57,171 nt of DNA. Origin: Bacteroidales bacterium UBA6340 (lineage in GTDB: Bacteria; Bacteroidota; Bacteroidia; Bacteroidales; Paludibacteraceae). This document shows, one piece after another, positions 1 to 57,171 of the stretch; positions within the stretch are counted from its first letter, which is position 1, and each line of letters begins with the position of its first letter. The notes under the pieces were generated by a model. The model made no database searches, was not told the DNA's origin, and saw only the letters and a program-made list of their open reading frames with translations. Where the stretch lies: NCBI GenBank assembly GCA_002440265.1, contig DJSG01000031.1, forward strand, positions 1 to 57,171, given 5' to 3'. Position numbers and translations under genes: made by a program.

Positions 1-1
1 C

Positions 2-709
2 ATCATATACACCGTCTTGTGTCAGTGTAAACGAGACTGATTTCAACGTATCAGCAGGAGTCAGACCTTCCGTAGTAATGTTGAGTGTACCCAAAGCGAC
101 AGATGTCTTGTTGGCATACACAGTACTTTCCACGTCGCTATAATCGGCAATGGCTGAGGTTACTTTCAGCGGTTTGGCTTCTATCAGGCTGACTGTTGCT
201 TTCCAGCCCTTGCTTTGGTACGGGTCTTTGAAATAGAAACAGCAGGACAAGTCTCCGGTAGCATCTGTAGAAGTATAAGTTTGGTTGGCAAATGTACCAT
301 GCAAGGTAGCGAGTAACTTATCCGTTGCGGGGAATTTGTAAGAGGCAGTTACTCCAGAACCGGATGTAGGGTAAGTAACGCTGGTGGTGTCAAAAACGCC
401 ATTATAGATATAGAGTTTGGCATCATAGGAATCACTATATGGCTTTACCTCGAATTCTTCAAAGTTAATAGAAACGGCATACCCCTTTTCTGCCGACTTG
501 AAAATCGTAGTGGCAAACGAGTTGTTGGTACCGCCGGTATTCATACTTTCGGTACCTTTGTAGTCATAGAAAGTAATCGGGTTGTCCTTTTCCACCAAGA
601 CGACCTGTTTACCAAACTGGGGCATTAGCACGTCTTCGGCGTGCGCCCCGAGCGGGATGAGGGGTAGGAGACCCAACAGCCCTGCTAATAAAAAGGATTT
701 CTTTTTCAT
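2..709 (-). CDS. secreted protein, N-terminal 236 codons (gene continues beyond the left edge)
   Basis: Hand translation gives an ATG at 709-707, and the frame stays open down to position 2. The N-terminus MKKKSFLLAGLLGLLPLIPLGAHAEDV is a signal peptide. It is missing from the ORF track only because no stop codon lies inside the window. Confidence 0.7.
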   Translation of the reverse strand, partial: MKKKSFLLAGLLGLLPLIPLGAHAEDVLMPQFGKQVVLVEKDNPITFYDYKGTESMNTGGTNNSFATTIFKSAEKGYAVSINFEEFEVKPYSDSYDAKLYIYNGVFDTTSVTYPTSGSGVTASYKFPATDKLLATLHGTFANQTYTSTDATGDLSCCFYFKDPYQSKGWKATVSLIEAKPLKVTSAIADYSDVESTVYANKTSVALGTLNITTEGLTPADTLKSVSFTLTQDGVYD

Positions 710-1252
710 ATTTATATTTAGTTATTCTTAGTTACTCTTTGCTACTTCCTTTGTCATCCTCCGAATGCAAGATAACATCATACCCATTATTCTGTTGCAT
801 ATATGCACAAAAAAGCCGCTTGACACACGTCAAACGGCACAGATAGCACTACCGACTCCCCCTGCCCCCTCAAAGAGGGGGTATCCCAATACACTACATG
901 CCCCTCCTATGGAGGGGTTGGGGAGGTCTTGTCTTATGCTTTTTCCTCGAAAGCCGTTTGACGAACGCCATTGGCAGGTCTTCTGACTCGTTTGCTCTGC
1001 GGCGTCTTCCCATTGGAGTCGTCCTCCAACAGTGACTTGTTTGCCACAGAGTGCAATTACAACATTTGCTGTCACGACGCGAGCCGCGTCGTCTCTCATC
1101 TGTGCATTGCCTAAAAAAACTTACAGCAGCGGGACTGTCCGGGATTTGCACCCGATTCCCTTTTAATGTCTTGCGTGATAAATGCAAGCCAACCAACACG
1201 TTTATTTCATACATATCTGCCTTGCGGCAGGTTCTCCCACGGGAAAACGGTG

Positions 1253-1260
1253 CAAAGGTA
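1253..1260 (-). promoter_or_regulatory. Bacteroidetes -7 box TAccTTTG (minus strand)
   Basis: Plus-strand caaaggta within ggtgcaaaggtactac. It matches the extended local consensus GTACCTTTGCACC and points toward the gene starting at 709. Confidence 0.4.
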
Positions 1261-1303
1261 CTACAAGTTTCCGAATTGCACAAATAAAAGGACAAAGTTT
1301 CAG

Positions 1304-1602
1304 GGCAACCGCATCAAAATTACAATATCAATAGTATGCTTTTGAAAAAACAAGTGTAACATTTCTATGCAAAATGGTATTCGTACTTAACGACGCGGGA
1401 CGCGTCGTCCCCATAAGCACAGCAAATCCATTCAGTTTGTGCCCAACTGCCCGCGGATGAGGAGAGCACCACGCTACGTCCACTGAATTGAAGAACCGCG
1501 GACGAGGGCGTCCGCGCGTCCCCGGCAATGCCATCTTATGGCAAAAAAACTAATAATGCGTTCTTACAATGCATAAACATGTGAGTATTTGATGCGGTTG
1601 CC
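1304..1602. repeat. 299-bp segment bounded by 15-bp perfect inverted repeats (MITE-like or invertible)
   Basis: ggcaaccgcatcaaa at 1304-1318 is the reverse complement of tttgatgcggttgcc at 1588-1602. The interior holds two GC hairpins (1390-1408, 1497-1516) and the motif gtttgtgcccaactgcccgcgg, which is also present at 18866-18887. An arm-like copy, ggcaaccgcataaaa, lies at about 35590. Confidence 0.4.
1315..1322 (-). promoter_or_regulatory. -7 box TAatTTTG straddling the left inverted-repeat arm
   Basis: Plus-strand caaaatta. The TTTG half lies inside the repeat arm and the TAAT half lies inside the bounded segment. Confidence 0.3.
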
Positions 1603-1655
1603 ATGTACCAACATCCATTTTCATATTTCTTTTTGCGCACATGCAAAAATTGTTG

Positions 1656-1663
1656 TATTTTTG
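1656..1663 (+). promoter_or_regulatory. -7 box TAttTTTG
   Basis: tgtatttttgcagcg resembles the gltX promoter (tatatttgcagcg). It sits 420 nt upstream of the next CDS at 2086. Confidence 0.4.
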
Positions 1664-2085
1664 CAGCGCAAAGGCTTATGTTGGGGATAGTTGGGGCGGG
1701 AATGGCTGAGTGCAACCGTGGCTGTTGCCCGTAGCAAACGGGTATCGGTTGTGTGTGTACGCAGTTGCTACCGCGACAATAACGCCCTGCACAAGGAGTC
1801 TTTGCACATATATTGTTATTAAACGGCGTTTATCAGCGCTTGTTTTGGTGGTTTGAAATCCGGAAAATTTCCTCACCCAAAACAAGAAGTGCAGTAAACG
1901 CCCATGGGTGTGTACTATGTACACCATTTTGGTGTATATCTGCATACCGGCGTGGGCGTTATTGTTTGTTCTTGTGAAAGGGTCATTTCCGGAACCTCAA
2001 ACCAGAGAATGAGCAAGGATAAGGGTTCCACGCTTGTTTTTATGTATGGGTTGGTAGGAACCGCCACCCGCAAAACATCAATACA

Positions 2086-2553
2086 ATGAACAAACGATTT
2101 ATCTTGTTTGTATGTCTGCTGTGCAGTTTTCCGCTCATGGCAGACCGACTGACGGTTCAGCACAAGTACTTTGGTACTGACCGTACGGAAGACATTGCCG
2201 CTATCGGCAAGTGGGTCTTCGTGGACGACCGCGTCCAACTGCTTGACCACAACGGGTATCTGTTGGGAGAAGAGTACATGGAAAACATTATCAAAATCAC
2301 TTTCTCCGAGACATCGCCTGTGCCCACCTCCATAGACGGTGCCCGGTCCGGTACGGTCATTGTCTATCCCAATCCTACGCATGAGATGCTCTGCGTGCAA
2401 GGCGTGCCTGACGACACCACCCTGCGGGTGTACTCCACTACTGGGCAGTTGCTCACCACAGCGCAAGGGACAAAGATAGATGTCAGTCACCTGCCACAAG
2501 GTACGTATCTGCTGCAATTAGGGATACAGGTAATAAGGTTTATTAAGGAATAA
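2086..2553 (+). CDS. small secreted protein with a T9SS C-terminal sorting domain
   Basis: Signal peptide MNKRFILFVCLLCSFPLMA. The C-terminus VIVYPNPTHEMLCVQG...LRVYSTTGQLL...VSHLPQGTYLLQL matches the Por_Secre_tail pattern. Confidence 0.75.
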   Translation: MNKRFILFVCLLCSFPLMADRLTVQHKYFGTDRTEDIAAIGKWVFVDDRVQLLDHNGYLLGEEYMENIIKITFSETSPVPTSIDGARSGTVIVYPNPTHEMLCVQGVPDDTTLRVYSTTGQLLTTAQGTKIDVSHLPQGTYLLQLGIQVIRFIKE

Positions 2554-2849
2554 GACCTCCCCTAACCCCAGACCTCCCCAACCCCTCCAAAGGAGGGGCT
2601 CGACGGAAAAGGGACAGGTAAGTCGAATAAGGCTAATGGGGCTAATAAGTCTAATGAGACTAATAACAACTACAAATAACAACAAACAAATCCTCTCTAT
2701 TGAGCCCTCCTGTCGGGGTCCCCGTAAGCCCGTGGGCGAAACGGGGTGCTCTCGGAGGGGTTGGGGAGGTCTAACAAATGTATAACAATTAAACAAATCC
2801 TCTCTGTTCTCCCCTCCTTTGAAGGAGGGGCCGGGGGAGGTCTAGAATT

Positions 2850-3914
2850 ATGAAGAGATTTATTTTATTGGCGACTATGTTCGCCGTTGTATTGGGCGTG
2901 AGTGCCCAACGTCGTATGCAGGTGTGGGAAGGAAACACCTACATGCAGTTTTTCACCACCAATGTGGATAGTGTAACATTCTTGTCGTTCCCTGAGGGTA
3001 TTCTGCAGGAGTGCGAAGAGATACACGATACTATCATCAAGACCATCACGGTGCGCGATACCGTTACTCTCACTGTGCGTGATACTATCACAAAGACGAT
3101 AACCGTGCACGATACCATTACCCAAATCGTGAAAGATACAGTGTACATCCAGTATTGTCCCGATACCGTGTCGGATAAGCCTCTGGTCGGTGCGTTCTCG
3201 GTAAGTGCTACCAAACAGGTGCGTTTCTCTCGTGGCAATCTGCAGTACACACAAAGCACACAGACATGGTCGTTTGCCAAACACCAATACGATATGATAG
3301 GAGAAGCAAATGTAAGTGGTAGCAGTTTGGCTGACAAAATAGACTTATTTGGTTGGAGCGGTGATTTTATTAGTAGTACCCCTTGGGGAATAAGCGCTTC
3401 CACAATTTACACTGTATATCGGGGTAACTTTGTTGATTGGGGTACAAATATCGGTGATGGAAAAACATGGTACACATTGACTGATGAAGAATGGAAGTAT
3501 TTACTTCACCATAATGGTGGTTGTGGTGTAGCACGTATTAATCTCAACACAGATGGTACAGAATATGTCAATGGTCTTATCCTACTTCCTGACACATGGA
3601 CTTGCCCAGAGGGAATGACTTTCAATGGTGGCGTTTCCAAAACAAATAGCATACAGGCTTATGCTGATCACCAAACGTTCACTCGTGCTGATTGGCAAAA
3701 GTTAGAATCTGCGGGTGCAGTTTTCCTGCCTGCTTCTGGTCACCGTGACGGTTCTAACGTGAATGATGTGCAGGACTATAGTCTCTATTGGTCTGCAACG
3801 CCTGACGGAAGAGACCGTGCATACTTCCTGTACTTCCGCTCATCTGAGGTGTACACAGATTTTCTTCTCCTTCGCTATGTTGGACGAGCAGTCCGTCTCG
3901 TCCAAGATTTATGA
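2850..3914 (+). CDS. secreted/lipoprotein with DT[IV]T repeats and a FISUMP/DUF1566-like C-terminal domain
   Basis: Signal peptide MKRFILLATMFAVVLGVSAQ. Repeats TITVRDTVTLTVRDTITKTITVHDTITQIVKDTV. The tail FSRGNLQY...WYTLTDEEWKYLL...LPASGHRDG...YWSAT...GRAVRLVQD fits the FISUMP-type pattern as I remember it. Confidence 0.7.
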   Translation: MKRFILLATMFAVVLGVSAQRRMQVWEGNTYMQFFTTNVDSVTFLSFPEGILQECEEIHDTIIKTITVRDTVTLTVRDTITKTITVHDTITQIVKDTVYIQYCPDTVSDKPLVGAFSVSATKQVRFSRGNLQYTQSTQTWSFAKHQYDMIGEANVSGSSLADKIDLFGWSGDFISSTPWGISASTIYTVYRGNFVDWGTNIGDGKTWYTLTDEEWKYLLHHNGGCGVARINLNTDGTEYVNGLILLPDTWTCPEGMTFNGGVSKTNSIQAYADHQTFTRADWQKLESAGAVFLPASGHRDGSNVNDVQDYSLYWSATPDGRDRAYFLYFRSSEVYTDFLLLRYVGRAVRLVQDL

Positions 3915-3963
3915 TTAAGTTTTCTTTTATTCTCATTATGATAATTTATAAACACATCAAATT

Positions 3964-5028
3964 ATGAATATATCAATTTTATTAGGAGCGGGATTTTCAG
4001 TAGCCGCAGGGTTTCCCACTGCAAAACAATTATCAGAGAATATTGTGAATGCATCAAGTCTGAATTTCTGTATATACGCTGGTAATTTATGCGAACGACC
4101 AGAGTCTATTCCTTACCGTAAAGTTTTAATGAAACCTTTCGAAAACTTGTTAGCCCTCATCCATTTTTATTCGTATCTTCATTGTAACCATTTCGATTAT
4201 GAGCATTTTTATGACTTTTATTGGAAAATACGGGGCATATCCGACCTTTTTGCAGGAGAAGAATTGGATATGAGGATAAAGGAAATCAATGACTTATATC
4301 AAAAATTAGTATGTTTTTATTTGGATAAAGCCGATAAAATGGCTAAACAATATACTGAATATTACGAACATTTCAATTCTTTTGTGCGAGATTCTGCACA
4401 GAGGGATATGGTTTATATCCATACCTTGAACCATGATACATTGTTGGAACAAATGTTAGACGGGCAATATAGCGACGGTTTTTCCACAACAGGTTCACTG
4501 TTTCATTGCAACGAGCATGATATTCAAATGTTTTCCGAGAGTAACTATCAAGGCAATATACTACTTTACAAGTTACATGGCAGTTTAGATAGATACCTTT
4601 ATACCTACCAAAATGACTTTTCCAAACATAAATACATCAAGATTCCCCTGCAAAGTGGAATTGATATAGAGGACATAAGAAATTTGAATGATATAGATAA
4701 ACCATGCTTACAATGCCTAATTCCAGATTTTTTGACAGGAGCAACGACAAAGATACGACGATATAAAGAACCTTTTTATGCGTCTATGTTTGAATGCTTT
4801 GCGAAAAATCTTCAAAATTCTGATACGATATACATTATTGGGTATGGAGGTCATGATAATGAAATCAATAAATATTTATTAACGCATGCAAGAAGTAAGC
4901 CAATCTACATTATAGACCCTTTTCCAAATAATGAGTTACAGAGATTATCCGACAAGTTAGGAACTAATTCGCGTATCATTCCTAAAACTATAAAAGAATG
5001 CGATGTTGCTTTGCTACATACCTCTTAA
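3964..5028 (+). CDS. SIR2-like protein (SIR2_2/PF13289-type), stand-alone
   Basis: Ordered motifs ILLGAGFSVAAGFPTAKQL, TLNHDTLLE, LYKLHGSLD and IYIIGYGGHDNEINKYL match the remembered SIR2_2 signature (GAGxS..G.P, TxNxD, LHGS, iGYS..D). The gene is about 32-37% GC on hand-counted lines. Confidence 0.8.
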   Translation: MNISILLGAGFSVAAGFPTAKQLSENIVNASSLNFCIYAGNLCERPESIPYRKVLMKPFENLLALIHFYSYLHCNHFDYEHFYDFYWKIRGISDLFAGEELDMRIKEINDLYQKLVCFYLDKADKMAKQYTEYYEHFNSFVRDSAQRDMVYIHTLNHDTLLEQMLDGQYSDGFSTTGSLFHCNEHDIQMFSESNYQGNILLYKLHGSLDRYLYTYQNDFSKHKYIKIPLQSGIDIEDIRNLNDIDKPCLQCLIPDFLTGATTKIRRYKEPFYASMFECFAKNLQNSDTIYIIGYGGHDNEINKYLLTHARSKPIYIIDPFPNNELQRLSDKLGTNSRIIPKTIKECDVALLHTS

Positions 5029-5104
5029 AGTTTCAAATACATCCCCCATATTGTATTGGATACTAAATTCTTCTTTCAAAGAGCAGCATAATTGGGAAAT
5101 AAGG

Positions 5105-5141
5105 AGACTGTCTAACAAGTTGTATTAGGCAGTCTTTTTTA
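5105..5141 (+). terminator. rho-independent terminator after the SIR2-like gene
   Basis: A 10-bp stem, agactgtcta / taggcagtct (one G-U pair), with an 11-nt loop, followed by tttttt. Confidence 0.7.
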
Positions 5142-5689
5142 TGATGCCATTTGTGATTGTAGTTTATATTAAGTTATTACTGTCTGGTAAAAGTGTTGTT
5201 ACAATGGTACGCCAGATATTGATGTACTATTATCGACTTATATGTCTTCCATGTAGCTATAGAATGGCTCTAAAATGAGTGATTAAATGGAAAAATATAT
5301 ATCTACAGCAATCCGCAACTTGCGCTTTTTGCGTAGGAGGGCTCGCTTTTGCAAAAATACATACCAATATGCCCTTTTATGGGCATTTGGAAGGGACTTT
5401 TCTTCTTTGGGCTGTGTTTACCGGACAGCAATAATATTAAGTTATCAGCAAAAGCAACTAACTATGGGAACAAAGTCGTGCTAACATTTCTATAAAATAA
5501 CGGAGCACTCGCATATAAATTAAAATGCAACTTTTGTTAAGATAGCCATTTTCGAAAAAGTGTAGGGAAAGTGGTGAAAAAATGAAGATTTTTTGGTATT
5601 GAGTGTCAGCAGGTTACAAGCCAAAAATGCAAAATGCACCATTTTGGCGAAAAAACGAAAATAAATTTGGATTTTGGACGATTTTGTAT

Positions 5690-5697
5690 TATCTTTG
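5690..5697 (+). promoter_or_regulatory. -7 box TAtcTTTG (distal clpP promoter)
   Basis: ttgtattatctttgtat. Confidence 0.4.
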
Positions 5698-5777
5698 TAT
5701 TCGGATTAGGAGTGGTAGGCGGGTATTGAGGGGGACAGGCAACAGGGAGGGTACTTGTGCACCTCGATAAAAATGCG

Positions 5778-5785
5778 TAACTTTG
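5778..5785 (+). promoter_or_regulatory. -7 box TAacTTTG (proximal clpP promoter)
   Basis: gcgtaactttgcgg, 109 nt upstream of the clpP ATG. Confidence 0.5.
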
Positions 5786-5893
5786 CGGGGCGAATAGTGC
5801 CGCGAAGCGATGCAAGTAACGTAAAATAGCAACATAAAAAACAACGTAAAAGCAACATAGCAGCAACGTAAAACAACGAAACAAGACAAGATA

Positions 5894-6556
5894 ATGACAA
5901 ACGATTTTCTCAAGTTCGCCGTAGCGAACGGACTCAATTCCATGCACGTGGAGCAGACCATACAGGCGTCTGCCAACTATATCAGCCCGTCCATATTGGA
6001 AGAGCGGCAACTGAATGTCACGCAGATGGACGTGTTCTCGCGTCTGATGATGGACCGCATCATCTTCCTCGGCACCGAGGTCAACGACTACACAGCCAAC
6101 GTGATTCAAGCCCAACTGCTGTACTTGGACTCGGCTGACTCGGACAAAGACATACACATATACCTCAATTCCCCCGGCGGTTCCGTATATGCGGGCTTGG
6201 GTATCTACGACACCATGCAGTTTGTGCGCTCGCGCGTAGCCACGATATGCACGGGTATGGCGGCATCCATGGGTGCGGTACTGCTCGTAGCGGGCGAGAA
6301 AGGTATGCGTGCCGCGCTGCCCCACAGCCGCGTGATGATACATCAGCCGTTGGGAGGCATACAGGGACAGGCTTCGGACATCGAGATTACCGCCAAGGAA
6401 ATCCTCAAACTCAAGGACGAACTATACCAGATTATCTCCGACCATTCGGGGCAGAGCATGGAGCGTATCCGTCACGATGCCGACCGCGACTACTGGATGA
6501 AAGCCAACGAAGCCCTCGAGTATGGTATGATAGACAAAGTGTACGAGAGGAAGTAA
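5894..6556 (+). CDS. clpP: ATP-dependent Clp protease proteolytic subunit
   Basis: [20 protein letters not shown] and MIHQPLGG catalytic-region motifs. It is followed by clpX. Confidence 0.97.
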
Positions 6557-6768
6557 GGGGGTGTTCTTTTAATTGCTTTTTGAGTGATTTTTGAGTTTTT
6601 TGGTTAGTAGATGCGCGACTTGAGCAAAGGAGCAATGCGGGCATTGTGACTGAGCGAAAGCCTCGCAGATACAAGCAAAAAACAAAAAGCACCAAAAAAG
6701 TGTTACAACACCCTCACATTTGTAAAATTTTAAGTTAAACGGGGAATTAATAGAACACCCCCTATAAT

Positions 6769-8019
6769 ATGGCAACAAAGAAGAAAGAACAGGCCGTCTG
6801 CTCGTTCTGCGGTCGCCCTATGCCGCAGATGTTCAAGGGCGAGGACGGGGCATATATATGTCAGGAGTGCATAGAGGCGGGGCATCAGATGATTCAGCAG
6901 ATGAATCAGCACCAGACGCAGCACCCCGAAGTGGAGGGATTGGACCTGGCGCACCTGCCCAAGCCAACGGAAATCAAGGCTTTCCTCGACCAATATGTTA
7001 TCGGTCAGGACGAGGCAAAGCGTTACCTCTCGGTGGCGGTGTACAACCACTACAAGCGTATCCTGCAGCCGCGCGAGGAGAACGGCGTGGAGATAGAGAA
7101 GTCCAACATCATCATGGTGGGCTCGACAGGTACGGGTAAGACACTGTTAGCCAGAACGATAGCCAAGATGTTGGCGGTGCCCTTCACGATTGTGGACGCC
7201 ACCGTGCTTACCGAAGCCGGCTACGTGGGCGAGGACGTGGAGAGCCTGCTCACGCGCCTGCTGCAAGAGGCGGACTACGATGTGAAGAAAGCGGAGAAAG
7301 GCATTGTGTTCATCGACGAGATAGACAAGATAGCACGCAAGTCGGACAACCCGTCCATCACACGTGATGTGTCCGGCGAAGGCGTACAGCAGGGCTTACT
7401 CAAACTATTGGAAGGGTCGATGGTGAACGTACCACCCCAGGGAGGACGCAAACACCCTGAGCAAGAATTCATTCATGTCAATACACAGAATATACTGTTC
7501 ATCTGCGGCGGAGCCTTCGACGGTATCGAACGCAAGATAGCACAACGCCTTAACACACAGGTAGTTGGCTTTGATGCCGCACAAAAGACCAAGCAGGTGG
7601 ACAAGAGCGATTTGCTGCAGTATATCGCACCTCAGGACTTGAAGTCGTTTGGTTTGATACCGGAAATCATCGGGCGTCTGCCTATCTTGACCTATCTCAA
7701 ACCGTTGGACCGCGATGCCCTGCGCAATATCCTCACCGAGCCCAAGAATGCCATCACCAAGCAGTATCAGAAACTGCTGGCTATGGATGGCGTATCCCTC
7801 ACTTTCGACCGCGATGCACTCGACTATATCGTGGACAAGGCGATTGAGTACAAACTCGGGGCCCGCGGACTGCGCAGCCTGACCGAAACCATCATGATGG
7901 ACGTGATGTACGAAGTGCCTGCCGACAAGAGTATCAAGGAGTTTCATGTCACTCGTGCACTCGCCGAGGAGAAATTGTCACGCATCAACCCGCTGACCCT
8001 GCAGGCATCACAAGGATAG
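6769..8019 (+). CDS. clpX: ATP-dependent Clp protease ATP-binding subunit ClpX
   Basis: N-terminal zinc finger CSFCGRP...CQEC, Walker A GSTGTGKT, and FIDEIDKI. Confidence 0.97.
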
Positions 8020-8031
8020 CCGTTTTGCTGT

Positions 8032-10851
8032 ATGTTCGCCATCCGCAGGAGAATACAAGTAGTTTTCAGTCTGCTGTTTATCACGATAGCGATATATGCG
8101 GACTGGACACCTGTGGTGCGGCATTTCACGCCCAACGACTATGGCGCAGGCACGCAGAACTGGGGCATTGTAGAGCAGGCAAACGGCTGGATATATGTTG
8201 CCAATAATTACGGATTATTGGAGTTTGACGGCAGCCGTTGGTGTCTCTATGGCATCAGCAATTCCACGGCAGTTCGCTCAGTGGCACGTGGTGCCAACGG
8301 GGACATCTATGTGGGCGGGACAGATGAGTTCGGTGTGTTCTCGCCCGATGCCTATGGGGGGCTGACCTATCGCAGTCTGTCTGACAGTCTGCCGGTGCGC
8401 TATCGGCAGTTTGGCGAGGTGTGGAAGATACATATTGCCGAGAATGCGCTCTATATACAGTCACGCAACTACATCTTTATCAACGACTTGCACGGGCACA
8501 CCGAAGTGATTGATGCGGGGGCGGTTGTCTATGCCTCTGTTCTCGTGGACGGCAATCTGTATGTGGCTACTTCGCGTGATATCTATGTGCTCAATGGCAA
8601 CCGTCTGCATGCCTTGCGGGGTGCGGAGGGATTGCATGGGGCGGTGGTGAGTGCTATGCTGCCCTACCGCGAGCACGGTGTGCTGATTGCTACGGACTTT
8701 CGGGGGGTGTACCTCTATGACGGTGAGCAGATACGCCGATTCAAGACCGAAGCAGATAACTATATCGTTGCCAACCAACTATATACGGTAGCAGCAGGTG
8801 AACATTGCCTGGCGTTTGGCACAGTACGTAAAGGCGTGGTACTTACCGACTTGGATGGAAAGCATTGTCGTTATATGACGCGTGAAGACGGGTTGCAAAA
8901 CAATACCGTACTCAGTATGCTTTTCGACAGCCGCGACAATCTATGGATGGGATTGGACAACGGCATGGATATGATGTCCTCTCTGGCACCGGTGATGTAC
9001 TGGCACGACAAGGACATTGATTACGGTTCGGGCTATACGGCTTGTGAATATCAAGGTACATTGTATCTCGGCACCAATCAGGGATTATACGCTGTCCGCA
9101 AAGGCTGTCCGGAGGGGAGTATGTGTCTTGTTGAGGGCAGCCTCGGACAAGTATGGAGCGTGGCTGAGGTATGTGGCACGTTGTTCTGCTGCCATAACAG
9201 AGGACTATTTACGGTACAGCACAACCGTCTTGTCCCCATAGAGACGGGCGATGGCGTGTGGAGCGTGAAACCATTGTCAGACAACGAGGCTATTGCGGGT
9301 AGTTATGCAGGGTTTTACTACCTCAGCAAGCAGGGCGGTATATGGAAAATCAGGCACTTGGACGGCTTCGCAGCGACTTCCCTCTATTATGAGACTGATG
9401 CTGCTGGGCATATCTGGTTGTTGACCTCACAGGGTGTGGAACGCCTGGCTATAGACAAGAGCAACTATCACATTGACAGCGAATTGGTAATTCCCCAACC
9501 GGCTGCCGAGCGTACCTATTCTCTGGCACGCCTGCAAGATGAAGTATGGCTCACATCCGACAACTACTGTGGCATTATCGGTGCAGACGGTATCCTCCGT
9601 GCAGATAGTTTGCAAGCCGACCAGTTGTCCGGTACACAACGTTATATTCTGCTGACAGAGGACTATGCCGGCAACATCTGGTATATGTACAACGGGCGGT
9701 TCAAAGTCAAACCTTTTGATGCCTCTCGTCAGACGTATGGTGTATCGCGCGAGTTGCTCCATAATCCCGACCTGCTTATCGGCGGTTTTGCCAATATCTG
9801 TTTTCTGTCCGACGGGGATGCCGTGATTGGCGGTGTGAACGGCTTTTTCCGACTGAACGGAACGGCTACATCGGTGTCTCCACACTCCGAAGCACTCTAT
9901 ATACGCAGTATCAAGACGCTGCAGCCCAAGCCTGCGGTGGTATACGGCGAGTCCTATCCGTTGCGCACACATTCATTGACTCTGCCGGCGGATGTCTATT
10001 CGCTGCAAGTGCAGGTATGCGGCAGTGATGTTACCCGGGAGCGGGTGCTTTACCGCACGCGGCTCACACCAACCGAACAGGAATTTACAGAGTGGAAGAC
10101 CACTCCTTCACGCGAGTTTATCGGTCTGCAGTCAGGGAAATACAACCTTGATGTTGAGATGCTAACGCGTGATGACACCATTCTTTCGCGCACATTGCCG
10201 ATTGAAATAGAGACACCATTCTATCAAACAATATGGGCAAGGCTCATCTATATGTTTGTCCTACTTCTGTTGATGTTGTATATCTCGTGGCGCATCTATC
10301 GCCATGTGCAAGCGGGTAAGCAGCGTATCGCGCAGGAGAAAAACGAAGAGATACGGCAGCAGCAGTTGCGTATCTTGCAATTGGAGAACGAGAAAGCACA
10401 GTACGACCTCCAAAACAAGAGTCGGGAACTGAGCAACGCCCTGCTCAACGAAGCCAACCGAAAGGAGTGGAATCAGGAGATACTGAGCGAGATACGCCGT
10501 ATCGTGGATTGTATGAACAGCGATCGTCTCGTCGAAGCCAAAGGACGTATGCAGAATCTCCAGAACCGTCTCTCGCGCAATGGCGAGACCAACGTGGACT
10601 GGAAACGGTTTGAAGAGAACTTCGATATGGTGAACAACCATTTTATCCAACGCCTGCAAGAGCAGTACCCATGGATGAGCAAGCAGGAGCGCAAACTATG
10701 TGTCTATATCAAGATGGGCTTGATGACCAAAGAGATAGCCCCGTTGATGAACATCACCGTCCGCGGCGTAGAGATGATGCGCTACCGCCTACGCACCAAG
10801 ATGAACCTTGACTCCCAGACCAATCTCAGCCAACTGCTAAACACCTTGTGA
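8032..10851 (+). CDS. sensor/regulator with beta-propeller repeats, a Y_Y_Y domain, a TM helix and a LuxR-type HTH
   Basis: Reg_prop-like repeats (GTQNWGIVEQANGWIYVANNYGLLEFDG). Y_Y_Y-like segment YRTRLTPTEQEFTEWK...GKYNLDVEM. TM helix IWARLIYMFVLLLLMLYISW. C-terminal LTKQERKLCVYIKMGLMTKEIAPLMNITVRGVEMMRYRLRTK. Confidence 0.85.
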   Translation: MFAIRRRIQVVFSLLFITIAIYADWTPVVRHFTPNDYGAGTQNWGIVEQANGWIYVANNYGLLEFDGSRWCLYGISNSTAVRSVARGANGDIYVGGTDEFGVFSPDAYGGLTYRSLSDSLPVRYRQFGEVWKIHIAENALYIQSRNYIFINDLHGHTEVIDAGAVVYASVLVDGNLYVATSRDIYVLNGNRLHALRGAEGLHGAVVSAMLPYREHGVLIATDFRGVYLYDGEQIRRFKTEADNYIVANQLYTVAAGEHCLAFGTVRKGVVLTDLDGKHCRYMTREDGLQNNTVLSMLFDSRDNLWMGLDNGMDMMSSLAPVMYWHDKDIDYGSGYTACEYQGTLYLGTNQGLYAVRKGCPEGSMCLVEGSLGQVWSVAEVCGTLFCCHNRGLFTVQHNRLVPIETGDGVWSVKPLSDNEAIAGSYAGFYYLSKQGGIWKIRHLDGFAATSLYYETDAAGHIWLLTSQGVERLAIDKSNYHIDSELVIPQPAAERTYSLARLQDEVWLTSDNYCGIIGADGILRADSLQADQLSGTQRYILLTEDYAGNIWYMYNGRFKVKPFDASRQTYGVSRELLHNPDLLIGGFANICFLSDGDAVIGGVNGFFRLNGTATSVSPHSEALYIRSIKTLQPKPAVVYGESYPLRTHSLTLPADVYSLQVQVCGSDVTRERVLYRTRLTPTEQEFTEWKTTPSREFIGLQSGKYNLDVEMLTRDDTILSRTLPIEIETPFYQTIWARLIYMFVLLLLMLYISWRIYRHVQAGKQRIAQEKNEEIRQQQLRILQLENEKAQYDLQNKSRELSNALLNEANRKEWNQEILSEIRRIVDCMNSDRLVEAKGRMQNLQNRLSRNGETNVDWKRFEENFDMVNNHFIQRLQEQYPWMSKQERKLCVYIKMGLMTKEIAPLMNITVRGVEMMRYRLRTKMNLDSQTNLSQLLNTL

Positions 10852-10878
10852 ACGCAACGTTGAACTGACTATCACTCA

Positions 10879-11997
10879 CTATTGTTTTTTCAGTGCGTTT
10901 ACCAACATACCGCAGGCTGCAAGGATGTCTTCTCCACGGCTGCGGCGTATGGTGGTGGTGAGACCATGAGCGGTCAGGTAGTCGCGCAGCCACTCCATCT
11001 GACGCTCATTGCTTGAGGGAAAGGTGATTTGGTTCTCCCTGTGCGACACCTCTTCCACACCCGCATGAAAGCGTATGAGGTTGATGCGGCAGTCCAATCC
11101 GCGGAGCAAGCGCAGGAGTTCATTGGCGTGCTTGGGTGTGTCGTTCACTCCTGCCCAGCAGATATACTCGAAACTGACACGGCGTTGGTGCTGCCAGTCG
11201 TATTGTTTCAAGAGGGTAACCACCTCGGAAAGAGGGTATGCCTTCTCTATAGGCATAATGGCTTGACGTTCTACACCAAACGGATTGTGCAGTGAGACAG
11301 CCAGATGGCAGTCGCACTCCTCGATATAGCGTTTGAGTGCGGGTACAATACCTACCGATGACACCGTGATACGTTTTGGGGACCATGCGCAGCCCCATGC
11401 GGCAGTCATCACTTGCAACGAGCGCAACACATTGTCGAGGTTATCCATAGGCTCCCCCTCGCCCATATAGACGATGTTGGTCAAAGGACCGACCCCTCCA
11501 AGCCCCCCCAGATGGGGGGATGACAAAACGGAGGCACTTTGTTTGTTATTAGATAGTTTGGGGTTGTCGGAGGTCAGGGGGAAATAGAGAATCTGGTTCA
11601 GTATCTCGGCGGCAGGCAGTTGTCCGTGAAAGCCCAATGTGCCTGTCATGCAGAACTTACAGCCCATCTTGCAGCCCGCCTGCGTGCTGACACATAGTGT
11701 AGCGCGGTCGTTATCCGGTATATAGACAGACTCTATATACTGCTCGCCCACTTGGAAGAGGTACTTGTGCGTGCCGTCTTCCGACACGGCTTCCGCCACC
11801 GGCGCATGGCGGCCGATGGTGTACTTCGCCCGCAGTGCTTCCCTACCGCGCAGTGAGATATTGGTCATCTCATCGAAAGTAGTGGCACGGCGCACGTACA
11901 GCCATTCCGCCAACTGCTTACCGGCAAAACGCGGTAGCCCTGCATCCAGGGCTACCGCTTGCAATTCCTCTAATGTGAGACCCAAGAGGCTTACCAT
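10879..11997 (-). CDS. rlmN: 23S rRNA/tRNA adenine-C2 methyltransferase RlmN (radical SAM)
   Basis: [11 protein letters not shown] radical-SAM cluster, MGEGEP, and [11 protein letters not shown]. The start overlaps the glyA stop (ATGGTAA). Confidence 0.93.
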
Positions 11998-13271
11998 CCG
12001 AACAACGGATACTGTGTCATCTCACGATTTACCTCCTCGCGAACCTTGGCGATATTGGCTTCACATTCAGGGTTTTGGAGTACGGTGTCAATCAAGTCCA
12101 CAATCCATGGCATCTTGTCTTCTTTCAGTCCGCGTGTGGTGATGGCAGGTGTGCCGAAACGCAGACCACTGGTCTGGAAAGCGGAACGGGAGTCGAAAGG
12201 TACCATATTCTTGTTGGTGGTGATGTCGGCAGCCACAAGTGCTTTTTCGGCAACCTTGCCTGTCAAATCAGGATACTTGGTGCGCAGGTCCACCAACATG
12301 GAGTGATTGTCCGTGCCACCAGAGATAATCTTGTAGCCCTTCTGTATGAATGCCTCTGCCATTACCGACGCATTCAACTTCACTTGCTGCTGATATACTT
12401 TGAATTGCGGTTCGAGAGCCTCGCCGAAAGCCACCGCCTTGGCAGCAATCACGTGCTCCAACGGTCCGCCTTGCACGCCCGGGAAGACAGCAGAGTCAAG
12501 CAATGCCGACATCATCTTTATCTCGCCTTTCGGGGTTGTCTTGCCCCATGGGTTGGGGAAGTCTTTGCCTACCAGTATGACACCGCCACGGGGACCGCGG
12601 AGGGTCTTATGGGTTGTCGAGGTAACAATATGCGCATACTTAACCGGATTCTCCAGCAGTCCTGCGGCAATCAGACCTGCGGGGTGAGCCATATCCACCA
12701 TAAAGATAGCACCTATCTCGTCAGCCACACGGCGGATACGTGCATAGTCCCACTCGCGGCTGTATGCACTTGCCCCTGCAATAATCAGTTTGGGCTTCTT
12801 CTCGCGTGCCACTTGCTCCAGTTGGTCATAGTCCACACGCCCCGTGTCCTCGCGCAGGTTGTATTCCAACGCATGGAACATGATACCCGAAAAGTTGACA
12901 GGCGACCCGTGCGAGAGGTGCCCGCCATGGCTCAGGTTCAAGCCAAGGAAGGTGTCGCCTGCCTGCAGGCAAGCCATAAACACAGCCATATTAGCCTGTG
13001 CGCCCGAGTGGGGTTGTACGTTCACATACTCAGCCCCGAAGAGTCGGCGGAGCCTGTCGCGTGCAATGTTCTCGCTCTGGTCCACCACTTCGCAACCGCC
13101 ATAGTAGCGTTTTCCCGGGTAGCCCTCGGCATATTTGTTGGTAAGTACGCTTCCCATGGCTTCCATCACTTGGTCGCTCACGAAGTTTTCACTGGCAATC
13201 AGTTCGATGCCTTTTGTCTGACGTTCCCGCTCACGGCGGATGATGTCAAAAATCTCTACGTCTCGAGTCAT
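11991..13271 (-). CDS. glyA: serine hydroxymethyltransferase
   Basis: Full-length SHMT-like protein with the [15 protein letters not shown]-lysine motif. Confidence 0.97.
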
Positions 13272-13320
13272 GTTCGTTCGATTATTTAGTTTTTAAGGTT
13301 GTGCATTGTCATTTGCGGCA

Positions 13321-13328
13321 CAAAGATA
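13321..13328 (-). promoter_or_regulatory. -7 box TAtcTTTG (glyA promoter)
   Basis: Plus-strand caaagata within gcggcacaaagatactgctttt. Confidence 0.5.
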
Positions 13329-13355
13329 CTGCTTTTCCATGAGATACACAAACAC

Positions 13356-13499
13356 AATGCGCAATGTGCAATGCGTAATGCACCATGCCATTTATATTGA
13401 CGGCTCAATCACATACTAATCACATACTAATATCATACTCTTAACCCGATATGAAATCGGGTTAAGAGTAGTAATAGGTAATGGTTAATAGTTAATGTG
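13356..13499. repeat. composite module: AATGCNN heptamers, 11-mers, a 13-bp hairpin, then TAAT heptamers
   Basis: 5 x AATGCNN (13356-13390). gacggctcaatc. 3 x aatcacatact (13407-13439). Perfect hairpin ctcttaacccgat/atcgggttaagag (13438-13468). gtaatag/gtaatgg/ttaatag heptamers (13469-13499). Confidence 0.85.
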
Positions 13500-13606
13500 T
13501 TTTGTTAATCTACTTTGGGGAGATGTGGTTTCCGAGGCACGGAGGCGGACAAGGGGCAAAATAAGACAAAAAGCGGGTTGGTGTTGCAGGAATCCGGAAA
13601 TTGTAG

Positions 13607-13614
13607 TACCTTTG
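13607..13614 (+). promoter_or_regulatory. -7 box TAccTTTG
   Basis: ttgtagtacctttgcacg, 91 nt upstream of the ATG at 13705. Confidence 0.5.
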
Positions 13615-13704
13615 CACGATTTTTCGGCTATATAACAAATGCATTGAGTTAGACATAGCAGGACGAGCAAATAATCAATGTTTTACTAATAAAATAATAG
13701 TGTT

Positions 13705-14199
13705 ATGAAGAAGAGTTTCTTTTTAGTGGCTGTAATGGCAGTTCTCGGTGCAGCAACAGCAGTTGCACAGCCCCGTGCTATTGGTGCGAATTTGGGTTAT
13801 GGTATTGGTTTCTCTTATCAACATGGTTTTGGGACATCCAACATGTTGGATGTTGCCGTTGACGTTCCGTTCTTCAATGGTGTCGGAGGTATCGTTACCT
13901 ATGATTGGATAGACCCTTTTAGCACCGCTGTTCCGTGGGATTACAAAGGTGAATGGCATTGGTATATGGGTGTCGGAGGTACAGCCGGAATGTATGGTTT
14001 TTATGGTGCAGACGGTATTGGATGGTATGCAGGTGTAGCCGGGCATATCGGCATAGAATATGACTTCTGGTTTCCTCTCCAACTTTCGTTGGATTGGCGT
14101 CCGAACATTGGTGTAACGAACTGGGGATATGATAAAATCGGATTTAATACCGGTGGTCTCTATAGCGGTATCAGTCTCGGCGTGCGCTACAAGTTCTAA
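13705..14199 (+). CDS. small outer-membrane beta-barrel protein
   Basis: Signal peptide MKKSFFLVAVMAVLGAATAVAQ. Gly/aromatic-rich alternating strands. C-terminal ...GVRYKF. Confidence 0.6.
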   Translation: MKKSFFLVAVMAVLGAATAVAQPRAIGANLGYGIGFSYQHGFGTSNMLDVAVDVPFFNGVGGIVTYDWIDPFSTAVPWDYKGEWHWYMGVGGTAGMYGFYGADGIGWYAGVAGHIGIEYDFWFPLQLSLDWRPNIGVTNWGYDKIGFNTGGLYSGISLGVRYKF

Positions 14200-14227
14200 G
14201 CAATACTTCGATAGGTCTTAAAGAACT

Positions 14228-14335
14228 TAGGACCTCCCCAAACCCCTCCTACATAGGAGATAAGACCTCCCCAGACCCCTCCTGAAAAGGAGATAGGACC
14301 TTCCCAAACCCCTCCTGAAAAGGAGGGGCTTTTTG
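14228..14335 (+). repeat. 3 tandem 33-nt units of the CCCCTCC family, the last forming a terminator
   Basis: taggacctccccaaacccctcctacataggaga / taagacctccccagacccctcctgaaaaggaga / taggaccttcccaaacccctcctgaaaaggagg. The final unit gives the stem cccctcct-gaaa-aggagggg followed by cttttt (14309-14335). Confidence 0.9.
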
Positions 14336-14336
14336 T

Positions 14337-14392
14337 TGATTGTAGTTGTTGTATTGGTTGTTGGTTAGTTGTTGTCTGTTGTTGACAAAGGA
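14337..14392. repeat. GT-rich degenerate heptamer array
   Basis: tgtagtt gttgtat tggttgt tggttag ttgttgt ctgttgt. Confidence 0.7.
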
Positions 14393-14528
14393 AGTTCCAT
14401 CATTCTACGATAAGCATTATCCACAAGCAATGCGACCGCAATAGTGCACGAATTAAGAAAGAACAAGAATGAAGGGTTAAGAATTGCAACTAACGTCTTG
14501 ATTATTTGTGCAGGTGCAAATAATTCGC

Positions 14529-14536
14529 TATCTTTG
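14529..14536 (+). promoter_or_regulatory. -7 box TAtcTTTG
   Basis: ttcgctatctttgttgcgg, 80 nt upstream of the GTG at 14616. Confidence 0.45.
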
Positions 14537-14615
14537 TTGCGGTTTTTGAGGTTGCGGGATTTTGCTGTAGTGTTTTTTGAGAGGGATACCCGTTTTATTG
14601 ATTAGTATTTGATTT

Positions 14616-15830
14616 GTGTTGAGAAAACTACGTTTTTTGATATGCCTGTCGGCTATGATAATGCCCCTCGCCGCTGTGGCACAGACAGTGGACGAGGATG
14701 AGATGCTACTGCAACTGGTGGCACAACAGAGCCGCGAGATACATGCCAATGATACGCTTTGGAAGCAGTATGTGTCCCCCTTGTGTCTGCCGTTGGTGTA
14801 TATTGCCGAACCTATCCGCTCGCTGAAAGACACCACAGAAGACCGCTATTCATTGTCATCCATCCGCATGAATGCACGACGCTATATCACTATGCACGAC
14901 GCCAACCTGTATGTAGCGGTGCATGACCCGTCGAAGATAGAAGTAATTGATGAAGAGCCTATTAAGATACCCCGTGCCATTGTGCGGGATATGGAAGAGG
15001 ACAAGTTGGATATAGCCCGTGCGTTGCGTGAGCGCAACTCGTATTGGCGCAGGGAAATCAACCTGTCAGCCCAAGTGACCCAGAACTATGCCACCGAAAA
15101 CTGGTATCAAGGGGCTGTCAATTCGTTTGCCACGCTCACAAGCGTGAAGGGATATATCAACTACAAGCGCAAGAACTTTGTGTGGGAAAACAATGGGGAA
15201 TGGCGTACAGGTTTCAGCACCGTGAGCGGGGATACTCTCCGCAAACTCAATACCACCGATGACATCTTCCGGCTATCCAGCAAGGTAGGCTATCAGGTGC
15301 ACAAGCAGTGGTATGTGTCCCTGATGGGCGAGTTCCGCACCAATTTCTGGAACACGTGGCGCAAGAACAAACGGGAGTTGGCGTCGTCTTTCCTAACACC
15401 TATACGGTTCACATTGGGACTCGGTGTGGACTACCAACCTCTTGACGGCTTGAATATCAACTTGTCTCCCGCAGCCTACAAGTTGGTGTATGCCCTCCGC
15501 GAAGACCCGAAGTTGGTGGATGTGACGGAATACGGTATTGAGGCAGGCAATGATTTGCTGAGCGAGTTTGGTAGTTCCGTCCGCGTGGACTGGAAATGGA
15601 AGCCCCTCCGCGAAATAGAGATGGAGACAAAGTTCTATTTCTTCACCAACTACTATCGTGTGGAGACGGAGTTGGAACTGGACTTCAACTTCATCATCAA
15701 CCGCTACCTGTCAGCCAAGGTGATGCTCCACCCGCGCTATGACAGCACCACCGAGGTCAAGGAAGGACGCAAATCCAAACTCCAGTTCAAGGAACTTATC
15801 AGTATAGGTTTCTCACACACATTCCGGTAG
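14616..15830 (+). CDS. outer-membrane protein, DUF3078-like (GTG start)
   Basis: Signal peptide (M)LRKLRFLICLSAMIMPLAAVAQ. SAQVTQNYATENWYQGAVNSF resembles the remembered DUF3078 SQ..NW..GG.NS pattern. Ends ...GFSHTFR. Confidence 0.6.
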   Translation: MLRKLRFLICLSAMIMPLAAVAQTVDEDEMLLQLVAQQSREIHANDTLWKQYVSPLCLPLVYIAEPIRSLKDTTEDRYSLSSIRMNARRYITMHDANLYVAVHDPSKIEVIDEEPIKIPRAIVRDMEEDKLDIARALRERNSYWRREINLSAQVTQNYATENWYQGAVNSFATLTSVKGYINYKRKNFVWENNGEWRTGFSTVSGDTLRKLNTTDDIFRLSSKVGYQVHKQWYVSLMGEFRTNFWNTWRKNKRELASSFLTPIRFTLGLGVDYQPLDGLNINLSPAAYKLVYALREDPKLVDVTEYGIEAGNDLLSEFGSSVRVDWKWKPLREIEMETKFYFFTNYYRVETELELDFNFIINRYLSAKVMLHPRYDSTTEVKEGRKSKLQFKELISIGFSHTFR

Positions 15831-15887
15831 AGCCATCCAAAGTGGATTTTTTCCACGGATAGTCGCCTATATATTTGGCAATCCGAG

Positions 15888-15931
15888 ACAAAAAACACAA
15901 GTACAGCACTTCTTCTATAAAGTGCTGCTAC
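15888..15931 (-). terminator. terminator downstream of tRNA-Pro
   Basis: Stem cagcactt/aagtgctg, followed on the minus strand by cttgtgttttttg. Confidence 0.55.
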
Positions 15932-15953
15932 AGTTGCAGATGACAGGTGTAAG

Positions 15954-16026
15954 TCGAGAAGAGGCGACTCGAACGCCCGACCCCCACGTCCCGAACGTGG
16001 TGCGCTACCAACTGCGCTACTTCTCG
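15954..16026 (-). tRNA. tRNA-Pro (anticodon CGG)
   Basis: Hand-folded cloverleaf: acceptor CGAGAAG/CTTCTCG, D-arm GCGC-AGTTGGTA-GCGC, anticodon arm CCACG-TTCGGGA-CGTGG, T-arm GGGCG-TTCGAGT-CGCCT, discriminator A. No encoded CCA. Confidence 0.9.
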
Positions 16027-16063
16027 TCGAAAGAATGAAACATTGTTCTTCCGAATTGGGTTG

Positions 16064-16071
16064 CAAAGGTA
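16064..16071 (-). promoter_or_regulatory. -7 box TAccTTTG (tRNA-Pro promoter)
   Basis: The minus strand reads aaaaaagcagtacctttgcaaccc, the strongest local consensus. Confidence 0.6.
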
Positions 16072-16118
16072 CTGCTTTTTTATCACGTGTGCAAATAAAA
16101 TCGCACTACTCTGCAAAT

Positions 16119-18443
16119 TTATTTTGTCTTTCTGCGTGCGAAACTTCGTTTGCCACCGGTAGGAGATGTCGTCTCGATGATGTGGCGGCAGTCTGCTTCC
16201 GTCAGGGATTTTGGATCTGTACCTGCAGGGATTTTGTAGTTGCCGGTAGGTGCTTTGATATAGGCACCATAGCGTCCGTTGAGCACTTGGATGTCTCCGA
16301 AAGTGCTGATAGGTTCCTGTGCCTGCTTTTTCTGCTCCAGCAACTCCTGCGCCTGCTCGGGCGTGATGTGGTACGGGTCTATGGTACGGGGTATGCTGAC
16401 AAAGGTCTTGTCAATACGCAGGTAGGGTCCGAACTTGCCTTCACCTACGATGACATCCTGTCCGTCGTATTGGCAAAGCGTGTATGGCATGGCAGAACGG
16501 AACAGTTCAAGAGCCTCATCGAGTGTGATAGTGAAGATACTCTGTCCCTTTTTCAGCGAAGCAAAGCGCGGTTTCTTGTCGTCGCTGTTGCCTATCTGAA
16601 TGCACGGTCCATTCTTGCTGATACGTGCAAAGACGGGTTCTCCCGTCTCAGGGTCGGTGCCGAGTTGGCGTGCCGCCATCTTGCCCGCAGGCACACTCTC
16701 TATCAAAGGATGGAAAGCGTGGTAGAATTGGTCCACGGTCTGTACCCAATCCGCCTTGCCTGCTGCTATAGAGTCAAAGTTCTCCTCCTCGTGTGCCGTG
16801 AAGTCGTAACTGAGGATGGTAGGGAACTGCTCCACGAGAAAGTCGTTGGTGATACGTCCGAGGTCGGTTGGCAGCAGTTTGCCGCTGTCGGCACCTACCT
16901 GCTCTGTCTTGGTGGTGTCGGTGATTTGCCCGTCTTTGAGTATCAATTGGTTGTAGTCACGTTGTGTGCCAGGCACGTTGCCGCGCTCGACATATTGGCG
17001 TGACTGTATGGTTTCAATAACCGTAGCATAGGTGGAGGGTCGCCCGATGCCTAACTCCTCCATGCGTTTGACAAGGGAAGCCTCGGTGTATCGTGACGGT
17101 TGCTTGGTGAAACTCTCCGTAGCAGATACCTGTTCGGCAGTGAGGAGTTGCCCTTCTTTCATGTCTGGCAGTGCGGTAACGGTCTCTTCCGTCTCGTCGT
17201 CAGTACCCTGTGCATACACGCGCATAAAGCCATCGAAAGTGATGACCTCGTTGGTAGCCACCCATATATACGGTGAATTGCTGACGGTGACTTCCATACG
17301 AGTGGTGTCGGTCTGCGCGTCCGCCATCTGGCTTGCCAAGGCACGCTTGCGAATGAGGTCGTAGAGCCTTTTCTCATCGGTGTTGGCACCTGCGGTCGGG
17401 ACATTCATATAGGTAGGTCGAATGGCTTCGTGTGCCTCTTGTGCGCCTTTGGAAGAGGTCTGGTATTGCCGCGCTTTGTGGTAGTTTTCTCCGTATTCAC
17501 GCAGGATTTCCTCTTTGGCAGTGCCGAGAGCCAGTGTGCTGAGGTGCACGGAGTCGGTACGCATGTAGGTGATATGTCCTGCTTCGTAGAGCGACTGTGC
17601 AAGGCGCATGGTCTTGGATACCGTGAAGCGCAATTTACGCGCCGCCTCCTGTTGGAGAGACGATGTCGTGAAAGGCGGTGCGGGAGAGCGGTGTCCGGGC
17701 TTGTGGGTGATAGCGGACAGGCGGTATTCGGCTTGCATACAGGCGTTGAGGAAGTCCACCGCCTCCTGCTTGGTGGCAAAGCGATGGTTGAGTTCGGTGT
17801 TGAGCAGCACTTGTTGTCCGCGTTGGTTCTGTCCGATGAAGACGGCATTGAGACGGTATTGCGCAGCAGAGCGGAAGTTCTCTATCTCGCGTTCGCGCTC
17901 GACAATGAGCCGTACAGCCACCGATTGGACACGCCCGGCACTAAGTCCGGTGCTGACTTTCCTCCAGAGAACGGGACTGAGTTCAAAGCCGACTATGCGG
18001 TCGAGGACACGCCGTGCCTGCTGCGCATTGACGAGATTGTAATCAATATCGCGCGGGTGCTGAATGGCATCCTGTATGGCAGTCTTCGTAATCTCGTGGA
18101 AGACAATACGATGTGTGTGCTCGGGACGGAGTTTGAGTACCTCTTTGAGGTGCCATGCGATAGCCTCTCCCTCGCGGTCTTCATCGCTTGCGAGCCATAC
18201 GGTGTCGGCTTTTTTTGCCTCTTTGGAGAGTGTATCGATGAGGTGGTGCTTCTGCGGGTCCACGACATAGTTGGGCGCATAGCCGTGCGCGAAATCAATA
18301 CCGATACTATTGCCGGCGGTGCCTTCGATGTCGCGTATATGCCCTTGTGAGGACAGGACATGGAAATCGGAACCGAGGAACTTCTCTATGGTTTTTGCCT
18401 TAGCCGGGGACTCTACAATCACTAAATTCTTGCTCATACTCAA
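16119..18443 (-). CDS. topA: DNA topoisomerase I
   Basis: Toprim N-terminus LVIVESPAKAKTIEKFLG. 774-aa type IA topoisomerase-like protein. Confidence 0.97.
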   Translation of the reverse strand: MSMSKNLVIVESPAKAKTIEKFLGSDFHVLSSQGHIRDIEGTAGNSIGIDFAHGYAPNYVVDPQKHHLIDTLSKEAKKADTVWLASDEDREGEAIAWHLKEVLKLRPEHTHRIVFHEITKTAIQDAIQHPRDIDYNLVNAQQARRVLDRIVGFELSPVLWRKVSTGLSAGRVQSVAVRLIVEREREIENFRSAAQYRLNAVFIGQNQRGQQVLLNTELNHRFATKQEAVDFLNACMQAEYRLSAITHKPGHRSPAPPFTTSSLQQEAARKLRFTVSKTMRLAQSLYEAGHITYMRTDSVHLSTLALGTAKEEILREYGENYHKARQYQTSSKGAQEAHEAIRPTYMNVPTAGANTDEKRLYDLIRKRALASQMADAQTDTTRMEVTVSNSPYIWVATNEVITFDGFMRVYAQGTDDETEETVTALPDMKEGQLLTAEQVSATESFTKQPSRYTEASLVKRMEELGIGRPSTYATVIETIQSRQYVERGNVPGTQRDYNQLILKDGQITDTTKTEQVGADSGKLLPTDLGRITNDFLVEQFPTILSYDFTAHEEENFDSIAAGKADWVQTVDQFYHAFHPLIESVPAGKMAARQLGTDPETGEPVFARISKNGPCIQIGNSDDKKPRFASLKKGQSIFTITLDEALELFRSAMPYTLCQYDGQDVIVGEGKFGPYLRIDKTFVSIPRTIDPYHITPEQAQELLEQKKQAQEPISTFGDIQVLNGRYGAYIKAPTGNYKIPAGTDPKSLTEADCRHIIETTSPTGGKRSFARRKTK

Positions 18444-18486
18444 TGGGTTAGGCGATATTGGTTAGAAGCATCGCCGAAAACGGCTG

Positions 18487-18494
18487 CAAAATTA
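18487..18494 (-). promoter_or_regulatory. -7 box TAatTTTG (topA promoter)
   Basis: Plus-strand caaaatta, 44 nt upstream of the topA ATG. Confidence 0.5.
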
Positions 18495-18530
18495 CAACAA
18501 TTATTTTAATGGTGCAAGGGGTGCTTTTGC

Positions 18531-18710
18531 AATGCACAATGCGTAATGCACAATGCGCAATGCATAATGCACAATGCGTAATGCGTAATTCACAATGCAC
18601 AATGCGTAATGACGGCTTAATCTCATACTAATATCATACTAATCACATACTAATATCATACACTTAACTCGAAGACCCCCTCCAACTCCCCCTTCGAAGG
18701 GGGAGAGTTC
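18531..18710. repeat. composite module: 12 AATGCNN heptamers, 4 undecamers, then a CCCCC hairpin
   Basis: 12 x AATGCNN (18531-18614). gacggcttaatc. 4 x aatNtcatact (18619-18662). cttaactcgaag. Hairpin aactccccc-ttcgaa-gggggag(ag)tt (18684-18709). Confidence 0.9.
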
Positions 18711-18780
18711 AGAAAAGGGTATTTATCGGATATCAGCAATAAGGCGTATTTCCGTCACCTTGCAGGAGGAAAATTTTATT

Positions 18781-18801
18781 GACGACGCGAGCCGCGTCGT
18801 C
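18781..18801. repeat. REP-like GC hairpin GACGACGCG-agc-CGCGTCGTC
   Basis: A 9-bp perfect stem followed by cccccaaagc. This is one member of an 11-copy family in the window. Confidence 0.9.
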
Positions 18802-18965
18802 CCCCAAAGCATCGTCCCTCACAACATTGTCTTCCCCAAGCGTCGTCTCCCAAACGAAGCTTCGCCTTATGGTTTGTGCCCGAGTGCCCGCGGAGTGAGA
18901 GATTATTTTGGTGCAGCATCCCTGTGATAATCCTGATGAGTTTTGGAAGAATGGATTATAAATTG

Positions 18966-18973
18966 TACCTTTG
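18966..18973 (+). promoter_or_regulatory. -7 box TAccTTTG (mltG promoter)
   Basis: aattgtacctttgtgcc. Confidence 0.45.
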
Positions 18974-19096
18974 TGCCCGCAATGGTGGCGGCGGATACGG
19001 CTGCTGTCCGCGATACGCCCGCGATGATTGCAGGCAGAAGACAGACAGAAAAATGGAAGAGAAAAGAATAATCAGGGGAAAAGAAAGGAATTATCG

Positions 19097-20137
19097 GTGA
19101 AAAAGAAAGGAATAATAACAGGTATCTCGGTGGCAGCGGCAGTGCTCATGGTTGCTGCGGCAGTGTGCATAGAGCAGTACTATCGTCTGGAAGTATGCAA
19201 CTTCTCTTCGCGTGACGGCGAGGGACACGGGTACTATGTGTATCCGAATGCCACGGCAGATTCGCTGTTTGCCGCCATGCAAGCGGATTATCATGTAGGT
19301 TCGGAGACTGCATTCCGTCTGCATGCGCGCCATTGGCTGTATCGTCATCCCAAAACGGGTTACTACCATTTTCCAGCAAAGATTGGCGACCGGCACTTGA
19401 TACGGCGGTTGCAGTTGGGAGAGCAGACCCCTGTACGGTTGTCGTTTACCCAGAGTGTGCGGACACCTGCACAGTTGGCGGGAGTATTAGACAAGCAGTT
19501 GCTGCTGGACTCGGCGGCCGTGAAGGCGCGTTTGGATTCGGCGGAGTATGCGAAGCGATACGGATTGAAGAGAGAGACGTTCATAAGTCTGTTCATACCC
19601 AACACCTACGAGGTATATTGGACAATCACGCCCGACCAGTTGTTTGGCAGAATGCACAAGGAGTATAACCGCTATTGGAACGATGAGCGTCGCGCGAAAG
19701 CCAAAGCGTTGGGACTGACACCGACCGAGGTGGCGACGATAGCATCTATCATTGAATCGGAGACGAACAAGGCATCGGAGTATCCGATTATCGCTTCGAT
19801 ATACCTCAACCGTTTGGAGAAAGGCATACCACTACAAGCCTGTCCGACAGTGATTTACGCAGTAGGCGACTTCTCGATGCGGCGTGTGCTGAAACGCCAT
19901 ATAGCAATAGACTCGCCATACAACACCTATAAATATAGCGGATTGCCTCCTGGACCGATACGTTTGGCACGGGGTTCGGTGATGGATGCGGTGCTGAATG
20001 CTCCGAAGACCAATTATCTGTACATGTGTGCCAACCCCGACTTCTCTGGGACACACGTGTTCTCGTCGTCATACTCGCAGCATGCCGCTACGGCAAGACG
20101 GTATCAGCAAGAACTGAACAAGCGGAAAATCAAGTGA
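19097..20137 (+). CDS. mltG: endolytic murein transglycosylase MltG (YceG-like)
   Basis: A GTG at 19097 gives (M)KKKGIITGISVAAAVLMVAAAV, a TM anchor. YceG-like C-terminal region (TVIYAVGD..., NTYKYSGLPPGPI). The ORF-track start at 19028 is a TTG and looks like an extension. Confidence 0.85.
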   Translation: MKKKGIITGISVAAAVLMVAAAVCIEQYYRLEVCNFSSRDGEGHGYYVYPNATADSLFAAMQADYHVGSETAFRLHARHWLYRHPKTGYYHFPAKIGDRHLIRRLQLGEQTPVRLSFTQSVRTPAQLAGVLDKQLLLDSAAVKARLDSAEYAKRYGLKRETFISLFIPNTYEVYWTITPDQLFGRMHKEYNRYWNDERRAKAKALGLTPTEVATIASIIESETNKASEYPIIASIYLNRLEKGIPLQACPTVIYAVGDFSMRRVLKRHIAIDSPYNTYKYSGLPPGPIRLARGSVMDAVLNAPKTNYLYMCANPDFSGTHVFSSSYSQHAATARRYQQELNKRKIK

Positions 20138-20146
20138 GGTAGAGGG

Positions 20147-20233
20147 GGAAAGAACATTAATTTCCGTGTAATTGACCATTAATTCTCACGGACAAAGCCT
20201 ATCTATCCTGACGACGCGGGCTGCGTCGTCTCC
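20147..20233. repeat. composite 3'-end element: AATTA-rich block plus GC hairpin
   Basis: ccgtgtaattgaccat (20164-20179) is the exact reverse complement of 37915-37930. Hairpin gacgacgc-gggct-gcgtcgtc lies at 20210-20230. The element sits between the convergent mltG and ftsY genes. Confidence 0.85.
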
Positions 20234-20247
20234 CATATCATTCAAGA

Positions 20248-21201
20248 CTATCTTTGCAGGAGTGACTTGACGAACTCTTCGCGGTTGAAGACTTGGAGGT
20301 CTTCCATCTTCTCGCCCAGCCCGATGTAGCGGACGGGGATTTTGAATTGGTCGCTGATACCGATGACTACCCCACCCTTTGCAGTGCCGTCCAACTTGGT
20401 GATTGCCAACGAAGTTACCTGTGTGGCACGTGTGAACTGCTTGGCTTGCTCGAAAGCATTCTGCCCTGTGCTGCCGTCCAACACCAGCATCACGTCGTGC
20501 GGGGCATCGGGAACGACCTTCTGCATGACGTTTTTGATTTTGGTGAGTTCGTTCATGAGGTTGATTTTGTTGTGGAGGCGTCCTGCAGTGTCGATGATAA
20601 CCACATCGGCGTCGTTGGCTTTTGCGCTGGAGAGCGTGTCGAACGCCACGCTGGCAGGGTCGGAGCCCTGTTGCTGTTTGATAACAGGTACACCTACGCG
20701 TTCGCCCCAAATACAGAGTTGCTCGACGGCAGCGGCACGGAACGTGTCTGCCGCCCCGAGGTACACCTTTTTGCCCGCCTGCTTGTAGCGGTAGGCGAGT
20801 TTGCCGATAGTGGTCGTCTTGCCCACGCCGTTGACGCCCACCACCATAATCACATAGGGCTTGCAGGGGAGGGAGTCCGTGAAGTCTGACACGTGACCGG
20901 CGTTGTTTTCGGCAAGCAAGGCAGCCACCTCCTCTACGAGAATGCGGTTGAGTTCGGCAGTGCCGATGTACTTGTCGCGCTTGACTCGCTCCTGTATGCG
21001 TTCGATGATACGCAGTGTGGTGTCCACCCCTACATCGGAAGTGATGAGGGCTTCCTCCAGTTCGTCCAAGACATCATCGTCCACTGTGGACTTGCCCGCT
21101 ATGGCACGACCTATCTTGCCAAGGACAGACTCTTTGGACTTTTCGAGTCCCTTGTCCAATGTCTCTTTTTTTTCTTTGCCGAACAAACCGAAGAATGCCA
21201 T
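20248..21201 (-). CDS. ftsY: signal recognition particle receptor FtsY
   Basis: SRP GTPase motifs GVNGVGKTTTIGKLA, DTAGRL and TKLDGTAKGG. Confidence 0.95.
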   Translation of the reverse strand: MAFFGLFGKEKKETLDKGLEKSKESVLGKIGRAIAGKSTVDDDVLDELEEALITSDVGVDTTLRIIERIQERVKRDKYIGTAELNRILVEEVAALLAENNAGHVSDFTDSLPCKPYVIMVVGVNGVGKTTTIGKLAYRYKQAGKKVYLGAADTFRAAAVEQLCIWGERVGVPVIKQQQGSDPASVAFDTLSSAKANDADVVIIDTAGRLHNKINLMNELTKIKNVMQKVVPDAPHDVMLVLDGSTGQNAFEQAKQFTRATQVTSLAITKLDGTAKGGVVIGISDQFKIPVRYIGLGEKMEDLQVFNREEFVKSLLQR

Positions 21202-21230
21202 ACGTGTACCTTATTATAATAGTTGGGATA

Positions 21231-22403
21231 TTAGTTTTTTCCGTCCATAAGCCGTTGCATGAACGCCCATGGTTTGCCGTTCTCAATATGCGTTTTCCTG
21301 CCGATGCGAGTAAGAATACGGTAGAGACGGCTGTTGTTGCGTATGCTGCTGCGCCCTACGGCATAGAAGATGAAGGTGGTAAGTATGCCAGCAGCCATCA
21401 CAATATAGAGTTGCACTTCGAGGCTTGCGCCCAAGAGGTAACTCATCCACCAGCAGAAGACTATCAGCAAGTTGGTGAGAATGAGTGCAGTAGCAGTACC
21501 GATATGCGAGAAACCCATGTCAAGAAGCAGGTGGTGAAGGTGCGTCTTGTCGGGCGCGAAAGGCGATACGCCCCGTCGTATCCGGCTGCACATGACACGC
21601 AAGGTGTCAAAGACCGGTATGCACAGGACAGCCAAGCAAAAGGCTACGTAACAGAGATTATGCGCAGAAGGCACGGCAACAGGGGAGCCGTCCTGCAAGA
21701 TAAAGAACACCATGCTGCTCATCACCGCGCCCAACATCAATGTGCCGCCGTCGCCAATATACATCTTGGTCCTACAGCCGAACACGTTATGGCAGAAGAA
21801 AGGCATTATCGCCCCAATGCAGATGAGCATAAAACAACACAATGCGTACTCGCCTACATATGCAAAGAGTGCGGCAAACAGGGCACACGCCACCATGCAG
21901 AACCCCGATGAATAGCCATCGACACCGTCTATCATATTGATACTGTTGATGATGCCTACACCCGCAATCACGCTAAGCGGTATGCCCACCCACAGCGGCA
22001 ATGCGGCAATGCCCCATAGTCCATGGAGACTGATAGTCATCATGTGGCTGCCCCAGACGAAACATCCAACGATTGCCACCTCCATACACATCCGTACAGA
22101 GGCAGAAAGGTCGCGGATATCGTCGATTACCCCCAACAGCAACATCACCAGAAGATAGGCAAACAGCCAAGGAGAGACGTCCCAATGCAAAAGGAACAGA
22201 CTGATAATCAGCGGTATTGACAGTCCGAAGGCAATCGTAACCCCACCCAATGCAGGTACCGGATACCGCTGCAACTTGCGCTTGGCAGGGTAATCCACAA
22301 TCTTGTGCCGCGTAGCAAACCTAAGCATGAACGGATATACCGCCCATGTTATCAGCAATGCCAACACGAAGCATAGCAATATGATGAGTATGTTTGTTGT
22401 CAC
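21231..22403 (-). CDS. glycosyltransferase family 4 (MraY/WecA-like polyprenyl-phosphate sugar-1-P transferase)
   Basis: Multi-pass membrane protein with VIDDIRDL and NMIDGVDG motifs. Confidence 0.85.
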   Translation of the reverse strand: MTTNILIILLCFVLALLITWAVYPFMLRFATRHKIVDYPAKRKLQRYPVPALGGVTIAFGLSIPLIISLFLLHWDVSPWLFAYLLVMLLLGVIDDIRDLSASVRMCMEVAIVGCFVWGSHMMTISLHGLWGIAALPLWVGIPLSVIAGVGIINSINMIDGVDGYSSGFCMVACALFAALFAYVGEYALCCFMLICIGAIMPFFCHNVFGCRTKMYIGDGGTLMLGAVMSSMVFFILQDGSPVAVPSAHNLCYVAFCLAVLCIPVFDTLRVMCSRIRRGVSPFAPDKTHLHHLLLDMGFSHIGTATALILTNLLIVFCWWMSYLLGASLEVQLYIVMAAGILTTFIFYAVGRSSIRNNSRLYRILTRIGRKTHIENGKPWAFMQRLMDGKN

Positions 22404-22443
22404 TATTCAGCGGCTTTCGACGTCAGTCCGAGCACAAAGCCCG

Positions 22444-22451
22444 CAAAATTA
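22444..22451 (-). promoter_or_regulatory. -7 box TAatTTTG
   Basis: Plus-strand caaaatta, 41 nt upstream of the ATG at 22403. Confidence 0.45.
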
Positions 22452-22540
22452 CTGCTTTTTTTTGACATACACAAATGCAAAACACGGCATACAGCCGAGA
22501 CATAGGTATAAGGAGAGCAAGAGCGGATATGCAGCACTCC

Positions 22541-22578
22541 ACAAAACAAGAGACTGCCTGATAACGGTCAGGCAGTCT
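22541..22578 (-). terminator. terminator after the DUF3276 gene
   Basis: An 11-bp perfect stem agactgcctga/tcaggcagtct, followed on the minus strand by cttgttttgtg. Confidence 0.7.
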
Positions 22579-22598
22579 GCAACATGAAGAAGAACGTG

Positions 22599-23045
22599 TC
22601 AGTCCTTCTTGAAGCGGTCGAAGAAGCCGCGGCGGGGTTTGTCTTCCTCTTCGGCAGCGTCGGCTGCGGTGTCGGCAGCAGATGCGGCAGAGTTTGCGGC
22701 AGATGCGGAGGTGTGTGCGGAAGCAGTGGCGTCCTCGTCGTCACGGGGAGTCCACTCCTCGCGCTCGGCGATGTCACCCAATTGGTTTTGCACGTATTTG
22801 ATAACGTCGTTCAAGCCCTCGGTGAAGTGGGCAAAATCCTCCTTGTATAAGAATACTTTATGCTTCTCGAACTGGGGGAACTCATCCTCCAAGCCCGACT
22901 TGCGCTTGCTCTCGGTGATGCACAAGTACAAGTCCTCGTTGCGGGCTTTCTTGACATCCAAATAATAAATACGTTTACCTGCCTTCACGGAACGCGAATA
23001 CACTATTTCGGGTTCGTTTCTGCTCTCGTTTCTACGATTTTCCAT
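22599..23045 (-). CDS. DUF3276 (PUR-like nucleic-acid-binding) protein
   Basis: YSRSVKAGKRIYYLDVKKARNEDLYLCITESKR...HKVFLYKEDFAHF matches the remembered DUF3276 pattern. Acidic, Ala-rich tail. Confidence 0.8.
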   Translation of the reverse strand: MENRRNESRNEPEIVYSRSVKAGKRIYYLDVKKARNEDLYLCITESKRKSGLEDEFPQFEKHKVFLYKEDFAHFTEGLNDVIKYVQNQLGDIAEREEWTPRDDEDATASAHTSASAANSAASAADTAADAAEEEDKPRRGFFDRFKKD

Positions 23046-23076
23046 CTCTTATAGTTACGTTAAAAATTAAACGGCA

Positions 23077-23084
23077 CAAAGGTA
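23077..23084 (-). promoter_or_regulatory. -7 box TAccTTTG
   Basis: Plus-strand caaaggta, 32 nt upstream of the ATG at 23045. Confidence 0.5.
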
Positions 23085-23148
23085 CTACATTTTTGCGAGA
23101 TACGCAATGGTGCCGCAAAAAAACGAATACAATTGTGCCGGCAGAAGG

Positions 23149-23254
23149 GGTGAGCAGGTGAGCGGGTGAGCAGATGTTTCTATATATACACACGTGTGCG
23201 CGGGCGGGTGTGCATATACATAAAAGTATCTGCTCACCCGCTCACCTGCTCACC
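23149..23254. repeat. 27-bp perfect inverted repeat (3 GTGAGCRG octamers per arm) with a 52-nt spacer
   Basis: ggtgagcaggtgagcgggtgagcagat (23149-23175) is the reverse complement of atctgctcacccgctcacctgctcacc (23228-23254). The spacer contains the palindrome cacacgtgtg (23189-23198). Confidence 0.95.
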
Positions 23255-23387
23255 TTGTCCAACCTATAACTATCCTATAACAAATTATGCGGTGTTGATG
23301 GTATATTTTGCACCGAATGAGTGCATATTTGTACAAAAGAATGCACTAAATGAGTGCAAAATACTTGTATGTTTCATCGAAAAGCAG

Positions 23388-23395
23388 TACCTTTG
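23388..23395 (+). promoter_or_regulatory. -7 box TAccTTTG
   Basis: aaaagcagtacctttgcagg, 25 nt upstream of the ATG at 23420. Confidence 0.55.
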
Positions 23396-23419
23396 CAGGC
23401 GTAATTTGATATAAATGCT

Positions 23420-24595
23420 ATGATAGCCCCTCAACTATATGCCTATATGGAGTCGCTGTTGGCGCAGACTGACAGTGCTTTTCACCGTTACCTCTATTCT
23501 TCTATTGACTGGCAAGCCCGCCTGATTGGCATTGTGGGCCCACGTGGTGTGGGTAAGACTACCATGGTATTACAGTACATACGCGAGCACCCGGCAGAGC
23601 AAAAAGCCCTATATGTCTCTGCTGATAATGCCTATTTTGCTACACATTCACTCATCGAGTTAGCGGACGAGTGGGCAAAAGATATGGGGCAACGCCTCGT
23701 GATTGATGAGGTGCACAAGTACCCAGATTGGTCACGTGAACTCAAACAGATATATGATACACACCCGGATATACATATTGTCTTTACCGGTTCTTCCATA
23801 TTGGATATTGCCAAGGGTAGTGCCGATCTCAGCCGCCGTGCATTGATGTACACGCTGCAAGGGCTGTCTTTTCGCGAGTATCTGCAACTCTTTCACCATA
23901 TCCATACGCCCGCAGTTTCGCTGCCTGACATCTTGGCAAACAAGGCTGCCGTAGAAGGTGTGCTGCACCCTTTGGCGTATTTTCGCCCATATCTGGAGGA
24001 AGGATACTATCCATTTGCCATAGAGGGCAACTTTGTGCCGCGTATGCAAGCGGTCATCAGCCAGACCATAGAGTCAGATATCGCCCAGTTTGTGGATATG
24101 AAAGCCGCTACGGCGCGCAAACTGAAGAAGATGCTGGCTATTGTGGCTACTTTGGCTCCATTCAAACCTAATGCAGACAGTCTTGCAACCGAGATAGGCA
24201 TTAGCCGTAACAATGTGGCGGATTATCTGTTGTTATTAGAGCGGGCGCAGATGGTTGGGCAGTTGCGTGATGATACTGATGGCATGCGCGGTTTTGGGAA
24301 AGTGGAAAAAGTGTATTTGGACAACACCAATCTGATGTATGTCCTCAATGGCACCAATATCAATATCGGCAATGTGCGGGAGACATTCTTCTACAACCAA
24401 ATGCGTGTGCAGCAAGAGGTGGTTGGTTCGCGCCTATCTGACTTTACCATAGGTGACTGCACCTTTGAGGTAGGCGGGCACAAAAAAGGCAAGAAGCAAA
24501 TAGAGCAAGTTGCCAACGGCTTTGTGGTCCGAGATGATATTGAGACCGGCTATGGCAATATCATTCCCCTTTGGGCTTTCGGGCTAAATTACTAA
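23420..24595 (+). CDS. AAA family ATPase with a DUF4143-type C-terminal region
   Basis: Walker A GPRGVGKTT, Walker B LVIDEVH, and the overall AAA_14 + DUF4143 architecture as I remember it. Confidence 0.8.
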   Translation: MIAPQLYAYMESLLAQTDSAFHRYLYSSIDWQARLIGIVGPRGVGKTTMVLQYIREHPAEQKALYVSADNAYFATHSLIELADEWAKDMGQRLVIDEVHKYPDWSRELKQIYDTHPDIHIVFTGSSILDIAKGSADLSRRALMYTLQGLSFREYLQLFHHIHTPAVSLPDILANKAAVEGVLHPLAYFRPYLEEGYYPFAIEGNFVPRMQAVISQTIESDIAQFVDMKAATARKLKKMLAIVATLAPFKPNADSLATEIGISRNNVADYLLLLERAQMVGQLRDDTDGMRGFGKVEKVYLDNTNLMYVLNGTNINIGNVRETFFYNQMRVQQEVVGSRLSDFTIGDCTFEVGGHKKGKKQIEQVANGFVVRDDIETGYGNIIPLWAFGLNY

Positions 24596-24722
24596 ATTGC
24601 AAAAGAACAGCAGCAAAGCATGCTCTGCCATTCTTCTCGAATGTATATGGTGCACGTATCGTGATTTGAGCAAAAATGGGTCATTATAGAGAAACAGGCT
24701 TGTACGGGTGAAGTATTTTTTG

Positions 24723-24730
24723 TAATTTTG
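24723..24730 (+). promoter_or_regulatory. -7 box TAatTTTG (nusB, long purine-rich leader)
   Basis: ttttgtaattttgcagg, 266 nt upstream of the nusB ATG. Confidence 0.4.
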
Positions 24731-24995
24731 CAGGGTAATTGGGAGACTCCCACGATAACAAGAGGGGACTCCCCCGACCCCCTCAGAGAGGGGGACAGCA
24801 GAGTGAGGCAGGTAAGTGGGGAATGGAACATTAATTACCATATAATTAGCCATTAATTCCAAGCGGGAGAAGTGGGCAAGAACAGACAACAACCAACGGC
24901 AAAGAAGGGGAAAGAACAGGGACAGGTTGGGGAAAGGTCGGGGAGGAGACAGAATAAAGACAGATAAAAGACAATGATAAATAAGACAGTGGTCG

Positions 24996-25937
24996 ATGGT
25001 AAACAGAACATTGGTTAGGACGAAGGTAGTGCAGACATTGTTTGCGTACTACAAGGACGGGGAGAAGACTCCGCTCATGGCAAGGAAAGAGTTGCTGAAG
25101 AGTTTCTCGGACACGTACAGTTTGTATATGATGCTGCTCGCGTTCGCGTGCGAACTGACAGACTACGCCGCAGAACAGATACGGGAAGCCAAGACGCGGG
25201 CGGCGGTGACCCATACGCATTATGAGCCGAACTACCGCTTTGTGAACAATCGTATCGCGCAGCAGTTGTTCAACAACCGCCGGTTGCGCAACTATATGGA
25301 CGAGCAACACCTGCGCTGGGACACAGGTATGAATGCCGTACACGCGTTCTACAAACAACTGACAGACAGCGATGTATATAAGGAGTTTATGTCCGCCCCC
25401 AACGAGCCGACCTACGAAGACGAGAAGACGCTCTGGCGCAAGATATATATGATGTTGCCCAACTTTGAGGACCTGTATGTGGCTCTCGAAGATATGGAGG
25501 TGGCACTCGACCAGTGTAACTGGACGACCGATGCGGACGTGATACTGACCTACGTGGTGAAGACTATCAAACGCTTCAAGGAAGAGCGCGGCGACGATCA
25601 GGAATTGCTTGAGATGTTCGATACCGAGGCTGAACTGAACTTCGGCAAAGACCTGCTGCAACTGACGATAGAGCACGCCGACGAGTACAAGACTCTGATA
25701 GAAAAGGCTTTGCAGAACTGGAACGCGGAACGCCTGGCGTTTATGGACACCGTTATCCTGATGACGGCATTGACAGAGATACTCGGGTTCAACGACATCG
25801 CATTGGAAGTGAGTATGAACGAGTACATCGAGATAGCCAAAGAGTATTCGGGCGAGAAGAGTTACATATTCATCAACGGCGTACTCGACAGAGTGGTCAG
25901 CGACCTCAAGAAAGAGAATGCGTTGTTCAAGGTGTGA
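24996..25937 (+). CDS. nusB: transcription antitermination factor NusB (long Bacteroidetes form)
   Basis: N-terminus NRTLVRTKVVQTLFAYY. C-terminal NusB core ...EYIEIAKEYSGEKSYIFINGVLDRV. Confidence 0.85.
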   Translation: MVNRTLVRTKVVQTLFAYYKDGEKTPLMARKELLKSFSDTYSLYMMLLAFACELTDYAAEQIREAKTRAAVTHTHYEPNYRFVNNRIAQQLFNNRRLRNYMDEQHLRWDTGMNAVHAFYKQLTDSDVYKEFMSAPNEPTYEDEKTLWRKIYMMLPNFEDLYVALEDMEVALDQCNWTTDADVILTYVVKTIKRFKEERGDDQELLEMFDTEAELNFGKDLLQLTIEHADEYKTLIEKALQNWNAERLAFMDTVILMTALTEILGFNDIALEVSMNEYIEIAKEYSGEKSYIFINGVLDRVVSDLKKENALFKV

Positions 25938-25943
25938 GGTGGG

Positions 25944-26103
25944 GAATTAAGAATTAAAAATTAAGAATGAAGAATTGCAAGTATCGACTGGGTACTTGTA
26001 ATTAAAAATGAAGAATTAAGAATTAAAAATTGAATGTATCGACAGGGGATAGGTGTGGGGAAAGTAATTAAAAATGAAGAATTAAAAATTAAGAACTAAT
26101 AGT
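25944..26103 (+). repeat. about 66-nt purine/AT-rich tandem module, roughly 2.5 copies
   Basis: aattaaaaatgaagaattaaRaattaa occurs at 26000 and 26066. attgcaagtatcgactggg (25975) matches attgaatgtatcgacagggg (26030). Confidence 0.8.
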
Positions 26104-26457
26104 ATGCTGAATTTCATTTTATTGCAGGCACAAGGTGCTGCTGCCGGCGGGCAACAACAAAGTTCATGGACGTTCTGGATTATGATGATCCTTATCTTTG
26201 TAGTGTTCTACTTCTTTATGATTCGTCCGCAAACCAAAAAGCAGAAAGAACTACAGAAACAACGTGATGCCATGAAGAAAGGCGACAAGGTAGTTACCGC
26301 CGGCGGTATCTATGGCAATATCAAAGAGGTACAGGATAACGCCTTTATCATCGAGATAGCCAAAGACATCACTATCAAAGTGGACAAGGGAAGCGTTTAT
26401 GCGTCTGCCGATGAGGCACAACAAGCCCCGAAGGACGAGAAGAAAGACAAGAAATAA
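26104..26457 (+). CDS. yajC: preprotein translocase subunit YajC
   Basis: TM helix followed by FFMIRPQTKKQKELQKQRDAMKKGDKVVTAGGIYG. Confidence 0.9.
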   Translation: MLNFILLQAQGAAAGGQQQSSWTFWIMMILIFVVFYFFMIRPQTKKQKELQKQRDAMKKGDKVVTAGGIYGNIKEVQDNAFIIEIAKDITIKVDKGSVYASADEAQQAPKDEKKDKK

Positions 26458-26465
26458 GCGTATTT

Positions 26466-26646
26466 GTCGCGGGTCGGTCGGGAGTCTGTCGCGGGTTGAT
26501 AGGGGATTGATTTTGGGGCGGTGGCGGGTCGGCTATGGATGGGTGGTGAACCCATAATGAACCCATAATGAGCCGATAATGCACCCATAAAGAACCCATA
26601 AATAACCCTTAACGGACTCATAACGATCCGATAGCGAGCAAGAAGC
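26466..26646. repeat. about 16 units of an 11-nt phased degenerate repeat (G-rich half, then ACCCATAA half)
   Basis: gtcgcgggtcg gtcgggagtct gtcgcgggttg ataggggattg attttggggcg gtggcgggtcg gctatggatgg ... gaacccataat gaacccataat gagccgataat gcacccataaa gaacccataaa taacccttaac ggactcataac gatccgatagc. Confidence 0.85.
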
Positions 26647-26688
26647 GGAAAACGGTTGGATACGCAGCGCGAAACATGGGTTCGCCAC

Positions 26689-27657
26689 ATGGCAGCATGG
26701 CTGCGGGTGGCGAGGAGGTATGCCAGAAAGTTGTGGCAATGGTTGGTGAGGAAAGATTTGCTCACCTATCTGCTTTTTGTCGGGCTTGCCACGATGGTGT
26801 GGTGGGGACGCGCGATGTCGTCGCAACGCGATACGGAGATAACCCTGCCTATCGTATATACGGATATTCCGCCACAGGTGGTGTTCGACGAACCGTTGCC
26901 CGAGGCGTTGCGTGTGAGTATCCGTGACAACGGCAAGCAGTTGCAGAAGATAAGTGCCGGCAAGCCCGTACTCACCCTGAATATGGCGACCCAACTGACA
27001 GCGCAAGAGGGTACGGTGCATATCACCGCGGAGATAATCCGTCCGAAATTGCAGGACATGTTGCCTGGCAGTACGGTGGTGCTGCAGGTGCAGCCCGAAG
27101 TGATTGAGGCGGTGTATCACAAGCAGGAGGAGAAAGATGTGGAGGTGCGGCTGACGGCTGAATGGACGCCTGCGCCGCAGTACCAGATGCGCAGCCTACC
27201 CGTTGTAGAACCCCAAACGGTACGTGTTTACGGGAAGAAACAAGACCTGCGCGACCTGCGTTATATCGCAACGGAGTCGCTGAAGATAAAGGATATCCGC
27301 GATACGATGCGCTGTACGGTGGGGCTGAATGTGCCTGAGGGATTGCGTGTGGTGCCGTCGAGCGTGAGTGTGCTGTTCGTGACGGAGCAGTTTACGGAGA
27401 AATCGTTCACCCTGCCCGTGGAGACTTACGGCTGTCCCGAAGGGGAGTCGCTGCGGTTGTTCCCGCAGACGGTAACGGTTCAGGCGCGTGTGGGCATGTC
27501 GCACTTCAACGATGTGCGGGAGGAGGATTTCCATGTGCTGTGCCATTTTCCGAAGGGCGAACAGGCATCGGTGCCCGTGGAGGTGGAGTGCGACAATCCT
27601 TATGTAACGCGCGTGCGCGTGAACCCGAGTGAGTTGGAATATATCATAGAGAAGTAG
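26689..27657 (+). CDS. YbbR-like domain-containing protein
   Basis: First in-frame ATG is at 26689 (the ORF-track start at 26656 is a TTG). TM helix LLTYLLFVGLATMVWW. Repeated YbbR-like beta modules (P.TV.VYG....L). Confidence 0.7.
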   Translation: MAAWLRVARRYARKLWQWLVRKDLLTYLLFVGLATMVWWGRAMSSQRDTEITLPIVYTDIPPQVVFDEPLPEALRVSIRDNGKQLQKISAGKPVLTLNMATQLTAQEGTVHITAEIIRPKLQDMLPGSTVVLQVQPEVIEAVYHKQEEKDVEVRLTAEWTPAPQYQMRSLPVVEPQTVRVYGKKQDLRDLRYIATESLKIKDIRDTMRCTVGLNVPEGLRVVPSSVSVLFVTEQFTEKSFTLPVETYGCPEGESLRLFPQTVTVQARVGMSHFNDVREEDFHVLCHFPKGEQASVPVEVECDNPYVTRVRVNPSELEYIIEK

Positions 27658-27658
27658 C

Positions 27659-28792
27659 ATGAGGAAGATACAAATGGTTGATTTGCAGACGCAATATCAA
27701 CACATAAAAGAGGACATAGACCGCGGCATCCAAGCGGTGATAGACAGTGCGGCTTTCGTGAAAGGTCCGGCGGTGTCGGCGTTCCAGTCGCACCTCGAAG
27801 CCTATACGGGTGCGAAACACGTCATACCCGTAGGCAACGGTACCGACGCCCTGCAGATAGCGTTGATGGGTCTCGGTCTGAAGCCCGGTGACGAGGTTAT
27901 CACCCCTACGTTTACGTTTATCGCAACGGCAGAGGTGGCTGCGCTGTTGGGTTTCACACCGGTAGTGGTAGATGTAGATTGGGACACGATGAACATCTCG
28001 GTGGAGGCTGTCCGCAAGGCTATCACGTCTCGCACGAAGGCTATCGTGCCCGTGCATCTGTTCGGGCAATGCGCTGATATGGAGCCTATTATGGCGATTG
28101 CGCGGGAGCATAACCTGTACGTGGTGGAGGACGCATGCCAAGCCATCGGGGCGCAGTACACGTTCTCGGACGGCACGACGCGGCAGGCAGGAACGATGGG
28201 CGACATAGGGTGCACCAGTTTCTTCCCGTCGAAGAACCTCGGTTGCTACGGCGACGGGGGTGCGATATTCACCAACAATGACGAGTTGGCGGCTCAGATG
28301 CAGGCGATAGCCAACCATGGTATGGTGGTGCGCTACCATCACGACCGTGTGGGCGTGAACTCGCGGTTGGACGCTATTCAGGCGGCAGTGCTTGACGCGA
28401 AGTTGCCGCACCTGAACGAGTACATCGCGGCACGGCAACGGGCGGCAGCCTACTACGACAAGGCATTCGCGGGCAATCCGCACGTGCTGACACCCGGGCA
28501 CCAAGCCCATTCGACGCACGTCTATCACCAGTACACATTGCGATTGGTAGGCGTGGACCGCGACAAGGTGCGCGAGGCGTTGGCGGAAAGGGAGATACCG
28601 TCGATGGTGTATTATCCCGTGCCGCTGCACCTGCAAAAGGCATACCAAGACCCGCGGTACAAGAAGGGCGACTTCCCCGTAGCGGAAAGGCTGGCAGGGT
28701 GCGTGCTGTCGCTGCCGATGCACACGGAGTTGGATGACGAACAGTTGTTATCAATCACGACGGCGGTTGCCGACGTGATTGATAACAAGTAA
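27659..28792 (+). CDS. DegT/DnrJ/EryC1/StrS family aminotransferase
   Basis: FFPSKNLGCYGDGG lysine motif region. Typical length and N-terminus (VDLQTQYQ...). Confidence 0.9.
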   Translation: MRKIQMVDLQTQYQHIKEDIDRGIQAVIDSAAFVKGPAVSAFQSHLEAYTGAKHVIPVGNGTDALQIALMGLGLKPGDEVITPTFTFIATAEVAALLGFTPVVVDVDWDTMNISVEAVRKAITSRTKAIVPVHLFGQCADMEPIMAIAREHNLYVVEDACQAIGAQYTFSDGTTRQAGTMGDIGCTSFFPSKNLGCYGDGGAIFTNNDELAAQMQAIANHGMVVRYHHDRVGVNSRLDAIQAAVLDAKLPHLNEYIAARQRAAAYYDKAFAGNPHVLTPGHQAHSTHVYHQYTLRLVGVDRDKVREALAEREIPSMVYYPVPLHLQKAYQDPRYKKGDFPVAERLAGCVLSLPMHTELDDEQLLSITTAVADVIDNK

Positions 28793-28940
28793 TAGGTAAT
28801 AGTTAATAATTAATAGGCATTAAAGACATTTGTTCTGTATCCGTTCTCTATGGGTTGCGTATCCCTTGCGCATCCCTTGCTGAAAAGCAGCGGTTTGACA
28901 GGGCAAAGAAACGACTGAAACGTTAACAAATAGTAAGAAT

Positions 28941-30413
28941 ATGGCGACCTCGTTCTCACTACAACAGCAGCAGAAACTGCAAGCGAAGTTGTCACCTGCG
29001 CAGATACAGGTGATGCGCTTGCTGGAGTTGCCGTCGTGTGAGTTGCAAGCCCGTATCAACGAAGAGTTGCAGGACAACCCCGCGTTGGAAGAGGGGCGCG
29101 ACGAGAACGCCGACGAGTATCAGGACACCGAGCCGCAGGACGAGGAGTACGAGAACCCGCTGAAGAATGAGGACTTTGACTACGACGACTACGTGCAGGA
29201 CGATGACTATGCCGACACCCAGCCCGCATCGCAAGGGCGCGCGGAGAACACGCCGCAAGAGGATATTCCGTTCTCGGTGGGGACGAGTTTCAGCGAGTAC
29301 CTGAAGTCGCAGATTTACCTGACGAAAATGGACAAGCCCGACCGTCATGTGGCGAAATTTGTGGTGGGGAACATTGACGACGACGGGTATCTCAGGCGCA
29401 CGCCCGAAGAACTGGTGGACGACCTGACGTTCCGCGAAGGCTTGACCGTGACGGACGACAAGATGCGGGAGATAGTGGCGCAGATAAAGCAGTTCGACCC
29501 GCCCGGGGTGGGGGCTTATGACTTGCAGGAGTGCCTGCTGATACAGTTGCGGCAGAAAGAGCAGACCCCTACGGTGGTGCTGGCGGAGAAGATACTGCAG
29601 CAGTACTTCGACGAGTTCTCGCGCCACCATTATGCCAAAGTGGCGCAACGCGCGGGCATCACCGAAGACGAGTTGAAAGCCGCCATCAGCGAGATAACCC
29701 ACCTGAACCCGCGCCCCGGAAGTGCTTGGTTAGGAACGGTTTACGACCGAAACCAGACGGTGGTGATACCGGATTTCATCGTGGAGCAGGAGGACGGCGA
29801 ACTGATAGTGTCGCTCAACCAAGGCGACCTGCCCGAGTTGCACGTGTCGGCGGAATACAACGAGATGCTGGACACCTACACCAAGCCGACCAAACAGTCC
29901 ACGCCGCAGACACGCGAGGCGGCGAGGTTCGTCAAGGGCAAGATAGAGGCTGCCAACTGGTTCATCGATGCCCTCCGCCAGCGCAACGAGACGCTGATGC
30001 ACACCATGGGCGCGATAGTGAACTACCAGCGCGAGTTCTTCCTGCAGGGCGACAACGTCTATCTGCGCCCGATGGTGCTGAAGGACATCGCCGACCGCAC
30101 GGGCTACGACGTCTCCACCATCTCGCGCGTGTGCAGCAACAAGTACGTGCAGACCGAATACGGCGTGTTCCCGCTCAAATTCTTCTTCTCCGAAGCCATG
30201 ACCAACAGCGAGGGCGAGGAGATTTCGACGCGCGAAGTGAAGCAGAAACTGCGCGAGATAGTCGATGCCGAGGACAAGAGCAACCCGATAACCGACGACG
30301 AGTTGGTGGATACGCTGCGCCGGAGCGGCTACTCCATCGCGCGGCGCACCGTGGCGAAGTACCGCGAACAGTTGGGCATCCCCGTGGCGCGGCTGCGCAA
30401 ACAGATACAATAG
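28941..30413 (+). CDS. rpoN: RNA polymerase sigma-54 factor
   Basis: N-terminus LQQQQKLQAKLSPAQIQVMRLLELP, an acidic region, and a C-terminal RpoN box ARRTVAKYREQLGIP. Confidence 0.95.
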   Translation: MATSFSLQQQQKLQAKLSPAQIQVMRLLELPSCELQARINEELQDNPALEEGRDENADEYQDTEPQDEEYENPLKNEDFDYDDYVQDDDYADTQPASQGRAENTPQEDIPFSVGTSFSEYLKSQIYLTKMDKPDRHVAKFVVGNIDDDGYLRRTPEELVDDLTFREGLTVTDDKMREIVAQIKQFDPPGVGAYDLQECLLIQLRQKEQTPTVVLAEKILQQYFDEFSRHHYAKVAQRAGITEDELKAAISEITHLNPRPGSAWLGTVYDRNQTVVIPDFIVEQEDGELIVSLNQGDLPELHVSAEYNEMLDTYTKPTKQSTPQTREAARFVKGKIEAANWFIDALRQRNETLMHTMGAIVNYQREFFLQGDNVYLRPMVLKDIADRTGYDVSTISRVCSNKYVQTEYGVFPLKFFFSEAMTNSEGEEISTREVKQKLREIVDAEDKSNPITDDELVDTLRRSGYSIARRTVAKYREQLGIPVARLRKQIQ

Positions 30414-31049
30414 ATGATGCAGAAAGTGCTTGATATACCGGCGAAAACGCTGAGCATAGTGCTCTATCCGCTGCTGATACCCACCTACGGGATGGGGCTG
30501 TTCTTCGCGGCGATGCACGTGCACAGCCCAGCGATGCCCGCCACGTTGGCGTGGCTGTCGGTGGTCGGCACGCTGTTTCTGACCTGCCTGATACCGGTGT
30601 CGCTGATAATCTGGATGTGGCGGCGCGGGCAACTGACCTCGCTCTACATCGAAGACCCAAAGCAACGCACCACACCTTATATATATTGCACCGTGTGCTA
30701 CGCCTTCTGGTGCTACTTTGTCCGCGCGACCATGCACCTGCCGCTGATGTGGCTGCTGCTGGCGGTCGGCGCGACGCTGGTGCTGGCGGTGGTGACAATC
30801 ATCAACCGCCGGTGGAAAATCTCCGCGCACCTGTCCGCGATGGGCGGGCTGCTGGGCGGCGTGTGCAGTTACGGGCTGTGCGGCGGGGTGGACGTGACGG
30901 CGGCTGTGGTGGCGGTGCTGGTCGTGTCGCTGCTGCTGATGTACGCGCGTATCTACCTGAAAGCCCACACGCCGATGCAGGTGGTGTGCGGCTACCTGCT
31001 GGGACTGGTGTTCACCTTTATTCCCAATCTGATAATGATGTATGCGTAA
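30414..31049 (+). CDS. membrane protein, PAP2-like phosphatase (tentative)
   Basis: Six predicted TM segments. KISAHLSAMGG and KAHTPMQVVCGYLLG resemble PAP2 motifs 2 and 3. The ATG abuts the rpoN stop. Confidence 0.55.
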   Translation: MMQKVLDIPAKTLSIVLYPLLIPTYGMGLFFAAMHVHSPAMPATLAWLSVVGTLFLTCLIPVSLIIWMWRRGQLTSLYIEDPKQRTTPYIYCTVCYAFWCYFVRATMHLPLMWLLLAVGATLVLAVVTIINRRWKISAHLSAMGGLLGGVCSYGLCGGVDVTAAVVAVLVVSLLLMYARIYLKAHTPMQVVCGYLLGLVFTFIPNLIMMYA

Positions 31050-32025
31050 GTGCCTGATAACAATAGCGTTATGTGTATGCTCGCTGCTCGCCTGCGCCCA
31101 AACGCTGAGCGACAGCGCGCACGTCTATCTGCTGACATGCACCCCGGGCACGCAGGTGTGGTCGAAGTACGGGCACTCCGCCATCCTCGTCGAGGACAGG
31201 GCGCAGGGCATTGACGTGGTGTTCAACTACGGCATTTTCTCCTTCGACACCGAGGACTTCTACCTCAAGTTCATCAAGGGCGACACCTACTACCAACTCG
31301 GCATCGAGCCGCTGCGCTACTTCCGCCTGAGCGCGGAGCGCGTGGGGCGCAAGGTCTATTGGCAGCGGCTCAACCTCACGCACACGCAGATGCAGCAGGT
31401 GTTTGACGCGCTGCTCGTCAACTACCGGCCCGAGAACCGCTTCTATCACTACAATTTCGTGTTCGACAACTGCGCCACGCGCCCATACCACCTCATCAAG
31501 GATGCGCTTGGCGACACCATACTGTCTGATTATCAAGGCTATATACACCGACCATACCGCCGCGCCATCTCCCGCTACACGGGGCGCAACTCGTGGGTGG
31601 ACTTCGGCATCAACCTCATCTTCGGCAAGCGGGCGGACGCTCCCATGGACAACGAACAGCGGCTGTTCCTGCCCGAAGAACTGATGTTTTTCATGTCCGA
31701 AGCACGCCTCGCGGACGGCACGCCGCTCGTGCAGAGCGAGGACATCGCGCCTTTCGACATCGCCCCCGTGCCGTGGTACGCCAACTGCTGGCTGGGCATC
31801 GGGCTGTTTGTCCTCGTGATGGCCGGCATCTCGCTCTTTGACCGCCGCCGCGGCCGCCTGACTTGGTGGGTGGACGTGTTGCTGGGACTCGTGTACCTCC
31901 TTCTGATTGCTATCGTGGTCTTCCTGACCTTCTTCTCGTCGCACCCGCTGGTCGGCTTCAACTGGCGGCTGCTGCTATTCCCCGTTCTTCACCTATGCGC
32001 ACGACTCATCTACATACTTCGCTGA
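31042..32025 (+). CDS. DUF4105 (Lnb-type N-terminal periplasmic domain) protein
   Basis: VYLLTCTPGTQVWSKYGHSAILV...NYGIFSFDTEDFYLKFIKG...PENRFYHYNFVFDNCATRP matches the remembered DUF4105 signature. C-terminal TM helices. Confidence 0.85.
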   Translation: MRKCLITIALCVCSLLACAQTLSDSAHVYLLTCTPGTQVWSKYGHSAILVEDRAQGIDVVFNYGIFSFDTEDFYLKFIKGDTYYQLGIEPLRYFRLSAERVGRKVYWQRLNLTHTQMQQVFDALLVNYRPENRFYHYNFVFDNCATRPYHLIKDALGDTILSDYQGYIHRPYRRAISRYTGRNSWVDFGINLIFGKRADAPMDNEQRLFLPEELMFFMSEARLADGTPLVQSEDIAPFDIAPVPWYANCWLGIGLFVLVMAGISLFDRRRGRLTWWVDVLLGLVYLLLIAIVVFLTFFSSHPLVGFNWRLLLFPVLHLCARLIYILR

Positions 32026-33467
32026 TAGCCCTGCTCTCTATCCTCTATTCCCTAAACACCAACGCCCTGCCGCGTCTCACGGTGGTGGTAGTGGTGGACG
32101 GCATGACTCAGGAGAACCTCACCGACCTGCGTTCCTACTGGCCTGCGGGCGGGCTGCGGACGCTCAGCGAAGAGGCATACCAGACCACCATCGACTTCCC
32201 GCACCTCGTCTATGGCGGGCAGGAGACCACCGCCACACTCATGACGGGCACCACCCCGTCGCGCCACGGCATCATGGCGGACACCTACTTCTCGCGCACC
32301 GACCGCAGTGTGCATCCCACACTCGCCGACCCACAAGCGGCAGGCATCGGCACCGACCTCGCCATATCGCCCGGCGCCTTTCTATCCGTCTCATTGTCAG
32401 ACGAATGGCGTATCCGGCATGGCGCGCAAGCCCACATCTATGCTGTCGGACTCCAACCCGAAGCCACCGTCCTCATGGCGGGGCACGCCGCCAACGCGTG
32501 CTGCTGGCTCGACCCCGCCACGCAGAAATGGGCAACCTCCTCTTTCTACACCGAAGGGCTGCCCGCAACGGCTGACGCGATGAACGTCAGCGGACGCATC
32601 ACCGAACTGGCAAACCGCCCGTGGACACCGCGCATGGACATCTCCATGTACCTCCGCCCCACGCCCGAAGAACGCAAAAAGCCCTTCTCATACACACCCG
32701 CAGCACAATTGCTGAACACAACCGCTGCCAACACCCTCGTCATCGAGATGGCACTCGCACTGCAAAAAGACCTCCAACTCGGCGCGGACAACACCCCCGA
32801 CCTGCTCCTCCTCCAACTGACCACCCTCTCCCCGCACGCCACCTCCGACGCACTCGCCTCCGCCGAACAGGAGGATATGTATCTTGGTATCAATCAGGAT
32901 CTTGGCTTCCTCATGGAGCAACTCAACCGCCGCATCGGCAAGGCGCAATACCAACTGCTTGTCGTCGGACGGCCCGTCCTCGGCTATGCAGCGCAGACCT
33001 TCGAGACGGCGGGCATTCCCATTCGGCATTTCGATGTGGACCGCGCCGCAGCACTCACAGGCACCTACCTCATGGCTATCTATGGGCACGAGCGATGGGT
33101 GGACGGCGGCTACGGACCATTCATCTACCTCAACCGCACACTCATCGAGCAGAAACGCCTCTCCCTCGAGGCTTTCCAACGACAGGTGGCGAACTTCCTC
33201 ATGGATTTCGAGGGCGTACAAGTGGCGTTCCCCATTCACGAGGCCGTCACTTCCGACGACCGCACCTCTATCTACCGCAAACACGCGGGCGATGTCTATT
33301 TCCAATTGCAGGACAACTGGCTGCTATACACCGACGACAGTACGCCCTACGACCGCGTCATCCAACCGCGTCCCGCCGCACCACTCCTGCTCTGGTCGGG
33401 CACTCTGCGCACCTTCCCCGAAGGCGAGTTGCACGCCACAGACGTCAAGTCACTAATAATGAAATAA
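31995..33467 (+). CDS. alkaline phosphatase / nucleotide pyrophosphatase superfamily protein
   Basis: An internal ATG at 31995 gives the signal peptide MRTTHLHTSLIALLSILYSLNTNA followed by LPRLTVVVVVDGMTQENL. The ORF-track start at 31863 overlaps the previous gene by 163 nt. Confidence 0.7.
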   Translation: MRTTHLHTSLIALLSILYSLNTNALPRLTVVVVVDGMTQENLTDLRSYWPAGGLRTLSEEAYQTTIDFPHLVYGGQETTATLMTGTTPSRHGIMADTYFSRTDRSVHPTLADPQAAGIGTDLAISPGAFLSVSLSDEWRIRHGAQAHIYAVGLQPEATVLMAGHAANACCWLDPATQKWATSSFYTEGLPATADAMNVSGRITELANRPWTPRMDISMYLRPTPEERKKPFSYTPAAQLLNTTAANTLVIEMALALQKDLQLGADNTPDLLLLQLTTLSPHATSDALASAEQEDMYLGINQDLGFLMEQLNRRIGKAQYQLLVVGRPVLGYAAQTFETAGIPIRHFDVDRAAALTGTYLMAIYGHERWVDGGYGPFIYLNRTLIEQKRLSLEAFQRQVANFLMDFEGVQVAFPIHEAVTSDDRTSIYRKHAGDVYFQLQDNWLLYTDDSTPYDRVIQPRPAAPLLLWSGTLRTFPEGELHATDVKSLIMK

Positions 33468-33478
33468 CTAAATCCAAA

Positions 33479-33569
33479 AAATAAATCGTACATCGTAAAT
33501 ATCTAAATCGTAAATATATATATATATCACCAAATAAATCGTACATCGTAAATTTCTAAATCGTAAATA
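33479..33569 (+). repeat. 38-nt direct repeat (one mismatch) flanking an (AT)7 microsatellite
   Basis: aaataaatcgtacatcgtaaatWtctaaatcgtaaata at 33479-33516 and 33532-33569. (at)7 at 33514-33527. Confidence 0.9.
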
Positions 33570-33574
33570 ATATC

Positions 33575-33991
33575 ATGGTTTTCTACGAACTCAAAATCAG
33601 TTACACCCGCCAGACGGGCGAAGACAACCCCGCGGCTGTCAAAGAGACATACATGGTCGAAGGACTCACCTGCGCCGATGTGGAGACGCGCCTTATCGAT
33701 GAGATAAAACCCTTTATATCAGGCGAATGGGAGGTCAAGAGTTGCAAACAGGTGCAGTTCTACGACATGATACCGAACCCCGACGCCGAGTTCTGGTACA
33801 AGGCGCGTGTCGAGATGATTACCGTCGAGGACAACGGCAAGGAGACACGCAAAGGCGCAAACATCTATGTGCAGGCTAACGACCTCAACGAAGCCGTCAA
33901 GAGCCTTATGCAATCCCTCGCAAGCATTGATTGTGAGATAGTTAACATCGCCAAGTCCCCTGTCCTTGAGGTCTTCCGCGCCGTGGATTAA
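33575..33991 (+). CDS. DUF4494 domain-containing protein
   Basis: FYELKISYTRQTGEDNP..VKETYMVEGLTCADVETRLIDEIKPFISGEW resembles the remembered DUF4494 family. Confidence 0.65.
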   Translation: MVFYELKISYTRQTGEDNPAAVKETYMVEGLTCADVETRLIDEIKPFISGEWEVKSCKQVQFYDMIPNPDAEFWYKARVEMITVEDNGKETRKGANIYVQANDLNEAVKSLMQSLASIDCEIVNIAKSPVLEVFRAVD

Positions 33992-34176
33992 CCCCAACAC
34001 GACACGATAACGTGCAGATTCCTCCGCTTGTTTAGACAGCAGAAAAATAATTGGCACCCTGCTATTGCCGAGAGAATATCGGGAGAACTTCGAGAGACTC
34101 TCGGGATAATATGCAATTTCTTACGTATTATTATCCTATTGAAAATAAGCCGGTTAACATTCAGTAACTACACCTT

Positions 34177-34821
34177 ATGTCAGACATTCCGCAACACATT
34201 GCCGACATTCGCCGCCACTTGCCCGATGGGGTTACGCTGGTGTGTGTCAGCAAGTTCCACCCATGCGAGGCTATCCTCGAAGCCTACAACGCCGGCGAAC
34301 GCGACTTCGGCGAGAGCCGCGTGCAGGAACTCCTGCCCAAGTACGAGACCCTGCCCCATGACATACGTTGGCATTTCATCGGACACTTGCAAACCAACAA
34401 GGTGCGTGCCGTCATTCCCTTCGTCTATCTGATACAGTCTGTGGATAGCCTGCACCTCCTCGAGACCATCAACCGCGAAGCGGAGCGCATACAACGCCGC
34501 GTCAAAGTGCTGCTTGAGGTGCATGTCGCCCGCGAGGAAACCAAGACAGGCTTCGCTCCCGACGAACTGCCCGCCGACTTCACCCCCTACCCGTGGGTAG
34601 AGGTCTGCGGCATTATGGGCATGGCTACGCAAACCGATGATACACAGGAGATTCGCCGTTGCTTCCACGCCCTCAAAACCATCCGCGATACCCGCCGCCT
34701 CCCTGTCCTCAGCATGGGCATGTCCCACGACTACCTCATCGCCATCGAGGAGGGCAGCAACCTCGTCCGCATCGGCACCACCATCTTCGGCGAACGCAAC
34801 TACACCACATTATCACTTTGA
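34177..34821 (+). CDS. yggS: YggS-family pyridoxal phosphate homeostasis protein
   Basis: LVCVSKFHP (PLP lysine), WHFIGHLQTNKV, and SMGMSHDY. Confidence 0.9.
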   Translation: MSDIPQHIADIRRHLPDGVTLVCVSKFHPCEAILEAYNAGERDFGESRVQELLPKYETLPHDIRWHFIGHLQTNKVRAVIPFVYLIQSVDSLHLLETINREAERIQRRVKVLLEVHVAREETKTGFAPDELPADFTPYPWVEVCGIMGMATQTDDTQEIRRCFHALKTIRDTRRLPVLSMGMSHDYLIAIEEGSNLVRIGTTIFGERNYTTLSL

Positions 34822-34859
34822 CAATCTGATAAGTAGAAAGGATGATGCGCTGTCCGGGG

Positions 34860-34934
34860 GACGACGCGGCTCGCGTCATCAATAAAAAACGAGCGATACT
34901 CTGAAATTAATGGTTAATTACATGGTAATTAATG
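34860..34934. repeat. composite 3'-end element: GC hairpin plus AATTA-rich block
   Basis: gggggacgacgcg-gct-cgcgtcatc (one mismatch), followed by gaaattaatggttaattacatggtaattaatg. Confidence 0.8.
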
Positions 34935-35549
34935 TTTTATATGTCTGATTCTACGACCATTATTTTGGATATGGGCGGCGTGCTGATGCAGCACAACATG
35001 CCCGAATGTCTGTCCCGTTTCCGCCACTTGCTGGGTGAGGAACAGACAGACCGTCTCTTGGGTCTCGCCTCCGACGGCGAAGGCACTGCCGACAGTCTCA
35101 TGGAGCAGTTCGAGCGCGGACTTATCGCTGCCGACGCTTTCATCGGCACCCTCTTGCGTTATGCCCGTCCTGGCACCACGCCGCAAGACATCATCAACGC
35201 TTGGAACGCTATGCACGGCGGCATACCTGACGACCGTCTTGCCCTCCTGCACCGGTGGCACGACCGCGGATACCGCCTTTTCCTGCTCAGCAACAACAAC
35301 CAACTCCACTGGCACGACATCTGCTCCCGCTACGACATGTCCGTCTTCGAACACTGTTTCCTCTCACACCTCCTGCACCTCAGCAAACCCGACCCGCGCA
35401 TATACGCCACCGTCCAAGCGTACCTCACGCAGCACCATTGCCCCACACCCTACCGCTTCGTGGACGACCTCCCCGTCAATCTCCTCCCCGCACAAGCCCT
35501 TGGCTGGCACACCTACACCACCCTCACCGACCTCCAACAGGATTTATAG
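34932..35549 (+). CDS. HAD family hydrolase
   Basis: Motif I IILDMGGVLM. LLSNNN motif. C-terminal FVDD. Confidence 0.8.
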   Translation: MFYMSDSTTIILDMGGVLMQHNMPECLSRFRHLLGEEQTDRLLGLASDGEGTADSLMEQFERGLIAADAFIGTLLRYARPGTTPQDIINAWNAMHGGIPDDRLALLHRWHDRGYRLFLLSNNNQLHWHDICSRYDMSVFEHCFLSHLLHLSKPDPRIYATVQAYLTQHHCPTPYRFVDDLPVNLLPAQALGWHTYTTLTDLQQDL

Positions 35550-35671
35550 ACCTTTCTTTATAGTCCTTTCCTTGAACATATTTCTCGTGGCAACCGCATA
35601 AAACACGAACACATTTACGTACCCATTTACGTACTATGTAATAATCAAATTATTGGGGCTGTAAAATAATT

Positions 35672-35713
35672 GAGGCTGTCTAACAAGTGTAGGCAGCCTC
35701 TTATTTTGTTTTG
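35672..35713 (+). terminator. rho-independent terminator after the HAD gene
   Basis: Stem gaggctgtct/aggcagcctc, loop aacaagtgt, then ttattttgttttg. Confidence 0.7.
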
Positions 35714-35730
35714 TGGACAACGTTTTTGGG

Positions 35731-35751
35731 GGACGACGCGTCCCGCGTCGT
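35731..35751. repeat. REP-like GC hairpin
   Basis: ggggg-gacgacgcg-tcc-cgcgtcgtc. Confidence 0.9.
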
Positions 35752-35803
35752 CAAATGCAATCTGGGGTACTCTCTTCGCCCTGCGGGTTTCATGGTGCAA
35801 AAT

Positions 35804-35970
35804 AAACGACCCTTTTTTTGAACCCACCCCACAGCATAGTGCGTCCTAAGCAATTAACAAAAAAATAACATGCATAAGTTTGTGTGTATCAGTAAAAAGC
35901 AGTACCTTTGCACCGATGTTGAATGTGAAGGGGTAGGAAACAAAAAACGGGTTCAAAAAAAGGGTCGTTT
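35804..35970. promoter_or_regulatory. candidate invertible promoter: 22-bp perfect inverted repeats flanking a consensus promoter
   Basis: aaacgaccctttttttgaaccc (35804-35825) is the reverse complement of gggttcaaaaaaagggtcgttt (35949-35970). The 123-bp interior holds TTTG (35879-35882) and TACCTTTG (35903-35910), 20 nt apart. Confidence 0.5.
35903..35910 (+). promoter_or_regulatory. -7 box TAccTTTG inside the inverted-repeat-bounded segment
   Basis: gtaaaaagcagtacctttgcaccg matches the tRNA-promoter consensus. Confidence 0.6.
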
Positions 35971-36110
35971 TTCGTGTACCATACCTCATCGCATACGGAG
36001 ACATCCATTATGGCAATGTTGTAATTGATAACGATACTGTGATATTGTGCAACTCAATGAGTTGACAAATAATATAAACCAAATAACTAACCAAATTAAA
36101 TTTATCTATT

Positions 36111-37820
36111 ATGAAAAGATTATCTATCTTTTTCGCCGCGCTCTTAGTGAGCGTAGGTAGTATCTTTGCAGCAGAAGAGGTCTATAAGACTGCATTATTT
36201 GGCAAAGATTACAACTCAAAAGGAGTAAGTAGTTACTCCAATAGTTGGTCAAGCACAACTAATAAATTTGTTGTTGATATTGTTAACTTTAACAACAATA
36301 ACAACGGTTGGGATTATATCAAATGTGGCAGTAAAAAGAATACTTCAGTAGCAACTATTACCACAAAAGCCGCTATTGACAAAGCCATCACAAAAGTGGT
36401 TGTTACTTTGGATAACGTTACTGTTGAAAATTTGAACTCCACCACTTTGACTGTAGCATCAGATGCTGCTTTTACGCAAGATGTACAGACCATCACAGTT
36501 ACTGCTGCTACGGGCGCGCTACCGTATGTAGTAACAACCCCGACTAAGAACATGTTCTACAAACTAACCTATGATTGTAAGAAAGGTACTAGTAATGGCA
36601 TTGTACAGATTTCCAAGGTTGAGTACTATGCAAGTGCAGCCGAAATCCCTGCTACCGCCATTGCTTTGGACAAGCAGACCATCACATTGGACAAGGGTGC
36701 TACCGAGCAACTGACCGCAACACTCACTCCTGCTGATGCTACCACTGAAGTAGTATGGGCTACCGAGAATGCAGAGGTGGCTACCGTAGAGAAGGGCTTG
36801 GTTACTGCAGTGGGTGTAGGTACCACCAACATCGTGGCTACCGTTACCCCCGCAGAGGGCACTACCTACACGGCTAAGTGCGCCGTTACCGTAGTGGCTG
36901 CTCCTGACGCTCCTGTATTCACCGTTACCGACCCTGTATTCGAGGGTACGATGAACGTGGCTATCACCGCAGCAGAAGGTATGGCTATCTACTACACCAC
37001 CAATGGTGCAGAACCGACTATCGAGTCCACCAAATACGAGGCTCCTTTTGCTATCACCGCTACCACCACCGTCAAGGCTATTGCTTATGATGCTAACATC
37101 AAGAAAGCCAGTGTGGCTGCCGAGATGACTTACACCAAGGCTATGACCTGCGCCGATGCCAATGCCGCTGCTGATGGTGATGTTATCTTCTTGAACGAAG
37201 TAACCGTGGTTTATGCTGATGGTGCTAATATCTATGTGGCAGACGCTACCGGTACCACACTCGTTTTCTCGTGGGACTTTAAGGATAAGTTCAAAGCAGG
37301 TCAGGTGGTAAAAGGTATTAAGGGCACGATGGCTATCTTCAACGGACTCCCTGAGATTAAGCCGAGTGTGGATATTGCAGACCTCACCATTACCGATGGC
37401 GGCACCATTCCCGACCCTGAAGCAGTTACTGCAGTTCCGACTATGGCTGACATCAACAAGTATGTGCGTTTGGACAAGGTAACGGTATCCGCCGCCACAT
37501 GGAAAAGCAGCGATAAGGATCCTGAGCCTCGTACACTGGTCGGCAAGTTCCTTGGAGAAGATATCACGCTCTACAACACCTTCAAGATTGACCTGACTTT
37601 TGCGGCTGGAGACTACGAGGTTATCGGTTTTGTAACATGCTACTATAGCAAACCCCAAATCGCAGTAGTCAGTGCCAAACCGGCACAAAGTGTTGGCACA
37701 TCAGTAGTAATGGACGGCATCCGCGCAGATGTTGCAGTAGAGAAGATTGTCCGCAACGGTCAAGTATTTATCATCCGCGACGGCAATATCTACAACCTGA
37801 TGGGCCAAGTCGTTGAGTAA
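36111..37820 (+). CDS. cell-surface protein with Big_2 (Ig-like) and chitobiase-C/FN3-like domains and a conserved C-terminal tail
   Basis: Signal peptide MKRLSIFFAALLVSVGSIFA. Big_2-like IALDKQTITLDKGATEQLTATLTPADATTEVVWATENAEVATV. GMAIYYTTNGAEPT..STKY. Tail VRNGQVFIIRDGNIYNLMGQVVE. Confidence 0.8.
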   Translation: MKRLSIFFAALLVSVGSIFAAEEVYKTALFGKDYNSKGVSSYSNSWSSTTNKFVVDIVNFNNNNNGWDYIKCGSKKNTSVATITTKAAIDKAITKVVVTLDNVTVENLNSTTLTVASDAAFTQDVQTITVTAATGALPYVVTTPTKNMFYKLTYDCKKGTSNGIVQISKVEYYASAAEIPATAIALDKQTITLDKGATEQLTATLTPADATTEVVWATENAEVATVEKGLVTAVGVGTTNIVATVTPAEGTTYTAKCAVTVVAAPDAPVFTVTDPVFEGTMNVAITAAEGMAIYYTTNGAEPTIESTKYEAPFAITATTTVKAIAYDANIKKASVAAEMTYTKAMTCADANAAADGDVIFLNEVTVVYADGANIYVADATGTTLVFSWDFKDKFKAGQVVKGIKGTMAIFNGLPEIKPSVDIADLTITDGGTIPDPEAVTAVPTMADINKYVRLDKVTVSAATWKSSDKDPEPRTLVGKFLGEDITLYNTFKIDLTFAAGDYEVIGFVTCYYSKPQIAVVSAKPAQSVGTSVVMDGIRADVAVEKIVRNGQVFIIRDGNIYNLMGQVVE

Positions 37821-37831
37821 TCTATTATGTG

Positions 37832-37941
37832 GGGACGACGCGTTCCGCGTCGTCCCACAAACATAGTCCCCATAATTAACGACCCATTAACGGCTATTAA
37901 CGGAGAATAATTACATGGTCAATTACACGGATAATTACATG
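37832..37941. repeat. composite 3'-end element: 11-bp GC hairpin plus AATTA-rich block
   Basis: gggacgacgcg-ttc-cgcgtcgtccc (37832-37856), then cataattaacgacccattaacggctattaacgg...atggtcaattacacgg. Confidence 0.9.
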
Positions 37942-38110
37942 TTTTTCAATGTTTTATGGTCATGTATGGGCATTAGAGGAGAACTAATATGTCTCCATCT
38001 TGGAGACACCTCGCTGTGAAGCGCGGCATCCAAAGTTATTTTTTGGATAATAGTTTGAGCCCCGCAAGGGGGAGAGGCTGCCTCGTGGTTGGGGCAGTCT
38101 CTTTTTATGG

Positions 38111-39859
38111 TTAGTGGTTCTCTGCCTTTTGTCGTGCGCGGCAGATGTCGCAGGTGCCACAAGGAGGCGCATCGGTCTCACCGAAATACGCAAGCAGCAG
38201 TTGTGAGCGGCAGAACTGTTGGTTCTCTGCGTACTCCACCATGGCTTTCAGCCGCTCGGCATAGCGCAATTGGCGGTCTTCATACACGGACACGGGCAGG
38301 TGTATTTCCGTTTGCCTGTCGCGCGTAAAGGTCAGTGTATTAGCCGTTTCGCGCGGAATATAGTAGATGATATGCCGCTGTGCCAACGACACCAGTAGGG
38401 CATGAAAATCCGCATACTCCCGTTCTGTACCCGTCATGGCGGCAATCTGCGAGGCGATATGCTTGAAGTCGTGGATATATTGCAAGTCCGTGAAGATACC
38501 CGGGTAGCGGCGCATGAGCAGTTCCAGCAGCAGTTCTTGCTGCCGGCTGAGGGCATACTGCCCCATCTCTTGTCGCGAGACACGTATCTGCACACGGGGT
38601 TGTATCTCCTGCTCGGGCTGGAAATCAATGTATCCTGCCTGCGAGAGCAGGTTGAGTGCCGACCATGTAGGCAGCATAGGAAGGTGCATGACACGGCACA
38701 AGTCACTCATATTCGGGAAGAATGTATGTCCCTGCCCGCTGCCGGCACCTACACAGAGGAAGTCGCAGGTCTTCTGATACACGTCTTCCACAAAGGCTTT
38801 TGGCGGATAGTTGTCGCCTATACGTTTGCGGGCTTTGGTCTTGTCGGACACGTCATAAAGCAAGACGGCATAGGCAGGCTTCTCGTCACGCCCCGCGCGC
38901 CCTGCCTCTTGGAAGTACGCCTCGATGGTGTCGGGCAGGTCGTGGTGAATGACCATACGCACATCGGGTTTGTCAATGCCCATGCCGAAGGCGTTGGTAC
39001 ATACCATAATACGGACGGTACCCGACTTCCAAGCGTTCTGCTTGGCGGTGCGTTCTGCAGAGGTCAGCCCTGCATGGTAGTAGTCCGCAGACAATCCATG
39101 CTCTATCAGATATTCGGCTAACTCTTTGGCACGCTGCCGGTTGCGCACATAGACAATGGCGGAACCCTGCACTTTGCTGAGGATATGCACTATCTCGTCC
39201 GCCTTTTTGTTGGTATAGCGCACTACGTAACTGAGGTTGGCACGGGCAAAACTCTTCTTGAGTACATGGTGTTCGGAGAAAGACAGTTTCTCTTGTATAT
39301 CGTCCACCACCTCGGGTGTGGCGGTGGCAGTCAGGGCAAGGACAGGCACACGCTTCTCGTCTTGATACGGGCGGACGAGGTCCCGTATCTCGGCTATGCG
39401 CAGATAAGAGGGGCGGAAGTCATAGCCCCACTGTGAGATACAGTGTGCCTCATCCACGGCTATCAGGCAGATAGGCAGACGGGGCAACCGCTCACGGAAC
39501 TCCTCTGAACCCAGTCGCTCGGGAGATACATACAGGAAATGATAGGGTCCGAACTGGCAGTTGTCCAAGGCAATCTTCTGCTGCTCGGCACTCATGCCCG
39601 TGTAGATGGCGGTAGCACGTATGTCCCGTTGGTAGAGGTTCTCCACCTGGTCTTTCATGAGAGCGATGAGCGGCGTCACCACCAGGCATAGCCCGTCCAT
39701 CACCATCGTAGGTACTTGAAAGCAGAGACTCTTGCCACCGCCTGTAGGCATGAGTGCCAGCGTGTCACGACCGTCAAGTACAGATTGAATAATTTCCGCC
39801 TGTAAGGGGCGGAAATTATCGTAGTGCCAATATGTTTTCAGTACCTCTTGCGGGGTCAT
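38111..39859 (-). CDS. recQ: RecQ family ATP-dependent DNA helicase
   Basis: A start at the internal ATG (39859) gives MTPQEVLKTYWHYDNFRPLQAEII. Motifs PTGGGKS and DEAH (VDEAHCISQWG). C-terminal Zn motif CGTCDIC. Confidence 0.9.
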   Translation of the reverse strand: MTPQEVLKTYWHYDNFRPLQAEIIQSVLDGRDTLALMPTGGGKSLCFQVPTMVMDGLCLVVTPLIALMKDQVENLYQRDIRATAIYTGMSAEQQKIALDNCQFGPYHFLYVSPERLGSEEFRERLPRLPICLIAVDEAHCISQWGYDFRPSYLRIAEIRDLVRPYQDEKRVPVLALTATATPEVVDDIQEKLSFSEHHVLKKSFARANLSYVVRYTNKKADEIVHILSKVQGSAIVYVRNRQRAKELAEYLIEHGLSADYYHAGLTSAERTAKQNAWKSGTVRIMVCTNAFGMGIDKPDVRMVIHHDLPDTIEAYFQEAGRAGRDEKPAYAVLLYDVSDKTKARKRIGDNYPPKAFVEDVYQKTCDFLCVGAGSGQGHTFFPNMSDLCRVMHLPMLPTWSALNLLSQAGYIDFQPEQEIQPRVQIRVSRQEMGQYALSRQQELLLELLMRRYPGIFTDLQYIHDFKHIASQIAAMTGTEREYADFHALLVSLAQRHIIYYIPRETANTLTFTRDRQTEIHLPVSVYEDRQLRYAERLKAMVEYAENQQFCRSQLLLAYFGETDAPPCGTCDICRARQKAENH

Positions 39860-39867
39860 TGATGGCT

Positions 39868-41394
39868 TTACTTTATTTTCTCCAAGGCTGTGCGTACGCG
39901 GCGGAGTGTCTCTTCTTTGCCGAGGATGTCGGTGATTGCCCAGATATGCGGACCGCGGGCAGCACCTACCAGGCAGATACGGAAGGCATTCATCACGATA
40001 CCTACGCCGTACTCTTTCTCTGCAATCCACGGCATGACAAGGGCATCCAATGCCTCTGCCGACCAGTCCTTCTGCGGCTCCAACAGAGCCAGCAACTCTT
40101 GCATGTGGCGGGGGCTGTCCTCTTTCCAGCGTTTTTTGAGCGACTTCTCGTCATATTCTGTGGGGGCTACGAAGAAGAAATTGGTCTGCTCCCAGAGTTC
40201 GGGTACGAAGTTCACGCGGTCTTTGGTCAGTCCGATGACTTTGGCTACGACAGCCTTGTCGGCGGTTATCCCATGTTGTGCCAGCACGGGCATGAAGAGG
40301 TCTGCCAACTCGTCGTTGCTCTTCAGTTGCAGGTATTGGTGGTTGAACCATTTGGCTTTCTCAAAGTCGAACTTGGCACCCGCCTTGCTCACACGCTCAA
40401 GCGAGAACTGCTGTATCAGTTCGTCCATCGTGTACATCTCCTGGTCGCCCGTGTTGTGCCAACCGAGCAGAGCGAGGAAGTTGATAACCGCCTCAGGGAA
40501 ATATCCGCTCTCGCGATAACCCGATGAGACGGTGCCGTCCTTGGGGTTGTGGAACTCAAGCGGGAAGACGGGAAAGCCGAGACGGTCGCCGTCGCGTTTG
40601 CTCAGTTTGCCGTTGCCATCGGGCTTGAGCAGCAGAGGCAGGTGGGCAAACTCGGGCATTGTGTCCGCCCAACCGAACGCACGGTAGAGCAGTACATGGA
40701 GCGGTGCAGAGGGCAACCACTCCTCACCACGGATGACGTGGGTGATTTCCATCAGGTGGTCGTCCACAATGTTTGCCAAGTGGTAGGTGGGCAGGTCGTC
40801 AGCCGACTTGTACAGTACTTTGTCGTCCAAGATGTTGGAGTTGATAACCACCTCGCCACGGATAAGGTCATGCACGTGTACATCCTCGTTAGGCTCCACC
40901 AGAAAACGCACCACATACTTGTCGCCACGGGCGATACGTGCTTCCACTTCCTCTTTGGGCAGCGTGAGCGAATTGACCATCTGCCCGCGCGTGCGCGCAT
41001 CGTATTGGAAATTAGGTATCTCCGCACGCTTTGCCTCCAACTCTTCGGGGGTGTCGAAGGCGATATACGCATGTCCCGAGTCGAGCAGTTGCTTCACATA
41101 TTGGTGATAAATCTCGCGGCGTTCGCTCTGGCGATACGGTCCGTGAGGTCCTTTGCCGTTGGGGGCGTCTTTGCAGATACCCTCGTCGATGTTGATACCC
41201 AGCCAGTCAAGGGCTTCGATGATATACTCTTCGGCTCCCGGGACAAAGCGGGTGGAGTCGGTATCCTCAATACGCAGCAGCATGTCGCCGCCGTGCTGAC
41301 GGGCAAAGAGGTAGTTGTACAAAGCGGTACGCACACCGCCGATATGCAAGGCTCCCGTAGGTGACGGAGCAAAACGAACACGAACTTTCTTCAT
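39868..41394 (-). CDS. gltX: glutamate--tRNA ligase
   Basis: A start at the internal ATG (41394) gives [20 protein letters not shown] (HIGH motif). KLSKR (KMSKS-type) motif. Confidence 0.95.
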
Positions 41395-41420
41395 ACGTTG
41401 ACAATAAACTTTTTTCGCTG

Positions 41421-41428
41421 CAAATATA
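41421..41428 (-). promoter_or_regulatory. -7 box TAtaTTTG (gltX promoter)
   Basis: The minus strand reads gtagtatatttgcagcg, 27 nt upstream of the ATG. Confidence 0.5.
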
Positions 41429-41606
41429 CTACAATTGCAGCACATACACAAACGAAAACAAAAGATTGTGGGGACGTGCTGCTAAAAAAGAACGGACGGC
41501 AACGCCGTATTACCGCATATTAGCCATAAATTCATTTACGATGTACGATTGAGTTCGGCGAAGCCGATTACGACGCGAGCCGCATTGTTCCCGCAAAAGC
41601 ATCGTC

Positions 41607-41647
41607 CACAAAAACAAAAAAGGTGCTGCCTGATGTCAGACAGCACC
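41607..41647 (-). terminator. terminator
   Basis: Stem ggtgctg/cagcacc, followed on the minus strand by ttttttgtttttgtg. Confidence 0.6.
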
Positions 41648-41690
41648 CGACCTGCCGAATAAAAGCAGGTTTATATGGCAAAAAGACGCC

Positions 41691-41831
41691 TTACTTCGAT
41701 TGGTCGGAAGTAGTGTTTTGCTGAGCCTCTTCACGTTTTTCGCGACGCTCCTTGATAGCACTGATGATGAAAAACGGGGCTACAAACACAACCAAAAAGA
41801 TAACGGTCAGAAGAACCATTGAAGTATCCAT
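41691..41831 (-). CDS. 46-aa putative small membrane protein
   Basis: Hand-translated MDTSMVLLTVIFLVVFVAPFFIISAIKERREKREEAQQNTTSDQSK: one TM helix and a charged tail, with a terminator downstream. It falls below the ORF-track size cutoff. Confidence 0.35.
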   Translation of the reverse strand: MDTSMVLLTVIFLVVFVAPFFIISAIKERREKREEAQQNTTSDQSK

Positions 41832-41948
41832 AGTATATTAATAGTTTATGAGTTAATAATCGTATTATCAAGCCACCCACTCCGTACGGAGCGAGAAGCC
41901 TACTATTATGACAACGCACGATGCGTCATCTCAATGCCTCATAGATTA

Positions 41949-42413
41949 TTACCAGAAACTATGGAAAGGATACGGGATTTGTTCAGGCGGTAGGTTTAAT
42001 GGCAACACCCTTGTCAGGGCGATGTTAGCGTTGAGCAGGTGTGCGGTGGCTGCCGCCAGTTGCTGCTGCACAGCAGGATGAGCGATAGCCTGCGCATTAG
42101 AGAATGCGGCACGCCTCGAATACTCCACCCTGCGCATTCGTGCGGCACTCTCGAAACTATTGGTGCCTGTGGAACGATAGGTGATGATGGCATCCGAGAG
42201 GTCGTGTTGCGCCTTGATAATCGCCACGCGGTCGCTTGGGTGCAATGCATTGAGTTCACCTCCTATGGTGACAGACGGTTCACTATTTCCGCTCTTTGAC
42301 GACGCGAGACACGTCGTCCCCAAAGACATACCTATAGACAACAACAATAAGCCGATACACAACAGTATGCTGTTGCGTAAGAGACTGCTATGTGTGTTGC
42401 AACGTGTAGTCAT
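41949..42413 (-). CDS. hypothetical secreted/lipoprotein
   Basis: An internal ATG at 42413, 4 nt after the NUDIX stop, gives MTTRCNTHSSLLRNSILLCIGLLLLSIGMSLG. No recognisable domain. Confidence 0.5.
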   Translation of the reverse strand: MTTRCNTHSSLLRNSILLCIGLLLLSIGMSLGTTCLASSKSGNSEPSVTIGGELNALHPSDRVAIIKAQHDLSDAIITYRSTGTNSFESAARMRRVEYSRRAAFSNAQAIAHPAVQQQLAAATAHLLNANIALTRVLPLNLPPEQIPYPFHSFW

Positions 42414-42417
42414 GAGA

Positions 42418-42978
42418 TTAAAGCGGGTTTTCGGCGAAATACTTCCACAGGGGTGCGGCGTGAAGGGCTTGTACGATGCCGCCTTCACGGAGGAGTTGCA
42501 GGACATCTTCACGGGACATGACATGGACGTGAATGTCCTCGGTGCGCTCCTGATGCTGCTCGGAGAGTTTCTCCACACCCGTTGCCAAGAAGGTATAACT
42601 GAGATTGTTGTGGTTCGTAGGGTTGGGAGAGAGGGTCATAAAGAGTTGCCACTCGCCTCCGCCAAAGCCTGTCTCCTCGGATAGTTCGCGCTGGGCAGCG
42701 TGGAGAGGCGTCTCACCCGCGTCAATGACCCCTGCCACCAACTCGTAGTTGGTCTGTCCGAGTCCGTGGCGGTACTGGTCTTCCATGACAAATTGTCCGT
42801 CACGGGTGATGGCAATCACGTTTATCCAGTCGGGGAACTCAAGCACAAACCACGTGGGAATCTGCACTCCCGATGGCAGTTGCACCGTCTCCTGACGGAC
42901 ATTCAGCCACGGACCAAGACTAAGAATGTGCTTGCTCTCAAGCACTTTCCACTTTCTATTCTCCAATTTCTCTATCAT
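42418..42978 (-). CDS. NUDIX hydrolase
   Basis: Nudix box GVIDAGETPLHAAQRELSEETG. Confidence 0.85.
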   Translation of the reverse strand: MIEKLENRKWKVLESKHILSLGPWLNVRQETVQLPSGVQIPTWFVLEFPDWINVIAITRDGQFVMEDQYRHGLGQTNYELVAGVIDAGETPLHAAQRELSEETGFGGGEWQLFMTLSPNPTNHNNLSYTFLATGVEKLSEQHQERTEDIHVHVMSREDVLQLLREGGIVQALHAAPLWKYFAENPL

Positions 42979-44269
42979 AAACCACTTTCCATTTGGCAGT
43001 CAGATACACTACGCGTGCGACGAGGTGTGCGAAGTAGCCCACATAGATAGCGTGCACCTCCAGCCAACAGTACGTGGCAGCATAACCGACTACAAAACCA
43101 ATTGCCGCAAAAATCATGCCATTCCGTATCTCTTTTCCCGCCGTGGCACCCGTATAGACTCCGTCCCACATAAACGCCAGTGCGCTGACGACGGGCATGG
43201 CTATCAGCCAAGGTGTAAACGACTGAATAGCAGTCAGTACGTCCACATCGGAGGTCATCAGGCGATACATCGGGTTTGCCCTGATAGCAAACAGGACAGT
43301 TGCCGCTATGCCGAGCCCTACGGACCACAGGAACAGCACCCGTACTACACGCGGGACTTGGCCGTGCTGCTCTTCGTTGCCGATAAACCGCCCGACTAAA
43401 GCCTCTCCCGCATAAGCGAAACCGTCGATAAAATAGGAGAAGAGCATGAACAACTTCATCATGATGCTGCTGACCGCCAACTCGGTGTCGCCGTAGAAGG
43501 ACGCCAATGACGTGAAGCCGACATAGACCACCATGAAGCAGAGTGAGCGGATGAAGAGGTTGCCATTGAGTGCCATCAGGCGTTTCATACCCTGACCGTC
43601 GCGGGCTAACCGCCGGAGAGACAGCCCGTTCCATACTTTGCGGTACTTCATCAGCACGATGACTGCCGCCAAGAGCAAGCCTGTGTATTGGGCGATGAGC
43701 GTGCCGTGTGCCACACCGATTGCGCCAAGGGGCGAATAGACCGCCAATGTGTAACTGGCAACGATATTGACTACGTTGACCACGATGTCGGTAGCCATAG
43801 GGCTGACCGTGTCCTGCATGCCGATAAACCAGCCTTTGAGCGCCATAAGGCTGAGGGTGGCAGGTGCTGCCCATACGCGGACGAAGAAGTATCGTCGGGC
43901 AAAGTCTGCGACCTCGGCAGAGCATGGGACGCAGGCTAATACGGCAGTCACGAACAGCCATTGCAGCAACCATATCACGGCAGCACCGATTAGGGCTATG
44001 CCGATGCTCTGGCTCAACAGGCGTGCGCACTCTACCCTGTCGCCGCGCCCGTATGCCTGTGCGGTCATGCCACTGGTACCCACGCGCAGGAAGCCGAAGT
44101 TCCAATAGAGAAGGTCGAAGAGCATCGTGCCGATGGCTATGCCACCGATGGCATGGGCATCGGAGATGTGCCCCACGATGGCAGTGTCCACCAGCCCTAC
44201 CAGCGGGATGGTGATGTTAGCCAAGATGCTTGGCACAGCCAGTCGCAATACCTCTCTGTTGGTGTTCAT
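42956..44269 (-). CDS. MATE family efflux transporter
   Basis: 437 aa, about 12 TM segments. N-terminus REVLRLAVPSILANITIPLVGLVDTAIVGH is typical of MATE proteins. Confidence 0.9.
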   Translation of the reverse strand: MNTNREVLRLAVPSILANITIPLVGLVDTAIVGHISDAHAIGGIAIGTMLFDLLYWNFGFLRVGTSGMTAQAYGRGDRVECARLLSQSIGIALIGAAVIWLLQWLFVTAVLACVPCSAEVADFARRYFFVRVWAAPATLSLMALKGWFIGMQDTVSPMATDIVVNVVNIVASYTLAVYSPLGAIGVAHGTLIAQYTGLLLAAVIVLMKYRKVWNGLSLRRLARDGQGMKRLMALNGNLFIRSLCFMVVYVGFTSLASFYGDTELAVSSIMMKLFMLFSYFIDGFAYAGEALVGRFIGNEEQHGQVPRVVRVLFLWSVGLGIAATVLFAIRANPMYRLMTSDVDVLTAIQSFTPWLIAMPVVSALAFMWDGVYTGATAGKEIRNGMIFAAIGFVVGYAATYCWLEVHAIYVGYFAHLVARVVYLTAKWKVVYDREIGE

Positions 44270-44306
44270 CTGTCTGCTGTGTTGTTTGCCTGCGCCTGTG
44301 TGCGCT

Positions 44307-44957
44307 TCAGTGGCAAAACATCATACCTATATATATACGCGGTCCGTGCGGGGCAAGGAGTCCTGTGCGCTGTATGGGCAGGACATAGTCGGCGCGGAGT
44401 GTCAGGTGCATGTGCGCGGAGACGGCTACCTCTATGCCGATAAAGGGGTCGAGCATGAAATAGGTCTGGCGGTGGAACAGTGCGCGGGGCTCCTCCTGCC
44501 AGTCCGTTTGCGAGCCCTCGGCGATATAGAGTGCGCGCTGCGCCCCTCCGCCGACGGTGGCGCCGAGGAAAGGAAAGACCTTGCCGCACTGCCAATAGGC
44601 GTCTGCCAATATACCCCCCCAACCATTGCGGACATAACTGCCGGGTTGCAGGTATCCGGACTGGCGGGACATCCATACAGGCAGTGTAGAAACGTAGCCT
44701 TCGCCACCGAGGCGCAGGTGGTCGAACAGATGCACCCGTGCTGCGCCACCGATGCCCATGGTACCACCGTTCATCGTCATAGGAGCCTCACTGTTGTTGC
44801 CATAGAGGTAGCCGAGATGCACCATCATGCCGCCCGAGAAGCCCCGATAGACCTCCGCAGTACAATGAGATGCAAACAAAACAATGCATAGTGCGAACAA
44901 CATAATGCGCAATGCACAATGAGAAATGCGCAACGAAAAGCATGTACCGACTGTCAT
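44307..44957 (-). CDS. hypothetical exported/outer-membrane protein
   Basis: Gly/aromatic-rich beta-strand-like sequence with a hydrophobic N-terminus. An alternative start at 44903 would give MLFALCIVLFASHCTA. The 5' end overlaps a heptamer array. Confidence 0.5.
   Translation of the reverse strand: MTVGTCFSLRISHCALRIMLFALCIVLFASHCTAEVYRGFSGGMMVHLGYLYGNNSEAPMTMNGGTMGIGGAARVHLFDHLRLGGEGYVSTLPVWMSRQSGYLQPGSYVRNGWGGILADAYWQCGKVFPFLGATVGGGAQRALYIAEGSQTDWQEEPRALFHRQTYFMLDPFIGIEVAVSAHMHLTLRADYVLPIQRTGLLAPHGPRIYIGMMFCH
44883..44938. repeat. AATGCNN-type heptamer array (8 units) inside the 5' end of the preceding CDS
   Basis: aatgcat agtgcga acaacat aatgcgc aatgcac aatgaga aatgcgc aacgaaa. Confidence 0.8.
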
Positions 44958-45023
44958 TTGCGATTGGAGGATAAAAGAGACATTATTGGTAATACTTTAC
45001 CAACAAAAACACAGAATCTGTTG

Positions 45024-45031
45024 TATCTTTG
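45024..45031 (+). promoter_or_regulatory. orphan -7 box TAtcTTTG with an extended consensus match
   Basis: ttgtatctttgcaccg compared with the local consensus gtacctttgcacc. No CDS lies downstream on this strand. Confidence 0.45.
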
Positions 45032-45037
45032 CACCGT

Positions 45038-45090
45038 GATTCGAGGTGTCGAATCCGGTAGGCTGCAGACGTAAGCAGCCCGTGTTCTTT
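45038..45090 (+). ncRNA. candidate small RNA (two hairpins plus a U-rich tail)
   Basis: Starts about 7 nt after the -7 box. Hairpin 1 is gattcga-ggtg-tcgaatc. Hairpin 2 is ggctgc-agacgtaa-gcagcc, followed by cgtgttcttt. It is convergent with the kinase gene. Confidence 0.3.
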
Positions 45091-45125
45091 GACATGTGAA
45101 TAAAATTTATCGCGACAGCCGCATA

Positions 45126-46061
45126 TCAGCAGTATTGCGGAACCGTCATTTGCAGGGCATGCTGCAGGCAGGTAACCTTGCATGGCCCCATAATGTCCAT
45201 GATGATGCCGTCGGCTTCGAACATGAGGTGCTTCTTGGTGTTGAGCACCAGTTCGTCGGAGGTCATGGTGTGGATAAAGGGGAGTTCGGTCAGTTTGCCG
45301 TTGAAGAGTTTTGGGATGGCTTCTGTGATTTGTTTGAAGGTAGGCCGGGTGACAAACATTGAGTGGAAGATGCCATCGCAGGGATTTGCGTCGGGGTTGA
45401 GACGCATACCGCCCCCCACGTAAGGACCATTGGCGATATTCATAGCATACATCGGTCCCTCTGCTGCGGGTTGCCCGTCAGAGTCCAAGCGGACATGCAC
45501 GGACTTGTACTGCGCCAGCGCAAGGAAGAGGGCAAAGAAATAGTTAACATGGTGGCTGCCAATGTAATACTTCAGTTCGATAGCCAGTTTGCAGCACAAG
45601 GGGTCCACACCGAAGCCGACTGAATTGATGAAATATCGGTGGTGCTCAATGCCATTGCGCCAATAGGTAATACATCCGACATCAATGGGTTGCGCCTTTC
45701 CGTTGAAGAAGAGGTCGAGTGAGCGTTTGAAGTCCTTGTCGAGTTTCCAGTAGCGTGCGAAGTCGTTGCCTGTGCCTCGGGGCATGAGCCCGAACTGGAT
45801 TTTGGCACGTTGTTCGGCAGGGATATCCGCGCGCATAATGCCGTTGATGACTTCGCTGAGGGTTCCGTCGCCGCCAAGAACGAGGATTTGGTCGTAACCT
45901 TTCTCGACGAGTTCTCGCCCGAGTTCGATAGCATGACCGGCGTATTTAGTGACGCGATATGTAAAGGGCTGATGACGAGCCTTGAGCAATTTCCAAAGGT
46001 AGAGGCGTTGCGCACGAAAAGCACGTTTGCCCGACCTGGGATTTATGACAATTCCTAACAT
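45126..46061 (-). CDS. diacylglycerol/lipid kinase family protein (YegS-like)
   Basis: An internal ATG at 46061 gives MLGIVINPRSGK. GGDGTLSEVINGI and GTGNDFAR motifs. Confidence 0.85.
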   Translation of the reverse strand: MLGIVINPRSGKRAFRAQRLYLWKLLKARHQPFTYRVTKYAGHAIELGRELVEKGYDQILVLGGDGTLSEVINGIMRADIPAEQRAKIQFGLMPRGTGNDFARYWKLDKDFKRSLDLFFNGKAQPIDVGCITYWRNGIEHHRYFINSVGFGVDPLCCKLAIELKYYIGSHHVNYFFALFLALAQYKSVHVRLDSDGQPAAEGPMYAMNIANGPYVGGGMRLNPDANPCDGIFHSMFVTRPTFKQITEAIPKLFNGKLTELPFIHTMTSDELVLNTKKHLMFEADGIIMDIMGPCKVTCLQHALQMTVPQYC

Positions 46062-46127
46062 TTTTATTCTGTGCGTATTAGATAAGGAAACCCGTGTATT
46101 TCCCACCTTTAGTTCATAAAACGCTCG

Positions 46128-46135
46128 CAAAGGTA
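46128..46135 (-). promoter_or_regulatory. -7 box TAccTTTG (lipid kinase promoter)
   Basis: Plus-strand caaaggta, 67 nt upstream of the ATG at 46061. Confidence 0.45.
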
Positions 46136-46138
46136 GCA

Positions 46139-46176
46139 AAAAAAAAGCACACTACCAAAAAGTAGGTGCTTTTTTA
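46139..46176 (-). terminator. terminator after the rpmB-rpmG-DUF4295 genes
   Basis: Stem agcac(a)ctac/gtaggtgct with T-runs on both strands. Confidence 0.65.
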
Positions 46177-46193
46177 GCATATTCGTCTGCTAA

Positions 46194-46346
46194 TTACTTA
46201 AAATAAGTAGCAACTTTTTCATTCTCTACAATCTCCTCTTGGAAGATGTACGCCCCTGTTTTGGGGCTCTTGACCATCTTGATGCACTTGCTGTGGTTAC
46301 GTCCTGCAGTGCCGGTATGAAGGGTTGCGACCGCTTTCTTTGCCAT
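46194..46346 (-). CDS. DUF4295 family small protein (50 aa)
   Basis: Hand-translated MAKKAVATLHTGTAGRNHSKCIKMVKSPKTGAYIFQEEIVENEKVATYFK. It lies immediately downstream of rpmG, as in other Bacteroidetes. Below the ORF-track cutoff. Confidence 0.75.
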   Translation of the reverse strand: MAKKAVATLHTGTAGRNHSKCIKMVKSPKTGAYIFQEEIVENEKVATYFK

Positions 46347-46376
46347 AGTTCTAAGCCTTTCTCAATTAGGGGTTAA

Positions 46377-46565
46377 TTACTTGATTTCCTTGTGCAATGT
46401 GTACTTTTTGAGGATTGGGTTGTACTTCATGAGTTCCAAACGCTCGGGAGTATTCTTGCGGTTTTTGGTAGTGATGTAGCGCGATGTGCCGGGCATACCG
46501 CTTGCTTTGTGTTCAGTGCACTCAAGAATGACCTGTACACGAGCCTCTTTCGATTTCTTTGCCAT
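46377..46565 (-). CDS. rpmG: 50S ribosomal protein L33
   Basis: [20 protein letters not shown]...[31 protein letters not shown]. Confidence 0.95.
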
Positions 46566-46577
46566 ACTGCTTCCTCC

Positions 46578-46823
46578 TTATTCGTAGATTTTGATGTAAC
46601 CCTTCTCGGAAGCCTGCTTGAGGGCAGCATCGAGACCGATTTTGTTGATAGTTCTCAGACCGGCTGCACTCACGTTCAGCACAATCCATGCGTCCTGTTC
46701 TACCCAGTAGAACTTCTTGTGGAACAAGTTCACATCAAACGACCTCTTGGTGTGTCGTTTGGAATGCGAGACATTGCATCCCATCATGGCTTTCTTGCCT
46801 GTAATTTGACAAATCTTTGACAT
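46578..46823 (-). CDS. rpmB: 50S ribosomal protein L28
   Basis: [33 protein letters not shown]. Confidence 0.95.
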
Positions 46824-47008
46824 TTTATTTTTATTTTAGTTATTTTCTTTGCAGTATCCGCTCATAAATCCCCGATGACAATCTCCTACATAGTTCCCCC
46901 GTTCTTCTCCGCATCCCTACTCCACTCCTGCCGCCTAACCGATTAGTATTCAGCAAAAACGACGGCGCAACACGGCTCAAGCGAGCCTACTCTACGCGAA
47001 AAATCGTG

Positions 47009-47016
47009 CAAAGTTA
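47009..47016 (-). promoter_or_regulatory. -7 box TAacTTTG (rpmB operon promoter)
   Basis: Plus-strand caaagtta. It implies a leader of about 175 nt. Confidence 0.4.
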
Positions 47017-47121
47017 CAATAATTTTTCCATATAGCCAAATTCATTTGCTTTTTTTTCTGCGAAATGGTTCTTTTGCCCTACAAAATGCCACCGATGTAT
47101 GGATATGGAGTAAAAAAAGCG

Positions 47122-47129
47122 TATCTTTG
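47122..47129 (+). promoter_or_regulatory. -7 box TAtcTTTG
   Basis: aaagcgtatctttgcaaaa. It lies only 5 nt before the first ATG of the ORF, which argues for the ATG at 47153 as the true start. Confidence 0.5.
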
Positions 47130-47152
47130 CAAAAATGATGGTTTTACAGCGT

Positions 47153-48412
47153 ATGAAAACGAACAGAACAGCGATAAGAAAGAGTTTCGTATTGGGTTTG
47201 TGCCTGCTGCTGACGCCATTTGCCTTTGCTGCGATAGATATGCAAGCGCACGTGGCATCGGACGAGGGTAAAGATGCATACACAGATTACACAAGCAAGC
47301 AAACAGCCTATTACACAGGCAGTTGGAGTTTTGACGTATTGTATAACCTGCAAGGTGATGCGCTGTTTGGCGAGTTGAACGCCTTGATGGGACGGACTTG
47401 CCGAATAGCAGGTAGCGATTTCAGTTATGGCAGTTTGCGCAAAAACTACGTGAAAGTGGACCGAGATTTGAATGCTCAAGGCAAGATAATCGGTTACTAT
47501 GACGGCAGACAGATGAATGGAGCATGGGGGTCCGGATACAACCGTGAGCATACATGGCCGCAGTCGAAGGGCGCAAACAAGAGTATTCCGATGGGGCATG
47601 ATATGCAGTCGGTGCGCCCGACAAGCACGAGTGTCAATTCGGAGCGCGGCAATACAGCGTATGGAGAGGGGTCATCGTACTATGACCCTGATGATGTGGA
47701 GATAGACAACAGTGCTTACAAATCCGTAAATATGGGTACATACCGCGGAGATGCTGCGCGTGTGATATTGTACGACTACATCGTGTACGGCGAAGCAGGA
47801 GGGCACAAGAGCAGTTTGTACAACGGGAACGCTCAGTTGCTCAGCAAGTTAGGCGGTAAGGGTGTGTTTGAGTCGCTTCGTGTGCTGCTGAAATGGCACA
47901 TGCAAGACCCGCCGTCGCTGACAGAGATGGTACGTAATGACGGCGCACAGGACTACCAAGGCAACCGTAATCCGTTTATAGACTACCCCGAATTGGCCAT
48001 TCAGATGTTGCGCAACAACAGCAATCTGACCACTTATGAGGTGTCGTACCGGATTAAGGAGACGGCATCCCCGCGCTATCAATACACGCTGACGGACGGT
48101 TTTGTCACCTACCTCACTGCGGCAAACGGTACGCACCCCGAACAAGTGAGCGTTACAGGAGGTCAGGCACAATACGATGCCACCCTCGGACGGCTAATCG
48201 TGAAGAATATCACCGGTAATCTCACCATCACCACGGACGCAACGGCCGATATTGATGTCATTGCCACTGACAGAGCCATCACTATCTATACTATTACGGG
48301 TGTGAAAGTGTGCGAGACCACAGAGGGTGAATTGCACAATGCTTTGCAACAGTTAGGTGTCGGGACTTATATCCTGCGCCAAGGCAACAACAGTCGCAAA
48401 GTGGTTCGTTGA
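47153..48412 (+). CDS. secreted endonuclease I family nuclease with a T9SS-like C-terminal domain
   Basis: Signal peptide MKTNRTAIRKSFVLGLCLLLTPFAFAA. YNREHTWPQS and NRNPFIDYPE motifs of Endonuclease_1. C-terminus ITIYTITGVKV...LGVGTYILR. Confidence 0.8.
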   Translation: MKTNRTAIRKSFVLGLCLLLTPFAFAAIDMQAHVASDEGKDAYTDYTSKQTAYYTGSWSFDVLYNLQGDALFGELNALMGRTCRIAGSDFSYGSLRKNYVKVDRDLNAQGKIIGYYDGRQMNGAWGSGYNREHTWPQSKGANKSIPMGHDMQSVRPTSTSVNSERGNTAYGEGSSYYDPDDVEIDNSAYKSVNMGTYRGDAARVILYDYIVYGEAGGHKSSLYNGNAQLLSKLGGKGVFESLRVLLKWHMQDPPSLTEMVRNDGAQDYQGNRNPFIDYPELAIQMLRNNSNLTTYEVSYRIKETASPRYQYTLTDGFVTYLTAANGTHPEQVSVTGGQAQYDATLGRLIVKNITGNLTITTDATADIDVIATDRAITIYTITGVKVCETTEGELHNALQQLGVGTYILRQGNNSRKVVR

Positions 48413-48432
48413 CATATCTTCCCTATACAACT

Positions 48433-48984
48433 ATGACTGAGAAAGAAAAGATGTTGGCAGGACAAGTGTACAATGCCTGCGACCCCGAAGTGATAACCGA
48501 ACTCAACGCCTGCAAGGACTTGATTTGGCGATACAACAATATCCAACCGACACATCTTGATGAGCGCAAACAGATGTTGCAGCAGATATTGGGGGAATGT
48601 GATGAATATGTGTTTATCAACCAGCCGTTTTATTGCGACTATGGCAAACATATCCGCGTGGGAAAGCGTTTCTTTGCTAACTTTCATTTTACCGTATTAG
48701 ACGAGGCACTTGTAACCATCGGAGATGATGCTTTCATCGGTCCGAATGTATCTATCTACACAGCCTGCCACAGCACCGATCCCAAGGAACGTAACACACG
48801 GCAAGAGTGGGCGAAGCCTGTTACAATTGGCAATAACTGCTGGATTGGGGGTTCGGTGACTATCCTGCCCGGGGTAACGATAGGCGACAACTGCACCATT
48901 GGCGCAGGTTCGGTGGTGGTGAATGACATCCCCGCCAATTCAATAGCCGTGGGTAATCCCTGTAGAGTAGTAAAAACGCTGTAA
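48433..48984 (+). CDS. sugar (maltose/galactoside) O-acetyltransferase, left-handed beta-helix
   Basis: MTEKEKMLAGQVYNA N-terminus. Hexapeptide repeats IGNNCWIGGSVTILPGVTIGDNCTIGAGSVV. Confidence 0.85.
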   Translation: MTEKEKMLAGQVYNACDPEVITELNACKDLIWRYNNIQPTHLDERKQMLQQILGECDEYVFINQPFYCDYGKHIRVGKRFFANFHFTVLDEALVTIGDDAFIGPNVSIYTACHSTDPKERNTRQEWAKPVTIGNNCWIGGSVTILPGVTIGDNCTIGAGSVVVNDIPANSIAVGNPCRVVKTL

Positions 48985-48989
48985 TTGAG

Positions 48990-49799
48990 ATGATAGATAC
49001 ACATTGCCATATAGACGACCCGCAGTACGCAGAGGAGTTGGATGCGTTTATCGCCGCCCAAAAGGCAGGTGGAGTTGAGTGCATCCTTGTTCCCGGAGTG
49101 GACGAGACTTCAATCCACACTGTATTGGAAGTATGCAAACACTATCCGAAGTATCTTTATCCCGCTTTGGGGCTGCACCCTGAGAATGTACGAAAGGATT
49201 GGCAAATACAGTTGGAGCAGTTGCATAGTGCAATAGCAGTATGTATGGCATCGACACAACCACTGGTGGCAATAGGTGAGGTGGGATTGGATTATCATTT
49301 TGACACGACATACAAATACGAGCAGCAGGAAGTGCTGCGCAGGCAGATGCGATGGGCTGAGGAGTGGCAACTGCCCGTGATGATTCACAGTAGGGACGCA
49401 ACTGAGGATTGCTTGTCACTCTTGCGGGAGTTTCCGACAGTAGAAGGAGTGATGCATTGTTTCAGCGGGAGTCGTGAGACTGCCGAGCAGGTACTGCGAA
49501 TGGGGTACTACTTAGGCATCGGGGGCGTGCTGACTTTCAAGAACTGCAAATTGGCAGATACCTTGGTCTCGGTACCGTTGGAGCGCATCGTGCTTGAGAC
49601 AGACTCCCCCTATATGGCACCAGTACCCCACAGGGGAGAAAGGAATGAGAGCAGGTGGATGTCGTTTGTTGTGCAACGTTTGGCAGAAGTGTACCATTGT
49701 TCACCGGAAGAAGTAGATAAGGCAACGACAGCGAATGCAAAACGGTTGTTCGGAGTGATTCAGAGATGCCAAGAAGAGGCAAACAATCTCAAGAAATGA
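48990..49799 (+). CDS. tatD: TatD family hydrolase
   Basis: MIDTHCHID metal-binding start. EVGLDYH, VMIHSRD and ETDSPYMAP motifs. Confidence 0.9.
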   Translation: MIDTHCHIDDPQYAEELDAFIAAQKAGGVECILVPGVDETSIHTVLEVCKHYPKYLYPALGLHPENVRKDWQIQLEQLHSAIAVCMASTQPLVAIGEVGLDYHFDTTYKYEQQEVLRRQMRWAEEWQLPVMIHSRDATEDCLSLLREFPTVEGVMHCFSGSRETAEQVLRMGYYLGIGGVLTFKNCKLADTLVSVPLERIVLETDSPYMAPVPHRGERNESRWMSFVVQRLAEVYHCSPEEVDKATTANAKRLFGVIQRCQEEANNLKK

Positions 49800-49860
49800 A
49801 AGAAAATGCATTTTTCGTTATTTTTTTTGCCAAACATTTGGTGGGTTCGAAAAAAAGCAG

Positions 49861-49868
49861 TACCTTTG
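49861..49868 (+). promoter_or_regulatory. -7 box TAccTTTG (tRNA cluster promoter)
   Basis: catTTTGgtgggttcgaaaaaaagcagTACCTTTGcaccc, with 20-nt spacing to the -33 TTTG. Confidence 0.6.
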
Positions 49869-49908
49869 CACCCGCTTTCGAGAAGAGAGTGAGTGTTCTT
49901 AACTTTTT

Positions 49909-49981
<73 letters not shown>

Positions 49982-49991
49982 CAAGGAGGAA

Positions 49992-50016
49992 AGCAGGACC
50001 ACGTTCCTGCTTTTTT
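49992..50016 (+). terminator. terminator-like hairpin between tRNA-Gly and tRNA-Leu
   Basis: Stem agcagga/tcctgct followed by tttttt. Confidence 0.4.
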
Positions 50017-50028
50017 ACTCTGAATGCA

Positions 50029-50110
50029 GCCCGGGTGGCGGAATTGGTAGACGCGTACGTTTCAGGTGCGTATGTCGCGAGGCGTGCAGGTTCGAGTCCT
50101 GTTCCGGGCA
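50029..50110 (+). tRNA. tRNA-Leu (anticodon CAG)
   Basis: Acceptor GCCCGGG/TCCGGGC, anticodon arm TACGT-TTCAGGT-GCGTA, long variable arm, T-arm GCAGG-TTCGAGT-CCTGT. Confidence 0.9.
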
Positions 50111-50175
50111 CAAGAGTGGTCTTACACATCGGTTTCTCCGCGATGTAATGTCGTGAGAGTGATATTCCGATGAAT

Positions 50176-50262
50176 GCGCAGGTGGTGAAATTGGTATACA
50201 CGCTACTTTGAGGGGGTAGTGGTCGCAAGATCGTGTGAGTTCGAGTCTCATCCTGCGCACCA
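50176..50262 (+). tRNA. tRNA-Leu (anticodon GAG), CCA encoded
   Basis: Acceptor GCGCAGG/CCTGCGC, anticodon arm CTACT-TTGAGGG-GGTAG, long variable arm, 3' ACCA. Confidence 0.9.
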
Positions 50263-50267
50263 ACAAA

Positions 50268-50302
50268 AGAGATTGTCTGATAGTACGGACAGTCTCTTTT
50301 TG
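50268..50302 (+). terminator. terminator after the tRNA cluster
   Basis: A 10-bp stem agagattgtc/gacagtctct (one G-U pair) followed by ttttt. Confidence 0.7.
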
Positions 50303-50419
50303 ATTTGAGAGGGCTATGGTATCAGCCGTCATGCGGTATAGATACTATGGTTGTGCGGTATGAATGCCATTGTAATGTGGTATGGATGCCATTGCAGAGA
50401 AAAAGGACAAAGTACAGAT

Positions 50420-51202
50420 ATGGAAAGGACACCCGAACAGATAGAGTATATCCGGTTGCAATCACGTATCACAAAGCGTTTTCATAAGGCTTGTGCGGAC
50501 TATGGACTCATCACCGATGGAGACCATATATTGGTAGGTCTTAGCGGCGGCAAGGACTCGCTGGCGTTGGTGGAACTGTTAGGCAGGCGGGCGCAAGTGT
50601 ATGTGCCGCGTTTTCAGGTTACCGCCGTACACGTGCGCGTAAAGGAGCGTGACTATCAGAGTGATATGTCGTATTTGGAGGATTTCTGCAAGGCAGCGAA
50701 AGTGCCACTCATAGTACGGGATACCGAGATAGCAGATGTTCCTCGCGAACTCATAACGGGAAAAGTGGCGCACAAGCAGAAAGACCCGTGCTTCTTGTGT
50801 GCGTGGTACAGGCGGAAGGCGTTGTTTGAGGCGGCGCAAACGTTGGGGTGCAATAAGATAGCCTTGGGGCATCATAAGGACGATATAGTGGAGACGCTAT
50901 TGATGAACCTTATCTTTCAGGGAAGTATAGGCACGATACCGCCACTGCTGCAAATGGAGAAGATGCCCATACAGATGATACGTCCGCTGTGTCTGATAGA
51001 AGAGAAAGACTTGCAGCGGTATGCAGAACTGTCAGGGTATCAGAAGCAAGTGAAGTTCTGCCCGTTTGAAAAGGAGAGCAGTCGTGCCGAGGTGAAACAA
51101 CTATTGCAACAGTTGGAGCGGCTCAATCCCAATGTACGGGATTCGGTGTGGGGTGCGATGGAGAATATAAAAACAGACTATCTTCCGAAAAAGAAAAACT
51201 GA
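50420..51202 (+). CDS. ttcA: tRNA 2-thiocytidine biosynthesis protein TtcA (PP-loop ATPase)
   Basis: An internal ATG at 50420 gives MERTPEQIEY. PP-loop LVGLSGGKDS. CFLCAWYRR Cys motif. Confidence 0.85.
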   Translation: MERTPEQIEYIRLQSRITKRFHKACADYGLITDGDHILVGLSGGKDSLALVELLGRRAQVYVPRFQVTAVHVRVKERDYQSDMSYLEDFCKAAKVPLIVRDTEIADVPRELITGKVAHKQKDPCFLCAWYRRKALFEAAQTLGCNKIALGHHKDDIVETLLMNLIFQGSIGTIPPLLQMEKMPIQMIRPLCLIEEKDLQRYAELSGYQKQVKFCPFEKESSRAEVKQLLQQLERLNPNVRDSVWGAMENIKTDYLPKKKN

Positions 51203-51208
51203 TTGGTT

Positions 51209-51577
51209 ATGAATGGATTATATACAGTATTGCTGTTGATTTGCTCGAATGTGTTTATGACATTGGCATGGTACGGGCACCTGAAATTGGGGGAGTTGTC
51301 GTGGTTTCAGAAGTGGCCGATGATAGCGGTGATAGCGTTCTCGTGGGGCATTGCGTTCTTTGAGTACTGCCTGCAGGTGCCAGCCAACAGGATAGGTTTT
51401 GAGGGTAACGGCGGTCCGTTCAGTCTGATGCAACTGAAAGTGATACAAGAGGTTATCACACTGACGGTGTTCGTGGTGTTCTCGATGCTGGCATTTCATA
51501 CGCAGTTGCGGTGGAACCACTTGGTGGCTGCCTTGTGTCTGATAGCAGCCGTGTATTTTGTGTTCGGGTTCAAGTAA
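51209..51577 (+). CDS. DMT family (DUF486) membrane protein
   Basis: An ATG at 51209 gives MNGLYTVLLLICSNVFMTLAWYGHLK. Four TM segments. Confidence 0.8.
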   Translation: MNGLYTVLLLICSNVFMTLAWYGHLKLGELSWFQKWPMIAVIAFSWGIAFFEYCLQVPANRIGFEGNGGPFSLMQLKVIQEVITLTVFVVFSMLAFHTQLRWNHLVAALCLIAAVYFVFGFK

Positions 51578-51580
51578 ACA

Positions 51581-52981
51581 CTACCGAACCATACGTCCAA
51601 GCAGGTCATAGTAGTGTCCGCCACGGAAGATGAGCACTTGTCCGTGGTGCAGCGTCTTTTGCGGGGTGCTGCTCTCTACAGGTATTTGTGGTATATCCGT
51701 GGTTCCGCGGTAAGCAGCCAAAGCATCCGGTATGCCGTAGCCATAGTGGTCGTCGGGACTTGCATAGAGGTGCGCGGAACAAATGATACGTTCCCGTATC
51801 TGCATGGCACTCTCATTGGGCAGGGCAGACCAAAGGCAGGCTGCCATACCCGCAAGGAGCGGGCAGGCAAAGGATGTGCCATTGGAGGCAACTATCTCAT
51901 TGTTGCTTGGTTGGATTAGAGCCGTTCCCCAACCTACGGCACAGACTTCGGGTTTGATACGTCCGTCGGAAGTGGGTCCATACGATGAGAACGGGGCGAT
52001 ATAGCCGTCTGTATCCACGGCTCCTACCGTAAGTATGCTATCCGCATCGGCAGGGGCACTGATGTAGTACCAAGGCTTAGTGCCCTCATTGCCTGCGGCT
52101 ACGATGACCAACATGCCTTTGCGTGCTGCAATGGTGGCTGCGCGAGAGGCACGGTTGCTACGCCCATCCATATCCTGATAGGTGAAGTTGTAGTCGGGAT
52201 TGTCGAACTCGGTATAGCCCAACGAGGTGGAAGAGATATGCACACCCAACGAGTCAGCTAACTCAATGGCTGCCACCCAGTTGTCCAATTCTTTCGGACT
52301 TTCGGTGTCAGCCTCTTCGGTGCGCATGATATAGTACTGCGCACCTGTGGCTGCACCATGGTAGTTCTCCCGAACAGCAGCAATAGCGGACACGCACATA
52401 GTGCCGTGGAAGCCCATGCTGCCAAAGAAGTCATACGGGTCGTCCGTGAGGTCGTAATGCCCAAGTATCCGGGTACGGACAGAGTCGAAAGCCTGTAAGG
52501 TGGTGGCATTCTCGAAACCCCCGTCGATTATCGCCATGCGAATACCCTGACCGTGATAGCCCAAGTTGTGCAAAGGCGGCAGGTTGTACGTCTCTAATTG
52601 CTTGCGGGCATAACCATAGTCTATGGCGGAGGTGGTATCTCTCTGCTGTTTGCGACGGCTGATGTATCTGGGATAAGCCTGTTCATCGTCGCGTGTCTTC
52701 TCGATGTATTGCACAAACGGATATGCCGCTATGCGCTTGGCTGCTGTGGAGTCTGCCTTGACGGTGGCACCATTCATCCAGCGGGAAGTGTGCATGATGT
52801 CGGCACCTGCCTTTTGCAGACTGTCAAGATACGCAGGAGATACGGCATAGTCCAAGGAGTCGAGGGCTATATGGTACGCTTCGCGCATCTCAAGTGCCGT
52901 GGGGCTGAGAGCAATACGGTCGGAACCCGCCTTGTCGGCAAAGGCAACGAAATAAACAGATAGTAAAGAAGTTAGCAACAT
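51581..52981 (-). CDS. S8 family (subtilisin-like) serine peptidase, secreted
   Basis: Catalytic triad contexts MAIIDGGF, HGTMCVS and GTSFACP. C-terminal tail HHGQVLIFRGGHYYDLLGRMVR. Confidence 0.85.
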   Translation of the reverse strand: MLLTSLLSVYFVAFADKAGSDRIALSPTALEMREAYHIALDSLDYAVSPAYLDSLQKAGADIMHTSRWMNGATVKADSTAAKRIAAYPFVQYIEKTRDDEQAYPRYISRRKQQRDTTSAIDYGYARKQLETYNLPPLHNLGYHGQGIRMAIIDGGFENATTLQAFDSVRTRILGHYDLTDDPYDFFGSMGFHGTMCVSAIAAVRENYHGAATGAQYYIMRTEEADTESPKELDNWVAAIELADSLGVHISSTSLGYTEFDNPDYNFTYQDMDGRSNRASRAATIAARKGMLVIVAAGNEGTKPWYYISAPADADSILTVGAVDTDGYIAPFSSYGPTSDGRIKPEVCAVGWGTALIQPSNNEIVASNGTSFACPLLAGMAACLWSALPNESAMQIRERIICSAHLYASPDDHYGYGIPDALAAYRGTTDIPQIPVESSTPQKTLHHGQVLIFRGGHYYDLLGRMVR

Positions 52982-52994
52982 ACGGTACTATGAT

Positions 52995-53711
52995 TTAGAC
53001 AGTGAAAAAGAGGTATATGCTCAAGCCTATCATACAGGCAGCCACGATACGCTGGTAGATCTTGGTGTGGAAGCGGCGAATGGTGTGCATGGCTACCATA
53101 TTGCCCACAATCATCGTAACGGCAATCAGGGCACCGTTGAGGAGAATATCCGTATTGACAAGGTCTAACTTGTTGTACACTATAATCTTGATAATGTGCA
53201 TGATACTTGCGGCTGTCGCTTCACTGGCGATATAGGCAACAGGTGCCAAGTCCAAGGTCAGGAAACAGGCTGAGGAGAGAGGTCCTGACAGTCCGAGCAT
53301 ACCATTGACAAAACCCGTGACACCTCCGCCGATGAGCATGGTGGCAGGGCGGTGGGGCAGGTTCATCTTGCCCATAATCTTCATAACAGCAAAGACAATA
53401 AGGAATACACAGAGTATTCTGCCCATCAGTTGCTTGTCCGCAAAGCCGAAGCCGATGGCTCCCAAGGCTGTGAGCGGGGCTGCGGTGATGAGGAAGAACC
53501 CAACCTGTTTCCACGCTATATCGCGCCAGCCCATCAGCACTTTGCTCAGGTTACTGCCCAGTTGGGCAATGGTACAGATGGGTACAGCGACTCCTATGCC
53601 ATAGAGCGAGGTTACTACGGGGAGCAGTACCATGCCGCCACCGAAACCGACGGCTCCCGAAAGGAGTCCTGCAATCAACCCTGCCAATAATAATATCCAA
53701 TTCATACCCAT
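52995..53711 (-). CDS. sulfite exporter TauE/SafE family membrane protein
   Basis: Seven to eight TM segments. GAVGFGGGMVLLPV signature. Confidence 0.85.
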   Translation of the reverse strand: MGMNWILLLAGLIAGLLSGAVGFGGGMVLLPVVTSLYGIGVAVPICTIAQLGSNLSKVLMGWRDIAWKQVGFFLITAAPLTALGAIGFGFADKQLMGRILCVFLIVFAVMKIMGKMNLPHRPATMLIGGGVTGFVNGMLGLSGPLSSACFLTLDLAPVAYIASEATAASIMHIIKIIVYNKLDLVNTDILLNGALIAVTMIVGNMVAMHTIRRFHTKIYQRIVAACMIGLSIYLFFTV

Positions 53712-53814
53712 ACCTTACAATACGTTATTATTCTATCGTTGGTAACGCAACTGACTACTACAAAAAGCATACCGAATACACTATTGTAGTCATATGTCAT
53801 CACCAATCACGGTG

Positions 53815-53822
53815 CAAAGGTA
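53815..53822 (-). promoter_or_regulatory. -7 box TAccTTTG
   Basis: Plus-strand caaaggta, 104 nt upstream of the ATG at 53711. Confidence 0.4.
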
Positions 53823-53942
53823 CAACAATTTTGCTATTTTTGTTGGGAAAGTATTACCAAAAATGACAGAAAAAAGAACCTGTTACAAACAACAGAGACG
53901 CACCTCTTTGGCGCGTCTCCATTGTATATTGGTACTTGCGTA

Positions 53943-56147
53943 CTATTCAACTTCTGTACCTGTCACGGTATAGGTCTTACCGTCGCGAATGATGTACAGT
54001 GTACCATCGCGCACAACCTTTTGGGCAGGAACAATAGTATTTGTATTCACATTCTCCACAGCGGTGGCGGATGCATCATACGTGATGTTGACATCCAAGC
54101 CATAGGAGTTCTTGGCTGCCACCTCTATCTTGATTTGCTTGCTGTCGTTATAGGAGACAGTTACCGTGCCCGATACAAGGAAGTACAAGCCGTTAATGCT
54201 TATCTGGTAGTCATTTGTCAAGATGCCGGTGAAAGAGCCTGACAAGTAAGCATTTTCCCCATCCTCTACAATACCTTCCGATGCTGTTACGGTACCCGGT
54301 TGCAAGGTAAGGTCTATCGGATAGACACCGGCGGCAGGCATGGTATCTCCATTGATAACCGCATCTTTTGTATTGAAGTCAAGGCTCAGCATACGGAGGT
54401 CGTCTAACGCCACTGCCTGGAAGTATATCACACCATCTTCGTCATAATCGTCGCCGGCAAAGATTACTATGTCTTCCTGTGTGTAGGTCTTGGACAGGTT
54501 GCCCGTCTCTGTGTCGTAGTCCAAAGCACCTTCTATGGGTTCTACATACTTGTAGGTGGCATTGAATGTGAATACGTACGCCATACTGTCCTCGCTCAGT
54601 ATCATTGCCTTGACAGCATATACGGTGTCTATGTCGGTAGCAGTGATTTCGATAGCAGCATCCAAGGTCTCAAGGTAGATGGTGTCCCCGTTCTCGTATT
54701 TCTCTACGAAGGTATAGTAGTCGTCGATGTTCTCGTCCTCAAGCAGCGAATACGTACCTACGGGGCTCTCCGGTTCTCCCAAGAAGTCTATCTGCATACC
54801 ATATTGGGTGTTGGAGTGGTAGATATAATAGTCCATTGCTTCGTCGTCATACTTCAAAGGTTTCACTTTGTCATAAGCCACACGTATTGTATCTTTGGCG
54901 GTCGGGAGTTCGAACTTAAGGTCTAATTTGTAGCGAATCATATCGTCGCCCAGCATATAGCCCTTTATGGTATTTTCCTCATAGTCAATATCTATGGAGC
55001 CCCCGATAAAGCCTGTAATCTTTTCTCCATGCGCCAAGAAACTGCTCTGGAAGTCCTGTACGGTGTATGTGCCATTGGGTTCGGTAGCAGACTTGAGCAT
55101 GATACTCAGTTCATAATCGGCATTGCTTGCGGCGATGAATACGATACCCAGATAACCTGCAAGTTCTGCGTCAATGCTGAGGTTGCTTGCTGTTACATCT
55201 ATGGTGTCCTTGATTTCGGGCAGCGGTGAGGTGAAGCGCACATTGTACCACATAGTGTCGGTGCCCATCATGCCAAGGTCGATTACGTAGTTGTCCCCCT
55301 CAACAGAGCCGTTCAATGCTGCTTTATCGCCGAAGATTTTGTGATAGGTAGTATCCGTACCGGCAATAGTTGCCACATAGGTCTCTGCCCTGTCCAGTTC
55401 TTCCGCGTTATAGTAACTGACAACCTTGATGTCTGACGCAAGTGCAGAAGCCAGGTACTTCTTGTCCGCGGTAGCACCTTTGACTTGCCATGTAGAATCC
55501 ACCGTGTTGATGTCGAGTTGGGCATTCGGAACCGTGATGTTTACGGTGTCCTTGGGATACAGTTCAAAGTAGGAAACCGTGATATATCCTGCTTTATCCA
55601 CATGGAATTTGCCATCTATCTGAAGTCCTTTGTCCGTGCGGACGAAACTGATATTTACGGAGTCGAACACCACACGTTCCAGTGCAATATCCTCTGTGAT
55701 GATGTTGGTACCCGTCCAACTGGGCACACAATCATCTATGGTATATACGCCGTTCAGTTCTTTGCCTCCATTGGCAATACCCAATGTGATATAGTTCTGT
55801 GCATAATTTCCCATTCCATCATCGAAGACTACATACCACACATCGTAGCCGGCGTACCAAGCGGCTTGGTATGTCAGGTTCTCGCCTACGATGTCGTTGA
55901 ACGAGACGGTTCCCATCGGGTTCTGGTCGTCTGCTGCTTTTTGGTACAAGGGCAGGTTAGCCGGTTTGACATCGCGTTGTGCTTTCTTTGCCCATGCTGC
56001 TTTTTCGGGCAATTGGTGGTCGGGGTTCAACATTCGTTCTGTCTTTGTAGGGAGCGAAACGACCTTCTTGGTCATCTTCGGACTCGGCACAGCCGAAGCC
56101 GCTACGGCAACACTGACTGCCAGCAAAAGAGTAGAAATTTTTCTCAT
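53943..56147 (-). CDS. large secreted protein of unknown function with a conserved C-terminal tail
   Basis: Signal peptide MRKISTLLLAVSVAVAASA. Beta-rich 734-aa protein. Tail VVRDGTLYIIRDGKTYTVTGTEVE. Confidence 0.75.
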   Translation of the reverse strand: MRKISTLLLAVSVAVAASAVPSPKMTKKVVSLPTKTERMLNPDHQLPEKAAWAKKAQRDVKPANLPLYQKAADDQNPMGTVSFNDIVGENLTYQAAWYAGYDVWYVVFDDGMGNYAQNYITLGIANGGKELNGVYTIDDCVPSWTGTNIITEDIALERVVFDSVNISFVRTDKGLQIDGKFHVDKAGYITVSYFELYPKDTVNITVPNAQLDINTVDSTWQVKGATADKKYLASALASDIKVVSYYNAEELDRAETYVATIAGTDTTYHKIFGDKAALNGSVEGDNYVIDLGMMGTDTMWYNVRFTSPLPEIKDTIDVTASNLSIDAELAGYLGIVFIAASNADYELSIMLKSATEPNGTYTVQDFQSSFLAHGEKITGFIGGSIDIDYEENTIKGYMLGDDMIRYKLDLKFELPTAKDTIRVAYDKVKPLKYDDEAMDYYIYHSNTQYGMQIDFLGEPESPVGTYSLLEDENIDDYYTFVEKYENGDTIYLETLDAAIEITATDIDTVYAVKAMILSEDSMAYVFTFNATYKYVEPIEGALDYDTETGNLSKTYTQEDIVIFAGDDYDEDGVIYFQAVALDDLRMLSLDFNTKDAVINGDTMPAAGVYPIDLTLQPGTVTASEGIVEDGENAYLSGSFTGILTNDYQISINGLYFLVSGTVTVSYNDSKQIKIEVAAKNSYGLDVNITYDASATAVENVNTNTIVPAQKVVRDGTLYIIRDGKTYTVTGTEVE

Positions 56148-56226
56148 AACGTAGTTAATTAGTGATTAGTTAAATAGTTTGGTAAGTCTTTACCTCATTG
56201 CGGGTGTACCTTACCCATATCGTTTG

Positions 56227-56234
56227 CAAAGGTA
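56227..56234 (-). promoter_or_regulatory. -7 box TAccTTTG
   Basis: The minus strand reads ggcgtacctttgcaaacg, 80 nt upstream of the ATG at 56147. Confidence 0.5.
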
Positions 56235-56348
56235 CGCCTTTTATTTTATATGCGCAACACCGTGCGAAGAAAAAACGGTTTTTCTTATGCAGATGTATAT
56301 TATAATCGCGTTTCAGTATTCAGCGTGAACGGATGATGTCTGTATGTT

Positions 56349-56369
56349 GGCGACGCGAGCCGCGTCGTC
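56349..56369. repeat. REP-like GC hairpin
   Basis: ggcgacgcg-agc-cgcgtcgtc followed by ccccaaaag. It lies 26 nt downstream of the queE stop. Confidence 0.85.
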
Positions 56370-56394
56370 CCCCAAAAGTGTTGCTCTTCGAGTG

Positions 56395-56985
56395 CTATCG
56401 GATATTGAGATACTTGTGGGTTTGGAGGGAGAGGTGCCACTGAGGGTGACGGAGGATGTAGTTGATGACCTCGGCGGTGTTTTGGCAGGAGCAGGGCTGG
56501 AGATAGAGATGCGTGGCGGGGACTTGCGTTGCCCACTGCTCAACGTCTTGGGGAGGTACGGCGGAAGATGCGTCGGAAGTGTGGGGAAGATAGACGATTT
56601 TCAGTTCGTCGGCATGGGGAAGGATGACGCGGGTGCCCTCTTTGGGTGAGCAGGTAATCCAGTCAATGCCCGCAGGGAGCGGGTGCGTGCCGTTAGTCTC
56701 TATGCAAAGGCGTTTGCCTGTGGTGCGGAGGGCAGCGACAAGAGTGTCGTCCACTTGCAGGGAGGGTTCGCCACCCGTGAGGATAACCAGTACGCGAGGG
56801 TCGTCACTCAAGCGTTGTACCTCGGAGACGATTTCGGCGGCGGTCATCTCGGAGTAGGTGCTGAAGTCGGTATCACAAAACGGACAGCGCAGGTTGCAAC
56901 CGCTGAACCGCACAAAGACTGCCGCCTGTCCCGTGTGGTAGCCTTCGCCTTGGAGGCTGAAGAAGATTTCGTTTACCCGATACAC
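56395..56985 (-). CDS. queE: 7-carboxy-7-deazaguanine synthase QueE (radical SAM)
   Basis: FSLQGEGYHTGQAAVFVRFSGCNLRCPFCDT. Confidence 0.9.
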   Translation of the reverse strand: MYRVNEIFFSLQGEGYHTGQAAVFVRFSGCNLRCPFCDTDFSTYSEMTAAEIVSEVQRLSDDPRVLVILTGGEPSLQVDDTLVAALRTTGKRLCIETNGTHPLPAGIDWITCSPKEGTRVILPHADELKIVYLPHTSDASSAVPPQDVEQWATQVPATHLYLQPCSCQNTAEVINYILRHPQWHLSLQTHKYLNIR

Positions 56986-57064
56986 CTTATAATTAAGTAA
57001 TAGTTAATGGTTAATAATTAATACAGCATTATCAGAAATGTAATACTTTCTGTCGGCGGAATCC

Positions 57065-57171
57065 GGCACTACACATAGCGCATCACACATTACACACTAA
57101 CTGTTAACCATCACCTATTACTTCTTAACTCGAGTTTACATCGGGTTAATAGTATGAGATTAGTATGTGAT
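57065..57171. repeat. composite heptamer/hairpin/undecamer module in reverse orientation, truncated by the window edge
   Basis: Hairpin ttaactcga-gtttaca-tcgggttaa, followed by tagtatgagattagtatgtgat, which is the reverse complement of atcacatactaatctcatacta. It is preceded by reverse-complement heptamers. Confidence 0.8.

Follow-up and report, generated by a model that had tools for sequence, protein, structure and literature searches.

A gut Bacteroidales bacterium carries a small SIR2-type gene that is intact and foreign-looking. Its product is a genuine member of the SIR2_2 family whose catalytic Asn and His are conserved and whose fold is confirmed. We favor, with middling confidence, the reading that the gene encodes a working, horizontally acquired enzyme that regulates itself and depletes NAD+ in abortive infection against phages or mobile DNA. 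NAD+ depletion by SIR2 domains is a well-established means of halting phage replication in infected bacteria. To our knowledge, the enzyme is fused to or paired with a sensor (HerA, Argonaute, SLOG, STAND, or a large C-terminal domain) in every characterized case, and far less testing has, as far as we know, gone into the defense repertoires of Bacteroidota than into those of Proteobacteria and Firmicutes. The family described here, with at least 323 protein clusters, consists of the enzyme alone. If this family defends alone, infection sensing must run via the sirtuin fold or the assembly state, as it appears to do in FAM118, and the family would define a minimal SIR2 immune protein.

The features of the locus are listed below with their positions in the window, by which we mean the whole stretch of 57,171 nucleotides that was analyzed.

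2086..2553, plus strand: gene for a protein of 155 aa with a T9SS C-terminal sorting domain (Por_Secre_tail, E 1.8e-9), in the segment differing from the sister species
2850..3914, plus strand: c1, gene for an exported FISUMP-like protein of 354 aa (signal peptide MKRFILLATMFAVVLGVSAQ; weak Fib_succ_major/TIGR02145 matches)
3915..3963, plus strand: c1-SIR2 spacer of 49 nt, without a perfect Bacteroidetes -7 box
3964..5028, plus strand: SIR2 gene, an open reading frame of 354 aa with an ATG start, encoding a single-domain SIR2_2 protein and putative NAD+ glycohydrolase
5029..5893, no strand: AT-rich noncoding stretch replacing the native clpP upstream region (GC 0.33 to 0.36 as far as about 5700)
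5105..5140, plus strand: intrinsic terminator of the SIR2 gene (11-bp stem, 9-nt loop, T6)
5662..5785, plus strand: three TAnnTTTG boxes (at 5662, 5690, and 5778), candidate clpP promoters within islet-derived sequence
5894..6556, plus strand: clpP (CLP_protease), where the variable segment ends on the right and the conserved core genes begin

The SIR2 protein and its fold

The sequence-only reading had recognized four SIR2_2 hallmarks in the protein, and all four are present in family-invariant columns: GAGFS (aa 8 to 12), TLNHD (aa 154 to 158), KLHGS (aa 203 to 207), and IGYGGHD (aa 292 to 298). The NAD-site residues G8AGFS12, N156, D158, K203LH205GS207, and G293Y..D298 are kept in 29 of 29 aligned family members. 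That reading had also proposed an HMM search and a structure prediction as checks, and both bear it out. In a Pfam scan, SIR2_2 (PF13289) matched aa 152 to 308 with 29.7 bits (E 8.2e-7), the gathering score being 24.5, and the alignment shows both catalytic residues, Asn and His. The SIR2_2 score exceeds the threshold only modestly. PF13289 was the sole family reported, no second domain being found at E≤0.1, and neither the Pfam nor the PADLOC scan found an NTPase domain; a protein of 354 aa with a single Pfam family accords with the earlier view that no sensor domain is fused to it. PADLOC further gave matches to Aga_SIR2 PDLC02414 (E 1.7e-16), to PDLC02408, the Class II profile for stand-alone Argonaute-associated SIR2 (aa 3 to 325, near full-length, E 2.4e-15), and to its SIR2 model (E 6e-13).

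The AF2 model is confident (pLDDT 89.3, pTM 0.88) and contains the sirtuin fold only. Foldseek matched this model to the PDB 163 times at E≤0.001; the best 50 of these matches were all to sirtuin-fold structures, headed by the SIR2 subunits of SIR2-HerA/Nezha (PDB 8uae, 8sub, 8j4u, 8w9l, and 8yhx; E 1e-11, TM 0.55 to 0.60). Searching the PDB with the single sequence gave chance matches to TRAP1 only, and the family profile was needed; the only PDB sequences that the profile reached were those of SIR2-HerA (E 6e-11 to 3.5e-6), whose TTNYD and K(I/L)HGS motifs, catalytic Asn and His, and GYG..D align with the residues above. The gene is under purifying selection (dN/dS of 0.14 in the strain comparison), and its product, which has no signal peptide, is predicted to be an enzyme that probably destroys NAD+.

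Composition and accessory nature of the locus

The SIR2 gene is compositionally foreign, with a GC content of 0.337 compared with 0.51 in the rest of the window. In 300-bp windows from about 3900 to 5700, GC lies between 0.32 and 0.36, in line with the low values first noted for the gene; the flanking genes measure 0.50 to 0.55 and flanking 300-bp windows reach 0.58, and therefore the earlier figure of 53 to 62% for the flanks was slightly high. Low GC is no peculiarity of this islet and turns out to be family-wide (71 of 74 loci). The AT-rich, gene-free stretch that had been seen downstream of the gene holds, running for 865 bp up to clpP.

As had been read from the letters, the SIR2 gene starts 49 nt past the stop codon of c1, and there is no perfect TAnnTTTG on the plus strand between 3432 and 4785, but a 7-of-8 match to this box (TAAGTTTT) can be read at 3916-3923. 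A terminator-like hairpin lies at 3880-3905, inside the 3' end of c1. The two genes are probably on one transcript. The gene's own terminator, also proposed earlier, is well supported: its arms (5105-5115 and 5125-5135) and T6 (5135-5140) fold with -23.4 kcal/mol (z = -4.2), and 0 of 200 shuffles folded as well. The sequence from 5029 to 5172 is 99.3% identical across strains, and that from 5173 to 5893 shows only about 91.5% identity between strains, with many gaps. We considered a small protein, for example an antitoxin, in this spacer and rejected it, as the only open reading frames there (51 and 65 aa, at 5279-5484) show frameshifts when strains of one species are compared. A structured RNA was likewise rejected: Rfam gave no family at threshold in 5029-5893, and in 4900-6000 at E≤1 it yielded only mir-14 and alpha_tmRNA at chance level.

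The SIR2 gene was found in all eight same-species contigs recovered, so that none of these eight contigs represents a strain without it; a metagenome scan for more close relatives gave one further identical locus only. A 113-kb contig, ERZ27300193 k119_158444, shows 99.84% identity to the window. Sister species with 98% identical ClpP have dCMP deaminase, S41 peptidase, BrkB, and SDR genes upstream of clpP instead, and blastn homology with the sister-species loci (L097-L106) begins at window position 5890. Thus, the comparison upstream of clpP that the sequence-only reading had put forward shows the gene to be absent at this locus in the sister species rather than shared by all relatives. Same-species contigs L001 and L094 carry the 155-aa sorting-domain gene, which is lacking upstream of clpP in L097-L106. 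Synonymous divergence is 0.025 in the islet and 0.089 in adjacent core genes (Fisher p = 2e-6). The SIR2 locus is accessory.

The c1 gene cannot be counted among the flanking core genes. Residues 107 to 354 of its product are 58% identical to the product of the gene directly upstream of a 67%-identical SIR2 gene in L015, a locus of another lineage, and the DNA is colinear across the c1-SIR2 junction (window 3315-4949 corresponds to L015 9323-10986). Besides, the sister species lack c1 upstream of clpP, and c1 shares the low synonymous divergence of the islet. It travels with the SIR2 gene. Farther downstream, window 5650-5729 matches L015 15317-15392 with 82.5% identity.

Relatives and alternative readings

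The sequence-only reading had called the gene stand-alone, which is right for the protein architecture and for the present locus and does not extend to its closest relatives, in which SIR2 is 56 to 67% identical: each of the five closest lineages carries another gene directly 3' of SIR2, after a gap of 2 to 23 nt. This gene is c10 (214 to 215 aa, PDC-S32-like) in L007/L008 and L015, a gene for a 300-aa protein with two transmembrane segments (2-TM) in L010 and L014, and a gene for a 200-aa zinc-ribbon protein in L011. The downstream gene of the close relatives is missing here, and therefore the present copy may be incomplete. Four of the five closest lineages have SIR2 inside operons for exported caspase-like proteases.

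These arrangements bring in the main rival of the abortive-infection reading, namely, that the SIR2 protein is an orphaned effector, encoded by the first gene of a multigene low-GC cassette whose partner has been lost, and is inert or needs a partner elsewhere. We regard this as rather unlikely, and the same holds for the specific form of the lost cassette, in which SIR2 and a PDC-S32-like or 2-TM partner lay in an operon for exported caspase-like proteases. The close spacing of the downstream genes is consistent with it, and the c10 genes (GC 0.33) and the L014 2-TM gene (GC 0.37) are low in GC like SIR2, while in the present locus 865 bp of equally AT-rich noncoding DNA stand in the place of the downstream gene. 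The SIR2 subunit of SIR2-HerA, moreover, is an auto-inhibited dodecamer when alone and is inactive without its partner (PMC11472057). However, we found no trace of a partner in 5029-5893 or in the rest of the window. To look for remnants, all neighbors from the close relatives were used in tblastn, a c10 profile HMM was run unfiltered, five other downstream proteins served as phmmer queries, and blastn was run at word size 7; the AT-rich spacer gave nothing above noise. The scope of this partner search was the 57-kb window of the genome. Also at odds with a decaying remainder are the intact reading frame, its own terminator, the low dN/dS, and its presence in every same-species contig. The downstream gene varies among the close relatives, and therefore none of these genes is an obligatory partner; c10, in addition, matches PDC-S32, a single-gene candidate in PADLOC, and this match speaks for an independent neighbor rather than a subunit. 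Most members of the wider family, furthermore, have no conserved neighbor.

Among the relatives, SIR2 genes recur beside exported proteases. A second alternative is accordingly linked to the envelope: SIR2 would be the cytoplasmic output and the exported FISUMP-like, caspase-like, and trypsin-like proteins its partners, so that an event at the surface or in the periplasm leads to NAD+ depletion. We consider this improbable. In its favor, the c1-SIR2 junction is kept between lineages at the identities given above, with a spacer of 46 to 72 nt that lacks a perfect promoter box. Exported trypsin-like peptidases lie directly 5' of SIR2 in six lineages and CARDB-caspases within two genes of it in four, both types being scattered over the family tree, although this enrichment of proteases should be read as an impression rather than as a statistical result. 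All of these neighbors have signal peptides, and SIR2 does not. Against this, there is no evident transmembrane link from the exported proteins to SIR2 at the present locus, and family members mostly have unrelated neighbors. Furthermore, the GC content of SIR2 (and, where present, of c10) is far below that of the exported-protein genes of the same operons; this gap looks like that of a foreign cassette inserted in variable surface-protein loci. There is only a slim chance that the FISUMP-like protein and SIR2 form one module, within a class yet to be described that would link SIR2_2 NADases with exported caspase-like or trypsin-like proteases and with lectin-like proteins of the surface; were such a module to exist, which we doubt to the same degree, phage adsorption or envelope damage would be coupled to intracellular NAD+ depletion. 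The recurrent link with exported-protein operons is a feature that the abortive-infection reading does not account for.

With a family profile search at a cutoff of E≤1e-30, we collected at least 323 protein clusters, and the SIR2 gene is no rarity, its product being one of this large set of single-domain SIR2 proteins. Nearly all clusters are 340 to 470 aa long and single-domain; 148 of the 150 best clusters (228 to 472 aa) are matched end to end. The family build is a SIR2 catalytic domain with a helical small domain and nothing else, and the family alignment has no invariant cysteine column. The family is found mainly in Bacteroidota, among them lineages of the human gut and the rumen. No conserved neighbor emerged across 79 genomes. 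Restriction, BREX, Abi, or TIR genes are often found next to family members. The immediate neighbors of relatives include type I restriction-modification S subunits, BrxL, McrBC, Abi_2, CAP12/Pycsar TIR, PD-T4-6, PDC-S35, and DUF6119, and on two phage contigs the SIR2 gene lies between head-protease-like and tape-measure genes; some family members thus occupy phage moron positions. In the literature, we found no report on the activity, oligomer state, or phage phenotype of any family member and nothing specific on a stand-alone SIR2 system or on PDC-S32.

This distribution also bears on the possibility of a housekeeping or regulatory sirtuin, that is, a protein deacylase or ADP-ribosyltransferase without a defense role, which we consider the least probable of the readings. 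Sirtuin-fold enzymes do include deacylases and ADP-ribosyltransferases, and SIRT2, CobB, and Sir2A are among the weaker Foldseek matches. Yet the protein matches SIR2_2 and not the canonical SIR2 family (no Pfam SIR2 match at E≤0.1), and the matches to the canonical sirtuins CobB and SIRT2 (E of about 1e-5, TM of about 0.4) are far weaker than those to defense SIR2 proteins. SIR2_2 proteins are without the zinc module required for deacetylation (PMC12700824). Besides, we are dealing with an accessory, AT-rich gene that the sister species lack and whose relatives lie in defense islands and prophages.

Proposed mechanism and comparison with known systems

Under the abortive-infection reading, the mechanism that we infer as most likely comprises NADase activity, oligomeric control, a trigger, and a phage phenotype. 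The SIR2 protein would be held inactive as an auto-inhibited homo-oligomer, and a cue of infection would act directly on the protein and alter its assembly state; N156 and H205 would then hydrolyze NAD+, and the infected cell would stop growing. The SIR2 gene would have arrived in this genome together with c1. It counts against such self-regulation that both of the closest characterized relatives depend on a partner, since HerA activates SIR2 and pAgo restrains bAgaS.

The earlier opinion that no named system fits withstood comparison, as SIR2-HerA, BPAS, Thoeris, DSR1/DSR2, and Avs5 each fail on partner or architecture. Among the matches listed by PADLOC and Pfam for the 44 window proteins, there is no strong HerA, Argonaute, TIR, or STAND match; the scan gave helicase-type matches (DpdF, PsyrT, and Cas3-like models), a BrxH-like match, a subtilase, and housekeeping genes, together with a QatD-like match that is probably the TatD-type DNase reported by Pfam.

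The best structural match, the SIR2 subunit of SIR2-HerA, is similar in size (340 to 430 aa) and in its two-subdomain build, whereas its sequence identity to the present protein is only 17 to 20%. SIR2-HerA needs an adjacent HerA, whereas the neighbors here are the FISUMP-like gene and noncoding DNA. The matches listed down to E 2.4e-15 for the window's 44 proteins contain no HerA, nor does HerA recur among 108 immediate neighbors of relatives. The NCBIfam equivalog NF042942 (SIR2_antiphage), which we take to be a model of the HerA-linked SIR2, scored 21.6 bits against a cutoff of 500 and matched aa 2 to 37 only. KomC structures of Kongming were weak Foldseek matches (E 2e-6, query TM of about 0.4), and no KomA- or KomB-candidate genes are adjacent.

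ThsA, DSR1/DSR2, and Avs5 have the SIR2_2 catalytic domain and the NAD+ depletion output in common with the present protein as predicted. ThsA, however, combines SIR2 with SLOG or Macro and has the gene of the TIR-domain protein ThsB alongside it in Thoeris; the present protein is without SLOG or Macro and matched the PADLOC ThsA model with its SIR2 part only (E 1.9e-4), and no TIR gene is among the matches listed for the window. DSR1 and DSR2 join SIR2 to a large C-terminal sensor domain and exceed 1,000 aa, in contrast to 354 aa and a sirtuin fold only. Avs5 carries a STAND NTPase, unlike the present protein, which has no NTPase domain. The activity of ThsA and Avs5 requires oligomerization or filament formation (PMC12700824).

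The best sequence-profile match, near full-length, is bAgaS of BPAS (PADLOC Aga_SIR2 Class II), which is likewise SIR2_2-only (about 310 to 340 aa by PADLOC profile lengths). This stand-alone SIR2_2 protein uses N155, which corresponds to N156 here, to deplete NAD+; it is toxic by itself, and the long-B pAgo of the same operon serves to restrain as well as to activate it (PMC10620215). The present locus differs in that no Argonaute is adjacent and the matches that PADLOC lists for the 44 proteins of the window include none.

FAM118A and FAM118B of vertebrates, like the present protein, consist of the SIR2_2 domain alone, without a zinc module or fused sensor, although they are eukaryotic, form a distinct clade, and are absent from the best 50 of the 163 Foldseek matches. 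Their NAD processing is controlled by filament self-assembly, and activity needs both paralogues (PMC12700824). By analogy, FAM118 may be taken as the best precedent for how a partnerless SIR2_2 protein is regulated. The defense theme of SIR2 is known, and the present gene is a variation on this theme and not a new kind of system, because its product is one member of a large single-domain SIR2 family encoded in phage defense neighborhoods.

The SIR2 gene and its product

The 354-aa open reading frame that the sequence-only reading had assigned to SIR2_2 was present at 3964-5028, in the following setting.

2850-3914, plus strand: c1, ORF of 354 aa for an exported FISUMP-like protein (signal peptide, weak FISUMP matches)
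3964-5028, plus strand: SIR2 gene, ORF of 354 aa
5105-5135, then T6: SIR2 terminator, hairpin (-23.4 kcal/mol, z = -4.2 by folding)
5662, 5690 and 5778, plus strand: TAnnTTTG boxes ahead of clpP

With 29.7 bits, the protein exceeded the gathering score of Pfam SIR2_2 (PF13289), which is 24.5; it matched no further Pfam family at E<=0.1, in agreement with the claim that it carries no fused sensor or effector domain. All four motifs named in that reading were recovered (GAGFS, aa 8-12; TLNHD, 154-158; KLHGS, 203-207; IGYGGHD, 292-298), in columns that were invariant or nearly so among 29 aligned relatives. The best PADLOC matches were to Aga_SIR2, the stand-alone sirtuin accompanying Argonautes (PDLC02414, E 1.7e-16; PDLC02408 of Class II, E 2.4e-15, covering aa 3-325), followed by the SIR2 models from E 6e-13; the protein failed the NCBIfam SIR2_antiphage equivalog (21.6 bits vs a cut-off of 500). 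An AlphaFold2 model built from the 29-sequence alignment was confident (pLDDT 89.3, pTM 0.88) and predicted a Rossmann-type domain into which a long helical segment (aa 57-145) and beta-hairpins are inserted. Foldseek against the PDB ranked the SIR2 subunits of SIR2-HerA/Nezha first (E 1e-11, TM 0.55-0.60, 17-20% identity), KomC next and canonical sirtuins after that (E about 1e-5). In the PDB, the family profile matched nothing but SIR2-HerA sirtuins (E 6e-11 to 3.5e-6), and in this alignment N156 corresponds to their TTNYD asparagine and H205 to their K(I/L)HGS histidine, so that both the fold and the catalytic Asn/His expected earlier were found. Taken together, the Pfam and PADLOC matches, the model, Foldseek and the catalytic-residue alignment identify the 354-aa protein as a SIR2_2 enzyme whose active site is complete and which has no sensor fused to it.

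The gene has a GC content of 0.337, and 300-bp windows from about 3900 to 5700 gave 0.32-0.36. The claimed low GC thus stood, although the core genes to the right measured 0.50-0.58 in such windows and not 53-62%. SIR2 starts 49 nt after the c1 stop, as described, and the plus strand has no perfect TAnnTTTG box from 3432 to 4785. The folding energy and z score of the hairpin with its T6 indicate that the strong terminator proposed at 5105-5141 is real. The following stretch up to clpP, put at about 860 bp and gene free, is an 865-bp non-coding gap; Rfam returned no family at threshold, and strains differ by frameshifts in its two small ORFs.

History of the clpP-upstream locus

The order T9SS-tail gene, c1, SIR2, spacer, clpP and clpX was shared by all eight same-species metagenome contigs (96-99.8% identical). 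ClpP was 90% identical to ClpP of Paludibacteraceae MAGs. In the sister species, ClpP was 98% identical, DNA was about 83% identical over clpX to SHMT and downstream synteny was kept; upstream of clpP, however, the site is occupied by dCMP deaminase, S41 peptidase, BrkB and SDR genes, and homology begins 4 nt upstream of the clpP start codon, at 5890. More distant relatives carry SecDF and a Big_2 protein there. The claim of a SIR2_2 gene in a foreign islet was correct. No copy more than 67% identical was found in the species-representative genome collection.

Counting the FISUMP-like gene as core proved wrong: c1 is missing in the sister species, and in L015, a Bacteroidales MAG, the c1 C-terminal domain (58% identity) and SIR2 (67%) are colinear with the window, with a DNA alignment continuous across the c1-SIR2 junction. 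Synonymous divergence between the window and the same-species contig L001 was 0.034 for SIR2 and 0.017 for c1, and 0.08-0.16 for clpP, clpX and a 939-aa regulator. Pooled values were 0.025 for the islet vs 0.089 for the core (Fisher p = 2e-6), and therefore the islet was exchanged more recently than the core. A dN/dS of 0.14 places SIR2 under purifying selection.

Other elements were noted in the window and its same-species contigs.

956-1212, minus strand: cobalamin riboswitch (79.9 bits, E 4e-18), upstream of a minus-strand ORF ending at the left window edge
6557-6768: insert of 212 bp separating clpP from clpX, bounded by perfect 11-bp terminal inverted repeats GGGGGTGTTCT / AGAACACCCCC
15954-16026, minus strand: one tRNA gene
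49909-50259, plus strand: cluster of three tRNA genes

The 212-bp insert, present in the window and L094 but in neither L001, L002 nor the sister species (where 3 nt separate clpP and clpX), looks like a miniature transposable element splitting the clpPX operon. L001-L005 carry an additional 175 bp at about 5165-5172 (L001 3278-3451), with an 8-bp flanking duplication TATATTAA and imperfect terminal inverted repeats ACGTCAGTTCGAT..., and this has the look of another MITE-like element that is polymorphic in this species. Two patches, 5650-5729 (82.5% to L015 15317-15392, spanning two TAnnTTTG boxes) and 13407-13449 (93% to the sister-species clpP-upstream region, L097 5754-5796), may represent shared elements of a promoter or repeat type. 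Otherwise the window consists of housekeeping genes: topoisomerase, an SRP54-type GTPase, sigma-54, YajC, SHMT and a radical-SAM (RlmN-type) gene.

The family and its neighbours

A word-indexed search found 479 homologues. When the HMM was run in full against 1.84 billion representative proteins, 323 clusters passed E<=1e-30 and 1364 passed E<=1e-10. Since 148 of the 150 best clusters match essentially end to end (228-472 aa) and two have an N-terminal extension, a single-domain architecture is the family norm. Scanning a single genome for each species gave 107 relatives, for the most part Bacteroidota. Gene GC was below that of the flanks in 71 of 74 loci (mean difference, 7.6 points), so that an AT-rich, islet-like appearance characterises the family as a whole.

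Clustering of four genes on each side of family members revealed no conserved neighbour. Many defence components were nevertheless among the immediate neighbours: type I R-M specificity subunits, BrxL, McrBC, Abi_2, CAP12/Pycsar TIR, PD-T4-6 kinases, PDC-S35, DUF6119 and a second SIR2_2 paralogue. In L037 and L042, SIR2 lies 3' of a type I R-M specificity-subunit gene, with a shared 992-aa gene two genes beyond. Five members are on IMG/VR viral contigs, two of them inside a phage structural module between head-(maturation-)protease-like and tape-measure genes, which is a typical moron position. In Bacteroides/Phocaeicola genomes, a member is directly followed by a divergent second SIR2_2 gene.

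L114 7926-9176 and L117 7929-9179 (IMG/VR): 416-aa member in the phage structural module
L055/L065/L086 11196-12482: second SIR2_2 gene of the tandem pair, 428 aa
L056 11196-11789: second SIR2_2 gene of the tandem pair, 197 aa

The description of the gene as stand-alone was right for the single-domain protein and for this locus, but not for its closest relatives, in which SIR2 keeps company with c10 (a PDC-S32-like gene; 215 aa, E 3e-24 in L015), a 2-TM protein or a caspase.

Gene order in signal-peptide/caspase operons with SIR2
L015 7173-13385: 224 aa, DUF4384, c1 (all three signal-peptide), SIR2, c10, signal-peptide CARDB-caspase
L007 2162-11265: fn3/Lcl_C lipoprotein, SIR2, c10, two small genes, c1-like gene, caspase, 479-aa exported protein
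L010 (247-5338) and L014: SIR2, 2-TM 300-aa protein, caspase
L035 (SIR2 32%) 6388-11149: 224 aa, 288 aa, Sel1-CARDB-caspase, SIR2

The recurrent signal-peptide operon comprises 224-aa, DUF4384, FISUMP/Lcl_C-like, CARDB-caspase (Peptidase_C14) and 480-aa proteins; the low-GC cytoplasmic genes for SIR2, the PDC-S32-like 215-aa protein and the 2-TM 300-aa protein are embedded in it. To our knowledge, no system made up of these genes has been described. Because SIR2 and c10 have a GC of 0.31-0.36 vs 0.44-0.57 for the exported-protein genes in the closest relatives, SIR2/c10 looks like a foreign cytoplasmic cassette inside surface-protein loci. Besides, in the wider family, six lineages dispersed over the tree (L016, L027, L028, L038, L043 and L069) have a gene for an exported trypsin-like peptidase (Trypsin_2; all with signal peptides, some with MORN repeats) directly 5' of SIR2 and in the same orientation, which may reflect either function or a preferred insertion site.

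The genes beside SIR2 in close relatives also give weight to the main rival explanation, that the window copy has lost a partner. However, its ORF is intact, under purifying selection and followed by its own terminator, no remnant of a partner gene was found, and the downstream genes vary among relatives.

Proposed mechanism and comparison with known SIR2 systems

We infer the catalytic chemistry and defence context of SIR2 from homology and neighbourhood. The best-supported reading is that of an NAD+-hydrolysing abortive-infection enzyme regulated within the protein itself: in an infected cell it would hydrolyse NAD+ and cause abortive infection, with control residing in SIR2, while the oligomeric switch and the trigger are conjecture. 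This reading draws on three precedents. bAgaS, a stand-alone SIR2_2, uses N155 to deplete NAD+ and is toxic when its Argonaute is absent (PMC10620215); the SIR2 subunit of SIR2-HerA forms, when alone, an auto-inhibited dodecamer (PMC11472057); and filament formation switches on ThsA, Avs5 and single-domain FAM118 sirtuins (PMC12700824).

Both the class of enzyme and its probable output are familiar ones. What can be tested is by what means a minimal SIR2 would detect infection and why exported proteases recur beside it. As the sequence-only reading had proposed, the gene falls outside named SIR2 systems, lacking the partner or the architecture that defines each of SIR2-HerA, BPAS, Thoeris, DSR1/DSR2 and Avs5. 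The most fitting description of SIR2 places it in a large branch of defence-type sirtuins that is uncharacterised and partner-less; it resembles the named systems in fold and active site, and so probably works like them, but differs from them in partner or architecture.

Follow-up and report, generated by a model that had tools for sequence, protein, structure and literature searches.

The window, i.e., the whole stretch of 57,171 nucleotides that was analysed, originates from a Bacteroidales bacterium and is identical to roughly positions 54,594-111,764 of contig k119_158444 in the ENA assembly ERZ27300193. At the locus considered here, a gene for a HAD-like hydrolase is followed on the same strand by a terminator-like hairpin, by a short segment enclosed by an inverted repeat and by a gene for a surface protein (Table 1). 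The surface protein carries a signal-peptide-like N-terminus, a variable N-terminal domain, Big_2 and Fn3_assoc/CHB_HEX_C_1 domains and a conserved C-terminal region of about 230 aa, and the earlier description of its gene, made from the sequence alone, as coding for a secreted, Big_2/FN3-like product agrees with these domain matches. A T9SS sorting domain that was suspected by eye at the C-terminus found no support in Pfam or NCBIfam.

Table 1. Position of the features at the locus and of the related sites in the sister species (contig L011).
Feature	Position	Strand	Description
HAD-like hydrolase gene	34932-35549	+	assigned by Pfam; fixed left neighbour
Terminator-like hairpin	35672-35700	+	after the HAD gene; in the transcription path when the segment is flipped
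Left recombinase-type site	35794-35825	+	32 bp; GGTGCAAAATAAACGACCCTTTTTTTGAACCC; includes the perfect arm 35804-35825
Crossover interval	35804-35815, mirrored at 35959-35970		12 bp; AAACGACCCTTT; delimited by the arm SNP and the outer mismatches
Invertible segment	35826-35948		123 bp; ON orientation here, reverse-complemented in other assemblies
Bacteroidota-type promoter motif	35879-35910	+	-33 TTTG (35879-35882), 20-nt spacer, -7 TACCTTTG (35903-35910)
Right recombinase-type site	35949-35980	-	32 bp, inverted; reverse complement GGTACACGAAAAACGACCCTTTTTTTGAACCC; includes the perfect arm 35949-35970
Surface-protein gene	36111-37820	+	569 aa
L011 sites 1 to 3	L011:4746-4777, 5124-5155, 6312-6343		site 1, GGTATCAAAGAAAGGACCCTTTATTTGATACC; site 2 (reverse complement), GGTATCAAAAAACCGACCCTTTATTTGATACC; site 3, GGTATCAAAAAACCGACCGTTTCTTTGATCCC; recur in L065-L074

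The enclosed segment contains a promoter motif of the Bacteroidota type. The sequence-only reading had described it as TTTG-N20-TACCTTTG and as sharing its consensus with tRNA genes, and both statements were confirmed, as the motif is present on the plus strand and its extended form, TTTG..AAAAAGCAGTACCTTTGCA, also occurs upstream of tRNA-Gly (49837-49868, plus strand) and tRNA-Pro (16064-16095, minus strand). Transcription would be expected to start near position 35917, a few nucleotides downstream of the -7 element. No other TAnnTTTG sequence was found on the plus strand between 35911 and 36110, i.e., up to the ATG at 36111, or on the opposite strand of the segment. Judged by motif match, the promoter faces a gene in one orientation only. 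The reading had also placed a terminator of the HAD gene in the path of the flipped promoter, which is where the terminator-like hairpin was located.

The interval between the HAD and RecQ genes (35550-38110 in the window, compared with L077-L096) differs between strains whose YggS-like protein is identical. In some relatives it contains the inverted-repeat element together with a surface-protein gene, in others Flavodoxin_4 and AraC genes follow HAD, and in relatives that are about 92% identical HAD (or YggS) is followed directly by RecQ. Relatives such as L088 and L089 do not have the 32-bp site. By RecQ similarity, the nearest genomes are metagenome-assembled genomes (MAGs) of uncultured Bacteroidales from the human gut (Hadza, SRR1747047), and named Paludibacteraceae follow at a greater distance. 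The MAG contig that comes closest (L010) shows 96.8% nucleotide identity across the region from GlnS to RecQ and loses synteny right after RecQ. Three alleles of the surface protein were found, of 569 aa (window), 525 aa and 471 aa (P0004). Among strains that carry the element, the signal peptide is kept and the C-terminal region of about 230 aa is identical, and the N-terminal domains are unrelated, a pattern which is consistent with diversifying selection on an exposed domain. A paralogue with 84% identity (P0002), located in a YidC context in L007-L009, lacks the 32-bp site. At the locus of this paralogue, an unrelated 22-bp inverted repeat (95%; L007:1632-1653 and 1962-1983) surrounds 308 nt approximately 1 kb upstream of the gene, and this 308-nt segment holds GTGTCAAAAATGGAGCGA-type repeats.

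Several other features of the window are recorded here as separate observations. A perfect 19-bp inverted repeat (AGACCTCCCCAACCCCTCC; 2570-2588 and 2754-2772) surrounds 165 nt just upstream of an unannotated gene (2850-3914), in DNA with many CCCCTCC/GGAGGGG hairpins and short CTAATA-like repeats; this pair could be another invertible or repeat element. A second 19-bp inverted repeat (95%; 6556-6574 and 6745-6763), which brackets the 170-nt intergenic region between clpP and clpX, showed no inversion in three contigs, which comprise two independent samples beyond that of the window. A large palindrome with 45-nt arms (87%), a 16-nt loop and GGTGAGC-like heptamer repeats is found at 23149-23254, between the divergent genes 21231-22403 (minus strand) and 23420-24595 (plus strand). 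The latter codes for an AAA_14/DUF4143 ATPase with a match to PDC-S01, a candidate defence family of PADLOC (E = 3e-25). A SIR2-domain protein (3964-5028) matches the PADLOC Aga_SIR2 and SIR2 defence models (best E = 1.7e-16) and is preceded by a 354-aa protein without a family match (window 2850-5028), and the pair may represent a small anti-phage defence module.

The inverted repeat and its 32-bp sites

The perfect 22-bp inverted repeat around 123 bp that had been noticed by eye was recovered at exactly its original coordinates, with AAACGACCCTTTTTTTGAACCC in the left arm and its exact reverse complement in the right arm. Imperfect similarity does continue outside both arms, over 12 nt per arm rather than the approximately 15 nt initially claimed, and the arms including this outer part comprise 34 nt with 88% complementarity (35792-35825 and 35949-35982). 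Two or more matches to the 22-mer with up to three mismatches were obtained in none of 100 dinucleotide-preserving shuffles of the window, and no further copies were found in the window when the same number of mismatches was allowed.

Each arm forms part of a 32-bp site, which is unchanged or carries one SNP in all ten related loci. The left site exhibits an internal dyad symmetry, GGTGCAAAA ... TTTTGAACC, about a central AC dinucleotide at 35809-35810. By inspection, each of five aligned sites, two from the window and three from the sister-species contig L011 described below, is near-palindromic (GGTATCAAA ... TTTGATACC) with an asymmetric centre, and the AC dinucleotide at site positions 16-17 is invariant in all five. 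This layout is that of a complete recombinase core site, in which two inverted binding half-sites flank an asymmetric crossover region that gives direction. It is compatible with a serine invertase, given a symmetry that reaches the central dinucleotide as in hix, and equally well with a tyrosine recombinase with 12-bp arms and an 8-bp spacer (12-8-12).

The distribution of the repeat is narrow. An exact 20-mer scan of GTDB genomes, with one genome per species, gave no match, and the inverton locus is either absent from the GTDB species representative or unassembled in it. The same scan of a metagenome collection returned the orthologous locus (L001) and one chance match in a coding sequence (L002) and nothing else. 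Together with the single copy in the window, these counts speak against a generic dispersed repeat, which had been named beforehand as a finding that would refute an inverton. The site strings had no match in the supplements of PMC11892184, and a degenerate site pattern matched viral contigs once, by chance, in a coding sequence.

Orientation of the segment in public assemblies

Loci were gathered via the exact proteins of the flanking genes and via members of the 90% cluster of the surface protein. The evidence on orientation consists of consensus contigs, with one orientation per sample, from ten samples; L005, L079 and L092 represent the same contig as the window and were counted once with it. 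Five samples carry the segment in the ON orientation (the window, ERZ27300193; L003, ERZ27300191, partial; L004, SRR1747025; L001, ERZ808252; L096, ERZ27300225, partial) and five in the OFF orientation (L076, ERZ26859173; L082, ERZ27300203; L078, ERZ26858496; L080, JGI 3300014039; L087, ERZ27300220). The flipped form predicted by the sequence-only reading, which had taken the window to be ON, is therefore present in public assemblies, and the outcome that it had regarded as fatal, many samples without a flipped orientation, is not what was found.

The clearest example is a 68-kb contig (L076, NODE_310 of ERZ26859173, 15.6x), in which the 123 bp are the exact reverse complement of the window sequence with 0 mismatches and the flanks match the window with 0 mismatches over 200 nt on each side. 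The breakpoints of the inversion fall inside the arms and the flanks are unchanged. Two haplotypes of the segment were distinguished, one of 123 bp, identical to that of the window, and one of 124 bp with several SNPs. The 123-bp haplotype is exactly reverse-complemented in L076 and L082, and the 124-bp haplotype is reverse-complemented in L078, L080 and L087 and ON in L001 and L096. Each segment haplotype thus occurs in both orientations, as do both left-flank types, which leads to the conclusion that the inversion has taken place repeatedly among strains that are about 99% identical.

In the 124-bp haplotype, one arm has a T-to-A substitution at the position that corresponds to 35816, and this serves as a natural genetic marker for the site of exchange. 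The A is found in the left arm of the ON contigs (L001, L096) and in the right arm of the OFF contigs (L078, L080, L087), so that it always lies beside the same end of the segment, i.e., it moves with the segment. The outer arm mismatches (35803/35971 and beyond) stay with the flanks. Because the arm SNP moves and the outer mismatches are fixed, strand exchange is placed within the 12 bp of AAACGACCCTTT. An arm SNP that travels with the segment is as would be expected for conservative exchange inside the arms, and a narrowing of the exchange region to 12 bp is seldom available without experiments.

In three samples the contig ends at or inside the element (L001:2063, L003:3986, L096:4798). L001, a contig with a coverage of only 2.6x, stops precisely at the outermost base of the right arm, and the ends of L003 and L096 fall within the segment. 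Such ends are what mixed orientations within a sample would cause, and they are taken as soft evidence and not as proof. A de Bruijn branching position was considered as the cause of the ends of the k119 contigs L003 and L096 and was rejected, as these ends miss the predicted base; therefore, only the arm-boundary end of L001 is used, and softly.

Related sites in a sister species

A scan guided by RecQ synteny identified no orthologous inverton but did lead to the sites in L011. A mismatch-tolerant search of all collected loci located three related sites just beyond the end of the RecQ gene in L011, a contig of a Hadza MAG whose RecQ is 87% identical. By our own calculation, about 0.05 matches to the 22-mer with up to four mismatches would be expected by chance in the 678 kb searched, and three such matches, lying within 1.6 kb of one another at the syntenic position, are therefore not attributed to chance. 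The arm variant of the L001 type, TTTATTTGA, equals the L011 consensus at that position, which therefore tolerates T or A.

Site 3 falls within the reading frame that encodes a large surface protein (...GIKKPTVSLIP...), which comprises 1792 aa in full-length contigs such as L065, and site 2 is found shortly before the end of a divergent ORF of 191 aa that includes a signal peptide (...GIKKPTLYLIPKFGKNKGLE*). Both sites are read in the same frame (GIKKPT..LIP) and lie within two head-to-head N-terminal cassettes, the modules of which are otherwise unrelated by eye. Inversion of the DNA between sites 2 and 3 at the central AC, performed in silico, yielded an uninterrupted ORF in which the second module is joined to the constant part of the protein. 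This shufflon-like design argues for the site family being a genuine target of recombination. A promoter-like sequence, TAACTTTG, was also observed at L011:4659-4666.

The flipped arrangement was not found in the species of L011, where at least 21 contigs share one arrangement; in ten loci drawn from these contigs, the sites, their spacing and the arrangement are identical. Similarly, no protein that fuses cassette B to the constant region was found in a database of 5.8 billion proteins, and the same C-terminal tail is present in all seven members of the cluster of the L011 surface protein. If the L011 system inverts at all, inversion is rare or strongly biased. Since a single arrangement is seen in at least 21 contigs of the sister species, recombination at sites of this family is not observed in every case.

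Interpretation and relation to known systems

Taken together, these observations make it very probable that positions 35826-35948 constitute a promoter inverton which is located between two inverted 32-bp recombinase-type sites and controls the surface-protein gene. In this model, the two sites would be paired and strands exchanged inside their shared AAACGACCCTTT core by a site-specific recombinase encoded elsewhere, whereupon the segment would flip. The segment would hold the sole canonical promoter ahead of the gene. In the ON orientation, this promoter would read through the right site into the surface-protein gene, and in the OFF orientation it would point back at the terminator of the HAD gene, leaving the surface-protein gene without a canonical promoter. 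The activity of the promoter and the ON/OFF effect on expression are predicted from the motif and its position, and reversibility of the switch within a clone is presumed.

As the sequence-only reading had stated, no recombinase gene lies in the window: a Pfam scan of its 43 ORFs identified neither a Resolvase nor a Phage_integrase domain, and none was found in the neighbourhoods seen in L100 and L065. Therefore, a candidate invertase would act in trans, as that reading had supposed, from a gene at least 21-35 kb away.

Rare inversions that became fixed between strains, through accidental homologous or illegitimate recombination at short repeats and without a programmed switch, would agree with the one orientation per assembled sample, with an invertase not being found nearby and with the invariance of the homologous sites in the L011 species. 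A 22-bp repeat is, however, a very poor substrate for RecA-type recombination, and neither the nearly equal numbers of both orientations (5:5) among strains that are roughly 99% identical nor their occurrence in each segment haplotype and flank type would be expected from occasional accidents. Since the arms also exhibit the dyad-symmetric layout of recombinase sites, conserved in another species, we regard fixed inversions as improbable. Still further from the evidence is the view that the flipped forms are assembly artefacts of the inverted repeat, which we consider extremely unlikely. De Bruijn assemblers can mis-orient segments between repeats longer than k, but the perfect 22-bp repeat is far below the final k (k119 and k141 in record names; SPAdes contigs), the five OFF contigs were assembled from different samples with at least three pipelines, and the SNPs of the arm and of the segment are consistently inverted together.

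Insertion upstream of the gene of a MITE-like element, bounded by 34-bp terminal inverted repeats and carrying a promoter that reads outward, would match the overall length of 191 bp, the terminal inverted repeats and the variability of the intergenic region between strains. The scarcity of copies outlined above (one in the window, no exact copies in GTDB, and the orthologous locus plus one chance coding match in metagenomes) nevertheless speaks against it, the flanks (GGGTTTC and ACCTCAT) show no target-site duplication, and a flip in place with unchanged flanks is not expected of such an element, which makes this origin very unlikely. We assign a similarly slight chance to the idea that the 32-bp palindromes serve a dimeric transcription factor as operators, through which it would loop or repress the promoter, with the inversions being incidental. 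Dyad symmetry in each site and the position of the promoter between both sites would suit such operators. Operators, however, can do without an identical asymmetric core that is inverted between the two sites, and neither the inversions, which are precise, have recurred and break within the sites, nor the in-frame copies in two coding cassettes of L011 would be explained.

With a promoter inverton as the preferred reading, a broader proposal can be made, which we put forward as a tentative and rather doubtful one. The 32-bp site with its central AC may form a previously undescribed pair of recombinase sites in uncultured gut Bacteroidales (Paludibacteraceae-like), on which one enzyme, acting in trans from a distant gene, would flip the promoter in the window species and swap the N-terminus of the 1792-aa protein in frame in the sister species. 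Through the same enzyme, surface-protein genes between HAD and RecQ might also be gained, lost and rearranged. In any case, the conserved site provides a concrete search pattern (GGTNNCAAANAAANSGACCSTTTNTTTGANNCC) for other members of the regulon and, by co-occurrence, for the invertase. The locus adds a phase-variable surface protein, recognized from public assemblies, for an uncultured human-gut Bacteroidales lineage of non-industrial populations (Hadza-type samples). It fits the established picture in which gut Bacteroidales use inversion of DNA to vary their surface proteins, with phages or immunity as the probable source of pressure.

Among known systems, the “fin” invertible promoters of polysaccharide loci in B. 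fragilis, flipped by the serine invertase Mpi/FinA, are similar in several respects (Krinos 2001; Coyne 2003; Patrick 2003; as cited in PMC12632263, PMC3090145, PMC8375218). There, too, a short promoter segment between inverted repeats precedes genes for surface structures, the invertase reaches distant sites in trans and the promoter is of the Bacteroidota -7/-33 type. The window core AAACGACCCT is similar to the Mpi repeat consensus ARACGTTCGTN, as quoted in PMC8375218, and agrees with it at 7/10 positions, short of the consensus itself. The repeat of the B. intestinalis CPS locus from the same study (GTTCGTTTAA, reverse complement TTAAACGAAC) agrees with the window sequence ATAAACGACC at 8/10 positions (PMC8375218). 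The centre of the core, however, is AC in the window and TT in the fin system. Moreover, a single Ig-like/Fn3 surface protein would be regulated here, whereas fin promoters precede polysaccharide operons with upxY/upxZ, and the host of the window is an uncultured Paludibacteraceae-like lineage, unlike B. fragilis. No homologue of Mpi was identified among the window ORFs and in the neighbouring DNA seen.

A second system of B. fragilis comprises surface-protein invertons which are flipped by tyrosine recombinases (Tsr; Weinacht 2004, cited in PMC12632263). Here as there, promoter inversion would control outer-surface proteins, and a reading of the window sites as 12-bp arms with an 8-bp asymmetric spacer is possible. 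Tsr genes usually adjoin their invertible regions, whereas no recombinase is located within 35 kb upstream or 21 kb downstream of the segment described here. In the Hin/hix system of Salmonella and in phage Gin/Cin, a segment that bears a promoter or genes likewise lies between sites that consist of two inverted half-sites and a central asymmetric dinucleotide. The L011 half-site GGTATCAAAAAACC resembles TTATCAAAAACC, which we take to be the hix half-site. Nevertheless, hix sites are 26 bp long (12+2+12) as compared to 32 bp here, which places the present sites outside the hix family, and Hin is encoded inside its segment and requires an enhancer and Fis, whereas the 123 bp of the window contain no gene and no invertase was identified next to them.

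Gene-altering programmed inversions and shufflons (Milman 2023, PMC9881135) and within-gene inversions in Bacteroidales (PMC12632263) are closest to the in-frame cassettes of L011, which are alike in design; the window sites, in contrast, are non-coding and only the promoter flips. Promoter invertons of surface genes form a class that is very well known from gut Bacteroidales (PMC12632263, PMC11892184). Measured against this class, the inverton described here is real but ordinary, its mechanism is standard and routine in gut Bacteroidales, and the current understanding of how such switches work is unchanged by it. What goes beyond the standard case is that natural variation allowed the crossover to be mapped, that the 32-bp sites form a family and that this family may serve a second purpose, N-terminal domain swapping, in a sister species.
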